DNA from: Nitrospirota bacterium
GTDB lineage: Bacteria; Nitrospirota; Nitrospiria; 2-01-FULL-66-17
Length of the DNA stretch: 58,630 bases
Direction: 5' to 3'
Assembly (NCBI GenBank): GCA_016201825.1
Contig: JACQCD010000067.1
Location: forward strand, 1 to 58,630
Positions 1-58,630 of the stretch are shown in pieces. The first letter of the stretch is position 1, and every line of letters starts with the position of its first letter. A program made the position numbers and the translations under genes. Under the pieces are notes generated by a model, which was given only the letters and a program-made list of their open reading frames with translations, was not told where the DNA came from and made no database searches.

Positions 1-121
1 GACTTCACCGGTACCGTTTTTAGGGGGTGCCTTGACCCCTCCCGGGTATGCGATCGTCGAATACAGGGCATCCTGGGAGGTCGTTTTTTGTTCATCAACA
101 AACCATATTTCCTAAAACGGG

Positions 122-136
122 TTTTTCTACAGCCTC
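122..136 (-). mobile_element. Probable terminal inverted repeat of an IS element (IS1182/IS5-like end); element body would lie toward position 1 and beyond
   Basis: Minus strand reads GAGGCTGTAGAAAAA, resembling IS1182/IS5-type ends, and abuts exactly where a macro-domain fragment begins mid-motif (137). The partner repeat and transposase are not in the window. Confidence 0.4.
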
Positions 137-325
137 AACGGCGGGCTTGAGTGGTCCGTGGTGCGACCGATGATCGAGGCCGCGTTGGCTTCCCTCCCGG
201 ATGTCCGGGTCCTGCTCTACGCCCCGCACCGAGAGGAAAAAGAGGACGGATTTATTTTCTCAGATCGAGACATGGGGGGCAGTGCTCAGATCGACGCCCG
301 GTGTGAGGAGCGCGGCGTCCGATGA
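137..325 (+). pseudogene. C-terminal fragment of a DarG-like macro domain
   Basis: Frame from 137 reads NGGLEWSVVRPMIEAALASLPDVRVLLYAP, matching the GxGNGGLxW..VRPxIExAL..LP.V.V..Y.P end of DarG-type macro domains. The N-terminal part is absent; stop at 323-325. Confidence 0.65.
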
Positions 326-342
326 TGAAGGGGGTCGGGCTT

Positions 343-501
343 GACCGGAGGAAGGGTGGCCCGAGGCGCTCGCCGCGTCCGGATTTCTATATCGGTGCAC
401 ATGCGGCGGTCAGCGGCCTGACACCTCTGACCCGCGACCCCGTACGATACCGCACGTATTTTCCCGCCCTGCACATCATCGCTCCAGCACGCGCCGGCTG
501 A
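343..501 (+). pseudogene. C-terminal fragment of a VapC/PIN-domain toxin
   Basis: Reads DRRKGGPRRSPRPDFYIGAHAAVSGLTPLTRDPVRYRTYFPALHIIAP, the characteristic PDFxIGAHA...LTRD..RYRTYFP tail of a VapC subfamily. The N-terminal part of the PIN domain is missing. Confidence 0.75.
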
Positions 502-616
502 CGGTCAAGAATTCTGATCAAGTTCCCAGACAACCGTGGCGTCAACATCGCCCGTGTCTTGATTTGCCTGATTTCTACTGCTATTCTGACGCCTCGTGCG
601 ACGGGACGGCTATCGT

Positions 617-1252
617 ATGCGTATCACTGAGATCTTCCACAGTATCCAGGGCGAGTCGACCTACGCGGGGCTGCCGTGCGTGTTCGTGCGGGTCACCGGC
701 TGTCCCTTGCGATGCACGTGGTGCGACACGACGTATGCGTTTTATGAGGGGGAGGAGCTGAGCCTCGACGAGATCGTCCAGCGGGTCGCCGCGTATGGGT
801 GCCCGCTGGTGGAGATGACGGGCGGCGAGCCGCTCCATGACCCTGAGGCGGGGGTGCTCGTGACGCGGTTGCTCGATCTGGGCTATACCGTATTAGTCGA
901 AACGAGCGGGGCGATCGACATTGCGCCGTTGGATCAGCGCGCCGCCGTGATCATGGATCTGAAGTGCCCCGGTAGCGGTATGGCCGATCGCACGTTCTGG
1001 GACAACCTCGCCGCGCTCAAGCCGTCCGATGAAGTGAAGTTTGTGGTTAACGACCGCGCCGATTATCTCTGGGCGCGCGACGTGCTCGATCGCACGCACC
1101 TCGCCGACCGCCAGACCGTCCTGTTTGCTCCGGTGTTCGGCCGCCTCGACCCCAAGACGCTCGCGGCGTGGCTCTTGGAGGACGGTCTGCGGGCGCGCCT
1201 GCAACTGCAACTCCACAAATATATCTGGGACCCGGCCGCGCGTGGCGTGTGA
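617..1252 (+). CDS. queE: 7-carboxy-7-deazaguanine synthase (radical SAM)
   Basis: EIFHSIQGE...VFVRVTGCPLRCTWCDT (CxxxCxxC), TGGEP, C-terminal QLHKYIW; ATG at 617. Confidence 0.92.
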   Translation: MRITEIFHSIQGESTYAGLPCVFVRVTGCPLRCTWCDTTYAFYEGEELSLDEIVQRVAAYGCPLVEMTGGEPLHDPEAGVLVTRLLDLGYTVLVETSGAIDIAPLDQRAAVIMDLKCPGSGMADRTFWDNLAALKPSDEVKFVVNDRADYLWARDVLDRTHLADRQTVLFAPVFGRLDPKTLAAWLLEDGLRARLQLQLHKYIWDPAARGV

Positions 1253-1309
1253 TCGCCGACGCGGCACGCGGCCCTTTCACGGCGGTGCCGAGCGCCGCAA
1301 GGATGAGGG

Positions 1310-2845
1310 ATGACGACACGTGTCGTGGTGAAGACCGGCTCGGTGCTTCGAGCCGCCGAGGATGGCGTGGTGCTGTTCCGTCACGCCGACGGAGGGGAGC
1401 CGCCGGCGTTCGCGGAGGTCGCCAAGGCGCTGGGACCGGCGTTTCGCCAGGCGCTGAAAGCGTGCGGCTTCGAGGGCAAGCCGGCCCACGTCGCCCTGGT
1501 CCACACGATGGGGCGGCTGCCGGCGCGGGTGGTCGTGGTGGCCGGCCTGGGGCCCCGAGAGTCGACGACGTCGGAACGGGTGCGGCAGGCCGCGGCTCGA
1601 GCCGCCCAGCGCGCGCGGGACGCGGGGTGCGAACGCTTGGCCTTCGACCTGAACGTGAAAGGGCTTGATCCGGGGGAGACCGCGCGGGCGTGCGCGGAAG
1701 GCGCCCTCCTCGGCCTCTACCGGTTTACCGGGTATAAGACCGAACGAGGGGACGATCGCCGGGAAGTTCGGCATCTGACCTTGCTCGCGACCGAGGGTGG
1801 GCTCGCGGCGGCTCGGGCTGGGGCGCGCCGTGGCGAGATCATCGCCGACGGCGTCAACCAGGCCCGGGAGTTGGGCAACCTGCCCTCTAACGCCGTGACC
1901 CCCACGCACATCGCCGAGCGCGCGCGGACGCTCGCGAGGGCTCATGGATTCGCCTGCGAAGTGATCGACCGCAAGGGTATGGAGCGGCTCAAGATGGGCG
2001 CGCTGTTGGGCGTGGCGCGCGGAAGCCTCGAACCGCCGAAGCTGATCATCCTTCGGTATGACGGGGCGCGACCACCACGAGGCCGGGCTGCCCGGTCGCG
2101 TCCGGCGGCCGTGAAGCCGATTGCCCTGGTGGGCAAGACGATCACGTTCGACAGCGGTGGCATCTCGCTCAAGCCCGCCGACAAGATGGAGCAGATGAAG
2201 AGCGACATGCTCGGGGGCGCGGGGGTGCTCGCCGCCATGGCGGCGGCGGCCCAGCTCGAGTTGCCGGTGTCGGTGGTCGGCCTGTTGCCCGCCACCGAGA
2301 ACATGCCGAGCGGCACCGCGATCAAGCCGGGCGACGTCGTGACCGCATTCTCCGGGACGACGATCGAGGTCGTCAACACCGACGCGGAAGGGCGCCTGGT
2401 GCTGGCGGACGCCCTGGCCTATGCCATCAAACGATACCAGCCGCGGGTCATCCTGGACGTCGCGACGTTGACGGGCGCGTGCTCGGTGGCGCTGGGCCAG
2501 CACGCGATCGGTCTGTTGGGCACCGATCCCGCGCTGATCGAGCGCGTCAAACGCTCGGCCGACGCGAGCGGAGAACGGGTGTGGCAATTGCCGCTGTGGG
2601 ATGACTACTATGAGCAGATCAAGAGCGACGTGGCCGACCTCAAAAACACGGGCGGACGACCAGCCGGGACGATTACCGCGGCGGCCTTCTTGAGCCGATT
2701 CGTGGGGTCAACCCCCTGGGCCCATCTCGACATCGCGGGCACGATGTGGAGTGACGAGACGAGGCATTACGTCTCGAAGGGCGCCACCGGGGCCGGCGTG
2801 CGCGTCCTCATCCAGTTCCTCATCGACGCGGCCGGCCGGGCATGA
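1310..2845 (+). CDS. pepA: Leucyl aminopeptidase (M17)
   Basis: GKTITFDSGG, MKSDM, NTDAEGRL and WAHLDIAG motifs. Confidence 0.95.
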   Translation: MTTRVVVKTGSVLRAAEDGVVLFRHADGGEPPAFAEVAKALGPAFRQALKACGFEGKPAHVALVHTMGRLPARVVVVAGLGPRESTTSERVRQAAARAAQRARDAGCERLAFDLNVKGLDPGETARACAEGALLGLYRFTGYKTERGDDRREVRHLTLLATEGGLAAARAGARRGEIIADGVNQARELGNLPSNAVTPTHIAERARTLARAHGFACEVIDRKGMERLKMGALLGVARGSLEPPKLIILRYDGARPPRGRAARSRPAAVKPIALVGKTITFDSGGISLKPADKMEQMKSDMLGGAGVLAAMAAAAQLELPVSVVGLLPATENMPSGTAIKPGDVVTAFSGTTIEVVNTDAEGRLVLADALAYAIKRYQPRVILDVATLTGACSVALGQHAIGLLGTDPALIERVKRSADASGERVWQLPLWDDYYEQIKSDVADLKNTGGRPAGTITAAAFLSRFVGSTPWAHLDIAGTMWSDETRHYVSKGATGAGVRVLIQFLIDAAGRA

Positions 2846-3915
2846 GCCTACAGGACAAGCTCGGGCAGCTCGTCATGGTCGGTTTCGACGGGACGACGCC
2901 GTCTCGCGAGGTGAAACGCCTGATTGCCACCACGCGGGTCGGCGGCGTCATTCTGTTTCGGCGGAACATCGACGATCCTCCCCAGGTCTGGGCTCTGACC
3001 CGTGCGCTCCAGCGGTTGGCCCCCAAGGCCCCGCTCTTCATCGCCGTCGATCAGGAGGGGGGCCGGGTCAGTCGACTCCCGCCTCCGTTCACGCAGTTTC
3101 CCCCCGCCGCGGTCTTGGGCAAGCGGAATTCGTTCGACCTCACCTATGGGGTCGGGGAAGCGATGGGGCGGGAAATGGCCGCGGTGGGAATCAACATGGA
3201 CATGGCGCCGGTCCTGGACGTGAATACCAATGCGGCGAATCCCGTCATCGGCGACCGCGCGTTCGGCGACAGCCCGATCGTGGTCGAGGAGCACGGGCTG
3301 GCGATGATCGTGGGGCTCCAGGACCGCCGCGTCATTGCCTGCGCGAAACACTTTCCGGGCCACGGCGCCACGTCGGCCGATTCCCATCTTGAGCTCCCCG
3401 AGGTCGCGGTCTCGTTGCGCCAGCTCGAGCGCATCCATCTCCGTCCGTTCGAGCACGCGATCGCCAACCGGCTGGCCGCCGTCATGACCGCGCACGTCCG
3501 TTACCCCGCACTCGATCCCGCGGCGCCCGCGACCTTGTCGAAGAAAACGCTTACCGGTCTCTTGCGGCGCGCCATGGGGTTCGAAGGGATCGTCATCACG
3601 GACGACCTGGAGATGAAGGCCATCTCGTCTCGGTACGATCCGCCGGCGGCCGCGCTCAAGGCCTTTCTTGCCGGGGCGGATATCCTCCTCTTCTGCCGAG
3701 ACACCGAGGCGGCTCGGCAGGCGATCGAGGCTCTGACCGAGGCGGTCAGGCGGGGCCGTCTCTCCGAAGCGCGGATCGATCTGTCGCTGGAACGGATCCT
3801 GCGGACGAAGGAGCGCTTTTTGCTGGGGCTCAAGCCGCCGAGCCGTGCCGCGCTCCACAACGTCATCGGCTGCGAGGCGCACCTGGGCCTCGTCCAACGG
3901 ATCTTGTCGTCGTAA
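2842..3915 (+). CDS. nagZ: Beta-N-acetylhexosaminidase (GH3)
   Basis: DQEGGRV, KHFPGHG..ADSH (NagZ signature) and ITDDLEM; ATGA coupling to pepA. Confidence 0.93.
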   Translation: MSLQDKLGQLVMVGFDGTTPSREVKRLIATTRVGGVILFRRNIDDPPQVWALTRALQRLAPKAPLFIAVDQEGGRVSRLPPPFTQFPPAAVLGKRNSFDLTYGVGEAMGREMAAVGINMDMAPVLDVNTNAANPVIGDRAFGDSPIVVEEHGLAMIVGLQDRRVIACAKHFPGHGATSADSHLELPEVAVSLRQLERIHLRPFEHAIANRLAAVMTAHVRYPALDPAAPATLSKKTLTGLLRRAMGFEGIVITDDLEMKAISSRYDPPAAALKAFLAGADILLFCRDTEAARQAIEALTEAVRRGRLSEARIDLSLERILRTKERFLLGLKPPSRAALHNVIGCEAHLGLVQRILSS

Positions 3916-3955
3916 CCGATACGGGAAGAGAGAGCGTGCCGGAGGATGCTGCGAA

Positions 3956-3993
3956 CACTCGTCGCGTCCCCCGCGCGGGGGACGCGACGAGTG
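3956..3993. terminator. Perfect 38-bp palindrome between convergent nagZ and XRE gene; probable bidirectional terminator
   Basis: CACTCGTCGCGTCCCCCGC|GCGGGGGACGCGACGAGTG; no U-tract on either side. Confidence 0.6.
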
Positions 3994-3997
3994 CGGA

Positions 3998-4222
3998 TTA
4001 CTTACGCTTGGACGCCTTGCCGGTCAAGAGCCAATCCACGCTCACCTTGCCGTAATCGGCGATCCGCAAGAGCAGTTCGGGATTGGGCACGCGGCCTCGT
4101 TCGTAGCGGCTGATGTAGTTCTGTTTTTTCACGCCGATCAGTTTGGCGAACTCGGTTTGGGTCATCCCGCCGCGGATCTCCCGGATCCGCTGACCGACCT
4201 GCATGGGTGAATACTTCTGCAT
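3998..4222 (-). CDS. XRE-family helix-turn-helix regulator (74 aa)
   Basis: GQRIREIRGGMTQTEFAKLIGV..NYISRYERGRVPN...VSVDWLLTG; GAGGAGG Shine-Dalgarno before ATG 4222. Only the 3' part of the 302-aa ORF is real. Confidence 0.9.
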   Translation of the reverse strand: MQKYSPMQVGQRIREIRGGMTQTEFAKLIGVKKQNYISRYERGRVPNPELLLRIADYGKVSVDWLLTGKASKRK

Positions 4223-4285
4223 TGCCGTCCTCCTCGTCAGTGACTCTATGCTCATCGCGTATATCAAACTGGAGAGCGCAATCGG

Positions 4286-4315
4286 AGTATACCGAAGCCC
4301 AGTTTGGGAAGTCAA
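4286..4315 (-). promoter_or_regulatory. Putative sigma70 promoter of XRE gene
   Basis: TTGACT-18 nt-TATACT on minus strand; CAAACTGG/CCAGTTTG inverted pair at 4265-4272 and 4299-4306 flanks the -10. Confidence 0.55.
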
Positions 4316-5301
4316 GCTTCGCGCGGAGTATGCGGTGCCGCCCGAAGGGCGCGGCAGGCCGTATCCATGTCGGCCGGCAACGCGCTCGTGAACTCCAAAA
4401 AGCCGCCGGAGACCGGGTGGAGGAATCCTAATTGGTGCGCGTGCAGCATTTGTCGCGCCACCGGCACATCGGGCGGCGCAACGGCTCGTCGGCCGCCGTA
4501 GACCGGGTCTCCCAGGACCGGGTATCCCGCGTGCGCCATATGCACCCGGATCTGGTGAGTGCGACCCGTCTCGAGCGTGACCCCCACCAACGTCGCCGGT
4601 CCGAACCGTTCGACAACCTGGTAGTGGCTCACCGCCGATCTGGGACTGGTCGTCCGGGCCGAGATTTTCTTCCGATCCCAGAGATCTCGGCCGATGGCCA
4701 GGTCGATCGTTCCCCGCCGGGGCCGGACGTCGCCCGCGACCAGCGCCAAATACCGCCTCGTGATGCTGTGGACCTTGAACTGGCGCATGAGCCCGGTGTG
4801 GGCCGCGTCGTGTTTGGCGACGACCAGCAGGCCGGACGTGTCCTTGTCTAAGCGGTGAACGATTCCCGGCCGCTCGCGCCCGCCGATACCGCCCAGATCG
4901 CGGCAATGGTGGAGCAGCGCGTGCACCAGCGTTCCCGAATAATGGCCCGGAGCGGGATGGACGACGAGGCCGGCGGGTTTATCCAGCACGAGCAGGTCGG
5001 CATCCTCATAGACGATTGCGAGCGGAATCGGTTCCGGGCGGAGTTCGAGTCGGGTTGGAGGCGGGTGGCGGATGACGATGCGATCGGCCGGCCTGATGGT
5101 GTAACTCGCCTTCACCCGCCGGCCGTTGACGTCGATGACGCCGTCTTCCAGGCCTCGCTGAATGCGGGACCGGGAGAGCGGCAAGCCCTGGCGGGAGAGG
5201 AAGCGGTCGATCCGGTCAGGGGCCTCGCCTGCGGTGACCGTGATGACCGTGAGATCCGGCGCGGGGTCTTTCGGCTGCGATCGGTTGGGTTGCCTCGTCA
5301 T
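4312..5301 (-). CDS. rluD: RluA-family (RluD-like) 23S rRNA pseudouridine synthase
   Basis: N-terminal S4 domain, DKPAGLVVHP, HRLDKDTSG (catalytic Asp), TGRTHQIRVH, QMLHA. Confidence 0.88.
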   Translation of the reverse strand: MTRQPNRSQPKDPAPDLTVITVTAGEAPDRIDRFLSRQGLPLSRSRIQRGLEDGVIDVNGRRVKASYTIRPADRIVIRHPPPTRLELRPEPIPLAIVYEDADLLVLDKPAGLVVHPAPGHYSGTLVHALLHHCRDLGGIGGRERPGIVHRLDKDTSGLLVVAKHDAAHTGLMRQFKVHSITRRYLALVAGDVRPRRGTIDLAIGRDLWDRKKISARTTSPRSAVSHYQVVERFGPATLVGVTLETGRTHQIRVHMAHAGYPVLGDPVYGGRRAVAPPDVPVARQMLHAHQLGFLHPVSGGFLEFTSALPADMDTACRALRAAPHTPREA

Positions 5302-5379
5302 GTGAGTGTGCGTGCCGCTGCCCCATGCAGCATCTGTCACGTTAGGTGTTCGGAAGGGGAGATCGCCCATGCCCCTCGC

Positions 5380-5892
5380 TTAGAGATTCCCGGCTGGGCG
5401 GGTGGCGGCGCCCTTATCGAACAGGAGGTGTCCGAGCAGCATCACCATGCCGATCGTGATCCCCGAGTCGGCGAGGTTGAAGACCGGCCAGTGATGGGTA
5501 CTCACGTAGACGTCGATGAAATCGATCACTTCCCCGAAGCGGACCCGGTCGATCAGATTCCCGAGCGCTCCGCCCAGGATGAGCGCGAGCGCCGTCAAGG
5601 TCCACCAGTCGCCGTGCGCCACGCGACGCAGGAAGGCGACCACCATCGCCAGCGCCGCCACCGAGATCAGCGTGAAGAACCAGAACCGGAACGTCGCGTT
5701 GGTGTCCGCGAACAGACTGAATGCCGCTCCAGGATTTCTGGTATACGTCAGGCTCAGCGACGGGAGCAACGGGATCGAGTCGTGCAATGCCATCGTGTGA
5801 CGGACGAGGGCCTTGGTCAACTGGTCCGCGATGACCAGGAGGCCGCTCATGAACGCGGCCGCGAGTGCCGATGTCCGGGACATGCCGATCAT
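5380..5892 (-). CDS. lspA: Lipoprotein signal peptidase II
   Basis: DQLTK, RNPGAAFS, GGALGNLIDR, VIDFI, WPVFNLADS; downstream of ileS. Start is 5892 or 5883. Confidence 0.93.
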   Translation of the reverse strand: MIGMSRTSALAAAFMSGLLVIADQLTKALVRHTMALHDSIPLLPSLSLTYTRNPGAAFSLFADTNATFRFWFFTLISVAALAMVVAFLRRVAHGDWWTLTALALILGGALGNLIDRVRFGEVIDFIDVYVSTHHWPVFNLADSGITIGMVMLLGHLLFDKGAATRPAGNL

Positions 5893-5908
5893 GTCCGAGC
5901 GGCTGAGG

Positions 5909-8773
5909 TCATCCCTGGTCCAAGACCGTGACGCACCGGGCGCACAGCTCGGGATGGCGGCCGTCTCGGCCCACGTCGAGCCGATACGTCCAGCACCGGG
6001 CGCACTTGGCTCCTTCCGCGCGGGCCACCGCGACGGCGAGGTCCGCCGTGAGCGGCGCCACGTCGTGAGGTCGGTGTTCAAAGGGGGCCAGGTTCACCCC
6101 CGAGACGATGAAGACGGCGGCCAACTGCGGCGCGTGCTCACGAAGAAACGCGCCAAGCTCCTCGGACGCATACAGCGTGACGCGGGCTTCGAGGGAGGAG
6201 CCGATGGTCTTGTCGGCGCGGGCGCGTTCCAGCGCGCGGGTGACCTCGGTACGGATTTGAAAGAGGCGTTCCCACGCCGCCGCGCGTTCGTTGCTGAGCC
6301 TCCACCCCGGTTCGAGCGAGGGAAACCTGGCCAGATGCACGCTCGGCGCCGTCCGGGAGGTCTCCGGGAGATGACTCCACAATTCCTCGGCGGTAAACGA
6401 CAGGATCGGAGCCATCAGGCGGACCAGCGTCGAGAGCGTCTGGTCCAACACGTACTGCGCGGCCCGGCGATCGGACGACGTCCGTCCCGCGGTGTAGAGC
6501 CGGTCCTTCAGGACGTCCAGGTATACCGCGCTCAAATCAACGGCGCAGAAATTGTTGAGGGCGTGAAAGACCGCGTGGAACTCATACGCACCGTAGGCGT
6601 CACGGATTCGCTCGATGAGCCCCTGCAGACGGTGGAGCGCCCAACGATCAATCTCGTGGAGAGCGCTCGGATTGGCGGCATCGTGTCGGGGATCAAAATC
6701 CCCAAGGTTAGCCAGCAGGAATCGGCACGTGTTGCGGATCTTGCGGTAGGCCTCGATCAATTGGGACATGATCGCGGGCGAGATGCGGATGTCGTCGCGA
6801 TAGTCCTCCGCCGCGACCCACAGCCGCAGGATCTCCGCCCCGTGTTGTTTGATGACCTCCTGCGGCGCGATCACGTTGCCCGCCGACTTGGACATCTTCT
6901 TGCCCTCGCCGTCGACCACGAAGCCGTGGGTCAGGACCGACCGATAAGGCGCGTGGCCGTCGGTCAAGAGCGAAGTCAGCAGCGCGCTGTGAAACCAGCC
7001 GCGGTGCTGGTCGGAACCCTCCAGATAGAGATCGGCCGGCCACGCGAGTTCGGGCCGCGCCTTAAGCACCGCGGCGTGGCTCACACCCGACTCAAACCAC
7101 ACGTCCAGGATATCGCCCTCCTGCTGAAACCTGTGCCCCCCGCACGTCGCACAGGCCGTGCCCGCCGGGAGCAAATCATCGGCTGATCGGGAGAACCAGA
7201 TGTCGCTGCCGCCCTCTCGTTCCATCGAATCGGCGACGTGGTCGGCGATGGTCTTGCTGAAGAGGGGGTTGTGACAATCAAGGCAGGTAAAGGCGACGAT
7301 GGGCACGCCCCAAACCCGCTGCCGCGAGATGCACCAGTCTGGTCGGTTGGCCATCATCCCGTAGATGCGTTCGCGCCCCCACTTGGGCACCCACGCGACC
7401 TTGTCGATTTCCTCAATGGCCTTTCTCCGAAGGTCCGTGGCTTCCATCGAGATGAACCACTGCTCGGTGGCACGAAAGATCACGGGTTTCTTGCAGCGCC
7501 AGCAGTGGGGATAGGAGTGGCTGATCGTCGATTCGGCCAGCAGCCGGCCGCGGTTTTTGAGTAGATCGATGATTGCTTGATTCGCCTCAAACACCTTTTG
7601 GTGCGCGAAGGGTCCCGCGTCGTCGGTGAATCGTCCCTGATGATCGACCGGCGCGTACACCTCCAGGTTGTACTGAAGGCCAACCTGGTAGTCTTCTTGG
7701 CCATGACCGGGCGCGGTGTGAACACAGCCGGTGCCTTGGTCGAGTGTCACGTGCTCGCCGAGCACGATGGGTGACGGCTGATCGAGCCACGGGTGGCTGA
7801 ACTCCCAACCCTGCAATCTCGCCCCCTTGAACGTGTAGACGACAGACAGGTTCTGATAGGTCTCGGTGAGACCGGCGGTTTTCTGGAAGTCACCGATACG
7901 GTCCCGGGCAACAATATACGCCTCGTTCCCCGCTATCAGAACCGCGTATTCGAACTCTGGATGAAGGCAGATAGCACGATTTGCCACGAGCGTCCAGGGT
8001 GTCGTAGTCCACACGACTACGGAAAGTCGATTCGCCATGATCTGCTGAGCTCCAGCAGGGACATCGTTCCTGAAGCTCTGAAAGATGTCCTGGAGCTTTT
8101 CTTGACCGGCACCGCGCAGCGGAAACTTCACGTAGATCGACGGCGACGTATGATCGGCGTACTCCACTTCGGCTTCGGCGAGAGCTGTTTCGTCGAAGGG
8201 ACACCAGAGGACGGGCTTCTTGCCCTTGTACACCGCGCCGGTCTCGACGATCTTGCCGAATTCTCGAACGATGGCCGCTTCGTAGGCGGGGGTCATCGTG
8301 AGATATGGATGATCCCAGTCGCCGAGGACTCCGAGCCGTTTGAACTCCTCGCGTTGGATGGCGACGAATTTCTCCGCGTACTCTCGACACCGCTTGCGGA
8401 TCTCGATCTTGCTCATGCCCTGCTTCTTCGGTCCCAGGTCTTTGAGCACCTGGTGCTCGATCGGGAGGCCGTGGCAGTCCCAGCCTGGGACGTAGGGCGC
8501 GTCGTGGCCCGTCATCGTCTGAAACTTGATGATGATGTCTTTGAGGATCTTGTTCAGCGCGTGGCCGATGTGGATGTGTCCATTGGCGTAGGGAGGGCCG
8601 TCGTGCAGAATAAATCGCTCGTCCCCCCCACGGTCTCGGATCGTGCGGTACAAGCCGGCGGCCTCCCAACGCGCAAGCTGCGCGGGCTCCTGCTGGGCGA
8701 GATCGGCCTTCATCGGAAAGCGAGTCGCGGGGAGGTTCAGCGTATCCCGGTATGCCTTGGAGGAGTCGGACAT
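5909..8773 (-). CDS. ileS: Isoleucine--tRNA ligase
   Basis: HDGPPYANGHIHIGH, WTTTPWT, KMSKS and C-terminal zinc site CARCW...CARC; ATG at 8773. Confidence 0.97.
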   Translation of the reverse strand: MSDSSKAYRDTLNLPATRFPMKADLAQQEPAQLARWEAAGLYRTIRDRGGDERFILHDGPPYANGHIHIGHALNKILKDIIIKFQTMTGHDAPYVPGWDCHGLPIEHQVLKDLGPKKQGMSKIEIRKRCREYAEKFVAIQREEFKRLGVLGDWDHPYLTMTPAYEAAIVREFGKIVETGAVYKGKKPVLWCPFDETALAEAEVEYADHTSPSIYVKFPLRGAGQEKLQDIFQSFRNDVPAGAQQIMANRLSVVVWTTTPWTLVANRAICLHPEFEYAVLIAGNEAYIVARDRIGDFQKTAGLTETYQNLSVVYTFKGARLQGWEFSHPWLDQPSPIVLGEHVTLDQGTGCVHTAPGHGQEDYQVGLQYNLEVYAPVDHQGRFTDDAGPFAHQKVFEANQAIIDLLKNRGRLLAESTISHSYPHCWRCKKPVIFRATEQWFISMEATDLRRKAIEEIDKVAWVPKWGRERIYGMMANRPDWCISRQRVWGVPIVAFTCLDCHNPLFSKTIADHVADSMEREGGSDIWFSRSADDLLPAGTACATCGGHRFQQEGDILDVWFESGVSHAAVLKARPELAWPADLYLEGSDQHRGWFHSALLTSLLTDGHAPYRSVLTHGFVVDGEGKKMSKSAGNVIAPQEVIKQHGAEILRLWVAAEDYRDDIRISPAIMSQLIEAYRKIRNTCRFLLANLGDFDPRHDAANPSALHEIDRWALHRLQGLIERIRDAYGAYEFHAVFHALNNFCAVDLSAVYLDVLKDRLYTAGRTSSDRRAAQYVLDQTLSTLVRLMAPILSFTAEELWSHLPETSRTAPSVHLARFPSLEPGWRLSNERAAAWERLFQIRTEVTRALERARADKTIGSSLEARVTLYASEELGAFLREHAPQLAAVFIVSGVNLAPFEHRPHDVAPLTADLAVAVARAEGAKCARCWTYRLDVGRDGRHPELCARCVTVLDQG

Positions 8774-8804
8774 GCTTGATCCTAACAAGCGTGAAGCAGG
8801 GGTG

Positions 8805-9557
8805 TCAACGCCGGGTCGGCGGAGCGGAGGAGAAGACGGGTGGCGGAACCAGGCCGTCCATTGCGGCGCGCTCGGCCAATGCATACCGATCGGGAGTCCC
8901 GATGTCGATCCAGAAGGCGTCGGTCCGATAGCCGAACAGCGGCTCGCCCCGTTCCACCAGCGCAATGTAGGCGTCGGTGATCGGTGAAAAGACGCCGGCT
9001 GGGATGTCGGCGAACACGCGGGGGTCCACGACGTGGATGCCGGTGAACATCAGATCCTGCAAGGCGGGACCGGTCCAGGTTCCGCGGCCGAGAAAGCGGC
9101 GGATACGCCCGTCCGAGTCGAGCCCGATCGCTCCGTACGCCGCGACGTCTGAGTCGTGGCGCACGGCGAGCGTTGCGAGGGGGCGGCGCGCTTTGTGGGC
9201 TGCGATCAACGTGCGCGGGTCAAGCGTGGTGAGCACGTCGGCGTTGACGACCAGAAACGGCTCGTCGGCGAAAAAACGCTCGACGCGCTTGAGCCCCCCG
9301 CCCGTTCCCAGGATTTCGGGTTCGTCGGAATACGACACCTCCAAGCCGAAGCGGCTTCCGTCTCCGAGGGCTTCACGGATGCGCTCCCCGTGGTAATGAA
9401 GGTTGATCAGCACCTGCCTGATACCGGCCGAGGCGATCCAGGCGAGGGTGTAATGAATCAGCGGACGGCCGGCGATGGACAGGAGGGGCTTGGGAAGGCG
9501 GTCTGTGAGCGGGCGCAGGCGCGTGCCCAGCCCGGCCGCGAGGATCATCGCCTTCAC
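8805..9557 (-). CDS. murU: Nucleotidyltransferase, MurU-like (MurNAc-1-P uridylyltransferase)
   Basis: KAMILAAGLGTRLRPLT..PKPL, WIDIGTP; coupled to an amgK-like kinase. Confidence 0.75.
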   Translation of the reverse strand: MKAMILAAGLGTRLRPLTDRLPKPLLSIAGRPLIHYTLAWIASAGIRQVLINLHYHGERIREALGDGSRFGLEVSYSDEPEILGTGGGLKRVERFFADEPFLVVNADVLTTLDPRTLIAAHKARRPLATLAVRHDSDVAAYGAIGLDSDGRIRRFLGRGTWTGPALQDLMFTGIHVVDPRVFADIPAGVFSPITDAYIALVERGEPLFGYRTDAFWIDIGTPDRYALAERAAMDGLVPPPVFSSAPPTRR

Positions 9558-10645
9558 GCGAGCTCTGGAACGAGCGGGATCAGCAGATTTCGGAGGTCCG
9601 CCAGATCGGCGTATTTCTCAATGTTCCGTCGGACCGACCGCAGCGTCGGTGCGACATACGGAAGGTGTGTGGCGCGGCCCTTGACCTTCTCGATGTACAC
9701 GAACCGCCCTGCGGCTTTGAGATTACGCTGCAGGCTCGTCAAATCGAATAGGCGCCGGAACGCGGTTGGATCCTGGAGAGGTCCCTTTGCCACCGAGAGA
9801 TAATATGCGATGAGCCGGTCGACCAGCGGTTCCTCGAGCGTCACGTAGGAATCTCGCAGCAAGGACGCGAGATCGTAGGTCAGGGGCCCCACCAGCGCGT
9901 CCTGGAAATCGATCAGACGGATGCGTCCATCGGCGACCATCAGATTCCGACTGTGGTAATCGCGGTGAACCAGTACGGAGGGGGCCGATGCGATCTCTTC
10001 GGCGATTCGATCAAACGCCATCCGGATCTTGCGGCGCGGCTCCGGGGACACGGCCGCTTCATTGCGGGCTTCGACGCCGTATTCCAGGAAATGCTCGAAC
10101 TCCCAGACCAGAAGGGCGCGGTCGAACCGACGTCCGAACGCCAGGCATTGGGAAGGGGCGGTGTCCGTGGTATCGCCCTGCAGTTTGACCAGCTCGTCGA
10201 GCGCCGACCGATACAGGTTCTCGATTCGCTCGGTCGGCGCTCCCGCAATCGCGTCCCAGAGGGTGACGTCCCCAAGGTCCTCCAGGACAAGTCGACCGCT
10301 TTTCACATCATAATCGTAGATCCGAGGTACTCCGAGCCCTCGCGAACGCAGGTACCGCTGGATGTTCAAGAAGGGGAGCTCGGTGACCGGAAAGTCGGAT
10401 GCAGAGATCGCCTCTTCGGAACGCTTGAAAGCCTCGGGTTCCGCAAGCTCCATGAGGATGAGGGTGGCCGGCACGCTGCCTGCCCCCAATTGAATTCTGG
10501 AATACGTACGGTTCGACGCATCGCCTTTGAGGCGTTCGCATCCGTGGACCGGGGTCGAGAAACCAGAGCGCCGGATCAAATCGTTCAGTTCCCAACTGGT
10601 CCGGTCGGCTGTGTCGGGTGAGGGGGGGATGTGGGGTGTGCTCAT
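9554..10645 (-). CDS. amgK: APH-family phosphotransferase, AmgK-like anomeric MurNAc/GlcNAc kinase
   Basis: GDASNRTY, LEDLGD, VHRDYHSRNLM, IDFQDA, YDLASLLRDSY, QRNLKAAGRF. Confidence 0.82.
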   Translation of the reverse strand: MSTPHIPPSPDTADRTSWELNDLIRRSGFSTPVHGCERLKGDASNRTYSRIQLGAGSVPATLILMELAEPEAFKRSEEAISASDFPVTELPFLNIQRYLRSRGLGVPRIYDYDVKSGRLVLEDLGDVTLWDAIAGAPTERIENLYRSALDELVKLQGDTTDTAPSQCLAFGRRFDRALLVWEFEHFLEYGVEARNEAAVSPEPRRKIRMAFDRIAEEIASAPSVLVHRDYHSRNLMVADGRIRLIDFQDALVGPLTYDLASLLRDSYVTLEEPLVDRLIAYYLSVAKGPLQDPTAFRRLFDLTSLQRNLKAAGRFVYIEKVKGRATHLPYVAPTLRSVRRNIEKYADLADLRNLLIPLVPELA

Positions 10646-10803
10646 CGACGCGCCATTCTGCCATGCCCACCTCCCCCTGTCAAACCATTCGACGTCGCCA
10701 GGGAAGGATGTAAATTTGACTGCCCCGTGTCGAACATGCAACTAAGCTGTGTTCTTTTTGCTGCTAGTATCCTCTCCCCCGATGGTTTTTTCAGCCAGAT
10801 GGC

Positions 10804-10820
10804 ACGGCACACCTTTTGCT
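10804..10820 (+). promoter_or_regulatory. Putative sigma54 (-24/-12) promoter upstream of lpxC
   Basis: ACGGCACACCTTTTGCT: GG at 10806-07 and GC at 10818-19 with exact 10-nt spacing; SD GGGGAG and ATG 10853 follow. Confidence 0.6.
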
Positions 10821-10852
10821 TTTATCATAGACCTGAAATAGGGGAGAGTGTT

Positions 10853-11749
10853 ATGGATGGGTTTCAAGCGGCATCGCAGCAGACCATAGGGCGCGTCGTG
10901 TCGTGCGAGGGGATCGGGCTGCACTCGGGGCGCCAGGTTTCGATTCGGTTGTGTCCTGCCGAGCCCAACACCGGCATCCGATTCCTCCGACGCACTCAGA
11001 CCGGAGATGTCTGGATTGATGCTCGGATCGGCCAAGTGTCAGGGACGACATTGGCGACCAGCTTGGGCCGGGGAGAGAAGGTGGTGCACACGGTCGAGCA
11101 CCTCTTGGCCGCGGCCAGCGGATTGCGGCTCGATAACCTGGTCGTTGAACTGGATGCCGATGAAATTCCGATTATGGATGGGAGCGCCCGACCATTCGCC
11201 GACGCCTTGCTCGGAGCCGGAATCGCTTCCCAAGCGGCGCCTCGGTCGGTCTTTGTGGTGACAGCCCCCTTTGAGGTGCGTGACGGGGCGGGGTGGATCT
11301 CGGTGGTTCCCTCCTCCCGGTTAGAAGTCTACAATACGGTTGAATACGATCATCCGGCGATCGGCCGGCAGGTCTTCGGGTACATCGACGACGGACCATC
11401 CACGTTCGTGGAGTCCTTGGCGGGAGCCCGCACGTTCGGTTTCCTCCGGGATGTTGAGCGACTCAAAGCGGCCGGCTTGATTCAAGGGGGGAGTTTGGAT
11501 AATGCTGTGGTCGTGGGGGCAACCGGTGTTTTAAACGAGGAAGGGCTTCGGTGGGACGACGAGTTCGTGCGTCACAAAACGCTGGACCTTCTGGGCGATT
11601 TGGCGTTACTGGGCGGGACGATGAGGGGGCGAATCACGGCGTTCAAAGCGGGGCACGGGTTGCATTCAAAGTTTGTCGCGTACATGACAGCCCACCCTGA
11701 GGTGTGGCAAGTCCAGATCGCGGACTGTGAAGCGACGATATCTGCTTAG
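10853..11749 (+). CDS. lpxC: UDP-3-O-acyl-N-acetylglucosamine deacetylase
   Basis: QQTI...GIGLHSG, TVEHLLAA, EIPIMDGSA, ARTFGF, GGSLDNA, HKTLDLLGDL, KAGH. Confidence 0.96.
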   Translation: MDGFQAASQQTIGRVVSCEGIGLHSGRQVSIRLCPAEPNTGIRFLRRTQTGDVWIDARIGQVSGTTLATSLGRGEKVVHTVEHLLAAASGLRLDNLVVELDADEIPIMDGSARPFADALLGAGIASQAAPRSVFVVTAPFEVRDGAGWISVVPSSRLEVYNTVEYDHPAIGRQVFGYIDDGPSTFVESLAGARTFGFLRDVERLKAAGLIQGGSLDNAVVVGATGVLNEEGLRWDDEFVRHKTLDLLGDLALLGGTMRGRITAFKAGHGLHSKFVAYMTAHPEVWQVQIADCEATISA

Positions 11750-11813
11750 CCGCCAGAGAGAATAAAACACCCACTAACATGGTTGCAGGGATGTGGGGAG
11801 ACTAGGACAAGCC

Positions 11814-11841
11814 CGGGGGTTCCTCGTGAGAGGAACCCCCG
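11814..11841. terminator. 12-bp GC-rich hairpin between convergent lpxC and the micro-ORF/wHTH unit
   Basis: CGGGGGTTCCTC-GTGA-GAGGAACCCCCG followed by TTT on the plus strand. Confidence 0.75.
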
Positions 11842-11858
11842 TTTCGCGTTGCCAAACG

Positions 11859-11906
11859 TTACTTCTTCTTTGCAGCCTTTTTCTTCGCAGGTTTTTTCGT
11901 CGCCAA
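11859..11906 (-). CDS. Putative 15-aa lysine-rich micro-protein MATKKPAKKKAAKKK
   Basis: TTG start at 11906, strong SD (AGGGGGTGA) 6 nt upstream, TAA at 11861-11859; lies between the wHTH stop and the terminator. Below the ORF-track threshold. Confidence 0.6.
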   Translation of the reverse strand: MATKKPAKKKAAKKK

Positions 11907-11925
11907 GCGTCCTCACCCCCTTTCG

Positions 11926-12441
11926 TCAGGTACCCCCTCCTGGGGTCACCGGTGTTTCTTCGACCAGCTCAAAGGTGTTCGGTGCCACTTTCCGAAAATG
12001 CTTATCACGCCGGAGGGAAATTGCGATTGAGGTAACCGGAGTTTTCCCTCGGATCCGGACGCCACCCTCTACCAGCTTTCGGTACATCTCCTTCGCGTGC
12101 ATCGGTGTTGCCGCTTCTTTCAGAAGCACCATGGCGGCCTGTGGGACACTCATGCCGAGATACTTGGTGCGTCCAAAGAGAATTTCCTGCGATTGGTCGG
12201 GAACGTCGAGAGACACTTTCCCCTTATCGCGTTCTCCCTCACCCGCTGGAGATTGTTTGGCGGCCACCCGAGCCTTTTCCTGCTCAACCCTATATAATGT
12301 TTCCGCCAACTCCAGGTACTTCTTGATCGTCTTAATTTCTTCATCCAGTCGATCGCGCTTCTTTTGGAGTTCCTGGAGCTTGATCTTGTAGGCGTTGATT
12401 CGCTGGTTGAGGCCAGCCAAGATGTCTTGTAACTCTTCCAT
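11926..12441 (-). CDS. Coiled-coil plus C-terminal winged-helix (HARE-HTH-like) putative DNA-binding protein
   Basis: N-terminal heptad-like helix (LQELQKKRDRLDEEIKTIKKYLEL); C-terminal AMVLLKEAATPMHAKEMYRKL...GKTPVTSIAISL....FRKVAPNTFEL. Confidence 0.8.
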   Translation of the reverse strand: MEELQDILAGLNQRINAYKIKLQELQKKRDRLDEEIKTIKKYLELAETLYRVEQEKARVAAKQSPAGEGERDKGKVSLDVPDQSQEILFGRTKYLGMSVPQAAMVLLKEAATPMHAKEMYRKLVEGGVRIRGKTPVTSIAISLRRDKHFRKVAPNTFELVEETPVTPGGGT

Positions 12442-12500
12442 ATGTGTAAGATCCGTAGCATGCCACACTCAGAAGACAGGATTCATTTACAACGCTATGG

Positions 12501-12529
12501 ACTATAGCAAGGCTATAGTTTGTTGTCAA
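12501..12529 (-). promoter_or_regulatory. Sigma70 promoter with overlapping palindromic operator for the wHTH gene
   Basis: TTGACA-17 nt-TATAGT with extended -10 TG; dyad ACTATAGC-AAG-GCTATAGT at 12501-12519. Confidence 0.75.
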
Positions 12530-12641
12530 GCAAAAATCTGCCAGTACAGTTGTGTGTTTGCTATGAGCTGCCTGCACACCTATATGCTATGGTCTAGCAT
12601 AGCAGAAGGAATACCGCGTTATGAAAATGGTTTCTTTTAGT

Positions 12642-14969
12642 ATGCGTATTTGCTATGCGTCACTGAGTAAATGGAGTGTAAGGGCACTGCTCGTTGTGAT
12701 GGCCGGCTGCCAGGGCCAGATTGGCCAGAGTATCCCTCCGGCCGCTCCATCCGTCGGTAATCTTGCGTCGGTGACTCACCAGAGCCGTGTCACGCTCTCC
12801 GGAACAAAGCCTGAAGGAACGTCTCTCTCTATTAATGGCGAGGAAGTCGTGGCTCGCGATGCACTTGAGACTTGGAGCGCGGTGGTCACGCTTTCTTCGG
12901 ACGGGTTGCACACGTTTGAGATAGAGGCGCTCGACGAGCGGGGTCAGATCAGTCTTCCCTTCGTAGTCTCGATCCTCCGTGACACCTCCCCTCCAGCGGT
13001 ACCGACCGTCGATCTGGTCACGTCGCCAGCTTCGGCCAACCCGATCACGCTGACCGGCACCAAGGAAGCGGGAGCCCTGGTGCGGCTCAATGGTCGTCGG
13101 GTCATTCCGCCATCGACGGCCACAACCTGGAGTTACCAGGCGACCCTCGCGACTGGCCCCAACACCTTAACGGTGACGGTCGTCGACGCCGCGGGCAACG
13201 AAAGCGATCCGGCAACGGTGGCTGTGACGTTGACGCCGACATGTGCCGTGTCCCGGTCGGTGTTTCCTCTGGATCGGGCCGCGATCGTGTGGGGCGCGGC
13301 GTTCACGTGGCAGGCCCCGTCTGTCGCCCCTTCGGGGGGCTATCGGTTCGAACTGTCTGCTTCGCCGGCGTTTGATTCGGTCATTGACACGGTCGACACT
13401 TCGTTAGCGCTGTATGCGCCAACGACCCCCACTCCCCCTGCCGGAGTGTACTTTTGGCGCGTTGGCGCGATCGACAGTACCTGCGGCGTGTCGTATGGCC
13501 TGACGAGAATGGTTCTCATCGGGTCTACCACCGGTGACATCAACGGGGATAGATACGCCGATGCGTTGATCGGTGTGGTGGGTGACGATACGGTGGACCA
13601 CGATGCGGGCGCTGCCTACATTGACTATGGCGGCCCATCGCCGGAGGTTCAGCCGGATGTCATCCTTCCCGGCGAGCACCGTCTTGATGGGTTTGGGGGC
13701 TCGGTCGCGAAAGTGGGGGATATCGACGGCGATGGGTACGTCGACGTGCTGGTGGGAGCCTACTTATTCGATCGCGATTTCGATCAACAGGATCACGTGG
13801 GTCGCGCGTATCTGTTCTGGGGTGGGCCGAACATGTCGACTCGGCCTGGGCTGGTGTTCACCGGCGAATCCGATAATGGGGAGTTCGGAGTGTCGGTGGC
13901 GGGCATCGGCGATGTCAACGGCGACGGCTACCCCGATGTGGCGGTGGGCGCGTATAGAGCCACGGTGACGGCGGCATGCGGAGGGGGGACGGCGCGCCTC
14001 CCGGCGGTTGGGCGGGTCTATATCTATTTCGGTGGTCCGCGGGCGACGATGGATTCGAAGGCGGATGTTGTGCTGACGGGCGAGACGACCGTGACCCCGG
14101 GTGAGCCCACGAGTGCCTGTCGGCAGGGCGACGAGTTCGGTGGACGGGTGGCGGGCGTTGGGGATATCAACGGGGACGGCTACGACGATATCGTCGTAGG
14201 TGCCCGCAAATTCGACCTGAACACGGATCCCTCGGATCCCTCGGTCGGCCAAGACGCCGGACGGGCCTATGTGTTCTATGGCGGTCCGTGGCTGGTGGGT
14301 GTAGGGGCTGACCAAGCCGATGTTATTTTCACCGGTACGGCGACCGGTGATGAATTTGGAACGGCAGTTGCGGGTGCCGGAGATACGAATGGCGACGGCT
14401 TTGCGGATCTGGTCGTCGGCGCGCCGCTCCGAGACGAAGCAGGCGCCGAATCCGGGTCCGCGTACTGGTACTTTGGTAACGCCTCGCCATCCACTTCTCC
14501 CGCCTTCCGTCTCGATGGTCTGGCCGCCGGGGATAATTTCGGGTTTTCGGTCTCGTCAAGCGGTGACGTGAATGGCGATGGGTTCTCCGACCTCGTGGTG
14601 GGGGCGTATGTTCCTTTTGATCCTGCGGTCGCTCCCGAGAAGCAGCGTCTTGGGTCGGCCACGCTCTACCTAGGCGGGAGCCCTCCCAGCGGCGCTCCTG
14701 CCGCGAGCTTCGGGGCTGAAGCGGTCGGCGACGAATTCGGCATTGCTGTAGGGGGGCCGGGCGATGTGAACGGGGACGGCTACGACGACGTGATCGTCGG
14801 GGCCTACCGCAACGACGCGTGTTGTGGCAAAACAGGTGAGGGCGGCCGAGCCTACATCTTTCCCGGGGGATCCTCTCTCGTGTCAAGAGGCGCTGCCTCC
14901 GACCCGAAGAATGACTGGATCTTCACCGGTCGGAGCGCTGGGGACGGACTGGGGATTTCCGTCCGCTGA
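12642..14969 (+). CDS. Probable lipoprotein with Ig-like domains and a seven-repeat FG-GAP (integrin-alpha-like) beta-propeller
   Basis: Lipobox-like VMAG-C; two Ig-like repeats (LSGTKPEG / LTGTKEAG...DAAGNES); seven GDxNGDGxxDxxVG repeats. Start is 12621 or 12642. Confidence 0.85.
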   Translation: MRICYASLSKWSVRALLVVMAGCQGQIGQSIPPAAPSVGNLASVTHQSRVTLSGTKPEGTSLSINGEEVVARDALETWSAVVTLSSDGLHTFEIEALDERGQISLPFVVSILRDTSPPAVPTVDLVTSPASANPITLTGTKEAGALVRLNGRRVIPPSTATTWSYQATLATGPNTLTVTVVDAAGNESDPATVAVTLTPTCAVSRSVFPLDRAAIVWGAAFTWQAPSVAPSGGYRFELSASPAFDSVIDTVDTSLALYAPTTPTPPAGVYFWRVGAIDSTCGVSYGLTRMVLIGSTTGDINGDRYADALIGVVGDDTVDHDAGAAYIDYGGPSPEVQPDVILPGEHRLDGFGGSVAKVGDIDGDGYVDVLVGAYLFDRDFDQQDHVGRAYLFWGGPNMSTRPGLVFTGESDNGEFGVSVAGIGDVNGDGYPDVAVGAYRATVTAACGGGTARLPAVGRVYIYFGGPRATMDSKADVVLTGETTVTPGEPTSACRQGDEFGGRVAGVGDINGDGYDDIVVGARKFDLNTDPSDPSVGQDAGRAYVFYGGPWLVGVGADQADVIFTGTATGDEFGTAVAGAGDTNGDGFADLVVGAPLRDEAGAESGSAYWYFGNASPSTSPAFRLDGLAAGDNFGFSVSSSGDVNGDGFSDLVVGAYVPFDPAVAPEKQRLGSATLYLGGSPPSGAPAASFGAEAVGDEFGIAVGGPGDVNGDGYDDVIVGAYRNDACCGKTGEGGRAYIFPGGSSLVSRGAASDPKNDWIFTGRSAGDGLGISVR

Positions 14970-15001
14970 GGTGGGCATGGCCCCCACGCTCGAGGCGCCG
15001 G

Positions 15002-16564
15002 TCAGGCGCTGCGCCGTCTTAGCAAGTGCCAGACGAAGTGCGCCTCCTCGTTTCGCCACAGAGCCTGGAGCGCGCCATAACTGGCGGCGGATGCTCCGAT
15101 CCCTCCGGCGATCAGGATGGCCTTGGCCAACCAAGCGCCAGGCTCCGTCCAGATCGTCATCGCGCTGATCAGGCTCCCGATGACGGCGGTTGGGGCGCTG
15201 GCCGCCAAAGACTGAAACGCGGATCGCGCGATGCGGCGTCCGCCGAATCGTTCCAGTCGTCGGTGCAGCACGGTGAGCAAGACGAGAAAGTTGAGCGCCG
15301 ACGCGAGCGCCGTGGCGAGCGCAAGCCCGCCATGCCCGAGCGGTCCCATGAGGGCCAGGCTTGCGCCGATGTTGGCGGCGACGGCGAGAATGGCGGCGAT
15401 CACCGGCGTGGCCGTATCCTGCCTTGCATAGAAGACCGGGACCACGACGCGCACTCCCGCAAACGCCCAGAGCCCCACGGTATAGTACAACAACGCGCTC
15501 GCGGTTCCCGCGGTGTCGGCGGCCCCGAATCGTCCATGCTGGAAGATGAGGTGGACAATCGGGGTGCGAAGCATAATCAGGCCGATCATCGCCGGAAGCG
15601 AGATGAACAAGATGAGTCGAAGCCCGAACGACACGGTTTCGCGGAGAGCCTGAACCTCGCCCTTGGCGGCTTGAGAGGACAGGGTCGGAAGCAGGGCCGT
15701 TGAGAGGGCGACCCCGAACACGCCGAGCGGGAATTGGACTAAGCGCATCGCATAGTACAGATAGGTGACGCTCCCTTGTGCCAGATACGATGCGAGGAGT
15801 GTATTGATGAAGATGTTGACCTGAGACACCGAGAGTCCCGCGAGCGTTGGGAGGAGCAAGACTCCCATGCGTCGCAGGGCCGGATGGTCCGGTTGCCACG
15901 ACCATGCGAAGCCCATTCCGAGTCGGTGTAAGGCCGGGATCTGCACGGCGAGTTGGGCGACTCCTCCGAGGGAGACGCCCCAGGCAACGGCGGCCACCGG
16001 TTCGTCGAGGAACGGCGCCAGGAAGAACACCGTCGCGATGATGGAGAGATTGAACAAGGCGGGGGACAGAGCAGGCGCCGCGAATGCTCGAAGGGTATTG
16101 AGCACGCCCATCGCCAGCGCGGCCAAGCTGATCCAGAGGAGGTACGGGAACATCACCCGGGTGAGATGTGCGGTCAGCGCAGATTTTCCCGGGTCATCCC
16201 CGAAACCTGGCGCAATCACCGACACGATCGCGGGAGCAAAGAGGACTCCCAGCATCGTGATGGCCGATACCACGACCAGAATCAAACTGAACGCGGCCCG
16301 GGCGAGGCGCTGGGCCTCCTCGCGGGATTGGGTCGCGAGCGTGTGGGTGAAGACGGGGACGAAGGCGGCCGACATCGAGCCCTCGGCGAACAGCTCCCGG
16401 AGCAGGCTGGGAATCCGGTAGGCCACGTAGAACGCATCGGCGACATGACTGGCGCCGAACGCGCGCGCGACGACCATATCCCGGACGAAGCCGAGCACGC
16501 GGCTCAAGAGGGTTGCGGCTCCGATCACTCCGGCCGCTCGAGCGACTTGCCGTTCTTCTCCCAC
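15002..16564 (-). CDS. murJ: Lipid II flippase
   Basis: SRVLGFVRD, ADAFYVAYRIPSLLRELFAEG, RLVQFPLGVFG; multiple TM segments. Confidence 0.96.
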   Translation of the reverse strand: MGEERQVARAAGVIGAATLLSRVLGFVRDMVVARAFGASHVADAFYVAYRIPSLLRELFAEGSMSAAFVPVFTHTLATQSREEAQRLARAAFSLILVVVSAITMLGVLFAPAIVSVIAPGFGDDPGKSALTAHLTRVMFPYLLWISLAALAMGVLNTLRAFAAPALSPALFNLSIIATVFFLAPFLDEPVAAVAWGVSLGGVAQLAVQIPALHRLGMGFAWSWQPDHPALRRMGVLLLPTLAGLSVSQVNIFINTLLASYLAQGSVTYLYYAMRLVQFPLGVFGVALSTALLPTLSSQAAKGEVQALRETVSFGLRLILFISLPAMIGLIMLRTPIVHLIFQHGRFGAADTAGTASALLYYTVGLWAFAGVRVVVPVFYARQDTATPVIAAILAVAANIGASLALMGPLGHGGLALATALASALNFLVLLTVLHRRLERFGGRRIARSAFQSLAASAPTAVIGSLISAMTIWTEPGAWLAKAILIAGGIGASAASYGALQALWRNEEAHFVWHLLRRRSA

Positions 16565-16704
16565 CTTACCGAGCGGGCGGAGCGCAGCCCCGCGGCGTGG
16601 GTGGAAGCCGACGGTGTCGGTCGCGGGGCCGGGTGCTTGACTTCACCTCGTGCGTCATGCTAAGAAACACTTTCTTTTCCAACACATGGTGAGGAGGATG
16701 GCTC

Positions 16705-16983
16705 GTGGGTGTACACGCATCAGCAATCAAAAAGGACCGCCAGGCACTTCGCCGCAGGGAACGAAATCGGGCGATGTTGGCGGCCATCAAAACGGTTGTG
16801 AAGAAAGTTCGGAGTGCGGTCGGGGCCAAGAATGCCGCGTCGGCCACGCAGGCGTTGGCTGAGGCGGTTCCGGCGCTCTCGAAAGCCGCCGCGAAGAAGT
16901 TGATCCACAAGAATAAGGCCTCACGGCTGATTTCCCGCTTGACCCGTCACTCCAACCGCTTGTCGTCTTCCGCGTCGAAGTAA
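16705..16983 (+). CDS. rpsT: 30S ribosomal protein S20
   Basis: HASAIKKDRQ..RRRERNR...KTVVKK...IHKNKASRLISRL; GAGGAGG SD upstream. Confidence 0.93.
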   Translation: MGVHASAIKKDRQALRRRERNRAMLAAIKTVVKKVRSAVGAKNAASATQALAEAVPALSKAAAKKLIHKNKASRLISRLTRHSNRLSSSASK

Positions 16984-18042
16984 CAGGCCGGGCCACCACG
17001 CGCCGGTCACGGTCCGCCCCGAGGGCGGAGTCACCGCGCCGGGGGCTTTCGGGCGGTCGCCTTGTCGGCACAAGGCGATCACCAATCGTTCTAGCGCAAG
17101 GGCTCCCGTGAGTGCCCCTCCCTTGAGCGCCGCATCGGTTTCCAGACACCACGTCAGACCCGCGACGAGCTCGAGCGGCTCCCGATGTTTCGATGCCTCG
17201 ATCAAGCGGTCCACCGCAAATGGCGGTACCTCGAGGGCCTGCGCCATCCGATTGGCCGGAAGACGCTCATCGGCCAGGGCCACACACCGGATCATCTTCC
17301 GCCACTGCCCGATCAAGATCGACAACAACAGGAGGGGAGCCTCGTCGCGGAGCAGCCTTGCTAAGGTGTCCAGCGCCGGAGCGGTTCGGCCCATCGCCAC
17401 GAGGTGAGCCCACTCGAACACCGAGGCAGCGACCCCACGTGGTGAGATGGTGTCCAGGTGCTCCATCCCAAGGGGCCCTGGGGTGGCCCCTCGGCTGAGG
17501 GCGACCTTCTCGAGGTCATGGCTCAGTGCGCGAAGACTGCCCCCTGACCGTTCTTGAAGATAGGCGAGCGCCTCGTCCGTCAACGTCACGCCGCGCGCCG
17601 CGGCTTGGCGGATCAGCCACTCTCGGAGTGCGCGATTGGAGAGCGCCTCGCAGGCGACCACCACGGCGTGCCGCAACAGCGCTTGGACCACGGTCTTTCG
17701 CCGGTCCGGTTTGGTCATGACGAAGACCAGGACGGTGGTCGGTGCGGGCAACGTACAGTAGGCGACGAGCGCGTCGGATGACCCCAGGCGGTCCGCGTCC
17801 CGAACAACGATCAAGCGGCGTGGCGCAAACGCGGGGAGGGTTTCAGCCATCGCGACGACCGACGGGGCGGTGATGTCGCCACCGGTATAGAGGTGGGTAT
17901 TCAGCACGTCGCCCGGAGGGACCACATGACGGCGAAATGCCGCCACCGCTTCATCGACGAGCCAGGATTCTTCACCCGTGAGGACGTAGAGCGGATCGAT
18001 CCGTCCGGCTTCGAGTCGCCGCGCCAGCTCGGGCGGTGTCAT
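16921..18042 (-). CDS. holA: DNA polymerase III delta subunit
   Basis: PLYVLTGEE, TLPAFAPRRLIVV, DLEKVAL, D..LKGG; leuS-lptE-holA order. Confidence 0.9.
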   Translation of the reverse strand: MTPPELARRLEAGRIDPLYVLTGEESWLVDEAVAAFRRHVVPPGDVLNTHLYTGGDITAPSVVAMAETLPAFAPRRLIVVRDADRLGSSDALVAYCTLPAPTTVLVFVMTKPDRRKTVVQALLRHAVVVACEALSNRALREWLIRQAAARGVTLTDEALAYLQERSGGSLRALSHDLEKVALSRGATPGPLGMEHLDTISPRGVAASVFEWAHLVAMGRTAPALDTLARLLRDEAPLLLLSILIGQWRKMIRCVALADERLPANRMAQALEVPPFAVDRLIEASKHREPLELVAGLTWCLETDAALKGGALTGALALERLVIALCRQGDRPKAPGAVTPPSGRTVTGAWWPGLLLRRGRRQAVGVTGQAGNQP

Positions 18043-18609
18043 GGGCTGGCCTCGGGAGGAGCCGACATCTTGGACGGTGTGGGCTGGTCCGTCGGACCGG
18101 ATTGGGGCGCGAAACGCTGCAACCTGACTAAGCGGGCGATCAAGTCCTGGGCGAGCATGTCTGCGGCTTCTTCCAGCGCCCGATTCTTGGCCGACCGGAT
18201 CTGAAGGCTGTCTCCGATCTCGGTGTATTCCGAGGTACCGGTCACGGTTTCTTGCAAGGCTGGTCCGGACATGGCCTGGCTATGTCGGTCGGTCGCGACC
18301 TGGGCGGTGATCGTGACGCGCTGTTCCAGCACGTGGTTTGACCGATCGAATGAAACCGGTGTCACCCCGAGACCGGTCACGATGCCTCGAACGACGAGAT
18401 CAGCCGTTCCAGGTCGATTGACGAGGCGCCATGGGCCGGTGTCGACCAGCCGCGATTTGACGTGTTTGGTCACCAGCGCGTCCAGGAAGGGCTCGAACGT
18501 GCGATTGTCGAAGAGGGGCACGGCGACCGTCGGCGCGTGTCCCGCACGCGTGGCGACGGTTGTGTACCCGCACCCCCCCGCCGCAAGAACCAACACGGCC
18601 AGCGCAACC

Positions 18610-18623
<14 letters not shown>
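18039..18623 (-). CDS. lptE: LPS assembly lipoprotein LptE-like
   Basis: Lipobox [20 protein letters not shown]; located between leuS and holA. Confidence 0.8.
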
Positions 18624-21135
<2,512 letters not shown>

Positions 21136-21342
21136 GCCCGTCGGGTCCAGCATCTCCATTGCGGTGGGACGAAGCCTTTACATAACACAGTCTCGCGCAC
21201 TGCGGCAAGGCCGCCGAAGGGATGCTGCGCCACCCGAAAGGAGGGGGAGGATTTACAGTCCGCGCCTTTGGCGCGGTGCGGGTTGCGCGTGCCGTGGCCG
21301 ATGGGGTACAGTACAATCTCGATCCGGAGTCCCTCGGACGCC

Positions 21343-21678
21343 ATGACGCGACTGCACACGCCAACTGAAATCGCCAAGGTCGGAGAGACCGCCATCCGCA
21401 TCAAGTGGGAAGATGAGCACGAAGGGTCCTACACCACGAGATACCTGAGAGCCAGTTGCCAGTGCGCGGCCTGTGTGGATGAGTGGACGGGGGAAAAGCG
21501 AGTGTCGATGGACAGTATTCCCTCGGACATTCGCGCGTTGAAGATCGCTCCGGTGGGCCAGTATGCGATCCACATCGACTGGAGCGATGGGCACTCGACG
21601 GGGATTTACGCGTTCGACGTCCTCCGAAAATTGTGTCCATGTTCAGGCTGTCTGGCGTTGCCGCTCTCAGCTTTCTGA
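21343..21678 (+). CDS. DUF971 / GBBH-like N-terminal domain protein
   Basis: LRASCQCAAC, VGQYAIHIDWSDGHSTGIY and extra C-terminal CPCSGC. Confidence 0.88.
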   Translation: MTRLHTPTEIAKVGETAIRIKWEDEHEGSYTTRYLRASCQCAACVDEWTGEKRVSMDSIPSDIRALKIAPVGQYAIHIDWSDGHSTGIYAFDVLRKLCPCSGCLALPLSAF

Positions 21679-21708
21679 GAGGCAAGGCCTGGCAAAAGGA
21701 TCTTCAAT

Positions 21709-21963
21709 ATGATGGATGAATGGGAAGCGGGAAAGCAACGGCTGGCAGAGCTCGTTCGGACGATGAACCCGGACGCGACCGTGGTCATTCCGACGCGGCC
21801 GACCTCGGGAACCTTTTTGGTCGCGCTGGCTCGAGGCAAGGCGAAGAAGTTCGTCTCGGTGTCCGAGGACGACCTCATCGATCTTGTGGATGACCATGCG
21901 ATCGAAGCCGAGGTGTCGACGAAGCTCAAGGACGCGCTGGACGGACTGTCGGTGCCGGGATAA
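21709..21963 (+). CDS. Small hypothetical protein (84 aa)
   Basis: Globular-looking composition, AAGGA SD, fits the operon without overlaps. Confidence 0.75.
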   Translation: MMDEWEAGKQRLAELVRTMNPDATVVIPTRPTSGTFLVALARGKAKKFVSVSEDDLIDLVDDHAIEAEVSTKLKDALDGLSVPG

Positions 21964-22026
21964 TCGACGGGGAAATGCCCCGGCGGCTGGCGTTCTCAAC
22001 GCCGACCGGGTTTTCGATCGAAGGAG

Positions 22027-22392
22027 ATGGCTATGTTCAAGCTCTTCAACCGATACGATCAAACCCCCGGCGGGGTCAACGTGGCGGCGCCCGAGGTCAA
22101 GGAGCGGCTCGACCGGGGAGACAAGATTACGCTCCTGGACGTCCGCGAACCGTGGGAGTGGGATACGGCCCGCATTGACGGCGCGAAGCTGATCCCGCTT
22201 CGGGAACTCGAAACTCGCAAGGCCGAGTTAAGCGCAGACGACGAGATCGTCGTCTATTGCCACATGGGGGTCCGGAGTCTTAAGGCGATCCATTACCTCC
22301 AGCAGCACGGCTTCACCAACCTGAAGAATCTTTCCGGTGGGATCGAGGCGTGGTCGATGACGGCCGATCCGTCCGTCCCCCGCTACCGGTAA
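22027..22392 (+). CDS. Single-domain rhodanese/sulfurtransferase
   Basis: LLDVREPWE, active loop CHMGVRS, NLSGGIEAW; AAGGAG SD. Confidence 0.92.
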   Translation: MAMFKLFNRYDQTPGGVNVAAPEVKERLDRGDKITLLDVREPWEWDTARIDGAKLIPLRELETRKAELSADDEIVVYCHMGVRSLKAIHYLQQHGFTNLKNLSGGIEAWSMTADPSVPRYR

Positions 22393-22396
22393 GCCC

Positions 22397-22780
22397 GTGG
22401 CGCGTCCGACGCGCTTTGCGACGGTGGCCATGCTCGACGCTGTGCCGCCCGGCACGGCGAGGGCGGTCTGGGCGGATGGAGTTCCGCTGGCGCTCTTTAA
22501 CCTGGGCGGCGAGGTCTATGCGCTTGACAACGTCTGTCCCCACGCCGGTGGACCGTTGGTCGGTGGCGCTCGCGCCGGACCGTGCGCGGGAATCGTCGTG
22601 TGTCCGTGGCACGGGTGGCGGTTCGACGTGCGCACGGGGGAGTCTCCCGATCTGCCTGGCGAGCGGGTGCGCACGCTCTCGGTCTGCCTGAAAGACGGGG
22701 CGATCCAGGTGGCGGTCGAGGTCCCACCCGCAGGTTCCGATCCGACTGCTCGACCCTCAACACCCCCGGGTCAATCATGA
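22397..22780 (+). CDS. Rieske [2Fe-2S] ferredoxin
   Basis: CPH...CPWHGWRFD ligand motifs. Confidence 0.9.
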   Translation: MARPTRFATVAMLDAVPPGTARAVWADGVPLALFNLGGEVYALDNVCPHAGGPLVGGARAGPCAGIVVCPWHGWRFDVRTGESPDLPGERVRTLSVCLKDGAIQVAVEVPPAGSDPTARPSTPPGQS

Positions 22781-22829
22781 GCCGAGAGGCGAACCGGTTC
22801 GTGCAGCGTCTTCGGGGCGAGAACGCAGG

Positions 22830-23585
22830 ATGATCCTCGCCGGGAAAACCGCCGTGGTGACCGGAGGTGGAAGCGGCATCGGGGCGGCGGTGGCGCGTGC
22901 ACTGGCGCGGGAGGGGGCGGCCGTGCTGGTGTGCGGGCGCCGGATCGCCCCCCTGCAATGGGTTCGTGACGAGATCGTGCGCGAAGGCGGAACCGCGATC
23001 GCTCTCGCGGCCGACCTCACCCAGGAGGCGGATCTCAACCGCGTGGTCCGCGAAACGGATCGTCAATGGGGCCGACTGGACGTGCTGGTTAATAATGCGG
23101 GCATCCTGGGTGTCCGCGCCCCTATCGCGGAATATCCGTTGAAGGTCTGGGATGACGTGCTGGATGTGAATCTGCGCACGGTCTTTCGCGTGACCAAAGC
23201 CCTACTGCCCCTGATGACCCGTGGCGGATCGATCATCAATGTCAGTTCTGGCGTGGGGCGCGCTGGTCGCGCGGGGTGGGGCGCCTACGCGGTGTCGAAG
23301 TTCGGCGTGGAGGGATTGTCGCAGGTCCTGGCCGACGAACTGCGCGAGCGCGGCATTCGCGTCAACACCCTCAATCCCGGTGGTACGCGCACGGCCATGC
23401 GGGCGACGGCATATCCTGATGAAGATCCAACGACGCTGCCGACGGCAGACGCGATCGCTCCGGTGTTCGTCTTTCTGGCTTCGGAGGAGGCGAAGGGGGT
23501 CACCGGGCGCGCGATCGATGCCCGCGAGTGGCTGGTTGGGGGCCGCGAAGGCCTCTTGAAGCGTCATCGACGGCCGGCCTTATGA
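22830..23585 (+). CDS. Short-chain dehydrogenase/reductase (YciK-like)
   Basis: TGGGSGIG, NNAG, YAVSK, NPGGTRTAMRA.AYP.ED. Confidence 0.92.
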   Translation: MILAGKTAVVTGGGSGIGAAVARALAREGAAVLVCGRRIAPLQWVRDEIVREGGTAIALAADLTQEADLNRVVRETDRQWGRLDVLVNNAGILGVRAPIAEYPLKVWDDVLDVNLRTVFRVTKALLPLMTRGGSIINVSSGVGRAGRAGWGAYAVSKFGVEGLSQVLADELRERGIRVNTLNPGGTRTAMRATAYPDEDPTTLPTADAIAPVFVFLASEEAKGVTGRAIDAREWLVGGREGLLKRHRRPAL

Positions 23586-24400
23586 CCGACGTGTTACGCC
23601 GTCTCATGGACAACATGGCACGTTTGCGCGGCCCCCAGGGTTGTCCATGGAATCGTGAGCAAACCCATATTTCGCTCGTTCCCTACCTCATTGAAGAAGC
23701 CCACGAGGTCGTTGACGCGATCGAGCAGGGCCATTCCGCCTCGCTCAAAGAGGAACTGGGAGATCTCCTGTTGCAAGTCGTGTTTCACGCGCAGATCGCG
23801 ACCGAGGAGGGGAAGTTCACCATCGAAGACGTCTTCAATGGATGCGCGGAGAAGTTAGAGCGCCGCCATCCCCATGTCTTTGGGCCGACGTCCGATCGCG
23901 TCACGACGGTGCAAGAGGTTGCCGCACGCTGGGAAACCATCAAGCAGGAAGAGCGGGGTGGAGCGGTTGGCCCTTCACTCCTGGAGAGGGTTCCTCGGGG
24001 ACTACCGGTGTTGGCCACGGCGCATCAGGTGCAATCGCGGGCGGCGCGGGTGGGATTTGACTGGACGCGTCGGGACGATGTGTTCTTGAAGCTTCAGGAG
24101 GAGCTCGGCGAGCTTCAAGAGGCGCTGCGGGGCGCCGACCGTGGTCGGGTCCGTGACGAACTGGGAGACCTCTTGTTTACCGTCGTCAACCTTGCCCGGC
24201 TGCTGAAGATCGACGCCGAATCGGCGCTCCGCGGGACCGTCTCGCGATTCTCGGCTCGGTTTGCCCACATGGAGCGAGCAGCGGGCAACGAATCTCTACG
24301 GGAGATGTCCCCCGGGGAACTTGACCGCCTGTGGGAGGCTGCGAAGGCTGACGAAGCGCCGCCTCCGTCATCCGGTCGAGCGGGGGATGGCCTCGAGTAG
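23582..24400 (+). CDS. mazG: Nucleoside triphosphate pyrophosphohydrolase
   Basis: GCPWNREQT, EELGDLLLQVVFH, RRHPHVFG and second domain ELGDLLFTVVN. Confidence 0.94.
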   Translation: MTDVLRRLMDNMARLRGPQGCPWNREQTHISLVPYLIEEAHEVVDAIEQGHSASLKEELGDLLLQVVFHAQIATEEGKFTIEDVFNGCAEKLERRHPHVFGPTSDRVTTVQEVAARWETIKQEERGGAVGPSLLERVPRGLPVLATAHQVQSRAARVGFDWTRRDDVFLKLQEELGELQEALRGADRGRVRDELGDLLFTVVNLARLLKIDAESALRGTVSRFSARFAHMERAAGNESLREMSPGELDRLWEAAKADEAPPPSSGRAGDGLE

Positions 24401-24549
24401 GGTGGCCCGGTCGAACACGATCGGCCGGGCCTCGGCCGTGCGGCGCGAAGGGAGTGGCCCCGCAGACGGGCGATCGCGCTCAAAGGATGCCAGTTCTTGC
24501 AATCCGTCGATCCACCTCCTATACTCGTGAGCGAGTGTACAGGTCGTCC

Positions 24550-25654
24550 ATGCCCACCTTCGTCTGTCGAATCGGTAGTGCCGACGGAACGGTGTTGGAA
24601 GAGCGGTTGGAGGCGGAGAGTGAGGCGGACGCCAGACACCGCCTTGACCGTCGAGGAGCTGCTCGTCCTCATCAAGGCCGGCCTTCCCATGATGAAAGCG
24701 CTCGACGTGTTGGCGGGACGAGCGGGGCATCACGTGTTTCAGGCGGTGCTTGCTGATGTTCGAGAGCAGGTCCGCGGCGGGTCGTCGCTCGCGGACGCGA
24801 TGGCCAAGCACCCGCGGGATTTCCCCGAACTGTACGTCGCGTCCCTGCGTGCGGGCGAGCGGAGCGGGAACGTGGTTGAAATGCTTGTTCGATACCAAGT
24901 CTTTATGAAACGCATGCTCGCCGTTCGGAAAAAAGTCATCAGCGCGCTGTCCTATCCGACTTTTCTCTTGAGCGTCGGGGCGGGGGTGATCGTGTTTCTG
25001 CTGGCCTTTGTGATGCCCACCTTCCTCGATGTGTATCGCGAAGCCCAATCCGAGTTACCCGCCGCCACGCGTTGGTTGATGGCGCTGGTGGATTTTATGA
25101 AACACTGGGCGGTGCTGCTGGGAGTGGGGCTGGTGGCGGCCGCGGTGACCTTCCGATTGTGGTCCGGGACGGAAAACGGCCGGCGCGGGACGGATCGCCT
25201 CGTGCTGTACCTCCCGTTGGTGGGGCCGATCGTCCGCACCCACTATACGATCAGCATCGCGCGAACCTTGGCCACGATTTTGACGGGAGGGATCCCGTTG
25301 GTGTCGGCCCTTCGGATGGTCGCCGATTCGACGCCGAACCGGGTGATCGCCGACCATCTCCGCGGGGTCATTGAGCGGGTCAAGACCGGCAGCGGTGTGG
25401 CCGCCGCGTTTGGGGTGGGGGGCTTCATGCCCCGCATGACGCTCGAGATGATCGCGGTAGGCGAGACCACCGGAGCACTCGAAGAGATGCTCAACCAGGT
25501 GGGGGAATTTCATGAAGAGGAGCTGGATCGGAGCCTGACGCGGATCACGACGTGGGTCGAGCCCGTATTGCTGCTGCTCATGGGGGGGCTGGTGGCCGGT
25601 GTCGTGATCACGATGTATCTGCCGATCTTCAACCTCGCTGGGACGATCAAATAG
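24550..25654 (+). pseudogene. GspF/PilC-family platform protein with internal deletion and frameshift near 24654
   Basis: MPTFVCRIGSADG...LDRRG from ATG 24550 is in a different frame from ELLVLIKAGLP...GERSG...GETTG...EP...MYLPIF. The linker present in the paralog at 31938 is missing. Confidence 0.75.
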
Positions 25655-25656
25655 GA

Positions 25657-27378
25657 ATGAGGACGTTCCTCACCAAGAAACGCTTGGGCGATATTCTCGT
25701 CGAGCATGGGGTCCTCACGCCCGAGATCGTCATCGCGGCGGCTTCGACGGCGATGCAGGAGCGGCGCTGGATGGGCGCGGTCCTGGTCGAACAGGGGGTT
25801 CTGGACGAGGAACAACTGGCCAAAGCGTTGGCCGAGCAGTGGCGGCTGCCGTATTACTCGCTCTCGGGGTTTCACGTCGATCCCGGTTTTTTTAAGACGA
25901 TTCCGGTCGAGCTGATGTACCGGTATCCCTTCGTGCCCTACGAAGACCGAGACGGTGTGCTGACGATCGTCCTGGCCGATCCCACCAATCTTCCCCTGTT
26001 GGACGAGCTCGAGCTGGTGTTGCACCGCGAGCTGCGGTTCGGCATCGGGAGCCGATCGGCGATTCTCGAGTCGCTCAAGAAGAGCGAAGGCTCTTCCCAG
26101 GTCCTCAAGCGCATCGAGGCTGACTTCCGCCCCGTCCTGATCAAAGAGGACGACCGCGGCGAGGAAGTCCTGTCGGTGGAGAAGATCTCCAAGGATGCAA
26201 GTCCGGTCGTCCAGCTGGTGGATACGATGATCTTGAACGCGCTCCAGAAGCGGGCGAGCGATATCCATATTGAAGTGAATGAGCGCGGCGTGTCGGTGAA
26301 ATACCGGATCGACGGCGTCCTCTATCCCGCGATGGAGCCGTTGGATCTCAAGTTCCACGCGCCCATGATCTCTCGGATCAAGGTGATGTCCGAACTGGAT
26401 ATCGCCGAGAAGCGTGTCCCGCAGGACGGTCGCTTCAAGCTGCGGCTGGACAAAAAGAAAGTCGATTTCCGCGTGTCAATCTTGCCCGGTATCTTCGGCG
26501 AAACGGTCGTCATACGGATTCTGGACAAGGAGTATATTACCGCCGGCGTCAACCAGTTGCGGCTTGATCGCCTGGGGTTTAATCCGGAGGATCTGCGTCG
26601 ATTTCGCCGATCGATCATCGAACCGTACGGGATGGTGTTGGTGACCGGGCCCACCGGGAGCGGAAAGACCACCACTCTGTATGCGGCGATTGAGGAGATC
26701 AACACGCAGGAGGATAAGATCATCACGATCGAAGACCCGGTCGAATACCAGCTTCACCAGGTAGTGCAGATTCCGGTGAACGAAAAGAAGGGGCTCACAT
26801 TTGCCAAAGGATTGCGCTCGATCCTGCGTCACGACCCCGACAAGATCATGGTCGGGGAAATCCGGGACGCTGAAACGGCACAGATCGCCATCCAATCCGC
26901 GTTGACCGGACACCTCGTCTTCACCACGGTGCATGCCAACAACGCGTTTGACGTGATCGGTCGATTCGTCAATATGGGGATCGAGCCGTACAACTTTGTC
27001 TCGTCCCTGAACTGCATCTTGGCGCAGCGCCTCGTGCGGGCGATCTGTGAGGCGTGTCGGGAGCCGGCCGAGATCACGCGTGAACTCTGTGAAGCGTCCG
27101 GCTTGAACTACGATGAGTATCGGAACGCGCCCTTTTCTCAGGGGCACGGTTGTCCCGAATGTCACGGCACGGGATTTAGGGGGCGCAGGGCCATCACCGA
27201 GTTCCTGGACTTGTCCGATTCGATTCGAGAGATGATCTTGGACCGGAGGCCGCCGTCGGAAATTCGGAAAGCGGCCATCAAGGAGGGGCTCACCACGCTT
27301 CGCCAGGCTGGGGTGGAGAAGGTGGTCAGAGGCGAAACGACGCTGCGTGAAATCAACCGAGTCACGTTCATCGAGTGA
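25657..27378 (+). CDS. GspE/PilB-family assembly ATPase (first copy)
   Basis: ASDIHIE, PQDGR, Walker A GPTGSGKT, DPDKIMVGEIRD, CxxC zinc motifs, MshEN-like N-terminus. Confidence 0.95.
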   Translation: MRTFLTKKRLGDILVEHGVLTPEIVIAAASTAMQERRWMGAVLVEQGVLDEEQLAKALAEQWRLPYYSLSGFHVDPGFFKTIPVELMYRYPFVPYEDRDGVLTIVLADPTNLPLLDELELVLHRELRFGIGSRSAILESLKKSEGSSQVLKRIEADFRPVLIKEDDRGEEVLSVEKISKDASPVVQLVDTMILNALQKRASDIHIEVNERGVSVKYRIDGVLYPAMEPLDLKFHAPMISRIKVMSELDIAEKRVPQDGRFKLRLDKKKVDFRVSILPGIFGETVVIRILDKEYITAGVNQLRLDRLGFNPEDLRRFRRSIIEPYGMVLVTGPTGSGKTTTLYAAIEEINTQEDKIITIEDPVEYQLHQVVQIPVNEKKGLTFAKGLRSILRHDPDKIMVGEIRDAETAQIAIQSALTGHLVFTTVHANNAFDVIGRFVNMGIEPYNFVSSLNCILAQRLVRAICEACREPAEITRELCEASGLNYDEYRNAPFSQGHGCPECHGTGFRGRRAITEFLDLSDSIREMILDRRPPSEIRKAAIKEGLTTLRQAGVEKVVRGETTLREINRVTFIE

Positions 27379-28328
27379 GCGCAGTGATCACACGGTGGGG
27401 ACAAGGGACTCGATATGGCCTGGAGATTGCGCCCGATCTATTGACGCTCGTCCGTATCCGCGGTCGTGGCCGGCGCCGGGTCATGACCGGGTGGTGGACC
27501 CACCCCCTGCCCCCGGGGTTGCTCAGGCTGTCGCCGATCGAGCCGAACATTACCGACCAGGCCGAGTTCGGACGAGCGATCAGCGCCGTGCTCCAAGGGA
27601 ACCGGGTAGGTCCCGTGTCGGTTGCGTTGCCGGATCCCGTCGCCCGCGTCGTGCTCTTCGATGTGGCGCGTCTGCCCTCCCAGGCCAATGATCTTATCCA
27701 GTTGGTGCGCTGGCACCTCGAGAAAACATTTTCCGTCGAGCTGCCGTCCGCCCACTTCGTTCATCAGCGGTTTCGGCGATCAGACGGCGAACCAGGCCAC
27801 CGCATGCTTGCCTCGTCGATCGATCAAAGAGTGCTCACTCAATATGAGCAGGTGTTACTTCAAGCGGGGCTCGAACCTCGCGTGATCGATCTGGCCACTT
27901 TTCACCGCTTTAATCTTTATCGGCTCCAGATGGCCCACCTGGCGAAGCCCGAACACCACTTCATGTTTCTCGCCGTCACCGGAGCCTCGTTGACGGTGAT
28001 GATTTTCGAAAGCGGGACGCCAGCGTACGTGCGCATCAAAGGAACCAGGAAACCGCTGGTCGGTCCGGAGGCGGTCTACCGCATTCTGGACGAAGTCGAG
28101 CTCTCGTTGAATGCGTATGGAAAAGAAAAAGACCTGTCGCGGGTGACCCACCTCTTTGTGTCGGCGGTCGGCGCGTCCGATGAGTTGCCCGATCGACTGG
28201 CCGCACGCTTTCATCTGACGGCAAGGGTGTTGGGAGCAGAAGATGTCCTCCTCGACGGGATGGAGGCCATCCCCCCCCCAGAGCTGGCTTCCGGGGCGGG
28301 AGCGCTGGGGGCCGCCGTAGAGCGCTGA
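27375..28328 (+). CDS. PilM-like cytoplasmic accessory protein
   Basis: GLEIAP, VALPD..ARV, YEQVL..AGLEP..ID; position after the ATPase. Confidence 0.75.
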   Translation: MSAVITRWGQGTRYGLEIAPDLLTLVRIRGRGRRRVMTGWWTHPLPPGLLRLSPIEPNITDQAEFGRAISAVLQGNRVGPVSVALPDPVARVVLFDVARLPSQANDLIQLVRWHLEKTFSVELPSAHFVHQRFRRSDGEPGHRMLASSIDQRVLTQYEQVLLQAGLEPRVIDLATFHRFNLYRLQMAHLAKPEHHFMFLAVTGASLTVMIFESGTPAYVRIKGTRKPLVGPEAVYRILDEVELSLNAYGKEKDLSRVTHLFVSAVGASDELPDRLAARFHLTARVLGAEDVLLDGMEAIPPPELASGAGALGAAVER

Positions 28329-28333
28329 GAGCC

Positions 28334-28915
28334 ATGGCCATCGTGATCGCCAAGGAACCTGAACCGTTTCGGACCAACTTTTCGTCCGGGGGATACGCAC
28401 GAGCCCGCTGGATCGCCGCCGCTCTCTATGCGATCTCCGTTGTTGTGCTCCTCGTCTCAGGGGTCAATGTGTGGCGGGCGCTCGACGATCGCCAGGAGGC
28501 GGCGGCCATGCGAGAAAGCCTGGCCCGGGTCCAGCAGCAGTCGGCTCGGTTTCGCGCGGACCTGCGCGCGTTCGGACTCTCCGCCGACGATCCTCAGGCG
28601 GTGAGCGAGCTCACCAGGCGGGTTGCCGATCTCAACGAGATCCTCGAACACAAGACCTTTTCGTGGACGACGTTGTTGAATGACCTTGAGGCTGCCGTGC
28701 CGCGCAACGTGTCGATCAGCAGCATTCATCCGGACATCAAGAGCCGGGTGATCGCGCTCCAGGGTGTGGCGCTGACGTTGCAGGATCTGGCGAAGTTGAT
28801 GATCGCGCTGGAACAAAGCGGTCATTTTATGGACGTGTTTCTCCAACAACAGAAGACGACGGACAACAACTGGGTAGAGTTCCGTATTCAATGTGCGTAT
28901 CGGAGGACGGGATGA
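28334..28915 (+). CDS. PilN-like protein
   Basis: TNF motif, single TM, coiled coil, SWTTLLNDLE..VP.NV.I.SI.P. Confidence 0.82.
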   Translation: MAIVIAKEPEPFRTNFSSGGYARARWIAAALYAISVVVLLVSGVNVWRALDDRQEAAAMRESLARVQQQSARFRADLRAFGLSADDPQAVSELTRRVADLNEILEHKTFSWTTLLNDLEAAVPRNVSISSIHPDIKSRVIALQGVALTLQDLAKLMIALEQSGHFMDVFLQQQKTTDNNWVEFRIQCAYRRTG

Positions 28916-29430
28916 CGATGAGCCCCATCATCCGACGATATGGAGCGGGAGGCGTGCTGCTCCTGCTGGCCATCGCGATGAACATGGTCGTCTATGCGGG
29001 AATGCTTCGACCGGGCCAGGCGATGCTGACCGCGACCGAAGCCCAGTGGCGGACAGAGCGAGAGTCGATCAGTCGGTATAACACGTACCGGAAAGCGTAT
29101 CTCGACATGAAGACCGTGATGGAGAAGGCCACGGCTCGGCAGGACCTTCCCCAGGTCATCACCACCCTGGCCAGTCTGGCGAAAGGGCGAGGGTTAACTA
29201 TTCCTTCAGTAGATTACCAGCCTGAACGGATTGAGTCTAAAGATTTCCAAAAAGTCGGATTGACGTTCGCTCTTTCCGGTCCCTACGGTCAAGTTCGACG
29301 ATTCCTCGATGATTTGGAGCGCAGCAGCCCATTTTTCACCATTGAGGGGCTCACCTTGACCCGTGCCAAGAAAGAGGAGTCCCAACTCGAGGTTCAACTC
29401 AGAGTCGCCGCCTACCTGAGGGTCTCGTGA
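28912..29430 (+). CDS. PilO/GspM-like protein
   Basis: TM, coiled coil, GPYGQVRRFLDDLE; ATGA overlap with the pilN-like gene. Confidence 0.82.
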   Translation: MTMSPIIRRYGAGGVLLLLAIAMNMVVYAGMLRPGQAMLTATEAQWRTERESISRYNTYRKAYLDMKTVMEKATARQDLPQVITTLASLAKGRGLTIPSVDYQPERIESKDFQKVGLTFALSGPYGQVRRFLDDLERSSPFFTIEGLTLTRAKKEESQLEVQLRVAAYLRVS

Positions 29431-29981
29431 CGAATCAGAAGTTGACGCTCCTCGTGGTCTTGGTCGCCCTGTGGGTGGGACTCCTTGCTTATCGGATCGT
29501 CACCCATGAACCGCCGAAGACCGCGCCGCTCACCTACGTGAAGGGCGCCGCCTCTCGCTTGACCGCGAAAAAGGGACAACCCGAGTTGCGCGTGAAGGTT
29601 GAGTTTCTCAACCCGTCACGCGTACCCGTCGAATCACCCAGAAATATTTTTGCCCCGGTCCAGGTGTACGTGCCGCCTCCGCCGCCTGCCCCCCCGCCCC
29701 CCCCGCCGCCTGCCCCCCCGCCCCCCCCGCCGCCGCCGTCCCCGGAGGAACTCGCTGCCCAGCGCGCACGAAGCGAGCTGGCGCAGTATAAGTATCTCGG
29801 GTACGTGGCGGGCGGTGGACACGAACGGGCCTTTCTGTCCCGCGGCAAAGATCTCTTTACCGTTGCTCGAGGGGAGTCGTTGGTCGGAGGAATCATCCTC
29901 AAGGACGTGACGCCGTCGTATGTCATCCTGCTGGAGCCTCAAGCCCGCATTGAAGTAACCGTCGCCCTCAGCGGAACCTAA
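29427..29981 (+). CDS. PilP/GspC-like protein with polyproline linker
   Basis: N-terminal TM, RNIF motif, Pro run, then beta-rich YLGY...AFL...V..G domain. Confidence 0.7.
   Translation: MTNQKLTLLVVLVALWVGLLAYRIVTHEPPKTAPLTYVKGAASRLTAKKGQPELRVKVEFLNPSRVPVESPRNIFAPVQVYVPPPPPAPPPPPPPAPPPPPPPPSPEELAAQRARSELAQYKYLGYVAGGGHERAFLSRGKDLFTVARGESLVGGIILKDVTPSYVILLEPQARIEVTVALSGT
29679..29734 (+). repeat. 24-bp tandem repeat (about 2.3 copies) with C7/C8 runs encoding polyproline
   Basis: CCGCCGCCTGCCCCCCCGCCCCCC at 29679 and 29703, partial third copy at 29727. Confidence 0.85.
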
Positions 29982-30085
29982 TAGGGCCCCCACTTTTTTC
30001 AGCCAGCTCGTCTTCCTTCTTGCGGCTTTTCCACCCTCTGCTATAGTTTTTTCATGTTGGTTGCCTGCAAAGTCCTGTAAGGCCG

Positions 30086-31780
30086 ATGTCCCTCCCCCAG
30101 CAGAAGCGCAAAATGCTCGGCGAGATGTTGATCGCCGAAGGCCTGCTGACCGCGGAACAACTCGATCACGCCTTGGCCGAGCAACGTCGTCACGGCGGGC
30201 GTATCGGGGCGATCCTCAAAGGTCTGGGATATGTGACCGAAGAGGGCATCATCAAAACACTGGGCCGCCAAACCGGTATTCCCCATCAGACCCTCTCCAC
30301 AATCATTATCGATGCTGATGTCATCAAGTTAGTTCCCGAACTGCTCGCTCGCCGCCACCAAGCGATCCCCCTCTATAAGAAGGGGGAGACGCTGACCCTG
30401 GCGATGGTCGATCCGCTCAACGTGGTGGCGGTGGATGATATCGCCCGTGTCACCGGCTTGGAGATCCAGCCCGTGGTCAGTACCGAGCAAGATGTCATGC
30501 GGGCGATCGAACGCCAGTATGGGATGAGCTCGACGATTGAGGAGGCGGTCAAGAATCTCGAACCCTACGATGACCGGCAGGACGCTCAATCGGTCCAGAT
30601 GGAGCGATTGGCCGAAGAGACGCCGGTCGTCAAGTTCGTCGCAACGATCATCACCCAGGCTGTCCACGAGGGGGCCAGCGATATCCACATCGAACCGGAC
30701 CCCGAAGTGCTCCGCGTGCGCCACCGGGTTGATGGATTGTTACGGGAGATTACTACCGCTCCGAAGGGCCTCCAAGGGGGGGTGTTATCTCGGATCAAGA
30801 TTATGGCCGGCATGGATATCTCGGAAAAACGAGCGCCCCAGGACGGCCGGATCGAGATGAAGGTCGGCGAGCGCGATATTGATCTCCGGGTCTCCACGCT
30901 CCCGACGATCCATGGCGAGAAAGTCGTTCTCAGGATTCTGGATAAGCGGCAGAGCGTGATTAAACTCTCGGAGTTGGGGTTTCCCCCGTCGATGTACGAC
31001 GTCGTCCATCGGTTGGTGGAGCGGCCCCACGGTTTGTTTTTGGTCACCGGCCCGACCGGGGGCGGGAAAACCACCACGCTCTGCGCAGCACTGAACACCA
31101 TCAATACGATGGCGCGCCACATCGTGACGATCGAGGACCCCGTTGAATATCAGATGAAGATCATTTCGCAGGTTCAGGTCAACCCCAAGGCCGGGGTCAC
31201 GTTCGCCAACGGGTTGCGGTCGATCCTCCGCCAAGACCCCGACGTGATCATGGTGGGCGAAATCAGAGACCGCGAGACCGCGACCATCGCCATCCAAGCC
31301 GCGTTAACCGGTCACCTCGTTCTCTCCACCCTCCATACGAACGATGCTCCCAGTGCCGTTGCGCGATTAATTGATATCGGGGTCGAACCATTCCTCATCG
31401 CCTCGTCTCTTCTAGGCGTCATCGCTCAACGCCTGGTGCGAAAAGTGTGTCTCACGTGCCAGAAACCAGAGGAGCTTCCTCAGAACGTGTTGAAGGGCCT
31501 CGTTCTTGAAGCGAGCACCGTCAAGCCCATGAAGGGGGTCGGATGCACCGGGTGTCGGAACACCGGATACAGCGGGCGGATTGGGATCTTTGAGTTGTTG
31601 ACGACCAACGACGCCCTTCGCGAACTGATCGTCGACAGAGCGTCAGCCTCTCGGATGAAGGCGGAGGCACTGCGGGCCGGCTATGTTCCGCTGCGGCAAG
31701 CTGGATTGGCCAAGGTTGCGGTCGGGCTGACCACCTTGGAGGAAGTCTATCGAGTCACTCAAGAAGTCGACGGGGAGTGA
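30086..31780 (+). CDS. GspE/PilB-family ATPase, MshE-like (second copy)
   Basis: MshEN-like LGEMLIAEGLL...L...L.EQ plus RIG repeat; GPTGGGKT; DPDVIMVGEIRD; CxxC pairs. Confidence 0.95.
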   Translation: MSLPQQKRKMLGEMLIAEGLLTAEQLDHALAEQRRHGGRIGAILKGLGYVTEEGIIKTLGRQTGIPHQTLSTIIIDADVIKLVPELLARRHQAIPLYKKGETLTLAMVDPLNVVAVDDIARVTGLEIQPVVSTEQDVMRAIERQYGMSSTIEEAVKNLEPYDDRQDAQSVQMERLAEETPVVKFVATIITQAVHEGASDIHIEPDPEVLRVRHRVDGLLREITTAPKGLQGGVLSRIKIMAGMDISEKRAPQDGRIEMKVGERDIDLRVSTLPTIHGEKVVLRILDKRQSVIKLSELGFPPSMYDVVHRLVERPHGLFLVTGPTGGGKTTTLCAALNTINTMARHIVTIEDPVEYQMKIISQVQVNPKAGVTFANGLRSILRQDPDVIMVGEIRDRETATIAIQAALTGHLVLSTLHTNDAPSAVARLIDIGVEPFLIASSLLGVIAQRLVRKVCLTCQKPEELPQNVLKGLVLEASTVKPMKGVGCTGCRNTGYSGRIGIFELLTTNDALRELIVDRASASRMKAEALRAGYVPLRQAGLAKVAVGLTTLEEVYRVTQEVDGE

Positions 31781-31906
31781 CGAAAAATGACCGGGATAGG
31801 AAATGGAAACCACACCGATGAGGAATAGAGCGGCTCGGGCGGGTTCTATTGGAGGAAGACGGCAACGATATTGAGGGAAATGGATGGTCGAGTTGGAGTT
31901 CCAACA

Positions 31907-31922
31907 TGGCACACGCTTTGCC
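31907..31922 (+). promoter_or_regulatory. Sigma54 (-24/-12) promoter upstream of the mshG-like/pilin genes
   Basis: TGGCAC-ACGCT-TTGC consensus match within a 157-bp intergenic gap; dyad GTTGGA-GT-TCCAAC immediately upstream. Confidence 0.7.
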
Positions 31923-31937
31923 TATGTCGTCAGCCCA

Positions 31938-33170
31938 ATGACCGTTTATCGCTATAAGGCTCGTGATTCGAATGGAATCCTCATGACCGGGGTCATGGAA
32001 TCCTCTGGACGCGAAGCGGCCGCCCTCCAGCTGGATCAACTGGGTTACCTTCCTATTCGGATCGAGGAAACCAAGGGGTGGGATTGGCGGGAGTCCATCA
32101 AGGCGTTCGAGACCTTCACGACCCGCATCAGCGCCGAAGATCTCATCATCTTGACACGCCAGATGGCGACGCTGATCACAGCGGGACTCTCTTTTGTCTC
32201 GGTGTTCGACGCGTTGGTCGAACAGACCATGAATCCAAAACTCAAGGGTATTCTCATCCAAGTTCGGCAAGATGTAGAAGGTGGGATGGCATTCTCCGAT
32301 GCGCTGGCTAAACACCCGGCTGTTTTTGACCACTTGTATGTCAGCATGATCAGAGCAGGGGAGACGGCTGGTGTGTTGGACGAGATGTTGGATCGTTTGG
32401 CGTTTTTGGCCGAGCACGATGCGGAGACCCGGGCGAGGATCAATGCAGCGACCAGGTACCCCAAGATTGTTCTGGTGGCGCTGGCGGTGGCGTTCGGTAT
32501 CTTGGTGACATTCGTCATCCCCCGGTTCACTATTCTGTATGACAATTTTCATGCCACCCTTCCTTTTCCGACACGCATGTTGATTGGTCTCAATAATCTC
32601 GTTCACTCCCATGGCCTTGTTGTGCTCATTATGCTGATAGGTATTATCTTTGGTGCTCGCGCGTATCTTAAGACACCCGTCGGCCATGCTTGGTGGGATA
32701 CGATGCAGCTTAGACTGCCGATCTTCGGACCGTTGCTTCTCAAGTCAGCATTGTCGAGGTTTGCGCGCGTGTTCGGCACCTTGAACCGATGTGGACTGCC
32801 TGCCTTGGAAGCACTCGATATTGTCTCCAAAACAGTGGGTAACGTCGCCTTGTCCCGGGCCATTGACACCATCGGCGAGGGTGCACGTCAGGGGCGAGGC
32901 CTTGTGCAGCCGATGAAGGCCAGCAAGCTGTTCCCTGCTGGTGTAGTCCAAATGATTTCGATCGGTGAGGAAACCGGACAATTGGAGCCGATGCTTATGA
33001 AAGTGTCCGAGTACTACGACCGGGAAGTCGACTATGCGATTAAGAACCTCTCGGCCTCGCTCGAACCGATGTTGCTGGTTGTGATTGGTGGCGCCGTACT
33101 GTTTTTGGCCTTGGCGATCTTTCTTCCCTGGTGGAACCTCATTAACGTCTTCAAAGGGGGCGGAGGTTAA
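31938..33170 (+). CDS. GspF/PilC-family platform protein, MshG-like (intact)
   Basis: YRYKARD..G, RQMATLITAG, AGETAG, GEETG, LEP, AIFLPWW. Confidence 0.93.
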   Translation: MTVYRYKARDSNGILMTGVMESSGREAAALQLDQLGYLPIRIEETKGWDWRESIKAFETFTTRISAEDLIILTRQMATLITAGLSFVSVFDALVEQTMNPKLKGILIQVRQDVEGGMAFSDALAKHPAVFDHLYVSMIRAGETAGVLDEMLDRLAFLAEHDAETRARINAATRYPKIVLVALAVAFGILVTFVIPRFTILYDNFHATLPFPTRMLIGLNNLVHSHGLVVLIMLIGIIFGARAYLKTPVGHAWWDTMQLRLPIFGPLLLKSALSRFARVFGTLNRCGLPALEALDIVSKTVGNVALSRAIDTIGEGARQGRGLVQPMKASKLFPAGVVQMISIGEETGQLEPMLMKVSEYYDREVDYAIKNLSASLEPMLLVVIGGAVLFLALAIFLPWWNLINVFKGGGG

Positions 33171-33177
33171 TGGCGCG

Positions 33178-33570
33178 GTGCTCTGGCGAGAGGAGCATGG
33201 GCGGACGGCTTTTGACGCACTGGTGGCCTGTACTCTCGTGGCAGGCTTCTTGATCGTGATGATGGCCTACTTCGAGCATGCGATTCGAGAGGCGAGGGAA
33301 ACTGCCCTCAAGATGGGCCTCGCCAACATTCGGATGTCCGTTAGGTTGTTCCACGCACTGAACGAACGGAACCCTGGGAATATCACGGACCTGCTGACCC
33401 AAAAGCTTCTCTTTCCAACAAGCGAGGGCACGTTCTTTAGCGATAGCTACCTCCAGGCACAAGCCTTGGACAATCAGGGTTATCCGGTCGATCCGTTTGG
33501 CCACCGGTACCGCTATGGCCAGGAACGTGGGAGTGTGTCGTCTACTACGAAAGGATACGAACAGTGGTAA
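33178..33570 (+). CDS. Atypical pilin-like protein, MshF-like
   Basis: G|RTAFDAL followed by a hydrophobic helix, AREtALK..LANIR, DPFG..Y.Y. GTG start inferred from GGAGGT SD. Confidence 0.6.
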   Translation: MLWREEHGRTAFDALVACTLVAGFLIVMMAYFEHAIREARETALKMGLANIRMSVRLFHALNERNPGNITDLLTQKLLFPTSEGTFFSDSYLQAQALDNQGYPVDPFGHRYRYGQERGSVSSTTKGYEQW

Positions 33571-33667
33571 ATGTTCGTGAGGCGTGTGGGTATGTTGTGA
33601 GCAAGCAAGGGGCATCAGCGAAGGCATTCATCGTGTCTGGTCAACCAAACAACAGGAGGGCGTCGAA

Positions 33668-34108
33668 ATGAAGCTAGTCAAGGACCAATCTGGTTTTACG
33701 ATGATCGAATTGGTGGTGGTGATTGTGATCCTAGGTATCTTGGCGGCGTTTGCGGTTCCGCAATTCGCTAACCTCCGCACGGAAGCCCGAGTTGCGGCGG
33801 TCAACGCCATGGCCGGTGGTCTACGAGGCGCTGTGGCAGTCGCGCGGGCGAAGTACCAGGTGGTAAATAGCTTGGCAGCGACGACCGTTGACATGGATGG
33901 GGTTTCCGTAACTGTTTCGGCCGCAACGGGCATTCCCCGCAGCGCGACCGGAGGTATCAATCTGGCCATCGCGGACTATAGTGGGTTTACCTACACGACG
34001 GGTGCTCCTACGGCGACCTTTTGGCCGGCCAGTGGGGGAAGCGCGACGTGCGACGTGACCTATACTGATGTCACCGGTGCTGTAGGCACAAATATAGGCG
34101 GTTGTTAG
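33668..34108 (+). CDS. Type IV major pilin, MshA-like (copy 1)
   Basis: QSG|FTMIELVVVIVILGILAAFAVPQF; C-terminal Cys pair; AGGAGG SD. Confidence 0.93.
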   Translation: MKLVKDQSGFTMIELVVVIVILGILAAFAVPQFANLRTEARVAAVNAMAGGLRGAVAVARAKYQVVNSLAATTVDMDGVSVTVSAATGIPRSATGGINLAIADYSGFTYTTGAPTATFWPASGGSATCDVTYTDVTGAVGTNIGGC

Positions 34109-34237
34109 TCGGGGGGGGCAAAACGCCGAGTTGCCACGGGCATGGGTTCCTCAGTGCAACCACGCAATCCCTTAAGTCCCCATTCTCAAAAGTGGACAGG
34201 AAGAAAAGGCGTCTATCTAAAAAAGGAGGATGTTAGA

Positions 34238-34678
34238 ATGCGAGTACTTAAGAGCCAATCGGGTTTTACCATGATCGAGCTGGTGGTGGTGATCGTTATC
34301 CTGGGGATCTTGGCGGCGTTTGCGGTTCCGCAGTTTGCCAATCTTCGTTCCGAGGCACGGACTGCAGCCGTCAATGGCATCGCTGCTGGCCTTCGAGCCG
34401 CTGTGGCGGTGGCGAAGGCGAAGTACCAGGTCGTGAATAACATGGCGCTAACGACCGTCGACATGGACGGGAACTCGGTCACCGTCACGGCTGCTACGGG
34501 CGTTCCCCGCAGCGCGACCGGAGGTATCAATGTGGCCATTGCGGACTATAGTGGGTTTACCTACACGACGGGTGCTCCTACGTCGACCTTTTGGCCGACC
34601 AGTGGGGGAAGCGCGACGTGCGGGGTGACTTATACTGATGTTACTGGTGCTTTGGTTGTGGACACAAGCACCTGTTAG
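34238..34678 (+). CDS. Type IV major pilin, MshA-like (copy 2)
   Basis: Same length and cleavage motif as copy 1; AAGGAGG SD. Confidence 0.93.
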   Translation: MRVLKSQSGFTMIELVVVIVILGILAAFAVPQFANLRSEARTAAVNGIAAGLRAAVAVAKAKYQVVNNMALTTVDMDGNSVTVTAATGVPRSATGGINVAIADYSGFTYTTGAPTSTFWPTSGGSATCGVTYTDVTGALVVDTSTC

Positions 34679-34776
34679 CGGGACGCGAACAAATAGCTGT
34701 GAGGAGAGGCAGGCCGGAGGAAGTCGTGCCTGCCTTTTCTCTTCGAGGCGGAGGCGATACGGGTTCAAAGAAGGAT

Positions 34777-35304
34777 ATGAGAAAGGCCACGGTGGCAGCC
34801 AATCTCAGGAGCGTCAGAGGGTTCACGCTGATCGAGCTTGTTGTCATCATCGTGATTGTCGTCCTTCTGGCGGCGGCCGCGGTTCCTCGTCTGGCCAACA
34901 TGACCGGTATGAAGGCGTCGGCGAGCGCACGAAGGCTTCAGTCGGATATGGCATATGCCCAGAATCTGTCCATGTCCCAGAATCAACGATTCAGAATCGT
35001 TTTCCTTTCTACGACGTCGTACGAAGTCAGAGACCAATCCGGAGTGCTGGCAACGAACCCTGATGGGGGAGCAGGCTTTGTTGTGACGACGGACGCTGGG
35101 ATCACGCTGAGCTGGCTTCTCAACGCCGATGCAGCGATCAATAGGGGAGTCGAGTTCGACGGCTTGGGTCGCCCATACCTGTACGCGGGCATCACGCCGT
35201 CAATTACGGACCTGGTGAATGGAACTGTCACGGTGACTGGCGGGCCTCCCCCCCCCCAAACCGTCACGGTGCAGCCCCAGACCGGACGGGTGAGCACACC
35301 GTAG
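34777..35304 (+). CDS. Minor pilin, MshC/FimT-like
   Basis: RG|FTLIELV; DMAYAQ.LSM; FDGLGRP; V.PQTG.V. Confidence 0.85.
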   Translation: MRKATVAANLRSVRGFTLIELVVIIVIVVLLAAAAVPRLANMTGMKASASARRLQSDMAYAQNLSMSQNQRFRIVFLSTTSYEVRDQSGVLATNPDGGAGFVVTTDAGITLSWLLNADAAINRGVEFDGLGRPYLYAGITPSITDLVNGTVTVTGGPPPPQTVTVQPQTGRVSTP

Positions 35305-35358
35305 GCGATCGCGGGCTTTGCCCCGATATCACAAAAGATGGTTTGAGGGCTTGGTTTG

Positions 35359-35805
35359 ATGCAGGAACGGGGCTTCACACTCATCGAGACGGTGATCGTG
35401 GTGGTCGTCATCGGTTTGGCGTTTGGGATTTTGGTCCCATTCGCGGTGAGCCTCAGAAATAGCCCCTCGCCTGTGTTAACCGAACTGGGGGTTGCTTTGG
35501 CTCAGGAAAAAATCGAGCAGATTATTGCGGATCGCCGGGATACGGGTATTCCGAGAGGTTTTGTGTACGCGACGACTCCGGCGAATTATCAGGCGGAGTC
35601 GTCGGCGGTCGTGGGATTCGACGGCTTCACGCGCTCGGTGGCGATCGCCTGTGTGACCACAGCGGATTTTAAGGCGGCTGGCGCGGCTCCCAGTCCCTCA
35701 TGCGCGGTCAGCGCCGGGCAAACCGATTACGCCCGCGTCACCGTCTCAGTGAGTCACTCTACCTTTGGCAGTCTCACCGTGGAGGCGTTGCTCGCGAATT
35801 ATTGA
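35359..35805 (+). CDS. Minor pilin, MshD/PilV-like
   Basis: RG|FTLIET; LAQEKIEQI; VTVSV...ANY C-terminus. Confidence 0.82.
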   Translation: MQERGFTLIETVIVVVVIGLAFGILVPFAVSLRNSPSPVLTELGVALAQEKIEQIIADRRDTGIPRGFVYATTPANYQAESSAVVGFDGFTRSVAIACVTTADFKAAGAAPSPSCAVSAGQTDYARVTVSVSHSTFGSLTVEALLANY

Positions 35806-35842
35806 GGCCGAAGACTGAGCGCGTTTAAATCGGAATGAGGCG

Positions 35843-36373
35843 ATGTCCAACTGGCATCTTAAAAACGTAAGGCATGGAGCGCTTGTGTTTAATCGACGGC
35901 AGGCCGGATTCACTTTTATCGAGTTGGTCATCACGATCGTGCTTGTCGGAATCATCTCAACAATCGGCTCGCTGCTCATCATGCAAGGGACGAAGGAGTA
36001 TATCGCCCAGGACGTGAGGGCCGGCCTTGCGAACCAGGGGCGACTGGGGATCGAGCGAATGGCACGAGAAATTCGGGCTATCCGAAGTCGAACGGCGGCG
36101 GACATTCCCGTGTGGGGCGCCGGGACCTTGCAGTTCACCGATGTGACAGGAGCTGCCATTACCTACACGGTCGGTGCCGGGGCATTGACAAGGAATGGGA
36201 CGGTTCTCGCTTCGGACGTCTCAGGCCTGGCATTTTCATACCTTCAAAATGACGGCGTCACGGCAGCCACCGCCGCCACCAACATCTGGATCATCCAGAT
36301 CAATCTCACCGTGACCAGATCCGGTGAGACGCAAACCCTTCGCATCCGTGTTCACCCCAGGAGTTTTACGTGA
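35843..36373 (+). CDS. Minor pilin, MshO/PilW-like
   Basis: AG|FTFIELV; ERMAREIR; C-terminal RVHPRS. Confidence 0.85.
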   Translation: MSNWHLKNVRHGALVFNRRQAGFTFIELVITIVLVGIISTIGSLLIMQGTKEYIAQDVRAGLANQGRLGIERMAREIRAIRSRTAADIPVWGAGTLQFTDVTGAAITYTVGAGALTRNGTVLASDVSGLAFSYLQNDGVTAATAATNIWIIQINLTVTRSGETQTLRIRVHPRSFT

Positions 36374-38262
36374 GACCCTGGCTGAGGCGTATTCTGAGTT
36401 CCGAGCGTGGCGCGTCGCTCATTGTCGCGATTTTCCTGATCGTCATTGTGGGGTTCTTCGGTACGATAATGGGCTCGTTGATCAGCACGCAGAATTTCAC
36501 TGCCCTGAACGAGGTGCGGTCCACCCAGGCATTGTACGTGGCCGACGGTGGCCTTGAGCGGGCCCTGTACGCATATCGGAACGGCACTCCGTGCAATACG
36601 CTTGCATACGCTGCCGTTCCGTTAGGCTCTGGAAACTTTACGACCACCGGAACGCTGTACAATCCTACGTCCACCACGCTCTCGGCTCCTGGTATTACGG
36701 ACTTCGCAACCGATATTCCTGTGGCGCCCACCGTGGGATATGCTCCTCACGGGCGGATCAGAATCGAATCGGAGGAGATCACGTACGCGGCGTTCGTCGG
36801 CAACACCTTCACCGGCGCACGACGTGGGGTGGCGGGGACCGCCCGCGCCTCTCATCTACCCGGGGTGGCCGTATCCCAGAACGAGTGCGTGGTGCGATCA
36901 ATCGGAAATATTCCGGGCGCAGTAGGGACCGGTCAGCGGGTAGTAGAGATGGCCGAAGGTGGGGTCAGTACGCGGCAGGGAAGCTTTACCAAACAAAATG
37001 GGTTAGGTAATCAAGTCATTACCGGAGTAGGCTTCCGTCCCAAGGCCGTGCTTTTTTATTGGACGCGCCACACGGCCGTCCCGCCTGCCGTCTCGCCTTT
37101 TGCGCCTCAGAATTCTCGGAATAATTTGGGAGTCGGGTTTGCGAGCGGTCCGGCCAATGTCGGTGCGGTTTCGGTAACGGCGCGAGACAGACGAAACAGT
37201 TCGGATGACGGGCGGATGCGATCGGCCACCTATCCGATCATTTTCCTGACCGGTGGAGGTGGAGGAGGGCAGCCGACCGTGGTGGCGAGAGCGCAGTTGG
37301 CCTCGCTGGACGCAGATGGGTTTACCATCAACTGGACGACCAACACGGATGCCAATCCGTATATTGTCCATTATGTGGCTCTGGGAGGTGATATTACCAA
37401 TGCCATGGCCAGCACCTTCAACTTAACGACCGCCGCTGGTAATCAAGCGGTGGCCGGTCTAGGCTTTCGGCCCGACTTCGTCATGTTCCTGTGGAGCTTC
37501 ACTGAGGCTGTGGATACGACCGGGGTTGGGAACACTGAGATCGGCGTAGGCTTTGCGGCTGGTCCGGCATCCAGGGCGGCGATGGTGTATTCGGGACGAG
37601 ATGCAATTGGATCCAATCTCGATAAAAGATGGTGGCAGCGAACGGACTCGGCGATCTTACTTTTTGACCCGGCCCCCGTTGGCCCACCCTTGACGCCGAG
37701 CCAAGACGCTATTGCAGACTTTGTGTCGATGGATGCAGACGGTTTTACCGTAAACAAATCAGATCCGCCTGCAGCAGCCACTCCCATCTTCTTTCTAGCT
37801 CTCAGAGGCGGTCGTCACAGCGTAGGAGCGTTTAATCAAGCCACCGTGGTGGGCAATCAGAGTATCGCCGGAGTCGGCTTCAAGCCGGAACAATTGTTTA
37901 TGGCGAGCTTCAACCTGTCAGCGACCAACGTAATTTCCTCGCTGGGAGGTATCTCGTACGGTGCCGCTCAGTTTCCCGCGACCAGAGGGAGTGTTTGGCT
38001 CCAAGATCGAACCGACAACGATCCGTCGGATGCCAATATGTACACGGCGACCACCGATGCGATGACGATGGCCAATGGGACTGCTGTAGGCTTTGCAGAC
38101 GGAAACCCCGTCGTTCAGGCTCAGGCTGGCCTCGCTTCGTTTGGAAGCGATGGGTTTACGTTGAACTGGACGACGGCGTCGGTTCCATCCCGGCAGGTTC
38201 TCTATTGGGCGATTGGCCCCAACGTGGCGGTCAGTAGGGTTGATTGGCAAGGGTTGTACTGA
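36370..38262 (+). CDS. MshP/PilX-like minor pilin with large inserted beta-rich modules (putative tip adhesin)
   Basis: RG|ASLIVAIF (no Glu5), QALYVADGGLERA PilX motif; three internal repeats of about 140 aa. Confidence 0.85.
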   Translation: MRPWLRRILSSERGASLIVAIFLIVIVGFFGTIMGSLISTQNFTALNEVRSTQALYVADGGLERALYAYRNGTPCNTLAYAAVPLGSGNFTTTGTLYNPTSTTLSAPGITDFATDIPVAPTVGYAPHGRIRIESEEITYAAFVGNTFTGARRGVAGTARASHLPGVAVSQNECVVRSIGNIPGAVGTGQRVVEMAEGGVSTRQGSFTKQNGLGNQVITGVGFRPKAVLFYWTRHTAVPPAVSPFAPQNSRNNLGVGFASGPANVGAVSVTARDRRNSSDDGRMRSATYPIIFLTGGGGGGQPTVVARAQLASLDADGFTINWTTNTDANPYIVHYVALGGDITNAMASTFNLTTAAGNQAVAGLGFRPDFVMFLWSFTEAVDTTGVGNTEIGVGFAAGPASRAAMVYSGRDAIGSNLDKRWWQRTDSAILLFDPAPVGPPLTPSQDAIADFVSMDADGFTVNKSDPPAAATPIFFLALRGGRHSVGAFNQATVVGNQSIAGVGFKPEQLFMASFNLSATNVISSLGGISYGAAQFPATRGSVWLQDRTDNDPSDANMYTATTDAMTMANGTAVGFADGNPVVQAQAGLASFGSDGFTLNWTTASVPSRQVLYWAIGPNVAVSRVDWQGLY

Positions 38263-38356
38263 GACCGGAGTTGTTCCGGCTATCGGTCGTCGCTCATCTG
38301 TTCCGCATCAACCTTCCCGCTCCCCGATCTTTCCTGGACGATGGTCTCTAGCCGTC

Positions 38357-38384
38357 TTGACAGCGCGCAACCGCGGGATACACT
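38357..38384 (+). promoter_or_regulatory. Putative sigma70 promoter for the MerR-like gene and pilMNOPQ
   Basis: TTGACA-16 nt-TACACT. Confidence 0.45.
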
Positions 38385-38421
38385 TCCTCAGGGTGTAGAA
38401 AACTAAATCTAGAAGAACACG

Positions 38422-38691
38422 ATGAAAACCAGCGAACTCCTCCAGCGTATTGACATTCCCCGGCACAAACTCTACTACCTCGAACAGAAGGGCTACGTGA
38501 GCCCGCAACGAATCCCAATGGGAGATCTTGAAGCTCGGGAGTTTTCCGAGGCCGATGTGCGGCTGGTCCAAGCGATTTGGAAGTATCTCAAACAGGGGTT
38601 TAAGCACAAGGTGGCTTACCAAAAGGCGTTGGGCGAGTCGGACAACCGTCCCTCGGCGAACCACCGGGCACGGCGGAGGAAGGTGGCGTGA
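38422..38691 (+). CDS. Small MerR-like helix-turn-helix protein
   Basis: TSELLQRIDIPRHKLYYLEQKGYVSP.R......REFSEADV...IW.Y...GF; GTGA overlap with pilM. Confidence 0.8.
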   Translation: MKTSELLQRIDIPRHKLYYLEQKGYVSPQRIPMGDLEAREFSEADVRLVQAIWKYLKQGFKHKVAYQKALGESDNRPSANHRARRRKVA

Positions 38692-39710
38692 GGTTCTTCG
38701 GGGCCCGGCGTTCGATCGTTGGGTGCGACTTGGGGCGTGGTGCGGTCAAGCTGGTGCAACTCGCTCAGAAATCGGGTGGGTGGAAAGTGGTCCACGCCCA
38801 ACTTCAAGAGCTCACCCCCGAGTCGCGTGATGACGAGGAATGGCCAAGTCCTCAAGCCATTCAATCCGCCATGCAGGCTCGATGGGTTGCCGATCAGTCC
38901 GTTGCGGTGAGTCTGCAGAGTCGGCCTGCGGTGGTCCGCCACATCGAACTCCCCCCGATCCCGGCTCATGAATTGTCCGAAGCGCTGCGATGGGAAGCCA
39001 AGAAGGTGACGTCTTTAGGGGACGGTGAAGCCATCGTGGACTATCTGGCTGGGGAGCCGTCGGATCGCAAGGTGCCGGTCACCATGGTTGTGGCCGAGCG
39101 GGCCGGGGTCGACAGGGAATTCCAGCAATATCGACGTTCGGGACTCCAGGTTTCCGCCATGGAGATCAACCCTGTTGCGTTCTATCATGCGGTCCACCGG
39201 CTTGGACAGGACCAAACCGGAGCAGGGTGCGTCGCCCTGGTCGATATCGGGGCCGGTCGAATGGACATCAGTATTGCGAAGCACGGGACTCTCCGGTTCT
39301 CCCGGAGTATCTCGTTGGGGGGCAATGCCCTTACGCAGAGCCTCGTGGAGAAATTCGGTGTTGACGTGAGTCAGGCTGATGCCCTGAAGCGAGAACAGGG
39401 GCTATCCGGGAAGGCGAAAGTGCTGGAAGCGCTGGGTCCGGAGGTCGACCGCCTGATCGTTGAAATCCAGCGCTCCATCGATTACTACCGCGCGCAATCA
39501 CACGACGGCGCCCTTGAACGCATGCTGTTGGCGGGAGGGACTCCGTTAATGCCGGGGTTCGTCGAGTATATTTCCTCGTTCTTCGACGCGAAAGTCAGCT
39601 TATTTAACCCCTTCGAAGGGATGGATTGCGGAACCGTTGGGTCGGATCTGGAGCCGGTCGCTCCCCGGTACGCGTCAAGCGTGGGGTTGGCGTTACGAGG
39701 ACGTGCGTGA
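38688..39710 (+). CDS. pilM: Type IV pilus assembly protein PilM
   Basis: VGCDLG...VKLVQL, LVDIGA, GGNALT, EIQRSIDYY, LAGG, NPF, VGLALR. Confidence 0.9.
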   Translation: MRFFGARRSIVGCDLGRGAVKLVQLAQKSGGWKVVHAQLQELTPESRDDEEWPSPQAIQSAMQARWVADQSVAVSLQSRPAVVRHIELPPIPAHELSEALRWEAKKVTSLGDGEAIVDYLAGEPSDRKVPVTMVVAERAGVDREFQQYRRSGLQVSAMEINPVAFYHAVHRLGQDQTGAGCVALVDIGAGRMDISIAKHGTLRFSRSISLGGNALTQSLVEKFGVDVSQADALKREQGLSGKAKVLEALGPEVDRLIVEIQRSIDYYRAQSHDGALERMLLAGGTPLMPGFVEYISSFFDAKVSLFNPFEGMDCGTVGSDLEPVAPRYASSVGLALRGRA

Positions 39711-40294
39711 AGAACACGATCAACCTGCTCGACGATCTACTGCGAGACGGCAGGCCTCAGCCCGGCAAATGGTTCCTGTTTGCGGCCGCCGGTGTTGGGA
39801 TCCTTGCACCGTTCCTTGTCTGGGGGCTTCAGGTTTGGGCTGCCGGACGTCTCGATCCGCAGATCGTCCAGATGAGATCCACTCGCGACCACCTTACGCA
39901 GGAGGTGGCGCAGCGCCGGCAGGTCCTTCAAGAGAGCGATGCGCGGCAGGCGCGCCTCACGGAAGAACGGATTCAGACCGCCGGCATCCCCTGGTCGGAA
40001 GTCTTACGCGAATTAAGCCTCGTTGTTCCGGATGGTGTGTGGCTGACCCAGTTCGAAGAGATCGCCCCGCAGGAGAACACGACAGACATCGCCGTTCGAA
40101 TTCAGGGAGTGGCGGCATCTCAGGGAGGAGTGGCCGAGTTGCTCGTACGCCTCGAGACAGCACATCACCTTGCCCAGCCGCAACTCGTCTATTCTCAACG
40201 AAACAGTGGTGTGTCCGGTCGCCTGAACTTTGAGGTCCACTGCATCATCGTGCGGGCCTCATTCTCTGACCAACCACAGCCGGGACCAGGGTAA
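39707..40294 (+). CDS. pilN: PilN-like protein
   Basis: INLL N-terminal motif, TM, WSEVLRELS..VPDGVWLT. Confidence 0.85.
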   Translation: MKNTINLLDDLLRDGRPQPGKWFLFAAAGVGILAPFLVWGLQVWAAGRLDPQIVQMRSTRDHLTQEVAQRRQVLQESDARQARLTEERIQTAGIPWSEVLRELSLVVPDGVWLTQFEEIAPQENTTDIAVRIQGVAASQGGVAELLVRLETAHHLAQPQLVYSQRNSGVSGRLNFEVHCIIVRASFSDQPQPGPG

Positions 40295-40875
40295 TGGAGT
40301 GGCCGTGGCTCATCCGAGTCTCCTCGTGGCGTCCCAGTCGCCGCGAGCAGTTGGTGGTGGCACTGGCGGTTGCAGCCGGCATCGTGTTCTTGGGGTTGTT
40401 ACTCGATGTGCCGTCGGTCAAACGAGTCAAAACGCTTGAAACCGAGCGACGTGCCCTGGAAAGAGAGATCGCGACGCTGCAAAGCGAACTCAGCCGATCC
40501 GGTGTTCAAGGCGATGTGACGAGTCCAACGGAACTTCATAGGGACACGGCGAACGAGGACATCCGTTTCTCTACCCTTCTCAGCGATCTGGCGGCGCTCG
40601 CTGAACGGAGTGCCGTCGATTTTATCGCGGTGCGACCGATCGCTGTCCCAGGAAAGACCGGCGCTCTTGAGGTTGAACTGAATGCCCCCTTTCGAGTGCT
40701 TGGCGCCTATCTCAACGCGTTGGAGCAGTCCCGCTGGAGGCTGACCATTAACAATATTCGCCTCGGGCGAGACTCGGAACACGCCACCCTGGTCTCAGCC
40801 CGGTTTACGGTGGCTAGTCCCACAGTTCTTCTGGGATTGGCGACAGGTGTTTCGGAAAGCCAGCGACGACCGTGA
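40294..40875 (+). CDS. PilO/MshJ-like protein
   Basis: SRREQ plus TM plus coiled coil; F..L..YL.ALE; position in operon. Confidence 0.72.
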   Translation: MEWPWLIRVSSWRPSRREQLVVALAVAAGIVFLGLLLDVPSVKRVKTLETERRALEREIATLQSELSRSGVQGDVTSPTELHRDTANEDIRFSTLLSDLAALAERSAVDFIAVRPIAVPGKTGALEVELNAPFRVLGAYLNALEQSRWRLTINNIRLGRDSEHATLVSARFTVASPTVLLGLATGVSESQRRP

Positions 40876-41267
40876 AGATTGGACTGCATAGAGAGCGCCT
40901 GTATCGGGCCATTTTGGTAGCCACCCTGATAGGGGTGGGCACGTTTGTCCCGGTGTTCCCATTTAATAATAATGAGGTGTTCCCGGCTCCTCCATCAAGC
41001 GACGATCTTGCGCGGTGGGGGAAAGATCCGTTCAATCGTCCACCCGATCCGGTATCTGCTGAGGCTGGTTCCTCCGGTTCCTTCGTGGAGCTACGAGGTG
41101 TGATCGCTGGGCCGACCGGGGTGGTCGCTATTCTCAACCATGACATTGTAAGGGTTGGGGATCGTGTTAATGGAGAGATCGTTGTTGATATTACCCCGAG
41201 TGCCGTTGTGTTGAAACGGGGACAGCAAGTGCGTCGGGTGGTCATTCGTTCGTTCGCCCTCCCGTAA
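40872..41267 (+). CDS. PilP/MshK-like protein
   Basis: WGKDPF, LRGVI......AILN..IV.VGD.V.G. Confidence 0.72.
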   Translation: MKIGLHRERLYRAILVATLIGVGTFVPVFPFNNNEVFPAPPSSDDLARWGKDPFNRPPDPVSAEAGSSGSFVELRGVIAGPTGVVAILNHDIVRVGDRVNGEIVVDITPSAVVLKRGQQVRRVVIRSFALP

Positions 41268-41279
41268 GGAGAGAAGGTT

Positions 41280-42650
41280 ATGGCGCAGCGAGGGTGGTGG
41301 GTCGTCCTCTGTTTTTGGTTGAGCGTGGCCGTATGGAGCATCCCGGTTGGCGCGCAGGATCAAGGACAGATTTCTGTCCAACGAAGTGCTGCCGGGGGCA
41401 ATCGGTATTCGATGGAGTTCCGGGATGCCGAGCTCAAGGATGTGCTCCGGGCAATTGGCCAAGAACGTCGCTTAAATCTGGTCATCAGCGATGAGGTGGC
41501 GGGCAAACTGACCCTCAGTTTTCAAGATGTGGCGCTCCCGGAGGCGCTCGATGCGATATTAAGGATGGGTAACCTGGTTAAAGTCCAAGAAGGACCCATC
41601 ACGCGCATTATAAAGTCTCCATTCAGTGATGGTGAAGGCCAGCTCGTAACCCGAATGCTGTCGATTCAGTTTGCCAGCGCAAAAGATCTCAGCGAATCCG
41701 TCAAGAGCCTGATCAGCAAGAAGGGAAGCGTCACCACTGATTCCCGGACCAACACCCTGATCATCCGCGATTTACCGGAAAGCATCGAGAGAATTTCCCA
41801 ACTTGTCAGGCAGTTGGACTCTAAAACGCCTCAAGTCATGATTGAAGCTCGAATCGTCGAGGCCAATACCAACTTCACTCGTGAACTCGGAGTGCAGTGG
41901 GGCGGACTGCGAACGACTCAGGGCGGCAATCTGCTCACAACCCTCCACGGAGGGGCGACGAAAAAGCTGTCAACGGACACCGTTGCCCAAGCCTTGACCG
42001 GGGGTATCGGTCTCAGCGGGGGGCCATTTGCCGTCAATTTGCCGGCCAACGTCGGACCTGGGCACGGCGGATCATTTGGCATCACCTTCGGAAATCTCGC
42101 TGATACTCTTCGCTTGGACCTCCAGCTTTCAGCTCTGGAAGATACGGGTAAGGGGAAGATTCTGTCGACACCGCGAATTCTGGCGTTAGACAACAAAGAA
42201 GCAAAGATCTCGAGTGGAACGGAAATTCTCATACCCGTGACCTCGATCGTCACTGCCGGGGCAACGACCGGCGGTGGGAGTGCCGCAGGGCAGACCGGTG
42301 TGACCACGATTAACGCCAAACTTGAATTGAGCGTGACGCCTCATGTGACGCCGACCGGAGAAATCGTTCTACACGTTGTTGCAGACAAAAAGGACCCCGA
42401 CTATACTCGGGCAGTTCTGGGTATCCCTCCGCTGACGACACGGACGGCTGAAACCGACCTCTTGGCAAAAAATGGTGAGACCGTCGTCATTGGAGGCATC
42501 TATACGAAGAGCGAGCAAGTCGATGAGAGCGGCGTGCCGTTGCTCTCAAAAATCCCGTTCCTTGGATGGCTTTTTAAAACCCGGTCGACGATTGAAAGCC
42601 AGAACGAGCTTCTCATATTTATTACGCCAACGATTCAACAGGGACTATAA
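41280..42650 (+). CDS. pilQ: Type IV pilus secretin
   Basis: Signal peptide, DSRTNTLII, PQVMIEARIVEA, LGVQWG, GETVVIGG, GVPLLSKIPFLGWLF, ELLIFITP. Confidence 0.92.
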   Translation: MAQRGWWVVLCFWLSVAVWSIPVGAQDQGQISVQRSAAGGNRYSMEFRDAELKDVLRAIGQERRLNLVISDEVAGKLTLSFQDVALPEALDAILRMGNLVKVQEGPITRIIKSPFSDGEGQLVTRMLSIQFASAKDLSESVKSLISKKGSVTTDSRTNTLIIRDLPESIERISQLVRQLDSKTPQVMIEARIVEANTNFTRELGVQWGGLRTTQGGNLLTTLHGGATKKLSTDTVAQALTGGIGLSGGPFAVNLPANVGPGHGGSFGITFGNLADTLRLDLQLSALEDTGKGKILSTPRILALDNKEAKISSGTEILIPVTSIVTAGATTGGGSAAGQTGVTTINAKLELSVTPHVTPTGEIVLHVVADKKDPDYTRAVLGIPPLTTRTAETDLLAKNGETVVIGGIYTKSEQVDESGVPLLSKIPFLGWLFKTRSTIESQNELLIFITPTIQQGL

Positions 42651-42739
42651 AAGGGAGTGATTCTCTGGGGTCTTCATACAGGGGCCCGGCGGATTCGTCC
42701 GCACTTGATTCCACGGTCCGAGTTTCCTATGCTCTGGGC

Positions 42740-43087
42740 ATGGACCCATTCGCCACTCCTTCTCCCCGGTCACCGATTGTGGTGCTCATGACTTTTTCCT
42801 CTTCCGAGGAGGCCAGCCGTATTGCTGCAGTGCTCGTCGAGGAGCGTCTTGTCGCCTGCGTGAACCTCGTTCCGGCGGTTCGATCTTTCTTTGTCTGGGA
42901 CAACGCGTTACAAGACGTTCAAGAGGTCCTTGGGGTGGCGAAAACGATCCGTAGTCGGCTTGATGCCGTGGTCTCCCGCGTCAAATCTCTCCATAGCTAT
43001 TCGGTGCCGGAGGTTATTGGCCTGCCTATTCTGGGCGGATCTGAAAGTTATCTCCAGTGGGTCCTAAGCGAGGTCTTTGATGAATGA
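42740..43087 (+). CDS. cutA: Divalent-cation tolerance protein
   Basis: LVEERLVACVN, S.F.W, LHSYSVPEVI, YLQW. Confidence 0.93.
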   Translation: MDPFATPSPRSPIVVLMTFSSSEEASRIAAVLVEERLVACVNLVPAVRSFFVWDNALQDVQEVLGVAKTIRSRLDAVVSRVKSLHSYSVPEVIGLPILGGSESYLQWVLSEVFDE

Positions 43088-43123
43088 AATAAGCATATAA
43101 TTCAATAGTTTATATGTTATTTC

Positions 43124-43152
43124 TTGACAGCCTAGCGACGCTGTGTTAGGCT
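43124..43152 (+). promoter_or_regulatory. Sigma70 promoter upstream of the M23 peptidase, with AT-rich upstream element
   Basis: TTGACA-17 nt-TAGGCT with extended -10 TG; AT-rich 43088-43123 containing a CATATAA/TTATATG dyad. Confidence 0.6.
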
Positions 43153-43207
43153 CTGCCCCGACTTTTTCGGGTGTGTAGGTTGTGTAGTTCAGGGGGAGGA
43201 GGACCGT

Positions 43208-44194
43208 ATGGACGACAGGAATCGGGAATCGTACACGGTAATGATCCTGCCGAACCCTACGTCAAAGACCTACCGGTTCAGTGTCAGTAAGAAAAACGTG
43301 AAGATTTTCCTATCGATAGCTTGTGCGGCCGTGATTTTTTTGCTTGTGTTTGTGGTGCAGTATTTCTATATGGTGGGTAATATCTGGGAACTGACGTCGC
43401 TCCGGCAGGAAACCACCGCCCAGAAATCGAAAATAGAGTTCTTTGCCCAGAGCGTAGATGGCTTGAAGCGCCAGATGGAGCGGCTCAAAGAGTTTGACGT
43501 CAAACTAAGGATGATTACGGATCTCAACGTTCCAGCGAACGCGAGCAAGTATCTGGGGGTTGGTGGGGAAACGGACACCGAAGGGCAGGTTCCCGCCTTG
43601 AGCGCGGGCCCTGAGGGTGGTGAGGGTGGTACAGAAGTGCCGGTCGAGGCGCCCGATGTCTTGGGAACGCCACCGAACCATCAAGAGGCGCTGGTGAGAA
43701 GTCTTGAGGAGGACCTCAGCACTCTCCAGATCAATGTTGTCCGGCAGGAACAAAGCTACCAAGAGTTGACTCAGGCCATCGAGCACCGCCGTAACCGATG
43801 GGCGTCCACTCCATCAATCTGGCCAGTAAAAGGGTGGATGACGTCGGGATTCGGGCGTCGGATTTCGCCGTTCACGGGTGAACCGGCCATGCACCGTGGT
43901 GTTGATATTTCGGTGCCAGAGAACACACCCATGGTTGCGTCGGCCAATGGCGTTGTCATTCGTGCAGGTTGGGACGGAGGGTTGGGGAACGCGATCAAGA
44001 TCGACCACGGGTTTGGCTATGCCACGACGTACGGTCATCTGGCAAAAATTCAGGTACGAGTTGGCCAGCGTGTCAAACGAGGACAAGTCATCGGCTTGGT
44101 CGGGAACACCGGTTTGAGCACGGGCCCGCATTTGCACTATGAAGTCGTCGTCAATTTGACCCCTACAAATCCCCTTCGGTACATTTTAAATTAG
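43208..44194 (+). CDS. M23 family peptidoglycan metalloendopeptidase
   Basis: TM, coiled coil, HRGVD and TGPHLHYEV zinc motifs; GGAGGAGG SD. Confidence 0.93.
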   Translation: MDDRNRESYTVMILPNPTSKTYRFSVSKKNVKIFLSIACAAVIFLLVFVVQYFYMVGNIWELTSLRQETTAQKSKIEFFAQSVDGLKRQMERLKEFDVKLRMITDLNVPANASKYLGVGGETDTEGQVPALSAGPEGGEGGTEVPVEAPDVLGTPPNHQEALVRSLEEDLSTLQINVVRQEQSYQELTQAIEHRRNRWASTPSIWPVKGWMTSGFGRRISPFTGEPAMHRGVDISVPENTPMVASANGVVIRAGWDGGLGNAIKIDHGFGYATTYGHLAKIQVRVGQRVKRGQVIGLVGNTGLSTGPHLHYEVVVNLTPTNPLRYILN

Positions 44195-44214
44195 CACGGC
44201 CGGTGTTCCCGATG

Positions 44215-44260
44215 AACACGGACCCCCAGCGGCCAGTCGGCCGCTGGGGGTCCGTGTTTT
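44215..44260 (+). terminator. Intrinsic terminator after the M23 gene
   Basis: 20-bp perfect stem AACACGGACCCCCAGCGGCC-AGTC-GGCCGCTGGGGGTCCGTGTT, ending in TTTT. Confidence 0.85.
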
Positions 44261-44335
44261 AGGGGATGGCGTCGCCTGTGATCCGGTGTGATATGTTGTG
44301 ATATAATATCGGCGCTATCATAAGAAGGGGTATCT

Positions 44336-46966
44336 ATGATCGGTATCATTAGGAAGATTGTTGGAAGCAAAAATGACCGCGAGTTGAAGAGGTTGGCGCC
44401 CCTTGTCGACCGAATCAATGCGGTGGAATCCTCCGTTCAAGTGGTGCCTGACGAGGCCCTTGTGGGCAAGACCGTCGAGTTTCGTGCTCGGCTTCAGAGC
44501 GGCGAACAGGTGGACGATCTCTTGCCTGAGGCCTTTGCAGTGGTGCGTGAAGCGTCGCGCCGGGTCTTGGGGATGCGCCACTTTGATGTGCAATTAATCG
44601 GCGGGATCGCGCTCCACGAAGGCAAGATCGCCGAGATGAGGACCGGGGAGGGGAAGACCTTAGTGGCCACCCTTCCGGTATACCTCAATGCGTTGAACGG
44701 CAAAGGGGTCCATGTTGTCACCGTCAACGATTATCTCGCCAAGCGAGACAGCCAATGGATGGGAGAGCTGTATCGATTTCTCGGGCTTACGGTGGGGGTG
44801 ATCCAGCACGATCTGGATGACGCCGCGCGACAAGCGGCCTACTCGAGCGACGTCACGTACGGAACCAATAACGAGTTCGGATTCGATTATCTTCGGGACA
44901 ACATGAAATTCGACCCTCGCCAATTTGTCCAGCGCCCACTAGGATTTGCCATCGTCGACGAGGTCGATAGCATTCTGATCGATGAAGCACGGACTCCTCT
45001 GATTATCTCAGGACCGGCTGAAGACTCTACCGAGCTCTACTACAAAATCAACAAGGCGATTCCCTACCTTAAAGCGGACGTCGATTACGCCATCGAAGAG
45101 AAGACGAAAACTGCAGCGCTGACCGAAGAAGGCAACGCGAAAATCGAACGGTTTTTAGGCGTTGAGAATCTATACGATCTCGGCAATATGTCGCTTGTCC
45201 ACCACGTCCATCAGGCATTGAAGGCGCATTCGCTGTATAAGCGAGATGTGGATTATGTGGTCAAGGATGGCGAAGTCCTCATTGTGGACGAGTTTACCGG
45301 TCGTCTCATGCCGGGGCGGCGGTGGAGCGATGGTCTGCACCAGGCGGTTGAAGCGAAGGAAGGGGTGAGGATTGCGAATGAGAATCAGACGCTGGCCACG
45401 ATCACCTTCCAGAACTTTTTCCGAATGTACAAGAAGCTGAGCGGGATGACGGGAACTGCCGATACCGAAGCCGCCGAATTTGCCAAGATTTATAATCTCG
45501 ATGTGATGGTGGTTCCTCCAAATCGCCAGATGGTTCGTGAAGATGCTCCCGACGTTGTGTACCGGACTGAACGGGAGAAGTTTGCGGCGATCGCTGAAGA
45601 AATAGTGGATTGTCACCAGAGGGGCCAGCCGGTCTTGGTGGGAACGATTTCGATTGAGAAATCCGAACGGTTGTCGGCGTTGCTCAAAAAGCAGGGGATT
45701 AAGCATGCGGTGCTCAATGCGAAGTTTCATGAAAAAGAGGCCGAAATCATCGCGCAGGCCGGCCGCAAAGACGCAGTGACCATTGCCACGAACATGGCCG
45801 GCCGCGGGACCGATATTCTGTTGGGAGGTAACCCGGACTTTCTCTTTAAGCAGTGGCTGGCCCGGGAGCCCGATATGGCGGAACCCGGCGCTGAAGTCCA
45901 GAGGCGCGAGGCTCGGGAGCGGTTTAGGGCCGAGTGTGAGGCCGAGAAGCGAGAGGTGATTGCGGCGGGGGGGCTCCACATCATCGGCACCGAGCGGCAC
46001 GAGAGCCGGCGCATCGATAACCAATTACGCGGGCGGGCGGGGCGACAGGGTGATCCCGGGTCGTCCCGGTTCTATCTCTCGCTCGAAGATGATCTCTTGC
46101 GGATCTTCGGGGCCGAACGCATTTCCGGATTGATGCAGCGACTGGGGATGGAGGAAGGGGTTCCGATCGAGCACCGCATGGTCACGCGCGCCATTGAGAC
46201 CGCCCAGAAGAAGGTCGAGGCTCACAACTTCGATATCCGGAAGCAGTTGCTCGAATATGACGATGTGATGAACAAGCAGCGGGAGGTGATCTACGAGCAG
46301 CGCCGACAGGTGCTGAGTGGAGCGCCGTTCGTCGACGACATCAACGGGATGATCGAGGACGTGATCGATTCCCTGGTGGCTCAATATTGCAGTGCGGCCA
46401 GCTATACCGAGGCATGGGACCTGAAAGGGCTGACCGAGGCACTCAACACCCAGTTCTCTTTGACCTTCGAGTCAAACGCCTGGCAGGGCGTTGGGATAGA
46501 CGCCGTCAAAGAAGGCATCCGCCAGGAGGTGCGCCAGGCGTACGAACGGAAGGAAAAGGAATTCGGGTCGACCGTGTTGCGCGAGTTGGAGAAGGCGGTG
46601 ATGCTCCGGGTGATCGATACCCATTGGAAAGATCACCTCTTGACCATGGATTACCTCAAGGAAGGCATCGGGCTTCGAGGATACGGCCAAAAGGATCCGC
46701 TGATCGAGTACAAGCGGGAAGGGTTCGACCTGTTCGCCGGTATGATTGACCGGATGAAATTCGATGCGATCGGACATCTGTTCCGGATCCAGGCCATCCG
46801 ACAAGAACCGGTCGTCCGCCCCTCCCCCCCCCCGATCTTCAGCGTCCCTGGACTGGCCCCCCAGGCGGCTCCGTCGTCCGGGCATCGAGACAAGGAGCGA
46901 ATCGGCCGAAACGACCTTTGCCCCTGCGGCAGCGGGAAGAAATACAAGAAGTGCCACGGCGGCTGA
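44336..46966 (+). CDS. secA: Preprotein translocase ATPase
   Basis: [63 protein letters not shown]. Confidence 0.98.
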
Positions 46967-47016
46967 CGGGTTCTCCCTCCTCGAAGGCTGGCGCGAAACC
47001 GCTACCGCGGCTTCAG

Positions 47017-48147
47017 GTGGAGGTTGTCTCGCTTCGCTCCCAACTCCGGGAAAAGGCCAAGCAATTGGCCTTTTTTATTAATACCGGCAAGGCGCTGACC
47101 TCCACCCTCGAACTCGATAAGGTGCTGGACATCATCGTGGAACGGGCCAATCGCTTGATACCCTGTGAGCGCTGGTCTCTGCTGCTTGTTAATGAGGGGG
47201 AAGGCCGACGGGAACTCATCGTCCGGCTGGCCAAAGATGGGCGGCGTGGTTCCGCAAAACCTCGTCCGATTGCCTGGGGGCAGGGCCCGGCGGGTTGGGT
47301 TGCGCAGCAGGCCAAGCCGCTGCTGATCGAGGATCGGCAGATCCCTCTGCCCCCGGCACTCCGAAACTGGAAATGTCCCCGGTCCGGGTTCCGTTCGTTG
47401 CTTGCGGTGCCTATCACGAATAAACGGAAGATCTTGGGGGTGTTGGAGATGATCAACCGGGCGGACGGCCGCCCGTTCGACGCCACCGATCGAGATCTGT
47501 TGCTTCAGCTAATGGGGCAGGCCGCCATCGCGATCGAGCGGTCACAGCTGTACCAACGTATGAACGAACTGACCGTGACCGACGACCTCACGAAGCTCTC
47601 CAACTTCCGTCACTTGAACCAAGCTCTGGACGTCGAGATCCGACGGTGCGTCCGTTATGGGTCCGTGCTCTCCCTGATTTTCTTGGATCTGGATTACTTC
47701 AAAGTGGTGAACGATCGCTACGGCCATCTCATGGGCAGTCGGGTGTTGGTGGAGGTGGCCGAGCTCTTGATCCGGAATCTTCGCGATGTGGATATCATTT
47801 CACGGTACGGCGGCGACGAGTTCGTCGTGGTGTTACCCGAAACGGGTTTGCGCACCACGCAGGTTATTACCAAGCGCTTGCATCGAGCGTTCCACCGCCA
47901 TGAGTTTTTGAGTGAGGAAGGCCTGAAGCTCAGCCTGACGGCCAGTTTCGGTATTGCGGGTTTTCCCGATCACGCGCGCAATAAGAAGGATCTGATCCGC
48001 CTGGCTGACCAAGCGATGTACGAGGCGAAATACGGCGGCCGTGACCGTATTTGTATGGCACGACGTCGGGCGACGAGAGACCAGGGCGGCCAGGTTCGTT
48101 CCCACTCCTTCCCTGTTTCCCCGCTCAAAAGGGCTGTCCAGCCGTAA
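47017..48147 (+). CDS. GAF-GGDEF diguanylate cyclase
   Basis: GAF domain, DLDYFK.VND.YGH, I-site RDVD and intact RYGGDEF. Start codon uncertain. Confidence 0.9.
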   Translation: MEVVSLRSQLREKAKQLAFFINTGKALTSTLELDKVLDIIVERANRLIPCERWSLLLVNEGEGRRELIVRLAKDGRRGSAKPRPIAWGQGPAGWVAQQAKPLLIEDRQIPLPPALRNWKCPRSGFRSLLAVPITNKRKILGVLEMINRADGRPFDATDRDLLLQLMGQAAIAIERSQLYQRMNELTVTDDLTKLSNFRHLNQALDVEIRRCVRYGSVLSLIFLDLDYFKVVNDRYGHLMGSRVLVEVAELLIRNLRDVDIISRYGGDEFVVVLPETGLRTTQVITKRLHRAFHRHEFLSEEGLKLSLTASFGIAGFPDHARNKKDLIRLADQAMYEAKYGGRDRICMARRRATRDQGGQVRSHSFPVSPLKRAVQP

Positions 48148-50752
48148 GGTAAAAGTGGGGAGCCTGCTCTTTGGGTTTTAGGCTCTCTTCAACATGAATG
48201 GGAAAGGCGACGTCGAACCGAGTGACCACGGGATACAGGCCGAGAAAGTCGTGGGTCAGCCGCAGTCCAACCCCCACGTCGGTTCGGTAACGGCTGTATG
48301 AGGACACCGTCCCGATGTCCGCAAAGGCGGCTGCTTGGAGCCGCCGGAGGACGGTGATGCCCCCCAGATTGGTTTCGAGCTCGCGAATGAGCGGATAGCG
48401 GTATTCCAGCGACCCCAGAACGATAGACTCCCCGGACAGGTTCGTCGGGGAATACCCGCGCATCCCTCCGCTGCCTCCCAGATCGTATCGACGTTCCTCA
48501 TGCAATCCCCCCAATGATTGGCCCACCACGGCGCGACCCGCGACCTCGTGAAGCGTTGCGACCGGCCACTGTCGATGAATGTCAAGACGGAGCTTGATGG
48601 CGTGAGGATGGGGGCTGCCGACCACTTTCTGAGCGAGATCGGTCGTAAATGTCGAATACGGGATGTTCCCGAAGACCAGCCGCTGGATGTCGGCTGAATA
48701 GATCAGGGGGGTTTTGGCGTTGGAAACGGTGTGTGTGAGGTGAAGAGCTGTGAACGGTGCGGTCGACGCACTGGTGGCCAGCGGGATATTCTGCTTGCTA
48801 TAGGAGACGGCCAAGCTGAGCGACTGACGCGTTAAGTAGGACAGGATGTCGCTGTCATAGCTGTGGCCGAATCCGGCTGTCGCGGCCGTTGATGTGTCGC
48901 TTTTGGAGTAACTGAAACGCAGAATATTGTCTTCATCGTACAGACGCTGGAAATACGCGCTGAAATCGTAACTCAAGTTCTTTGTTTGGAGATCGTAACT
49001 AAAACCGGGGAAATTCTCCAAGATGAATTTGATGGCGGGCGGTTGCCGGTCGTTGAATCGCTGAGGATCGCTGGTTTTATGATCGGGGTCGAGGTGCACG
49101 ACCGTGACCGGTGACGGCGTGACGAAGGTCTCCTGGTACGAAGGTTCGTAGGAGAGCCAGGTGGTGGTCAGCGGTGGGCCCCTGCGCTGGCGGAGCCGAA
49201 TGGCCACCGGCTCGATCCCTTCGCCGGTCCTGGTGATGGCGAGCGTGGTGTGATAGCCGTCGGGTCTGCGTTCCTCCGTCACGGAAGCGATGGCGTAGTC
49301 GGTCGAGGGATTGACCGACAGCCATTGCCGATAGAACCATTCAAGGTCGCGATTGGTGGTCTCTTGAGCGACCTCGCGAAACGGTCTCGGCGTGTGTTGC
49401 GTCACCAGCTCTACGTAATCGTGCAAGAGGTTGTCAATCGTCGGCTGTCCCAAGAGGGCCGTCAGCTTGAAGAGCATCGTCGAGCCGTCGGGGCGCCGGT
49501 TGTTGAAGAGCGCGATATCTTCTCGTGGAATGATGGGGGTGGCCTCTTTGAAGTAGACCTGTCGGAGTGGGAGTTTCTTGGAATAGAGGATCTGGTCCAC
49601 GAGTGGATAAAACGAGAACGGTTTGAGCAGCCGCAGCAGATTGGGGGGATGTCGATAGCGATCTTTCATGTACAGTTGCGAGCCGGCTTCGGCAAGTCCT
49701 TCCAGGACCCATGCCTCCTCGTCAGGGAGCCGGGCTCGCCACAGCGCAAAGAGCAGACTCTTGATGAGTTCCGCCTCGTGGTATTTCTGCAACGGCCAGA
49801 AGACCTGAAACAGTCGGGTGCTGACCAGGCTGACGCCTTCGTGAGGCGACACGAGATTCTGATGTAAGTAGGCTGCGGCAAGCACCACCTCGGGGATCGG
49901 GGCGTTTCCGTATTCCCGGCGGTAAAACGCGAGCCCGTGGCGCAGCGTCTCCATGATCTTGGCCACGTATCGGCGGTCGGGGGGAAGGAAGAAATACCTG
50001 AGGCGAGTGGGGCCATCCTGTTCGACGCGCTCGAGGTACGACGGGCTGAATGCGAGCGCGACGGTGGTTGATCGCTCGGACCGATGGATCCACGTCGTTG
50101 TCTCGCTCTGGGGATCGCCCGGCTCCGCCTCCGCGCCGGCGACGGTCATGCCTCGCGGCGTGGTGATCCTCACGAGGAATTGGGCCGGATCGGGCAACAT
50201 GTCAACGGCCCACTCGCCTTCGCGGAAGGCAGGCACGTAGGGATACCATCCGCCTTGTACCACCGTCACGCCGTGAAACTGCCCGAACACGCCGAATTTC
50301 TCCGGAATCACGGTGGTGAACCCGACCCGAAGGCGGATCGATCGTTCCGGAGGCAGGGGCTGGGGCAGAAACACCCGCGCGAGCATGTGCGGTCCGGCGC
50401 CATCGACGATCCCGAACTGCAGGGCGCCGCCGTCGTCCGTTTCGACGGTCGTGAGCGTGATCGATCCTGGATTGAACTCGCGGGGGTAGATCGCTTCAGA
50501 CTGGGTCCGATCGAGGGCCGGGTCGGGTTCGCGGTAGAGATTGGGATAGAGAATCAGCAGCACATCGCCGAGCTTGTCCTCCGAATGGTTGGTGACGGTC
50601 AGCAGGATGACGCCGCTGAGCGTGTGGCTGGCTGGCGAAAACGCGACGTTCATGTCATAGCGGACATCGAGCGGCGCAGCGGTGACGGGAGCCGCTGCCC
50701 ATAGAAAAAGGGCGGCCGCGTAAGCGACCCGCCCCCACCTGGACCGTTTCAT
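48125..50752 (-). CDS. Secreted M1-aminopeptidase-like domain (no HExxH) fused to an Omp85/BamA-TamA-like C-terminal beta-barrel
   Basis: Signal peptide; WYP, WVLEGLAE, LEWFYRQWL, LDPD M1-like motifs; LGGSGGMRGY, LEYRYPL, FADIG, GVGLRL, RFDVAFP and terminal F. Confidence 0.8.
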   Translation of the reverse strand: MKRSRWGRVAYAAALFLWAAAPVTAAPLDVRYDMNVAFSPASHTLSGVILLTVTNHSEDKLGDVLLILYPNLYREPDPALDRTQSEAIYPREFNPGSITLTTVETDDGGALQFGIVDGAGPHMLARVFLPQPLPPERSIRLRVGFTTVIPEKFGVFGQFHGVTVVQGGWYPYVPAFREGEWAVDMLPDPAQFLVRITTPRGMTVAGAEAEPGDPQSETTTWIHRSERSTTVALAFSPSYLERVEQDGPTRLRYFFLPPDRRYVAKIMETLRHGLAFYRREYGNAPIPEVVLAAAYLHQNLVSPHEGVSLVSTRLFQVFWPLQKYHEAELIKSLLFALWRARLPDEEAWVLEGLAEAGSQLYMKDRYRHPPNLLRLLKPFSFYPLVDQILYSKKLPLRQVYFKEATPIIPREDIALFNNRRPDGSTMLFKLTALLGQPTIDNLLHDYVELVTQHTPRPFREVAQETTNRDLEWFYRQWLSVNPSTDYAIASVTEERRPDGYHTTLAITRTGEGIEPVAIRLRQRRGPPLTTTWLSYEPSYQETFVTPSPVTVVHLDPDHKTSDPQRFNDRQPPAIKFILENFPGFSYDLQTKNLSYDFSAYFQRLYDEDNILRFSYSKSDTSTAATAGFGHSYDSDILSYLTRQSLSLAVSYSKQNIPLATSASTAPFTALHLTHTVSNAKTPLIYSADIQRLVFGNIPYSTFTTDLAQKVVGSPHPHAIKLRLDIHRQWPVATLHEVAGRAVVGQSLGGLHEERRYDLGGSGGMRGYSPTNLSGESIVLGSLEYRYPLIRELETNLGGITVLRRLQAAAFADIGTVSSYSRYRTDVGVGLRLTHDFLGLYPVVTRFDVAFPIHVEESLKPKEQAPHFYLTAGQPF

Positions 50753-50841
50753 GGCGAAAGTATACCAGCAAGTGGTGGGGGCGGTCGATGCGTGCGGAAG
50801 GCACCTTGCGCGGCGCCGACGCCTTCTGCTAGAGTGGGCCC

Positions 50842-52065
50842 ATGGAGCCTATCGTGACGGCGTTTGGAGCGGGAGCCTCGGTGGAGGCGGACACCGTGTT
50901 GGCGGCGAAAGACGCATGCAGCCAGGCGGCGAAAGACTGCACGGGACCGGTTGATTTGGCGGTGGTCTTTGTGTCGCCCCACCATGCCGAGCACCTGGAC
51001 GAGGTCGCCGTCGTTGTGAACGAATGCTTTGCACCCCGTGTTTTGCTGGGATGCACCGGTGAGGGCATTATCGGGGGGGACCAGGAGATCGAACGACAGC
51101 CCGCGGTGACGGTCTGGGTCGCTCGGATGCCAGGGGTGGCCCTCACCCCGTTCCACGTGTCGTTCCACCAGACGGCGGATGGGCTGAGGGTGGAAGGGTG
51201 GCCGGACCAGATGTCCGCTGAGCCGACACCGGTGTTCGTGCTCCTGGCTGAGCCGTTTTCCACTCCGGGCACGGAATTTCTGTCGTTTCTCGAACAACGC
51301 GTTCCCGGAGCGCTCGCCGTGGGTGGTATGGCGAGTGGCGGACGCGGTCCGGGCCAAAATCGGCTGTTGCTCGACGGGGTCGTCGTTGAAGAGGGTGTCG
51401 TGGGCGTCGCGTTGACCGGGGATGTGCGGGTGGTCACCGTCGTGTCGCAGGGATGTCGGCCCATCGGGGAGCGGTTTCTGATCACGAAAGCGGAGGAGAA
51501 CATCATTTATGAGCTGGGCGGCCGCCCGGCGTTCACGTGCCTGCAGGAGATGTATGCGGCGTTGTCGCCCGAGGAGCAGGAGATGGCGCGGCGAGGACTC
51601 CACCTGGGGGTGACGATCAACGAGGCCCAAGCCGAGTTTGACCGGGGCGATTTCTTGGTGCGAGGGTTGGTAGGAGTCGATCAAAACGAGGGAAGCCTCG
51701 CAATCGGCGACCTGGTGAACGAGGGGCAGACGGTTCAGTTTCACCTGCGCGATCGCGAAACGGCCAGCGAAGATTTTCGTTGCTTGCTCGAGACGCAGAA
51801 GCTGCAGTTGGCGGGTGCGCGGCCGGAAGCGGCGCTGTTGTTTAGCTGCAATGGACGGGGGCGCCGGCTCTTCGGTCGGCCGCATCATGATGTGACCGCC
51901 GTGCGCGCGCATTTCGGGGAGCTTCCGGTTTCGGGGTTTTTCGCCCAAGGGGAGATCGGACCGGTGGGAGGAGAGAACTTCCTCCACGGCTTCACGGCGA
52001 GCGTGGCCATCTTTTGCCGTCCCCTCGACCGCTCGAGCGCGGCGGGGAATCGGAATGTCCCGTGA
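50842..52065 (+). CDS. FIST N/C domain signal transduction protein
   Basis: GCTGEGIIG, GGMASG, VSQGCRPIG, FSCNGRG, GFFAQGEIGP, LHGFT. Confidence 0.92.
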   Translation: MEPIVTAFGAGASVEADTVLAAKDACSQAAKDCTGPVDLAVVFVSPHHAEHLDEVAVVVNECFAPRVLLGCTGEGIIGGDQEIERQPAVTVWVARMPGVALTPFHVSFHQTADGLRVEGWPDQMSAEPTPVFVLLAEPFSTPGTEFLSFLEQRVPGALAVGGMASGGRGPGQNRLLLDGVVVEEGVVGVALTGDVRVVTVVSQGCRPIGERFLITKAEENIIYELGGRPAFTCLQEMYAALSPEEQEMARRGLHLGVTINEAQAEFDRGDFLVRGLVGVDQNEGSLAIGDLVNEGQTVQFHLRDRETASEDFRCLLETQKLQLAGARPEAALLFSCNGRGRRLFGRPHHDVTAVRAHFGELPVSGFFAQGEIGPVGGENFLHGFTASVAIFCRPLDRSSAAGNRNVP

Positions 52066-52550
52066 GGCCCTGGCGACCTCCTGAACGTGGGAGAGGGCCG
52101 GCCCCATCGGGCCCTCGCCCACCGCGCCAGGGCGCCGGGAAGCGGCGCCCGCCCGATGCCGCCGGCGGCCGCAGCGGCCCGCGGTCGGCGCTGACGAAGT
52201 CCATCGATGCCTTTGAACTGTTCTGCGCGTATCACCTGGGGATCGGGCCGGACAAACGCTACGCGCACGCCAACATCCACGATGTCGCCCGGCGGTTCGG
52301 GGCGGACGCTGGAGTGATCCGGCAAGCGCTTCAGGAGCATGGGATGGACCCCGAAGCGATGATGAACCGGGATTTCGATCTCGCGATGGCGCAACTCGAC
52401 ATCCAGGTGGCGCCGGAAGGCATCGACCGGGTCGAATTGGCCAAAGATCTGTATGCGCAGTTCCGGTCCGCGGCCCACAAGCCGCGTGATTGGCGCCGCC
52501 TGTTGGCGGAAGACGAGCGGGAAAACGCCAAAACGTTCGGCCGCCGATGA
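52062..52550 (+). CDS. Hypothetical protein with disordered N-terminus and helical domain
   Basis: GTGA overlap with the FIST gene; ordered segment FELFCAYHLGI...NIHDVARRFG...RDW. Confidence 0.75.
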   Translation: MRPWRPPERGRGPAPSGPRPPRQGAGKRRPPDAAGGRSGPRSALTKSIDAFELFCAYHLGIGPDKRYAHANIHDVARRFGADAGVIRQALQEHGMDPEAMMNRDFDLAMAQLDIQVAPEGIDRVELAKDLYAQFRSAAHKPRDWRRLLAEDERENAKTFGRR

Positions 52551-52789
52551 CGAGGGAGGGACAATCTGACGTGAAGCCGAGTCGAACCGGTCGGCGCAGT
52601 TCCAAAGCTCCGGCCGCTCAGAAACCGCCCGCGGGGCGCAACCCCTCTTCGAAGCCCGGTCCCGCACTGGTCCAGCACCGGACCGGGTTTGTCCCGTCGC
52701 TGACCGGCGGGAAGACGACGATGGCGTCTCGCGCGCCTCGCGGCTCCCGCAGCCCCAAAACGCCGAAAGCCGGTCACGCCAAGCGATAG
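52547..52789 (+). CDS. Possible small basic disordered protein
   Basis: ATGA overlap at 52547, or GTG 52571 after GGGAGGG; K/R/P/S-rich; fills the gap to the convergent M32 gene. Confidence 0.4.
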   Translation: MTREGQSDVKPSRTGRRSSKAPAAQKPPAGRNPSSKPGPALVQHRTGFVPSLTGGKTTMASRAPRGSRSPKTPKAGHAKR

Positions 52790-54297
52790 ATCGCGCCAAA
52801 TTTCCCTTCCAGATAGGTCATGAAATGCTCCGGGTTGAGCGGCTCCCCGGTGATCCGTCGGAGCAGGGCATCCGAAGAGTGCGTTCGGCCCCAGCGGTGA
52901 ATGCGGTCGCGCAGCCAGCTCACCAGCGGGTCGAGCCGGCCTCCCTCGATGAGGGTGGGAAGATCGGCGAGGTCGCGCTGAGCCTGCTGCCAGAACTGCG
53001 CGGCGTAGAGATTGCCGAGGGTGTAGGTGGGGAAGTATCCGAACGCCCCGTGCGCCCAATGGATGTCTTGAAGCACTCCTTCGCCGTCGTCCCGCGGCGT
53101 GACGCCCAGCGTTCCGTGCATGGCCTCGTTCCACGCTTGAGGTAAATCCGCCGGACTGAGCTGCCCCGCGATGAGCTGCTGTTCGAGCTCATACCGGACA
53201 ATGATGTGAAAATTGTAGGTCAACTCGTCCGCCTCCACCCGGATCAGCGAGGGCTTGACGGTGTTGATCGCGGCGTGGAACTCCTCCAGCGAGACGCGGG
53301 CCAGCGGCCCGGGGAAGGCTTGGCGCAACAGGGGGTAGAAATGTCGCCACAATTCGATCGATCGCCCCACGCAATTTTCCCAGAGTCGAGATTGGCTCTC
53401 GTGCATCCCGAGCGAGACGGCCTCGCCCAGCGGCGTCCCGTAGTAGGCGGGGTCGAGGCCCTGGTCGTAGAGGCCGTGGCCTCCTTCGTGCAAACAACTA
53501 AAGAGCGACGACGTGACGTCCTCCGCCGAGACCCGGGTCGTGACCCGCACGTCGGTCGGGTGGAAGCCGGTGGTGAACGGATGCGCCGACTGGTCGAGCC
53601 GGCCGTGGTCGAAACGGTATCCCATCGCGGAGAGTAGGAGCGACCCGAAGGCCAGTTGGCGCTGCGCGTCATAGGGGCCGGCGGGGAGCGGGGCGGGACG
53701 GACGGGCGAGTCCATGATCCGAGCCAAGAGGGCCGAGAGCGCGGTCTTCAGCTCCGCGAAGAGCGGGGTGAGACGGGATGCGGTCATCCCGGGCTCGAAG
53801 GCGTCCACCAGCGCGTCGTAGGCCGTTTCGGAATACCCCAGGTACGCCGCCTCCTCGCGTTTGAGCGTGACGATCGCGGTCAGGTGGGGAAGGAAGAGCG
53901 CGTAATCCCGTTTCTCCCGCGCGCCCAGCCAGGCCTCGTGCGCGAGCGCGCAGGTTCTCTCCAGATGCGAGACGAACGGCGTGGGCAGCCGCTTCGCGCG
54001 ACGGTAGTCCCGCAGGACCTCGCGGAGCACTGCGCGTGCAGGCGCGTCGGCCTCCGGGTCGAGTATCGTTCCGTTGTCGACGTCGATCCAACGCCAGAGC
54101 AGCTCCTCCATCTCAGGAGCGGTGAACCGTTCGTGTGCCAACCCCTGGACGGTGGCAAGGACCTCGGCCCGCGCGCCGCTCCCGCCGCGCGGCATGTACG
54201 TCTCCTGATCCCACGAGAGGACCGACGAGGCGCTCTGCAGATGCGCGATCTGGGTCAAATAGGCGGTCAGCGGGTGGAGGTCAGCGAGCGTGAGCAC
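52774..54297 (-). CDS. Carboxypeptidase Taq family (M32)
   Basis: HPF, DVRVTTR, HEGGH, HESQS, IRVEADE, LQDIHW, GYFPTYTLG. Confidence 0.96.
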   Translation of the reverse strand: MLTLADLHPLTAYLTQIAHLQSASSVLSWDQETYMPRGGSGARAEVLATVQGLAHERFTAPEMEELLWRWIDVDNGTILDPEADAPARAVLREVLRDYRRAKRLPTPFVSHLERTCALAHEAWLGAREKRDYALFLPHLTAIVTLKREEAAYLGYSETAYDALVDAFEPGMTASRLTPLFAELKTALSALLARIMDSPVRPAPLPAGPYDAQRQLAFGSLLLSAMGYRFDHGRLDQSAHPFTTGFHPTDVRVTTRVSAEDVTSSLFSCLHEGGHGLYDQGLDPAYYGTPLGEAVSLGMHESQSRLWENCVGRSIELWRHFYPLLRQAFPGPLARVSLEEFHAAINTVKPSLIRVEADELTYNFHIIVRYELEQQLIAGQLSPADLPQAWNEAMHGTLGVTPRDDGEGVLQDIHWAHGAFGYFPTYTLGNLYAAQFWQQAQRDLADLPTLIEGGRLDPLVSWLRDRIHRWGRTHSSDALLRRITGEPLNPEHFMTYLEGKFGAIYRLA

Positions 54298-54316
54298 GGG
54301 GGTCTCCTTCGGGGTC

Positions 54317-55000
54317 TCAGCGTGGAGCCGGTTTCACGAGCAGCGGGCGGAGCACCGGCCAGATCCGCTCAACGACGATTCCGTACCCTTCCGATGTGGG
54401 GTGGAGGCCGTCGGCCTGGGTGAGGCCGGCCACGCCGGCGACTCCCTCGAGGAAAAAGGGGATCAAGGGCGTGTGGTACCGGCGGGCGAGATCGGGAAAG
54501 ACGGAGGCAAACGCGTGGCCGTACTCGGGCCCGTAATTGGGCGGCACACGCATTCCCGCCAACACGACGGTCACTCCCGCGGCCTGAAACCGTTCGATGA
54601 TCCGCGCGAGGTTGGCTCGGGTCATCGTGGGCGAGAGCCCCCGCAGGCCGTCGTTCGCGCCGAGTTCCACGATCGCGATGTCGGGCCGGCTCTGCAGCGC
54701 CCAGTCCACCCGGCGCAAGCCCCCGGCGGTCGTCTCGCCGCTGACCCCCGCGTTGATCACCCGATACGCGTACTCGTCCTTGCGCAGGCGCCGCTCCAAG
54801 CGGGCCGGGTAGGCCTCATCGACCGGTACCCCCAATCCCGCGGTCAGACTGTCACCAAAGGCGAGGATCGTGTTCATGACGGGCGGGGCGTCGGCGGCAA
54901 ACACGAACGGAGGGAAGAGGGCCACCGCGCAGGATACCGCTACCGCGCACCACGCGACGGCGACGTGGCTCGCCTGAGGCCCAACCGGCTCGGCTCGCAC
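54317..55000 (-). CDS. tesA: SGNH/GDSL arylesterase, TesA-like
   Basis: FGDSLTAG, NAGVSGETT, ELGANDGLRG, DGLHP; divergent from ybbA. Start uncertain. Confidence 0.88.
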   Translation of the reverse strand: MRAEPVGPQASHVAVAWCAVAVSCAVALFPPFVFAADAPPVMNTILAFGDSLTAGLGVPVDEAYPARLERRLRKDEYAYRVINAGVSGETTAGGLRRVDWALQSRPDIAIVELGANDGLRGLSPTMTRANLARIIERFQAAGVTVVLAGMRVPPNYGPEYGHAFASVFPDLARRYHTPLIPFFLEGVAGVAGLTQADGLHPTSEGYGIVVERIWPVLRPLLVKPAPR

Positions 55001-55055
55001 GGGGTTCAGTGTATAATGAGAACCCCATGAACCGCAACGGTCCTCGAACAAGGGG

Positions 55056-55739
55056 ATGATCGCGCTCCGGCACGTCGTCATGCGTCTAACGGCCGGGGGG
55101 CGTTCGATCACCATTCTCGACGATCTCACTCTCGAGATTCCCTCCAAGCAGTTTGTCGCGGTCGTCGGTCCCTCGGGAAGCGGGAAGTCCACCCTGCTCG
55201 CCCTGATCGCGGGGCTGGACGCGCCGACCGCCGGGACGATCGCGCTCGACGGCGTGGACCTCGGCGGCCTGGATGAAGATGCGCTCGCCGGGTTGCGGCT
55301 GGAGAAGATCGGGGTCGTCTTCCAGGCGTTTCACTTGATTCCCACGCTGACCGCGCTCGAAAACGTCGCCGTGCCGCTGGAGTTGGCCGGCGATCCGGAT
55401 CCCCTCGGTCGGGCGCGCGAGTTGCTGGACGAGGTGGACCTCGCCGCACGAGCGGATCATTATCCCGTCCAGCTTTCCGGCGGTGAGCAGCAGCGGGTCG
55501 CCCTGGCGAGGGCCTGCGCGAGGCGGCCCCCGCTGCTGCTGGCTGACGAACCCACCGGCAATCTTGACGCCGCGACCGGCGCCCACGTGATGGCGCTCTT
55601 GCGTCGGATGCACCGGGACTACGGCAGCACCCTGGTGCTGGTGACCCACGACGCGGGGCTCGCCGCATCGGCCGACCGCATCGTGACGCTGCGCGACGGG
55701 CACATCGTGTCCGATACCGGCGGGACCGGAGACGGGTGA
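55056..55739 (+). CDS. ybbA: ABC transporter ATP-binding protein, YbbA-like
   Basis: [29 protein letters not shown]. Confidence 0.88.
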
Positions 55740-58264
55740 TGCCGCGTCGCCGCCGATCGCCGTTTGCGCTGCGGATGGCGATCCGGGATCTCGGCGCCGG
55801 CTCACGCCATTTCGTGGCGGTGCTCGCCGCGATCGGCCTGGGAGTGGGCGCGGTGGTCGCCGTGGGCACGACGGCCGACGCGGTCCGTCGGACGGTCGCG
55901 CGCGAGGCACGCAGTCTCCTGGCGGCGGACGTCGAGATCAAAGCGTCGCGGGCATTGTCCGATCGCGCCGCCTCGGTCGTCGATGCGCTTCCAACCCGCG
56001 GCGTCGCCCTGACCCGCGTGACGGAGTTGATCGCAATGGCGGCGTCGCCGCAAGCATCGCTCTTGGTCGAGCTCAAGGCGGTGGAGGACGGGTACCCCTT
56101 TTATGGCCGTCTTGAGACGGAGCCGGTGGATGCTTTGTCCGGTCTGCCGACGGGGCCGACGTATGGTGCCGTGGTCCAAGACGCGTTCCTCATCCGCACC
56201 GGTCTTCGGCCGGGCGATCGATTCACGATCGGGCGCGCCGAGTTCGTCGCGGCCGCGGTCTTGCGCGGTGAGCCGGATCGGGCAGCCGGGGCCTTCAGCC
56301 TCGGTCCCCGCGTACTCATTGCGCGGAGCGCATTGGATGCCACCGGGCTCATCCAGCCGGGGAGCCGCGTCCGGTATCGGGTGTTGCTGCGCGTTCCCGA
56401 GGGGATGGGCGCCGAAGCGCTCCGCGACGAGCTGCGGACGGCGCTCGCCGACGAGCCGGTCGAGATCACCGCGTACCCCGACGCGCAGCCTCAACTGAGG
56501 CGGTCGCTCGATCGGCTCGCGACGTATCTGGGCCTCGTGGGGCTGACGGCGCTCCTGATCGGCGGCGTGGGGGTGGCGGGAAGCATCCGGGCCCACCTCG
56601 CCGAGCACTGGCAGACGATCGCCTTGCTCAAGTGCCTGGGCGCGCGCTCGGCCGTGATCCTGCGCGTCTATCTCTTGGAAACGATCGCGCTCGGTCTCGG
56701 TGGAAGCTTCCTCGGCGTGCTCGTCGGGACCGGGAGCCACCTTGTCCTGCGCGGCGTGGCCGCGTCAGTGGTGGGGCTCGATCTGGGCGGCGTTCCCAGC
56801 CCGTGGCCTGTTGTGCGGGGGCTGGCGATCGGGGTGACGGCGGCGCTGTTGTTCGCGCTCTGGCCGCTGCTCCAGGTGGCACGGCAGTCTCCCGCGTCGA
56901 TCTTCCGGCGCGAGGTCGCGCCCTCACGCACCACCTCCCGCGCCTCGTGGACGGTGGCCGTCGTGTTGGGCTTGGGGTTGAGCGCGCTGGCGTGGTGGCA
57001 AGCCGGAGCGTGGAGGATGGCCGCGCTCTTTGCGGGCGCGGTGGTCGCGGCCGTGACGCTGCTGGGCGGCGCGGCCTGGGCGGTCGCGCGCGTGGCGCGC
57101 GCGGTACCTCGCCCACGCCGTTTGGCGTGGCGTCGCGGCGTCGCGAGTCTGTACCGACCGGGGGCGCGGACGACGGCGATCGTGGTCTCGCTCGGGGTGG
57201 GGGTGATGGTGGTGCTCGGGGTGACGCTGGTGGAGCACGCCGTGCGCGCCGAACTCGTCGGCCAACTCCCCGTCGATGCGCCGAGCGTGTTCTTCATCGA
57301 CATTCAACCGGACCAGCGGGACGCGTTCGCGTCGCTGCTGGCGTCCCGGTCCGTCACGGTGGAGCTGACGCCGATCGTGAGGTCGCGGCTGGCGTCCCTC
57401 AACGGCGCGTCGATCGGGTCAGAGGGGCCGCCCGGCACCAAGCCGGAAGACCGCTGGTATTTCACGCGAGAATACGTGCTGACGTTCCGCGACGATCTTC
57501 CCCGCGACAACACGGTGGTGGCGGGGACGTGGTGGGATCAGGCCCCCCACGAGACGAGTGTGTCGGTCGAGCAGGAAGCGGCGCGCCACCTCGGGGTGGC
57601 CGTCGGGTCGACGATGGTCTTCGATGTCCAAGGCGTACTCGTGACGGCGCGCGTGGCGAACCTGCGCTCGGTCAATTGGAATAATCGCTCGACCAATTTC
57701 TTCGTCATCTTCGCCCCGGGGGTGATCGAAGCGGCGCCCGTGACCTACGTCGGCGCCGCGCGGACGCCCGCCGTCGACGAGATCCCGCTGCAGCAAGCCG
57801 TGGTCGCCGCGTTCCCCAACGTGACGGCCATTCAAGTTCGCGATGTCTTGGCGTCGGCGGCTCGGGTGATCGATCGCATCACGCTGGCGATTCGCGCGGT
57901 GGCGGCCTTCACCGTGCTTGCGGGCTTCGTCGTCCTCGCGGGGGCGCTGGCGGCCACGCGGGAGGCCCGCCTGCGCGAGGCGATGATGTTCAAGGCGCTC
58001 GGCGCGACACGTCGTACGATCGCGCGTGCGTTTGCGATCGAGTTCGCCGTGCTGGGCGTGGTGGCCGGTGTCGTGGGCACCGCGCTCGCCACGGCGCTCG
58101 CGTGGGCCGTGCTCCGGTTCATCATCGAGATCCCGTGGCGCTGGGACGCCGTTCCGCTCCTTGCGGCGGTTGCGCTGACCGCCGCGGCCACGGTCGCGGT
58201 CGGGGTCGCGAGCACCCACCGACTGATCGGCAGGCGCCCGTTCCCCGTTCTGCGGGGCGAGTAG
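55736..58264 (+). CDS. ybbP: FtsX-like ABC transporter permease, YbbP-like
   Basis: YPFYG, GSRVRY, FFIDIQPDQ, NFFVIF, FPNVT; two permease halves. Confidence 0.85.
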   Translation: MMPRRRRSPFALRMAIRDLGAGSRHFVAVLAAIGLGVGAVVAVGTTADAVRRTVAREARSLLAADVEIKASRALSDRAASVVDALPTRGVALTRVTELIAMAASPQASLLVELKAVEDGYPFYGRLETEPVDALSGLPTGPTYGAVVQDAFLIRTGLRPGDRFTIGRAEFVAAAVLRGEPDRAAGAFSLGPRVLIARSALDATGLIQPGSRVRYRVLLRVPEGMGAEALRDELRTALADEPVEITAYPDAQPQLRRSLDRLATYLGLVGLTALLIGGVGVAGSIRAHLAEHWQTIALLKCLGARSAVILRVYLLETIALGLGGSFLGVLVGTGSHLVLRGVAASVVGLDLGGVPSPWPVVRGLAIGVTAALLFALWPLLQVARQSPASIFRREVAPSRTTSRASWTVAVVLGLGLSALAWWQAGAWRMAALFAGAVVAAVTLLGGAAWAVARVARAVPRPRRLAWRRGVASLYRPGARTTAIVVSLGVGVMVVLGVTLVEHAVRAELVGQLPVDAPSVFFIDIQPDQRDAFASLLASRSVTVELTPIVRSRLASLNGASIGSEGPPGTKPEDRWYFTREYVLTFRDDLPRDNTVVAGTWWDQAPHETSVSVEQEAARHLGVAVGSTMVFDVQGVLVTARVANLRSVNWNNRSTNFFVIFAPGVIEAAPVTYVGAARTPAVDEIPLQQAVVAAFPNVTAIQVRDVLASAARVIDRITLAIRAVAAFTVLAGFVVLAGALAATREARLREAMMFKALGATRRTIARAFAIEFAVLGVVAGVVGTALATALAWAVLRFIIEIPWRWDAVPLLAAVALTAAATVAVGVASTHRLIGRRPFPVLRGE

Positions 58265-58420
58265 GCCCTCGTCACCCGCGGAGTTGTTCCTTGACCCTTG
58301 CACCTGCAAGGGGCTAAGCTGGGCCTCTCCGTATACCTAAGAGGGCCTGGCGCTTGTTTGAGATCCATCCCAATCCTGCAACCCGTTCAGGGTTGCGGCA
58401 CCTACGTGTACTGAGGAACA

Positions 58421-58630
58421 ATGGCCGCGAAATCAAAACAACGGAAGCAGACCAGTAACGGCGGCAACCTGGGCTTCGAGGCCAAGCTCTGGCAGATGGC
58501 CGACGGGCTGCGCAACAACATGGACGCGGCGGAGTACAAACACGTTGTCCTCGGCCTGATCTTCCTCAAGTACATCTCCGACGCGTTCGAGGCCAAACAC
58601 GCGGAACTCCAAGCCGAAGAGAAACAGGGC
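58421..58630 (+). CDS. hsdM: Type I restriction-modification methyltransferase subunit, 5' part (runs off window)
   Basis: [42 protein letters not shown]; GAGGA SD before ATG 58421. Confidence 0.92.

What the first reader, a model, noticed from the sequence alone, without database searches (positions are those of the whole stretch)
11859..11921. Hidden 15-codon lysine-rich micro-gene MATKKPAKKKAAKKK
Seen: a long SD (AGGGGGTGA), TTG start, eight Lys in 15 residues and a TAA stop, placed 19 nt after the wHTH gene and just before a terminator. Known: PAKK/AAKK repeats are typical of histone-H1-like DNA-condensing tails. Inference: an unannotated polycationic peptide acting on the nucleoid or ribosome, or as a detached basic tail for the upstream protein. 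Standard gene callers would miss it.
Basis: partly seen in the sequence, partly recalled or inferred. Interest (0 to 1): 0.75.

Follow-up and report, generated by a model that had tools for sequence, protein, structure and literature searches.

The report
Conserved unannotated oligo-lysine micro-gene in Nitrospirota
A 15-codon gene for an almost pure lysine/alanine peptide, missed by ordinary annotation, is real and kept under protein-level selection across Nitrospira and its relatives, and most likely makes a free polycation that coats DNA or other cellular polyanions.

Summary
On the minus strand there is an 11-nt Shine-Dalgarno site, a TTG start, MATKKPAKKKAAKKK and TAA. It lies 19 nt after a coiled-coil + HARE-wHTH gene and before a 12-bp hairpin shared with convergent lpxC.

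It is not chance. It is the most lysine-rich short ORF in the 2.8-Mb, 63% GC genome, and its SD ranks in the top 0.05%.

The same micro-ORF follows the HTH gene in 37 of 37 relatives that have that gene, and in 79 of 80 further Nitrospiria loci. In the commonest length class, 25 distinct DNAs almost all encode one peptide (MATKKAAKKKKK). Variation sits at third codon positions, while the flanks are saturated.

The family runs from 11 to 76 residues: K, A, T and P, almost no R, no D/E. It occurs as tandem copies, is duplicated together with the HTH gene, and persists in genomes that lost the HTH. RNA-library contigs of four studies cover it.

Best reading: a translated, free polycationic peptide that binds polyanions, probably DNA, like a detached histone-H1 tail. 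Function is inferred, not shown.

The 'detached tail of the upstream protein' idea is weakened. Earlier notes of this scan report similar poly-lysine micro-genes in two other phyla.

The parts
12501..12529 (-). Promoter-like site TTGACA-17 nt-TATAGT with TG extension (11 of 12 matches), upstream of the HTH gene. It is the likely promoter of the HTH + micro-ORF transcript.
   Evidence: A consensus scan only. No other promoter-like site on this strand was found in 11600-12700.
11926..12441 (-). Gene for a 171-aa basic protein: an N-terminal long helix (coiled coil), a disordered linker and a C-terminal HARE-type winged helix. The stop is TGA at 11928..11926. An upstream in-frame GTG at 12468 is not conserved as a start.
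   Evidence: Pfam HARE-HTH gives 27.4 bits against a cut-off of 25.9. Alignment A1 starts at MEEL. The AF2 model has helix 2-62, a low-confidence stretch 64-88 and a wHTH at 99-159, mean pLDDT 80. Foldseek's best hits are the Rok DNA-binding domain and the RNAP delta subunit, none at E <= 1e-3. pI is 9.4.
11911..11921 (-). Extended Shine-Dalgarno AAAGGGGGTGA, 6 nt before the start codon.
   Evidence: The variants seen in relatives differ only by A<->G at the first three positions and the central position, while GG.GGTGA stays fixed. As I recall the 16S tail, the variable positions are the ones that face U, so pairing would be kept as G-U.
11859..11906 (-). Micro-ORF: TTG start, MATKKPAKKKAAKKK, TAA stop (15 codons plus stop).
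   Evidence: Orthologs occur in 109 of 110 loci. Variation is synonymous only.
11814..11841 (.). 12-bp G+C-rich hairpin with loop GTGA/TCAC, lying between the micro-ORF and the convergent lpxC. It is a probable bidirectional terminator. There is no U-run on the micro-ORF strand in this genome, but U-runs are present in many relatives.
   Evidence: fold. (hairpins after the ORF in relatives). It was not picked up by the T-run-based scan.
10631..11749 (+). Convergent lpxC (context only). The LpxC domain starts at residue 83 of the longest ORF, so the true start is probably later.
   Evidence: Pfam LpxC E 2e-94. A convergent lpxC follows the micro-ORF in 13 of 15 loci tested and in L116, L121 and L122.

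Best explanation
The 15-codon ORF is a genuine protein-coding gene. It belongs to a family of 11-76-residue peptides made almost only of Lys, Ala, Thr and Pro. The N-terminus is M-A-T, the C-terminus is KKK(K), and there are no acidic residues.

In this genome it is transcribed on the mRNA of the upstream coiled-coil/HARE-wHTH gene, from the near-consensus promoter at 12529..12501. It is translated independently from its own very strong, unstructured ribosome-binding site with a TTG start. The transcript ends at the hairpin shared with convergent lpxC.

The product has a net charge of +8 over 15 residues, so it cannot fold. It most likely acts as a free polycation that binds cellular polyanions without sequence specificity. 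DNA is the first candidate: charge neutralisation and compaction like a histone-H1 tail, alongside the upstream protein, whose oligomerisation helix + linker + winged helix layout resembles nucleoid proteins such as Rok. RNA, ribosomes or polyphosphate are alternatives.

Shown: existence, conservation, selection on the peptide sequence, constraint on the SD, and presence in RNA libraries.

Inferred: translation itself, polyanion binding, and any cooperation with the HTH protein.
For: Conservation
- The micro-ORF lies next to the HTH gene in 30 of 30 relatives' loci.
- Counting all evidence, it is present in 37 of 37 genomes with a strong HTH hit.
- It is present in 79 of 80 named Nitrospiria/Nitrospira/Manganitrophaceae loci. 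The one miss, L060, is cut 70 nt after the HTH gene.
- Phylum-wide, the pattern is in 118 of 401 genomes. It is also in another class: family f26, 5 of 11 genomes, again with an HTH ortholog and a convergent ~300-aa ORF (confirmed as lpxC in L116).

Coding signature
- Among 83 distinct DNAs the start is always a valid start codon: TTG 71, ATG 11, GTG 1.
- Codon 2 uses all four GCN codons (39/19/5/4). Codon 3 uses all four ACN codons (29/24/5/2).
- In the largest length class (45 contexts, 25 distinct ORF DNAs), 44 of 45 encode MATKKAAKKKKK.
- In that class the variable sites by codon position 1/2/3 number 2/1/9 of 12. The 30-nt flanks vary at nearly every site.

Selection for lysine itself
- The family has K 699 against R 11, and zero D/E.
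- Long ORFs of this genome have 2.5% K and 10.8% R.

Gene-like evolution
- Seven loci carry tandem copies, each with its own SD and start. G050 does too.
- Whole HTH + micro-ORF cassettes are duplicated (L123-L125).
- Some lineages expanded the gene to 58-76 aa by K/A/P repeats.

Expression signals
- SD duplex energy is -20.8 kcal/mol, top 3 of 6373.
- The RBS and ORF are unpaired in the centroid fold.

RNA
- For the ortholog in L027, contigs from RNA libraries of four studies cover the micro-ORF.
- In one run, a single 760-nt contig runs from 78 nt upstream of the HTH start, through the micro-ORF, and stops about 60 nt after its stop codon, where a hairpin is expected.

Context
- The HTH model shows helix, linker and wHTH.
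- The weak best fold hit is the DNA-binding domain of the nucleoid protein Rok.
Against: - There is no direct evidence of translation. No Ribo-seq exists, and such peptides are invisible to tryptic proteomics.
- RNA evidence is from assembled contigs only. They cannot show strand, ends or level, and they may contain DNA.
- The H1-like likeness is purely compositional and below every family cut-off.
- Nothing shows binding to DNA rather than to RNA, ribosomes or polyphosphate.
- Some families of the same class lack it. f2 gave 0 of 8 genomes by pattern, and there was none near lpxC in G007, G016, G012 and G014. It is therefore dispensable.
- The genome has a canonical spermidine synthase, so the peptide is not a stand-in for missing polyamines.
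- The hairpin lacks a U-run on this strand in the window.
Confidence: 0.55

Rival explanations
1. It is a ribosome- or rRNA-associated micro-protein: a lineage-specific, very basic small ribosomal component or hibernation/assembly aid, in the manner of bS22, bL37 or bTHX.
For: Tiny, strongly basic, lineage-specific ribosomal proteins exist. For bS22 and bL37 I saw only the listing and the start of the abstract of PMC10081302. bTHX is recalled. The very strong SD fits a highly expressed product. The gene survives loss of the HTH gene, so it has a function of its own.
Against: Length varies from 11 to 76 residues through low-complexity repeat expansion. That is hard to reconcile with a fixed binding pocket. 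It was not found in several families of the same class. It is not linked to ribosomal genes; its neighbours are the HTH gene and lpxC. No ribosomal family was hit in NCBIfam or Pfam.
Confidence: 0.13
2. It is a cis-acting regulatory ORF. What matters is the act of translating a run of Lys codons, not the free peptide. Possible roles are sensing Lys-tRNA supply, holding ribosomes at the mRNA 3' end, or controlling the hairpin and hence read-through antisense to lpxC.
For: The ORF sits between a gene and a terminator. It is convergent to lpxC in nearly all lineages, even those without the HTH gene. The combination of a conserved non-AUG start and an extreme SD suggests tuned initiation.
Against: No gene lies downstream in the same direction: lpxC is convergent in 13 of 15 loci. 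No alternative (antiterminator) pairing appears; the ORF is unstructured and the hairpin stands alone. The conserved N-terminal M-A-T, the total exclusion of D/E, repeat expansion to 76 aa and tandem gene copies point to selection on the product.
Confidence: 0.1
3. It is a detached C-terminal tail: an obligate partner subunit of the upstream HARE-wHTH protein, supplying the basic DNA-clamping tail that other nucleoid proteins carry in cis.
For: Every one of the 37 genomes with a strong HTH hit has the micro-ORF right after the HTH gene. In several lineages the HTH stop codon lies inside the micro-ORF's SD, or the two ORFs abut (L002-L006, L015, L017). The whole cassette is duplicated as a unit.
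Against: No fused HTH + K-tail form was found among 270 relatives in the length range that would include one. The HTH protein is basic (pI 9.4, net +6), so it is not an electrostatic partner. The micro-ORF persists without any detectable HTH homolog in G054, G180 (pattern only), G227 and G101 (70% complete) under the A1 profile, and in G022 under the single-protein query. Spacing ranges from 3 to 224 nt, and the frame phase varies.
Confidence: 0.08
4. It is not a gene: a purine-rich non-coding RNA or DNA element (for example a 3'-UTR RNA-binding site), or a chance ORF.
For: AAG/AAA runs are also A-R-N repeats of the kind bound by RNA chaperones such as Hfq (recalled). The ORF is far below any gene-caller threshold.
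Against: Variation is synonymous only, with saturated flanks. All four bases occur at GCN/ACN third positions, while positions 1 and 2 are fixed. The start is always a valid start codon, and the stop always comes directly after the Lys run. No Rfam match was found. No Hfq was found in this 89%-complete genome. Chance is excluded.
Confidence: 0.03

Closest known systems
Bacterial histone-H1-like Lys/Ala/Pro-repeat proteins: chlamydial Hc2/HctB (Pfam PF07382), Burkholderiales H1-like protein (NCBIfam NF038053), Pseudomonas AlgP, and the H1-like domain of Streptomyces DdbA
   Same: The composition is the same (K, A, P, T repeats such as AKKKAPAKKA), with no acidic residues and predicted disorder. 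Size varies by repeat number, as reported for Hc2. Long family members give their only, weak, hits to these families (an ESM Atlas lead). For the papers I saw only the listing and the start of the abstracts: PMC2848022, PMC9239181 and PMC3643593.
   Different: Those proteins are of the order of 100-240 residues (recalled, except Hc2: 165-237 aa in the abstract of PMC2848022), or are tails fused to a folded domain. This family is typically 11-25 residues and stands alone. It has a conserved M-A-T start, a TTG start codon and an extreme SD. Scores are far below the family cut-offs (17.1 against 40 bits; 19.8 against 80 bits), so it is not a member by those models.
Very small basic ribosomal proteins bS22, bL37 and bTHX
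   Same: They are tiny, highly basic, lineage-restricted and long missed by annotation.
   Different: As I recall, those have fixed lengths and specific Arg/aromatic-containing sequences that fit rRNA pockets. This family is low-complexity, Lys-only and of variable length. No sequence hit was found. I saw only the listing and abstract start of PMC10081302.
Poly-lysine micro-genes noted earlier in this scan on other DNA (notes e1-1350399, Omnitrophota; e1-853230, Patescibacteria)
   Same: They are unannotated ORFs of 18-38 or 22 codons that encode nearly pure Lys peptides, with strong expression signals and their own terminators. Those agents read them as nucleic-acid-binding polycations.
   Different: They come from different phyla and different neighbourhoods (rsfS-ribE there; HARE-wHTH/lpxC here). 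Homology cannot be assessed for such sequences. Those notes are unchecked AI notes and were not tested here.
Rok of Bacillus subtilis and H-NS-like nucleoid proteins (a comparison for the upstream gene, not for the peptide)
   Same: The layout is an N-terminal oligomerisation helix, a flexible linker and a C-terminal DNA-binding winged helix. The Rok DNA-binding domain is the top Foldseek hit.
   Different: That hit is weak (E 3.6e-3, rmsd 10.5). Sequence places the domain in HARE-HTH (PF05066), the family of the RNAP delta N-terminal domain. Self-association was not tested.

Membership tests
Histone H1-like nucleoprotein HC2 (Pfam PF07382) | Score at or above Pfam's gathering cut-off (40 bits) | tested here: not met
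   The three family members that gave a hit scored 17.1, 13.9 and 11.8 bits. The 76-aa and 30-aa forms gave no hit. The 15-aa window peptide is too short to scan.
Histone H1-like nucleoprotein HC2 (Pfam PF07382) | Tandem Lys/Ala/Pro-rich short repeats whose number varies between strains | tested here: inconclusive
   Clear repeats occur in the long forms (L026, L029, L112, L115). The window's 15-mer holds only about 2-3 K-clusters.
Histone H1-like nucleoprotein HC2 (Pfam PF07382) | Binds and condenses DNA | not testable with these tools
   Needs a gel-shift or compaction assay with synthetic peptide.
Histone H1-like DNA-binding protein, Burkholderiales type (NCBIfam NF038053) | Score at or above the curated cut-off (80 bits) | tested here: not met
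   19.8 bits for the 58-aa and 64-aa forms.
Small basic ribosomal proteins (bS22 / bL37 / bTHX) | Sequence match to a ribosomal-protein model | tested here: not met
   No ribosomal family appears among the NCBIfam or Pfam hits at E <= 1.
Small basic ribosomal proteins (bS22 / bL37 / bTHX) | Stoichiometric presence in purified ribosomes | not testable with these tools
   Needs a ribosome preparation from a cultured Nitrospira.
Leader-peptide transcription attenuator | ORF lies upstream of, and in the same direction as, the regulated genes, with alternative terminator/antiterminator pairings | tested here: not met
   The next gene is convergent lpxC in 13 of 15 loci. The fold shows a lone hairpin and an unstructured ORF.
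Known RNA families (Rfam 15) | Any covariance-model match at E <= 1 | tested here: not met
   0 matches in window 11500-12700.
HARE-HTH (Pfam PF05066), for the upstream gene | Score at or above the gathering cut-off (25.9 bits) | tested here: met
   27.4 bits, residues 106-168 of the 180-aa ORF. PF05066 is precomputed on all 120 listed homologs.

The most novel reading that the evidence does not exclude
Nitrospirota, including the nitrifier genus Nitrospira, make a ribosomally synthesised free oligo-lysine (12-25 residues in most lineages) as a dedicated cellular polycation. It would be a genetically encoded counter-ion for the nucleoid (or RNA or polyphosphate), co-encoded with a Rok/H-NS-like coiled-coil winged-helix protein. 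Together with the poly-lysine micro-genes that this scan noted in Omnitrophota and Patescibacteria, this would define a widespread, unannotated class of bacterial 'mini-protamine' genes.
Probability: 0.35. Interest if true: 0.8.

Novelty: new variant of a known kind. Interest (0 to 1): 0.66.

Why it matters
Nitrospira are key nitrite oxidisers and complete ammonia oxidisers in soils, waters and wastewater plants (recalled). Their nucleoid biology is, to my knowledge, essentially unstudied.

This is a gene of 11-25 codons that annotation pipelines drop by their length cut-offs. I saw a passage on such cut-offs in PMC11796252. Prodigal's 90-nt minimum is recalled.

The gene is nevertheless under clear peptide-level selection across a phylum and carries one of the strongest ribosome-binding sites in the genome. 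If the product is a free oligo-lysine, it would be the shortest nucleoid-type polycation known to be gene-encoded in bacteria. It would also give a simple, testable system for how histone-tail-like charge neutralisation works without a folded domain: a synthetic 12-mer plus a cultured host.

It also shows that low-complexity micro-ORFs can be validated from comparative genomics alone.

Tried and rejected
- **Cluster look-up.** Whether any public record annotates these ORFs could therefore not be checked.
- **Protein-database search.** The 37-aa form was too short for the tool. The 44-aa form found 40 word-sharing candidates, none at E <= 0.01. Low-complexity scoring makes this uninformative.
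- **ESM Atlas.** The 64-aa form returned only unnamed 53-89-aa 'hypothetical' clusters, one with HC2 on 17% of members. Recognition was low (1167), so these are leads only.
- **Polyamine-substitute idea.** The own genome has a canonical spermidine synthase (168 bits). Its presence does not track the micro-ORF in the 5 genomes looked at. PF02784 hits are uninformative. The idea was dropped.
- **Hfq-site or 3'-UTR sRNA idea.** No Hfq was found in the own genome, which is 89% complete, and there is no Rfam hit. The coding signature overrides this idea.
- **Read-through or frameshift fusion with the HTH protein.** The ORF phases are mixed (0, +1, +2). Distances range from 3 to 224 nt, with stops in between and in some lineages hairpins. 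Rejected.
- **RNA depth.** In run X14 a 63-nt contig over the SD and ORF start has depth 343, against 28 for the HTH contig. Contig depths cannot rank parts of a gene, and the segment is conserved among strains, so this was not used as evidence.
- **Own promoter in G054.** No promoter-like site was found upstream of the micro-ORF in the HTH-less genome G054 by the simple scan. Not informative.
- **Literature.** A search for four of the peptide strings found 0 papers. 'Nitrospira' / 'lysine-rich' / 'small protein' found nothing relevant among the 15 papers listed of 242. 'Small proteins' / 'lysine-rich' / 'ribosome profiling' / 'bacteria' / 'unannotated' listed 12 papers of 227, none with 'lysine-rich' in the text. 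Supplements were not consulted.

Full report
**1. The observation**

The finding lies on the minus strand. Reading window 12020..11780 as reverse complement gives this order:
- the end of a 180-codon ORF (...PGGGT, TGA at 11928..11926);
- 19 nt that contain AAAGGGGGTGA (11921..11911);
- TTG at 11906;
- GCG ACG AAA AAA CCT GCG AAG AAA AAG GCT GCA AAG AAG AAG, which reads MATKKPAKKKAAKKK;
- TAA at 11861..11859;
- 17 nt later, a 12-bp G+C hairpin (11814..11841);
- then the 3' end of a convergent lpxC gene (Pfam LpxC, E 2e-94).

The upstream protein matches Pfam HARE-HTH (27.4 bits, cut-off 25.9). It has a near-consensus promoter-like site, TTGACA-17-TATAGT with a TG extension, at 12529..12501.

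**2. More than chance**

- The assembly is 2.80 Mb and 63.2% GC. Over all six frames it holds only 4 ORF entries (3 distinct ORFs) of 8-80 codons with at least 40% Lys and at least 5 Lys. This one is the richest and the only one preceded by an SD.
- Long ORFs of this genome hold 2.5% Lys and 10.8% Arg.
- The SD pairs with a canonical 16S 3' tail at -20.8 kcal/mol. The tail motif was recalled, because the assembly's own 16S end was not found. Among 6373 ORFs of at least 150 codons, each given the best of up to six candidate starts, only 3 are as strong; the median is -7.6.
- The start of the HTH gene, by contrast, has a weak SD (-4.4).

**3. Conservation**

Searching 61 genomes (the window's own plus 60 relatives) with the HTH protein gave 38 genomes with a hit: 37 strong and one weak (G007).

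In all 30 loci returned, a script found the following downstream of the HTH gene:
- an SD of the type RRRGGRGGTGA;
- a 5-7-nt spacer (10-11 nt in two loci);
- a start codon (TTG in 28, ATG in 2);
- an ORF beginning M-A-T/A-K-K, or a near variant;
- a run of Lys at the end, directly before TAA or TAG;
- a hairpin after it.

The remaining seven strong-hit genomes also have it. G045, G049 and G055 were confirmed by sequence. G017, G027, G056 and G057 were confirmed by a degenerate DNA pattern lying right after their HTH gene. That makes 37 of 37.

The pattern occurs about once per positive genome (two tandem copies in G050). The reversed control pattern hit 1 of 61 genomes.

A scan of one genome per species with the HTH alignment found 347 relatives. 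The 80 kept carry titles of Nitrospiria, Nitrospira, Nitrospirales and Candidatus Manganitrophaceae MAGs, plus one short contig binned as Terriglobales. Of these, 79 of 80 have the micro-ORF. The exception, L060, ends 70 nt after the HTH gene.

Phylum-wide, the pattern is in 118 of 401 genomes: family f3 71 of 75, f15 34 of 40. It is also in another class: f26 5 of 11, f19 1 of 6, and one f35 genome. The reversed control hit 1 genome. The five f26 loci fetched carry an HTH ortholog (50-62% identity), a 33-39-residue micro-ORF and a convergent ~300-aa ORF, confirmed as lpxC in L116.

**4. It is coding**

Across 117 micro-ORFs in 109 of 110 loci, there are 83 distinct DNAs.
- The first codon is always a start codon: TTG 71, ATG 11, GTG 1.
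- Codon 2 is GCN with all four third bases (39/19/5/4), or CCN.
- Codon 3 is ACN with all four third bases (29/24/5/2), or GCN.
- The composition is K 699, A 334, T 105, P 53, R 11, V 10, S 9. There is no Asp, Glu or aromatic residue.

The largest length class has a 5-nt spacer and a 39-nt ORF, with 45 distinct contexts and 25 distinct ORF DNAs.
- 44 of 45 encode the same peptide, MATKKAAKKKKK.
- Variable sites fall 2, 1 and 9 on codon positions 1, 2 and 3.
- The 30 nt before the SD and after the stop vary at almost every site.

The SD variants differ only by A<->G at the first three positions and the central position, while GG.GGTGA is invariant. As I recall the 16S tail, those variable positions face U, which is what pairing with the anti-SD predicts.

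There is no Rfam family here. This is purifying selection on a peptide and on its ribosome-binding site, not on an RNA motif.

**5. The family behaves like a gene with a function of its own**

- Lengths run from 11 residues to 58-76 residues. The long forms arose by K/A/P repeat expansion (L026, L029, L112).
- Seven of the 80 named loci, G050, and by the pattern many f15 genomes, carry two tandem copies. Where the sequence was read, each copy has its own SD and start.
- Some f15 genomes carry a second, distant cassette made of an HTH paralog and a micro-ORF (L123-L125).
- The micro-ORF outlives the HTH gene. In G054 it sits alone between an inositol monophosphatase gene and convergent lpxC, with only about 280 nt of spacer.
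- The HTH profile finds no homolog in G054, G180 and G227 (99-100% complete) or in G101 (70% complete). The single-protein query found none in G022. G054, G227, G101 and G022 have the ORF by sequence; G180 has it by the pattern only.
- Four other HTH-negative genomes (G007, G016, G012, G014) have no such ORF near lpxC. The gene is therefore not universal in the class.
- I found no genome with the HTH gene but without the micro-ORF.

**6. Expression**

For the ortholog in L027 (HTH 1501-2010, micro-ORF 2064-2120), 20 public runs hold half or more of the sampled words; 9 of them are on record as RNA. Four metatranscriptome runs from four studies were laid on it.
- All four have contigs over the micro-ORF.
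- In X6 a single 760-nt contig spans 1423..2182. That is from 78 nt upstream of the HTH start, through the micro-ORF, to about 60 nt after its stop codon, where a hairpin is expected, and the contig ends there.
- In X5 and X8 other contigs run on into the lpxC side.

These are assembled contigs. They show presence in RNA libraries, not strand, ends, level or translation.

In the window, the RBS and ORF are unpaired in the centroid structure.

**7. The neighbour**

The HTH protein is 171 residues long, with the conserved start MEEL. It is annotated in public sources only as 'HTH domain-containing' or 'hypothetical'.
- AlphaFold2 on 17 sequences gives one long helix (2-62), a low-confidence linker (64-88) and a winged helix (99-159), mean pLDDT 80.
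- Foldseek against the PDB has no hit at E <= 1e-3. The best hits are the DNA-binding domain of the B. subtilis nucleoid protein Rok (E 3.6e-3, poor rmsd), the RNA polymerase delta subunit and Z-alpha domains.
- It is basic: pI 9.4, with the wHTH at net +7.
- None of the 270 relatives retrieved has a Lys-rich tail.

The layout of oligomerisation helix, linker and DNA-binding domain is that of H-NS/Rok-type nucleoid proteins. That is a resemblance in architecture, not a membership claim, and self-association was not tested.

**8. What it most likely is and does**

I take as established that this is a real, selected coding sequence with a very strong initiation site.

I infer that it yields a free, disordered polycation of about 1.5 kDa (net +8). 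Lys is chosen specifically: the K:R ratio is about 64:1, against 0.23:1 in the genome.

The most economical function is non-specific binding to polyanions. DNA is the leading candidate for two reasons:
- the only weak family likenesses are to H1-like nucleoid proteins;
- the constant partner gene looks like a nucleoid-type DNA binder.

The rivals are:
- a ribosome or rRNA ligand, which variable length and patchy distribution argue against;
- a cis-acting translated element near the lpxC terminator, which is hard to square with the absence of a co-directional downstream gene, the absence of alternative pairing and the product-level constraints;
- an obligate detached tail of the HTH protein, weakened by the points in section 5 and by the HTH protein's own positive charge;
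- a non-coding element, nearly excluded.

**9. Comparison with what is known, and novelty**

By composition it resembles bacterial H1-like proteins such as Hc2, AlgP, DdbA's H1-like domain and the Burkholderiales type. For those papers I saw only listings and abstract starts. It fails the models of the two families tested. It also differs in being a stand-alone peptide of 11-25 residues, with a conserved M-A-T start, a TTG initiator and an extreme SD.

I found no paper containing four of the peptide strings. Nothing relevant appeared in the listed results of the two topical searches.

Earlier notes of this scan describe similar unannotated poly-lysine micro-genes in an Omnitrophota genome and a Patescibacteria genome (unchecked by me). 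The kind of thing has therefore been seen before on other DNA. The present case adds by far the deepest comparative support and a consistent gene partner.

I rate it a new variant of a known kind.

**10. Limits**

- A complex prediction was not folded.
- Genomes are kin, so the counts overstate independent support.
- Families are coded, and absence means 'not found in those searched'.

Noticed in passing
L111 (G054:C1:136400-138300), micro-ORF at 1287-1334 (+): In genus g31 (G054, and G180 by the pattern) the HARE-wHTH gene is gone. The micro-ORF, with its SD, TTG start and hairpin, is kept between an inositol monophosphatase gene and convergent lpxC. No promoter-like site was found by the simple scan.
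   Followed up: partly
L115 (G050:C18:88800-90400) 676-870 and 1098-1232; also L037, L039, L049, L051, L055, L062, L090: Tandem duplicate micro-ORFs, each with its own SD and start. In family f15 genus g28 the two copies are 64 and 44 residues of AKKKAPAKKA repeats, and by the pattern many g28 genomes show two hits 380-580 nt apart.
   Followed up: partly
L121 (G101:C211:900-3900) 335-1340 (+); L122 (G227:C23:25900-29000) 1555-2124 (-): In two other-class lineages, the genes upstream of the micro-ORF are an ArsR/HVO_A0114-like wHTH protein of about 190 aa. In L121 a 152-aa ORF without any Pfam hit also follows. The pair may be a toxin-antitoxin-like insertion in place of the HARE-wHTH gene.
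   Followed up: no
L039 (contig titled as a Terriglobales MAG, 2595 bases): A Nitrospiria-type HTH gene with two micro-ORFs sits on a 2.6-kb contig binned as Terriglobales. This is probably a binning error rather than gene transfer.
   Followed up: no
window 10631-11749 (+): The longest lpxC ORF is 372 codons, but the LpxC domain starts at residue 83 and relatives are about 300-340 aa. The true start is probably well downstream of 10631.
   Followed up: no
window 12621-14969 (+): A large FG-GAP/Ig-like repeat protein gene lies divergent from the HTH gene. The same kind of neighbour is seen in L003, L012 and L020, while other lineages have MurJ or inositol monophosphatase there.
   Followed up: partly
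L027:2040-2114, loose ends of RNA contigs in runs X5, X6, X8: Metatranscriptome contigs from other organisms join at the Lys-coding stretch. They carry their own SD + ATG + GCN start and go on as A/V/K-rich coding sequence, so similar Lys-rich genes of other taxa are present in the same RNA libraries.
   Followed up: no
G044:C1:4091901-4092248 and G056:C1:1074488-1074970: These two complete genomes gave only weak spermidine-synthase-domain hits (39-49 bits, inside ORFs of about 530 aa). The window's genome and the two f2 genomes have a canonical hit (168-174 bits).
   Followed up: no
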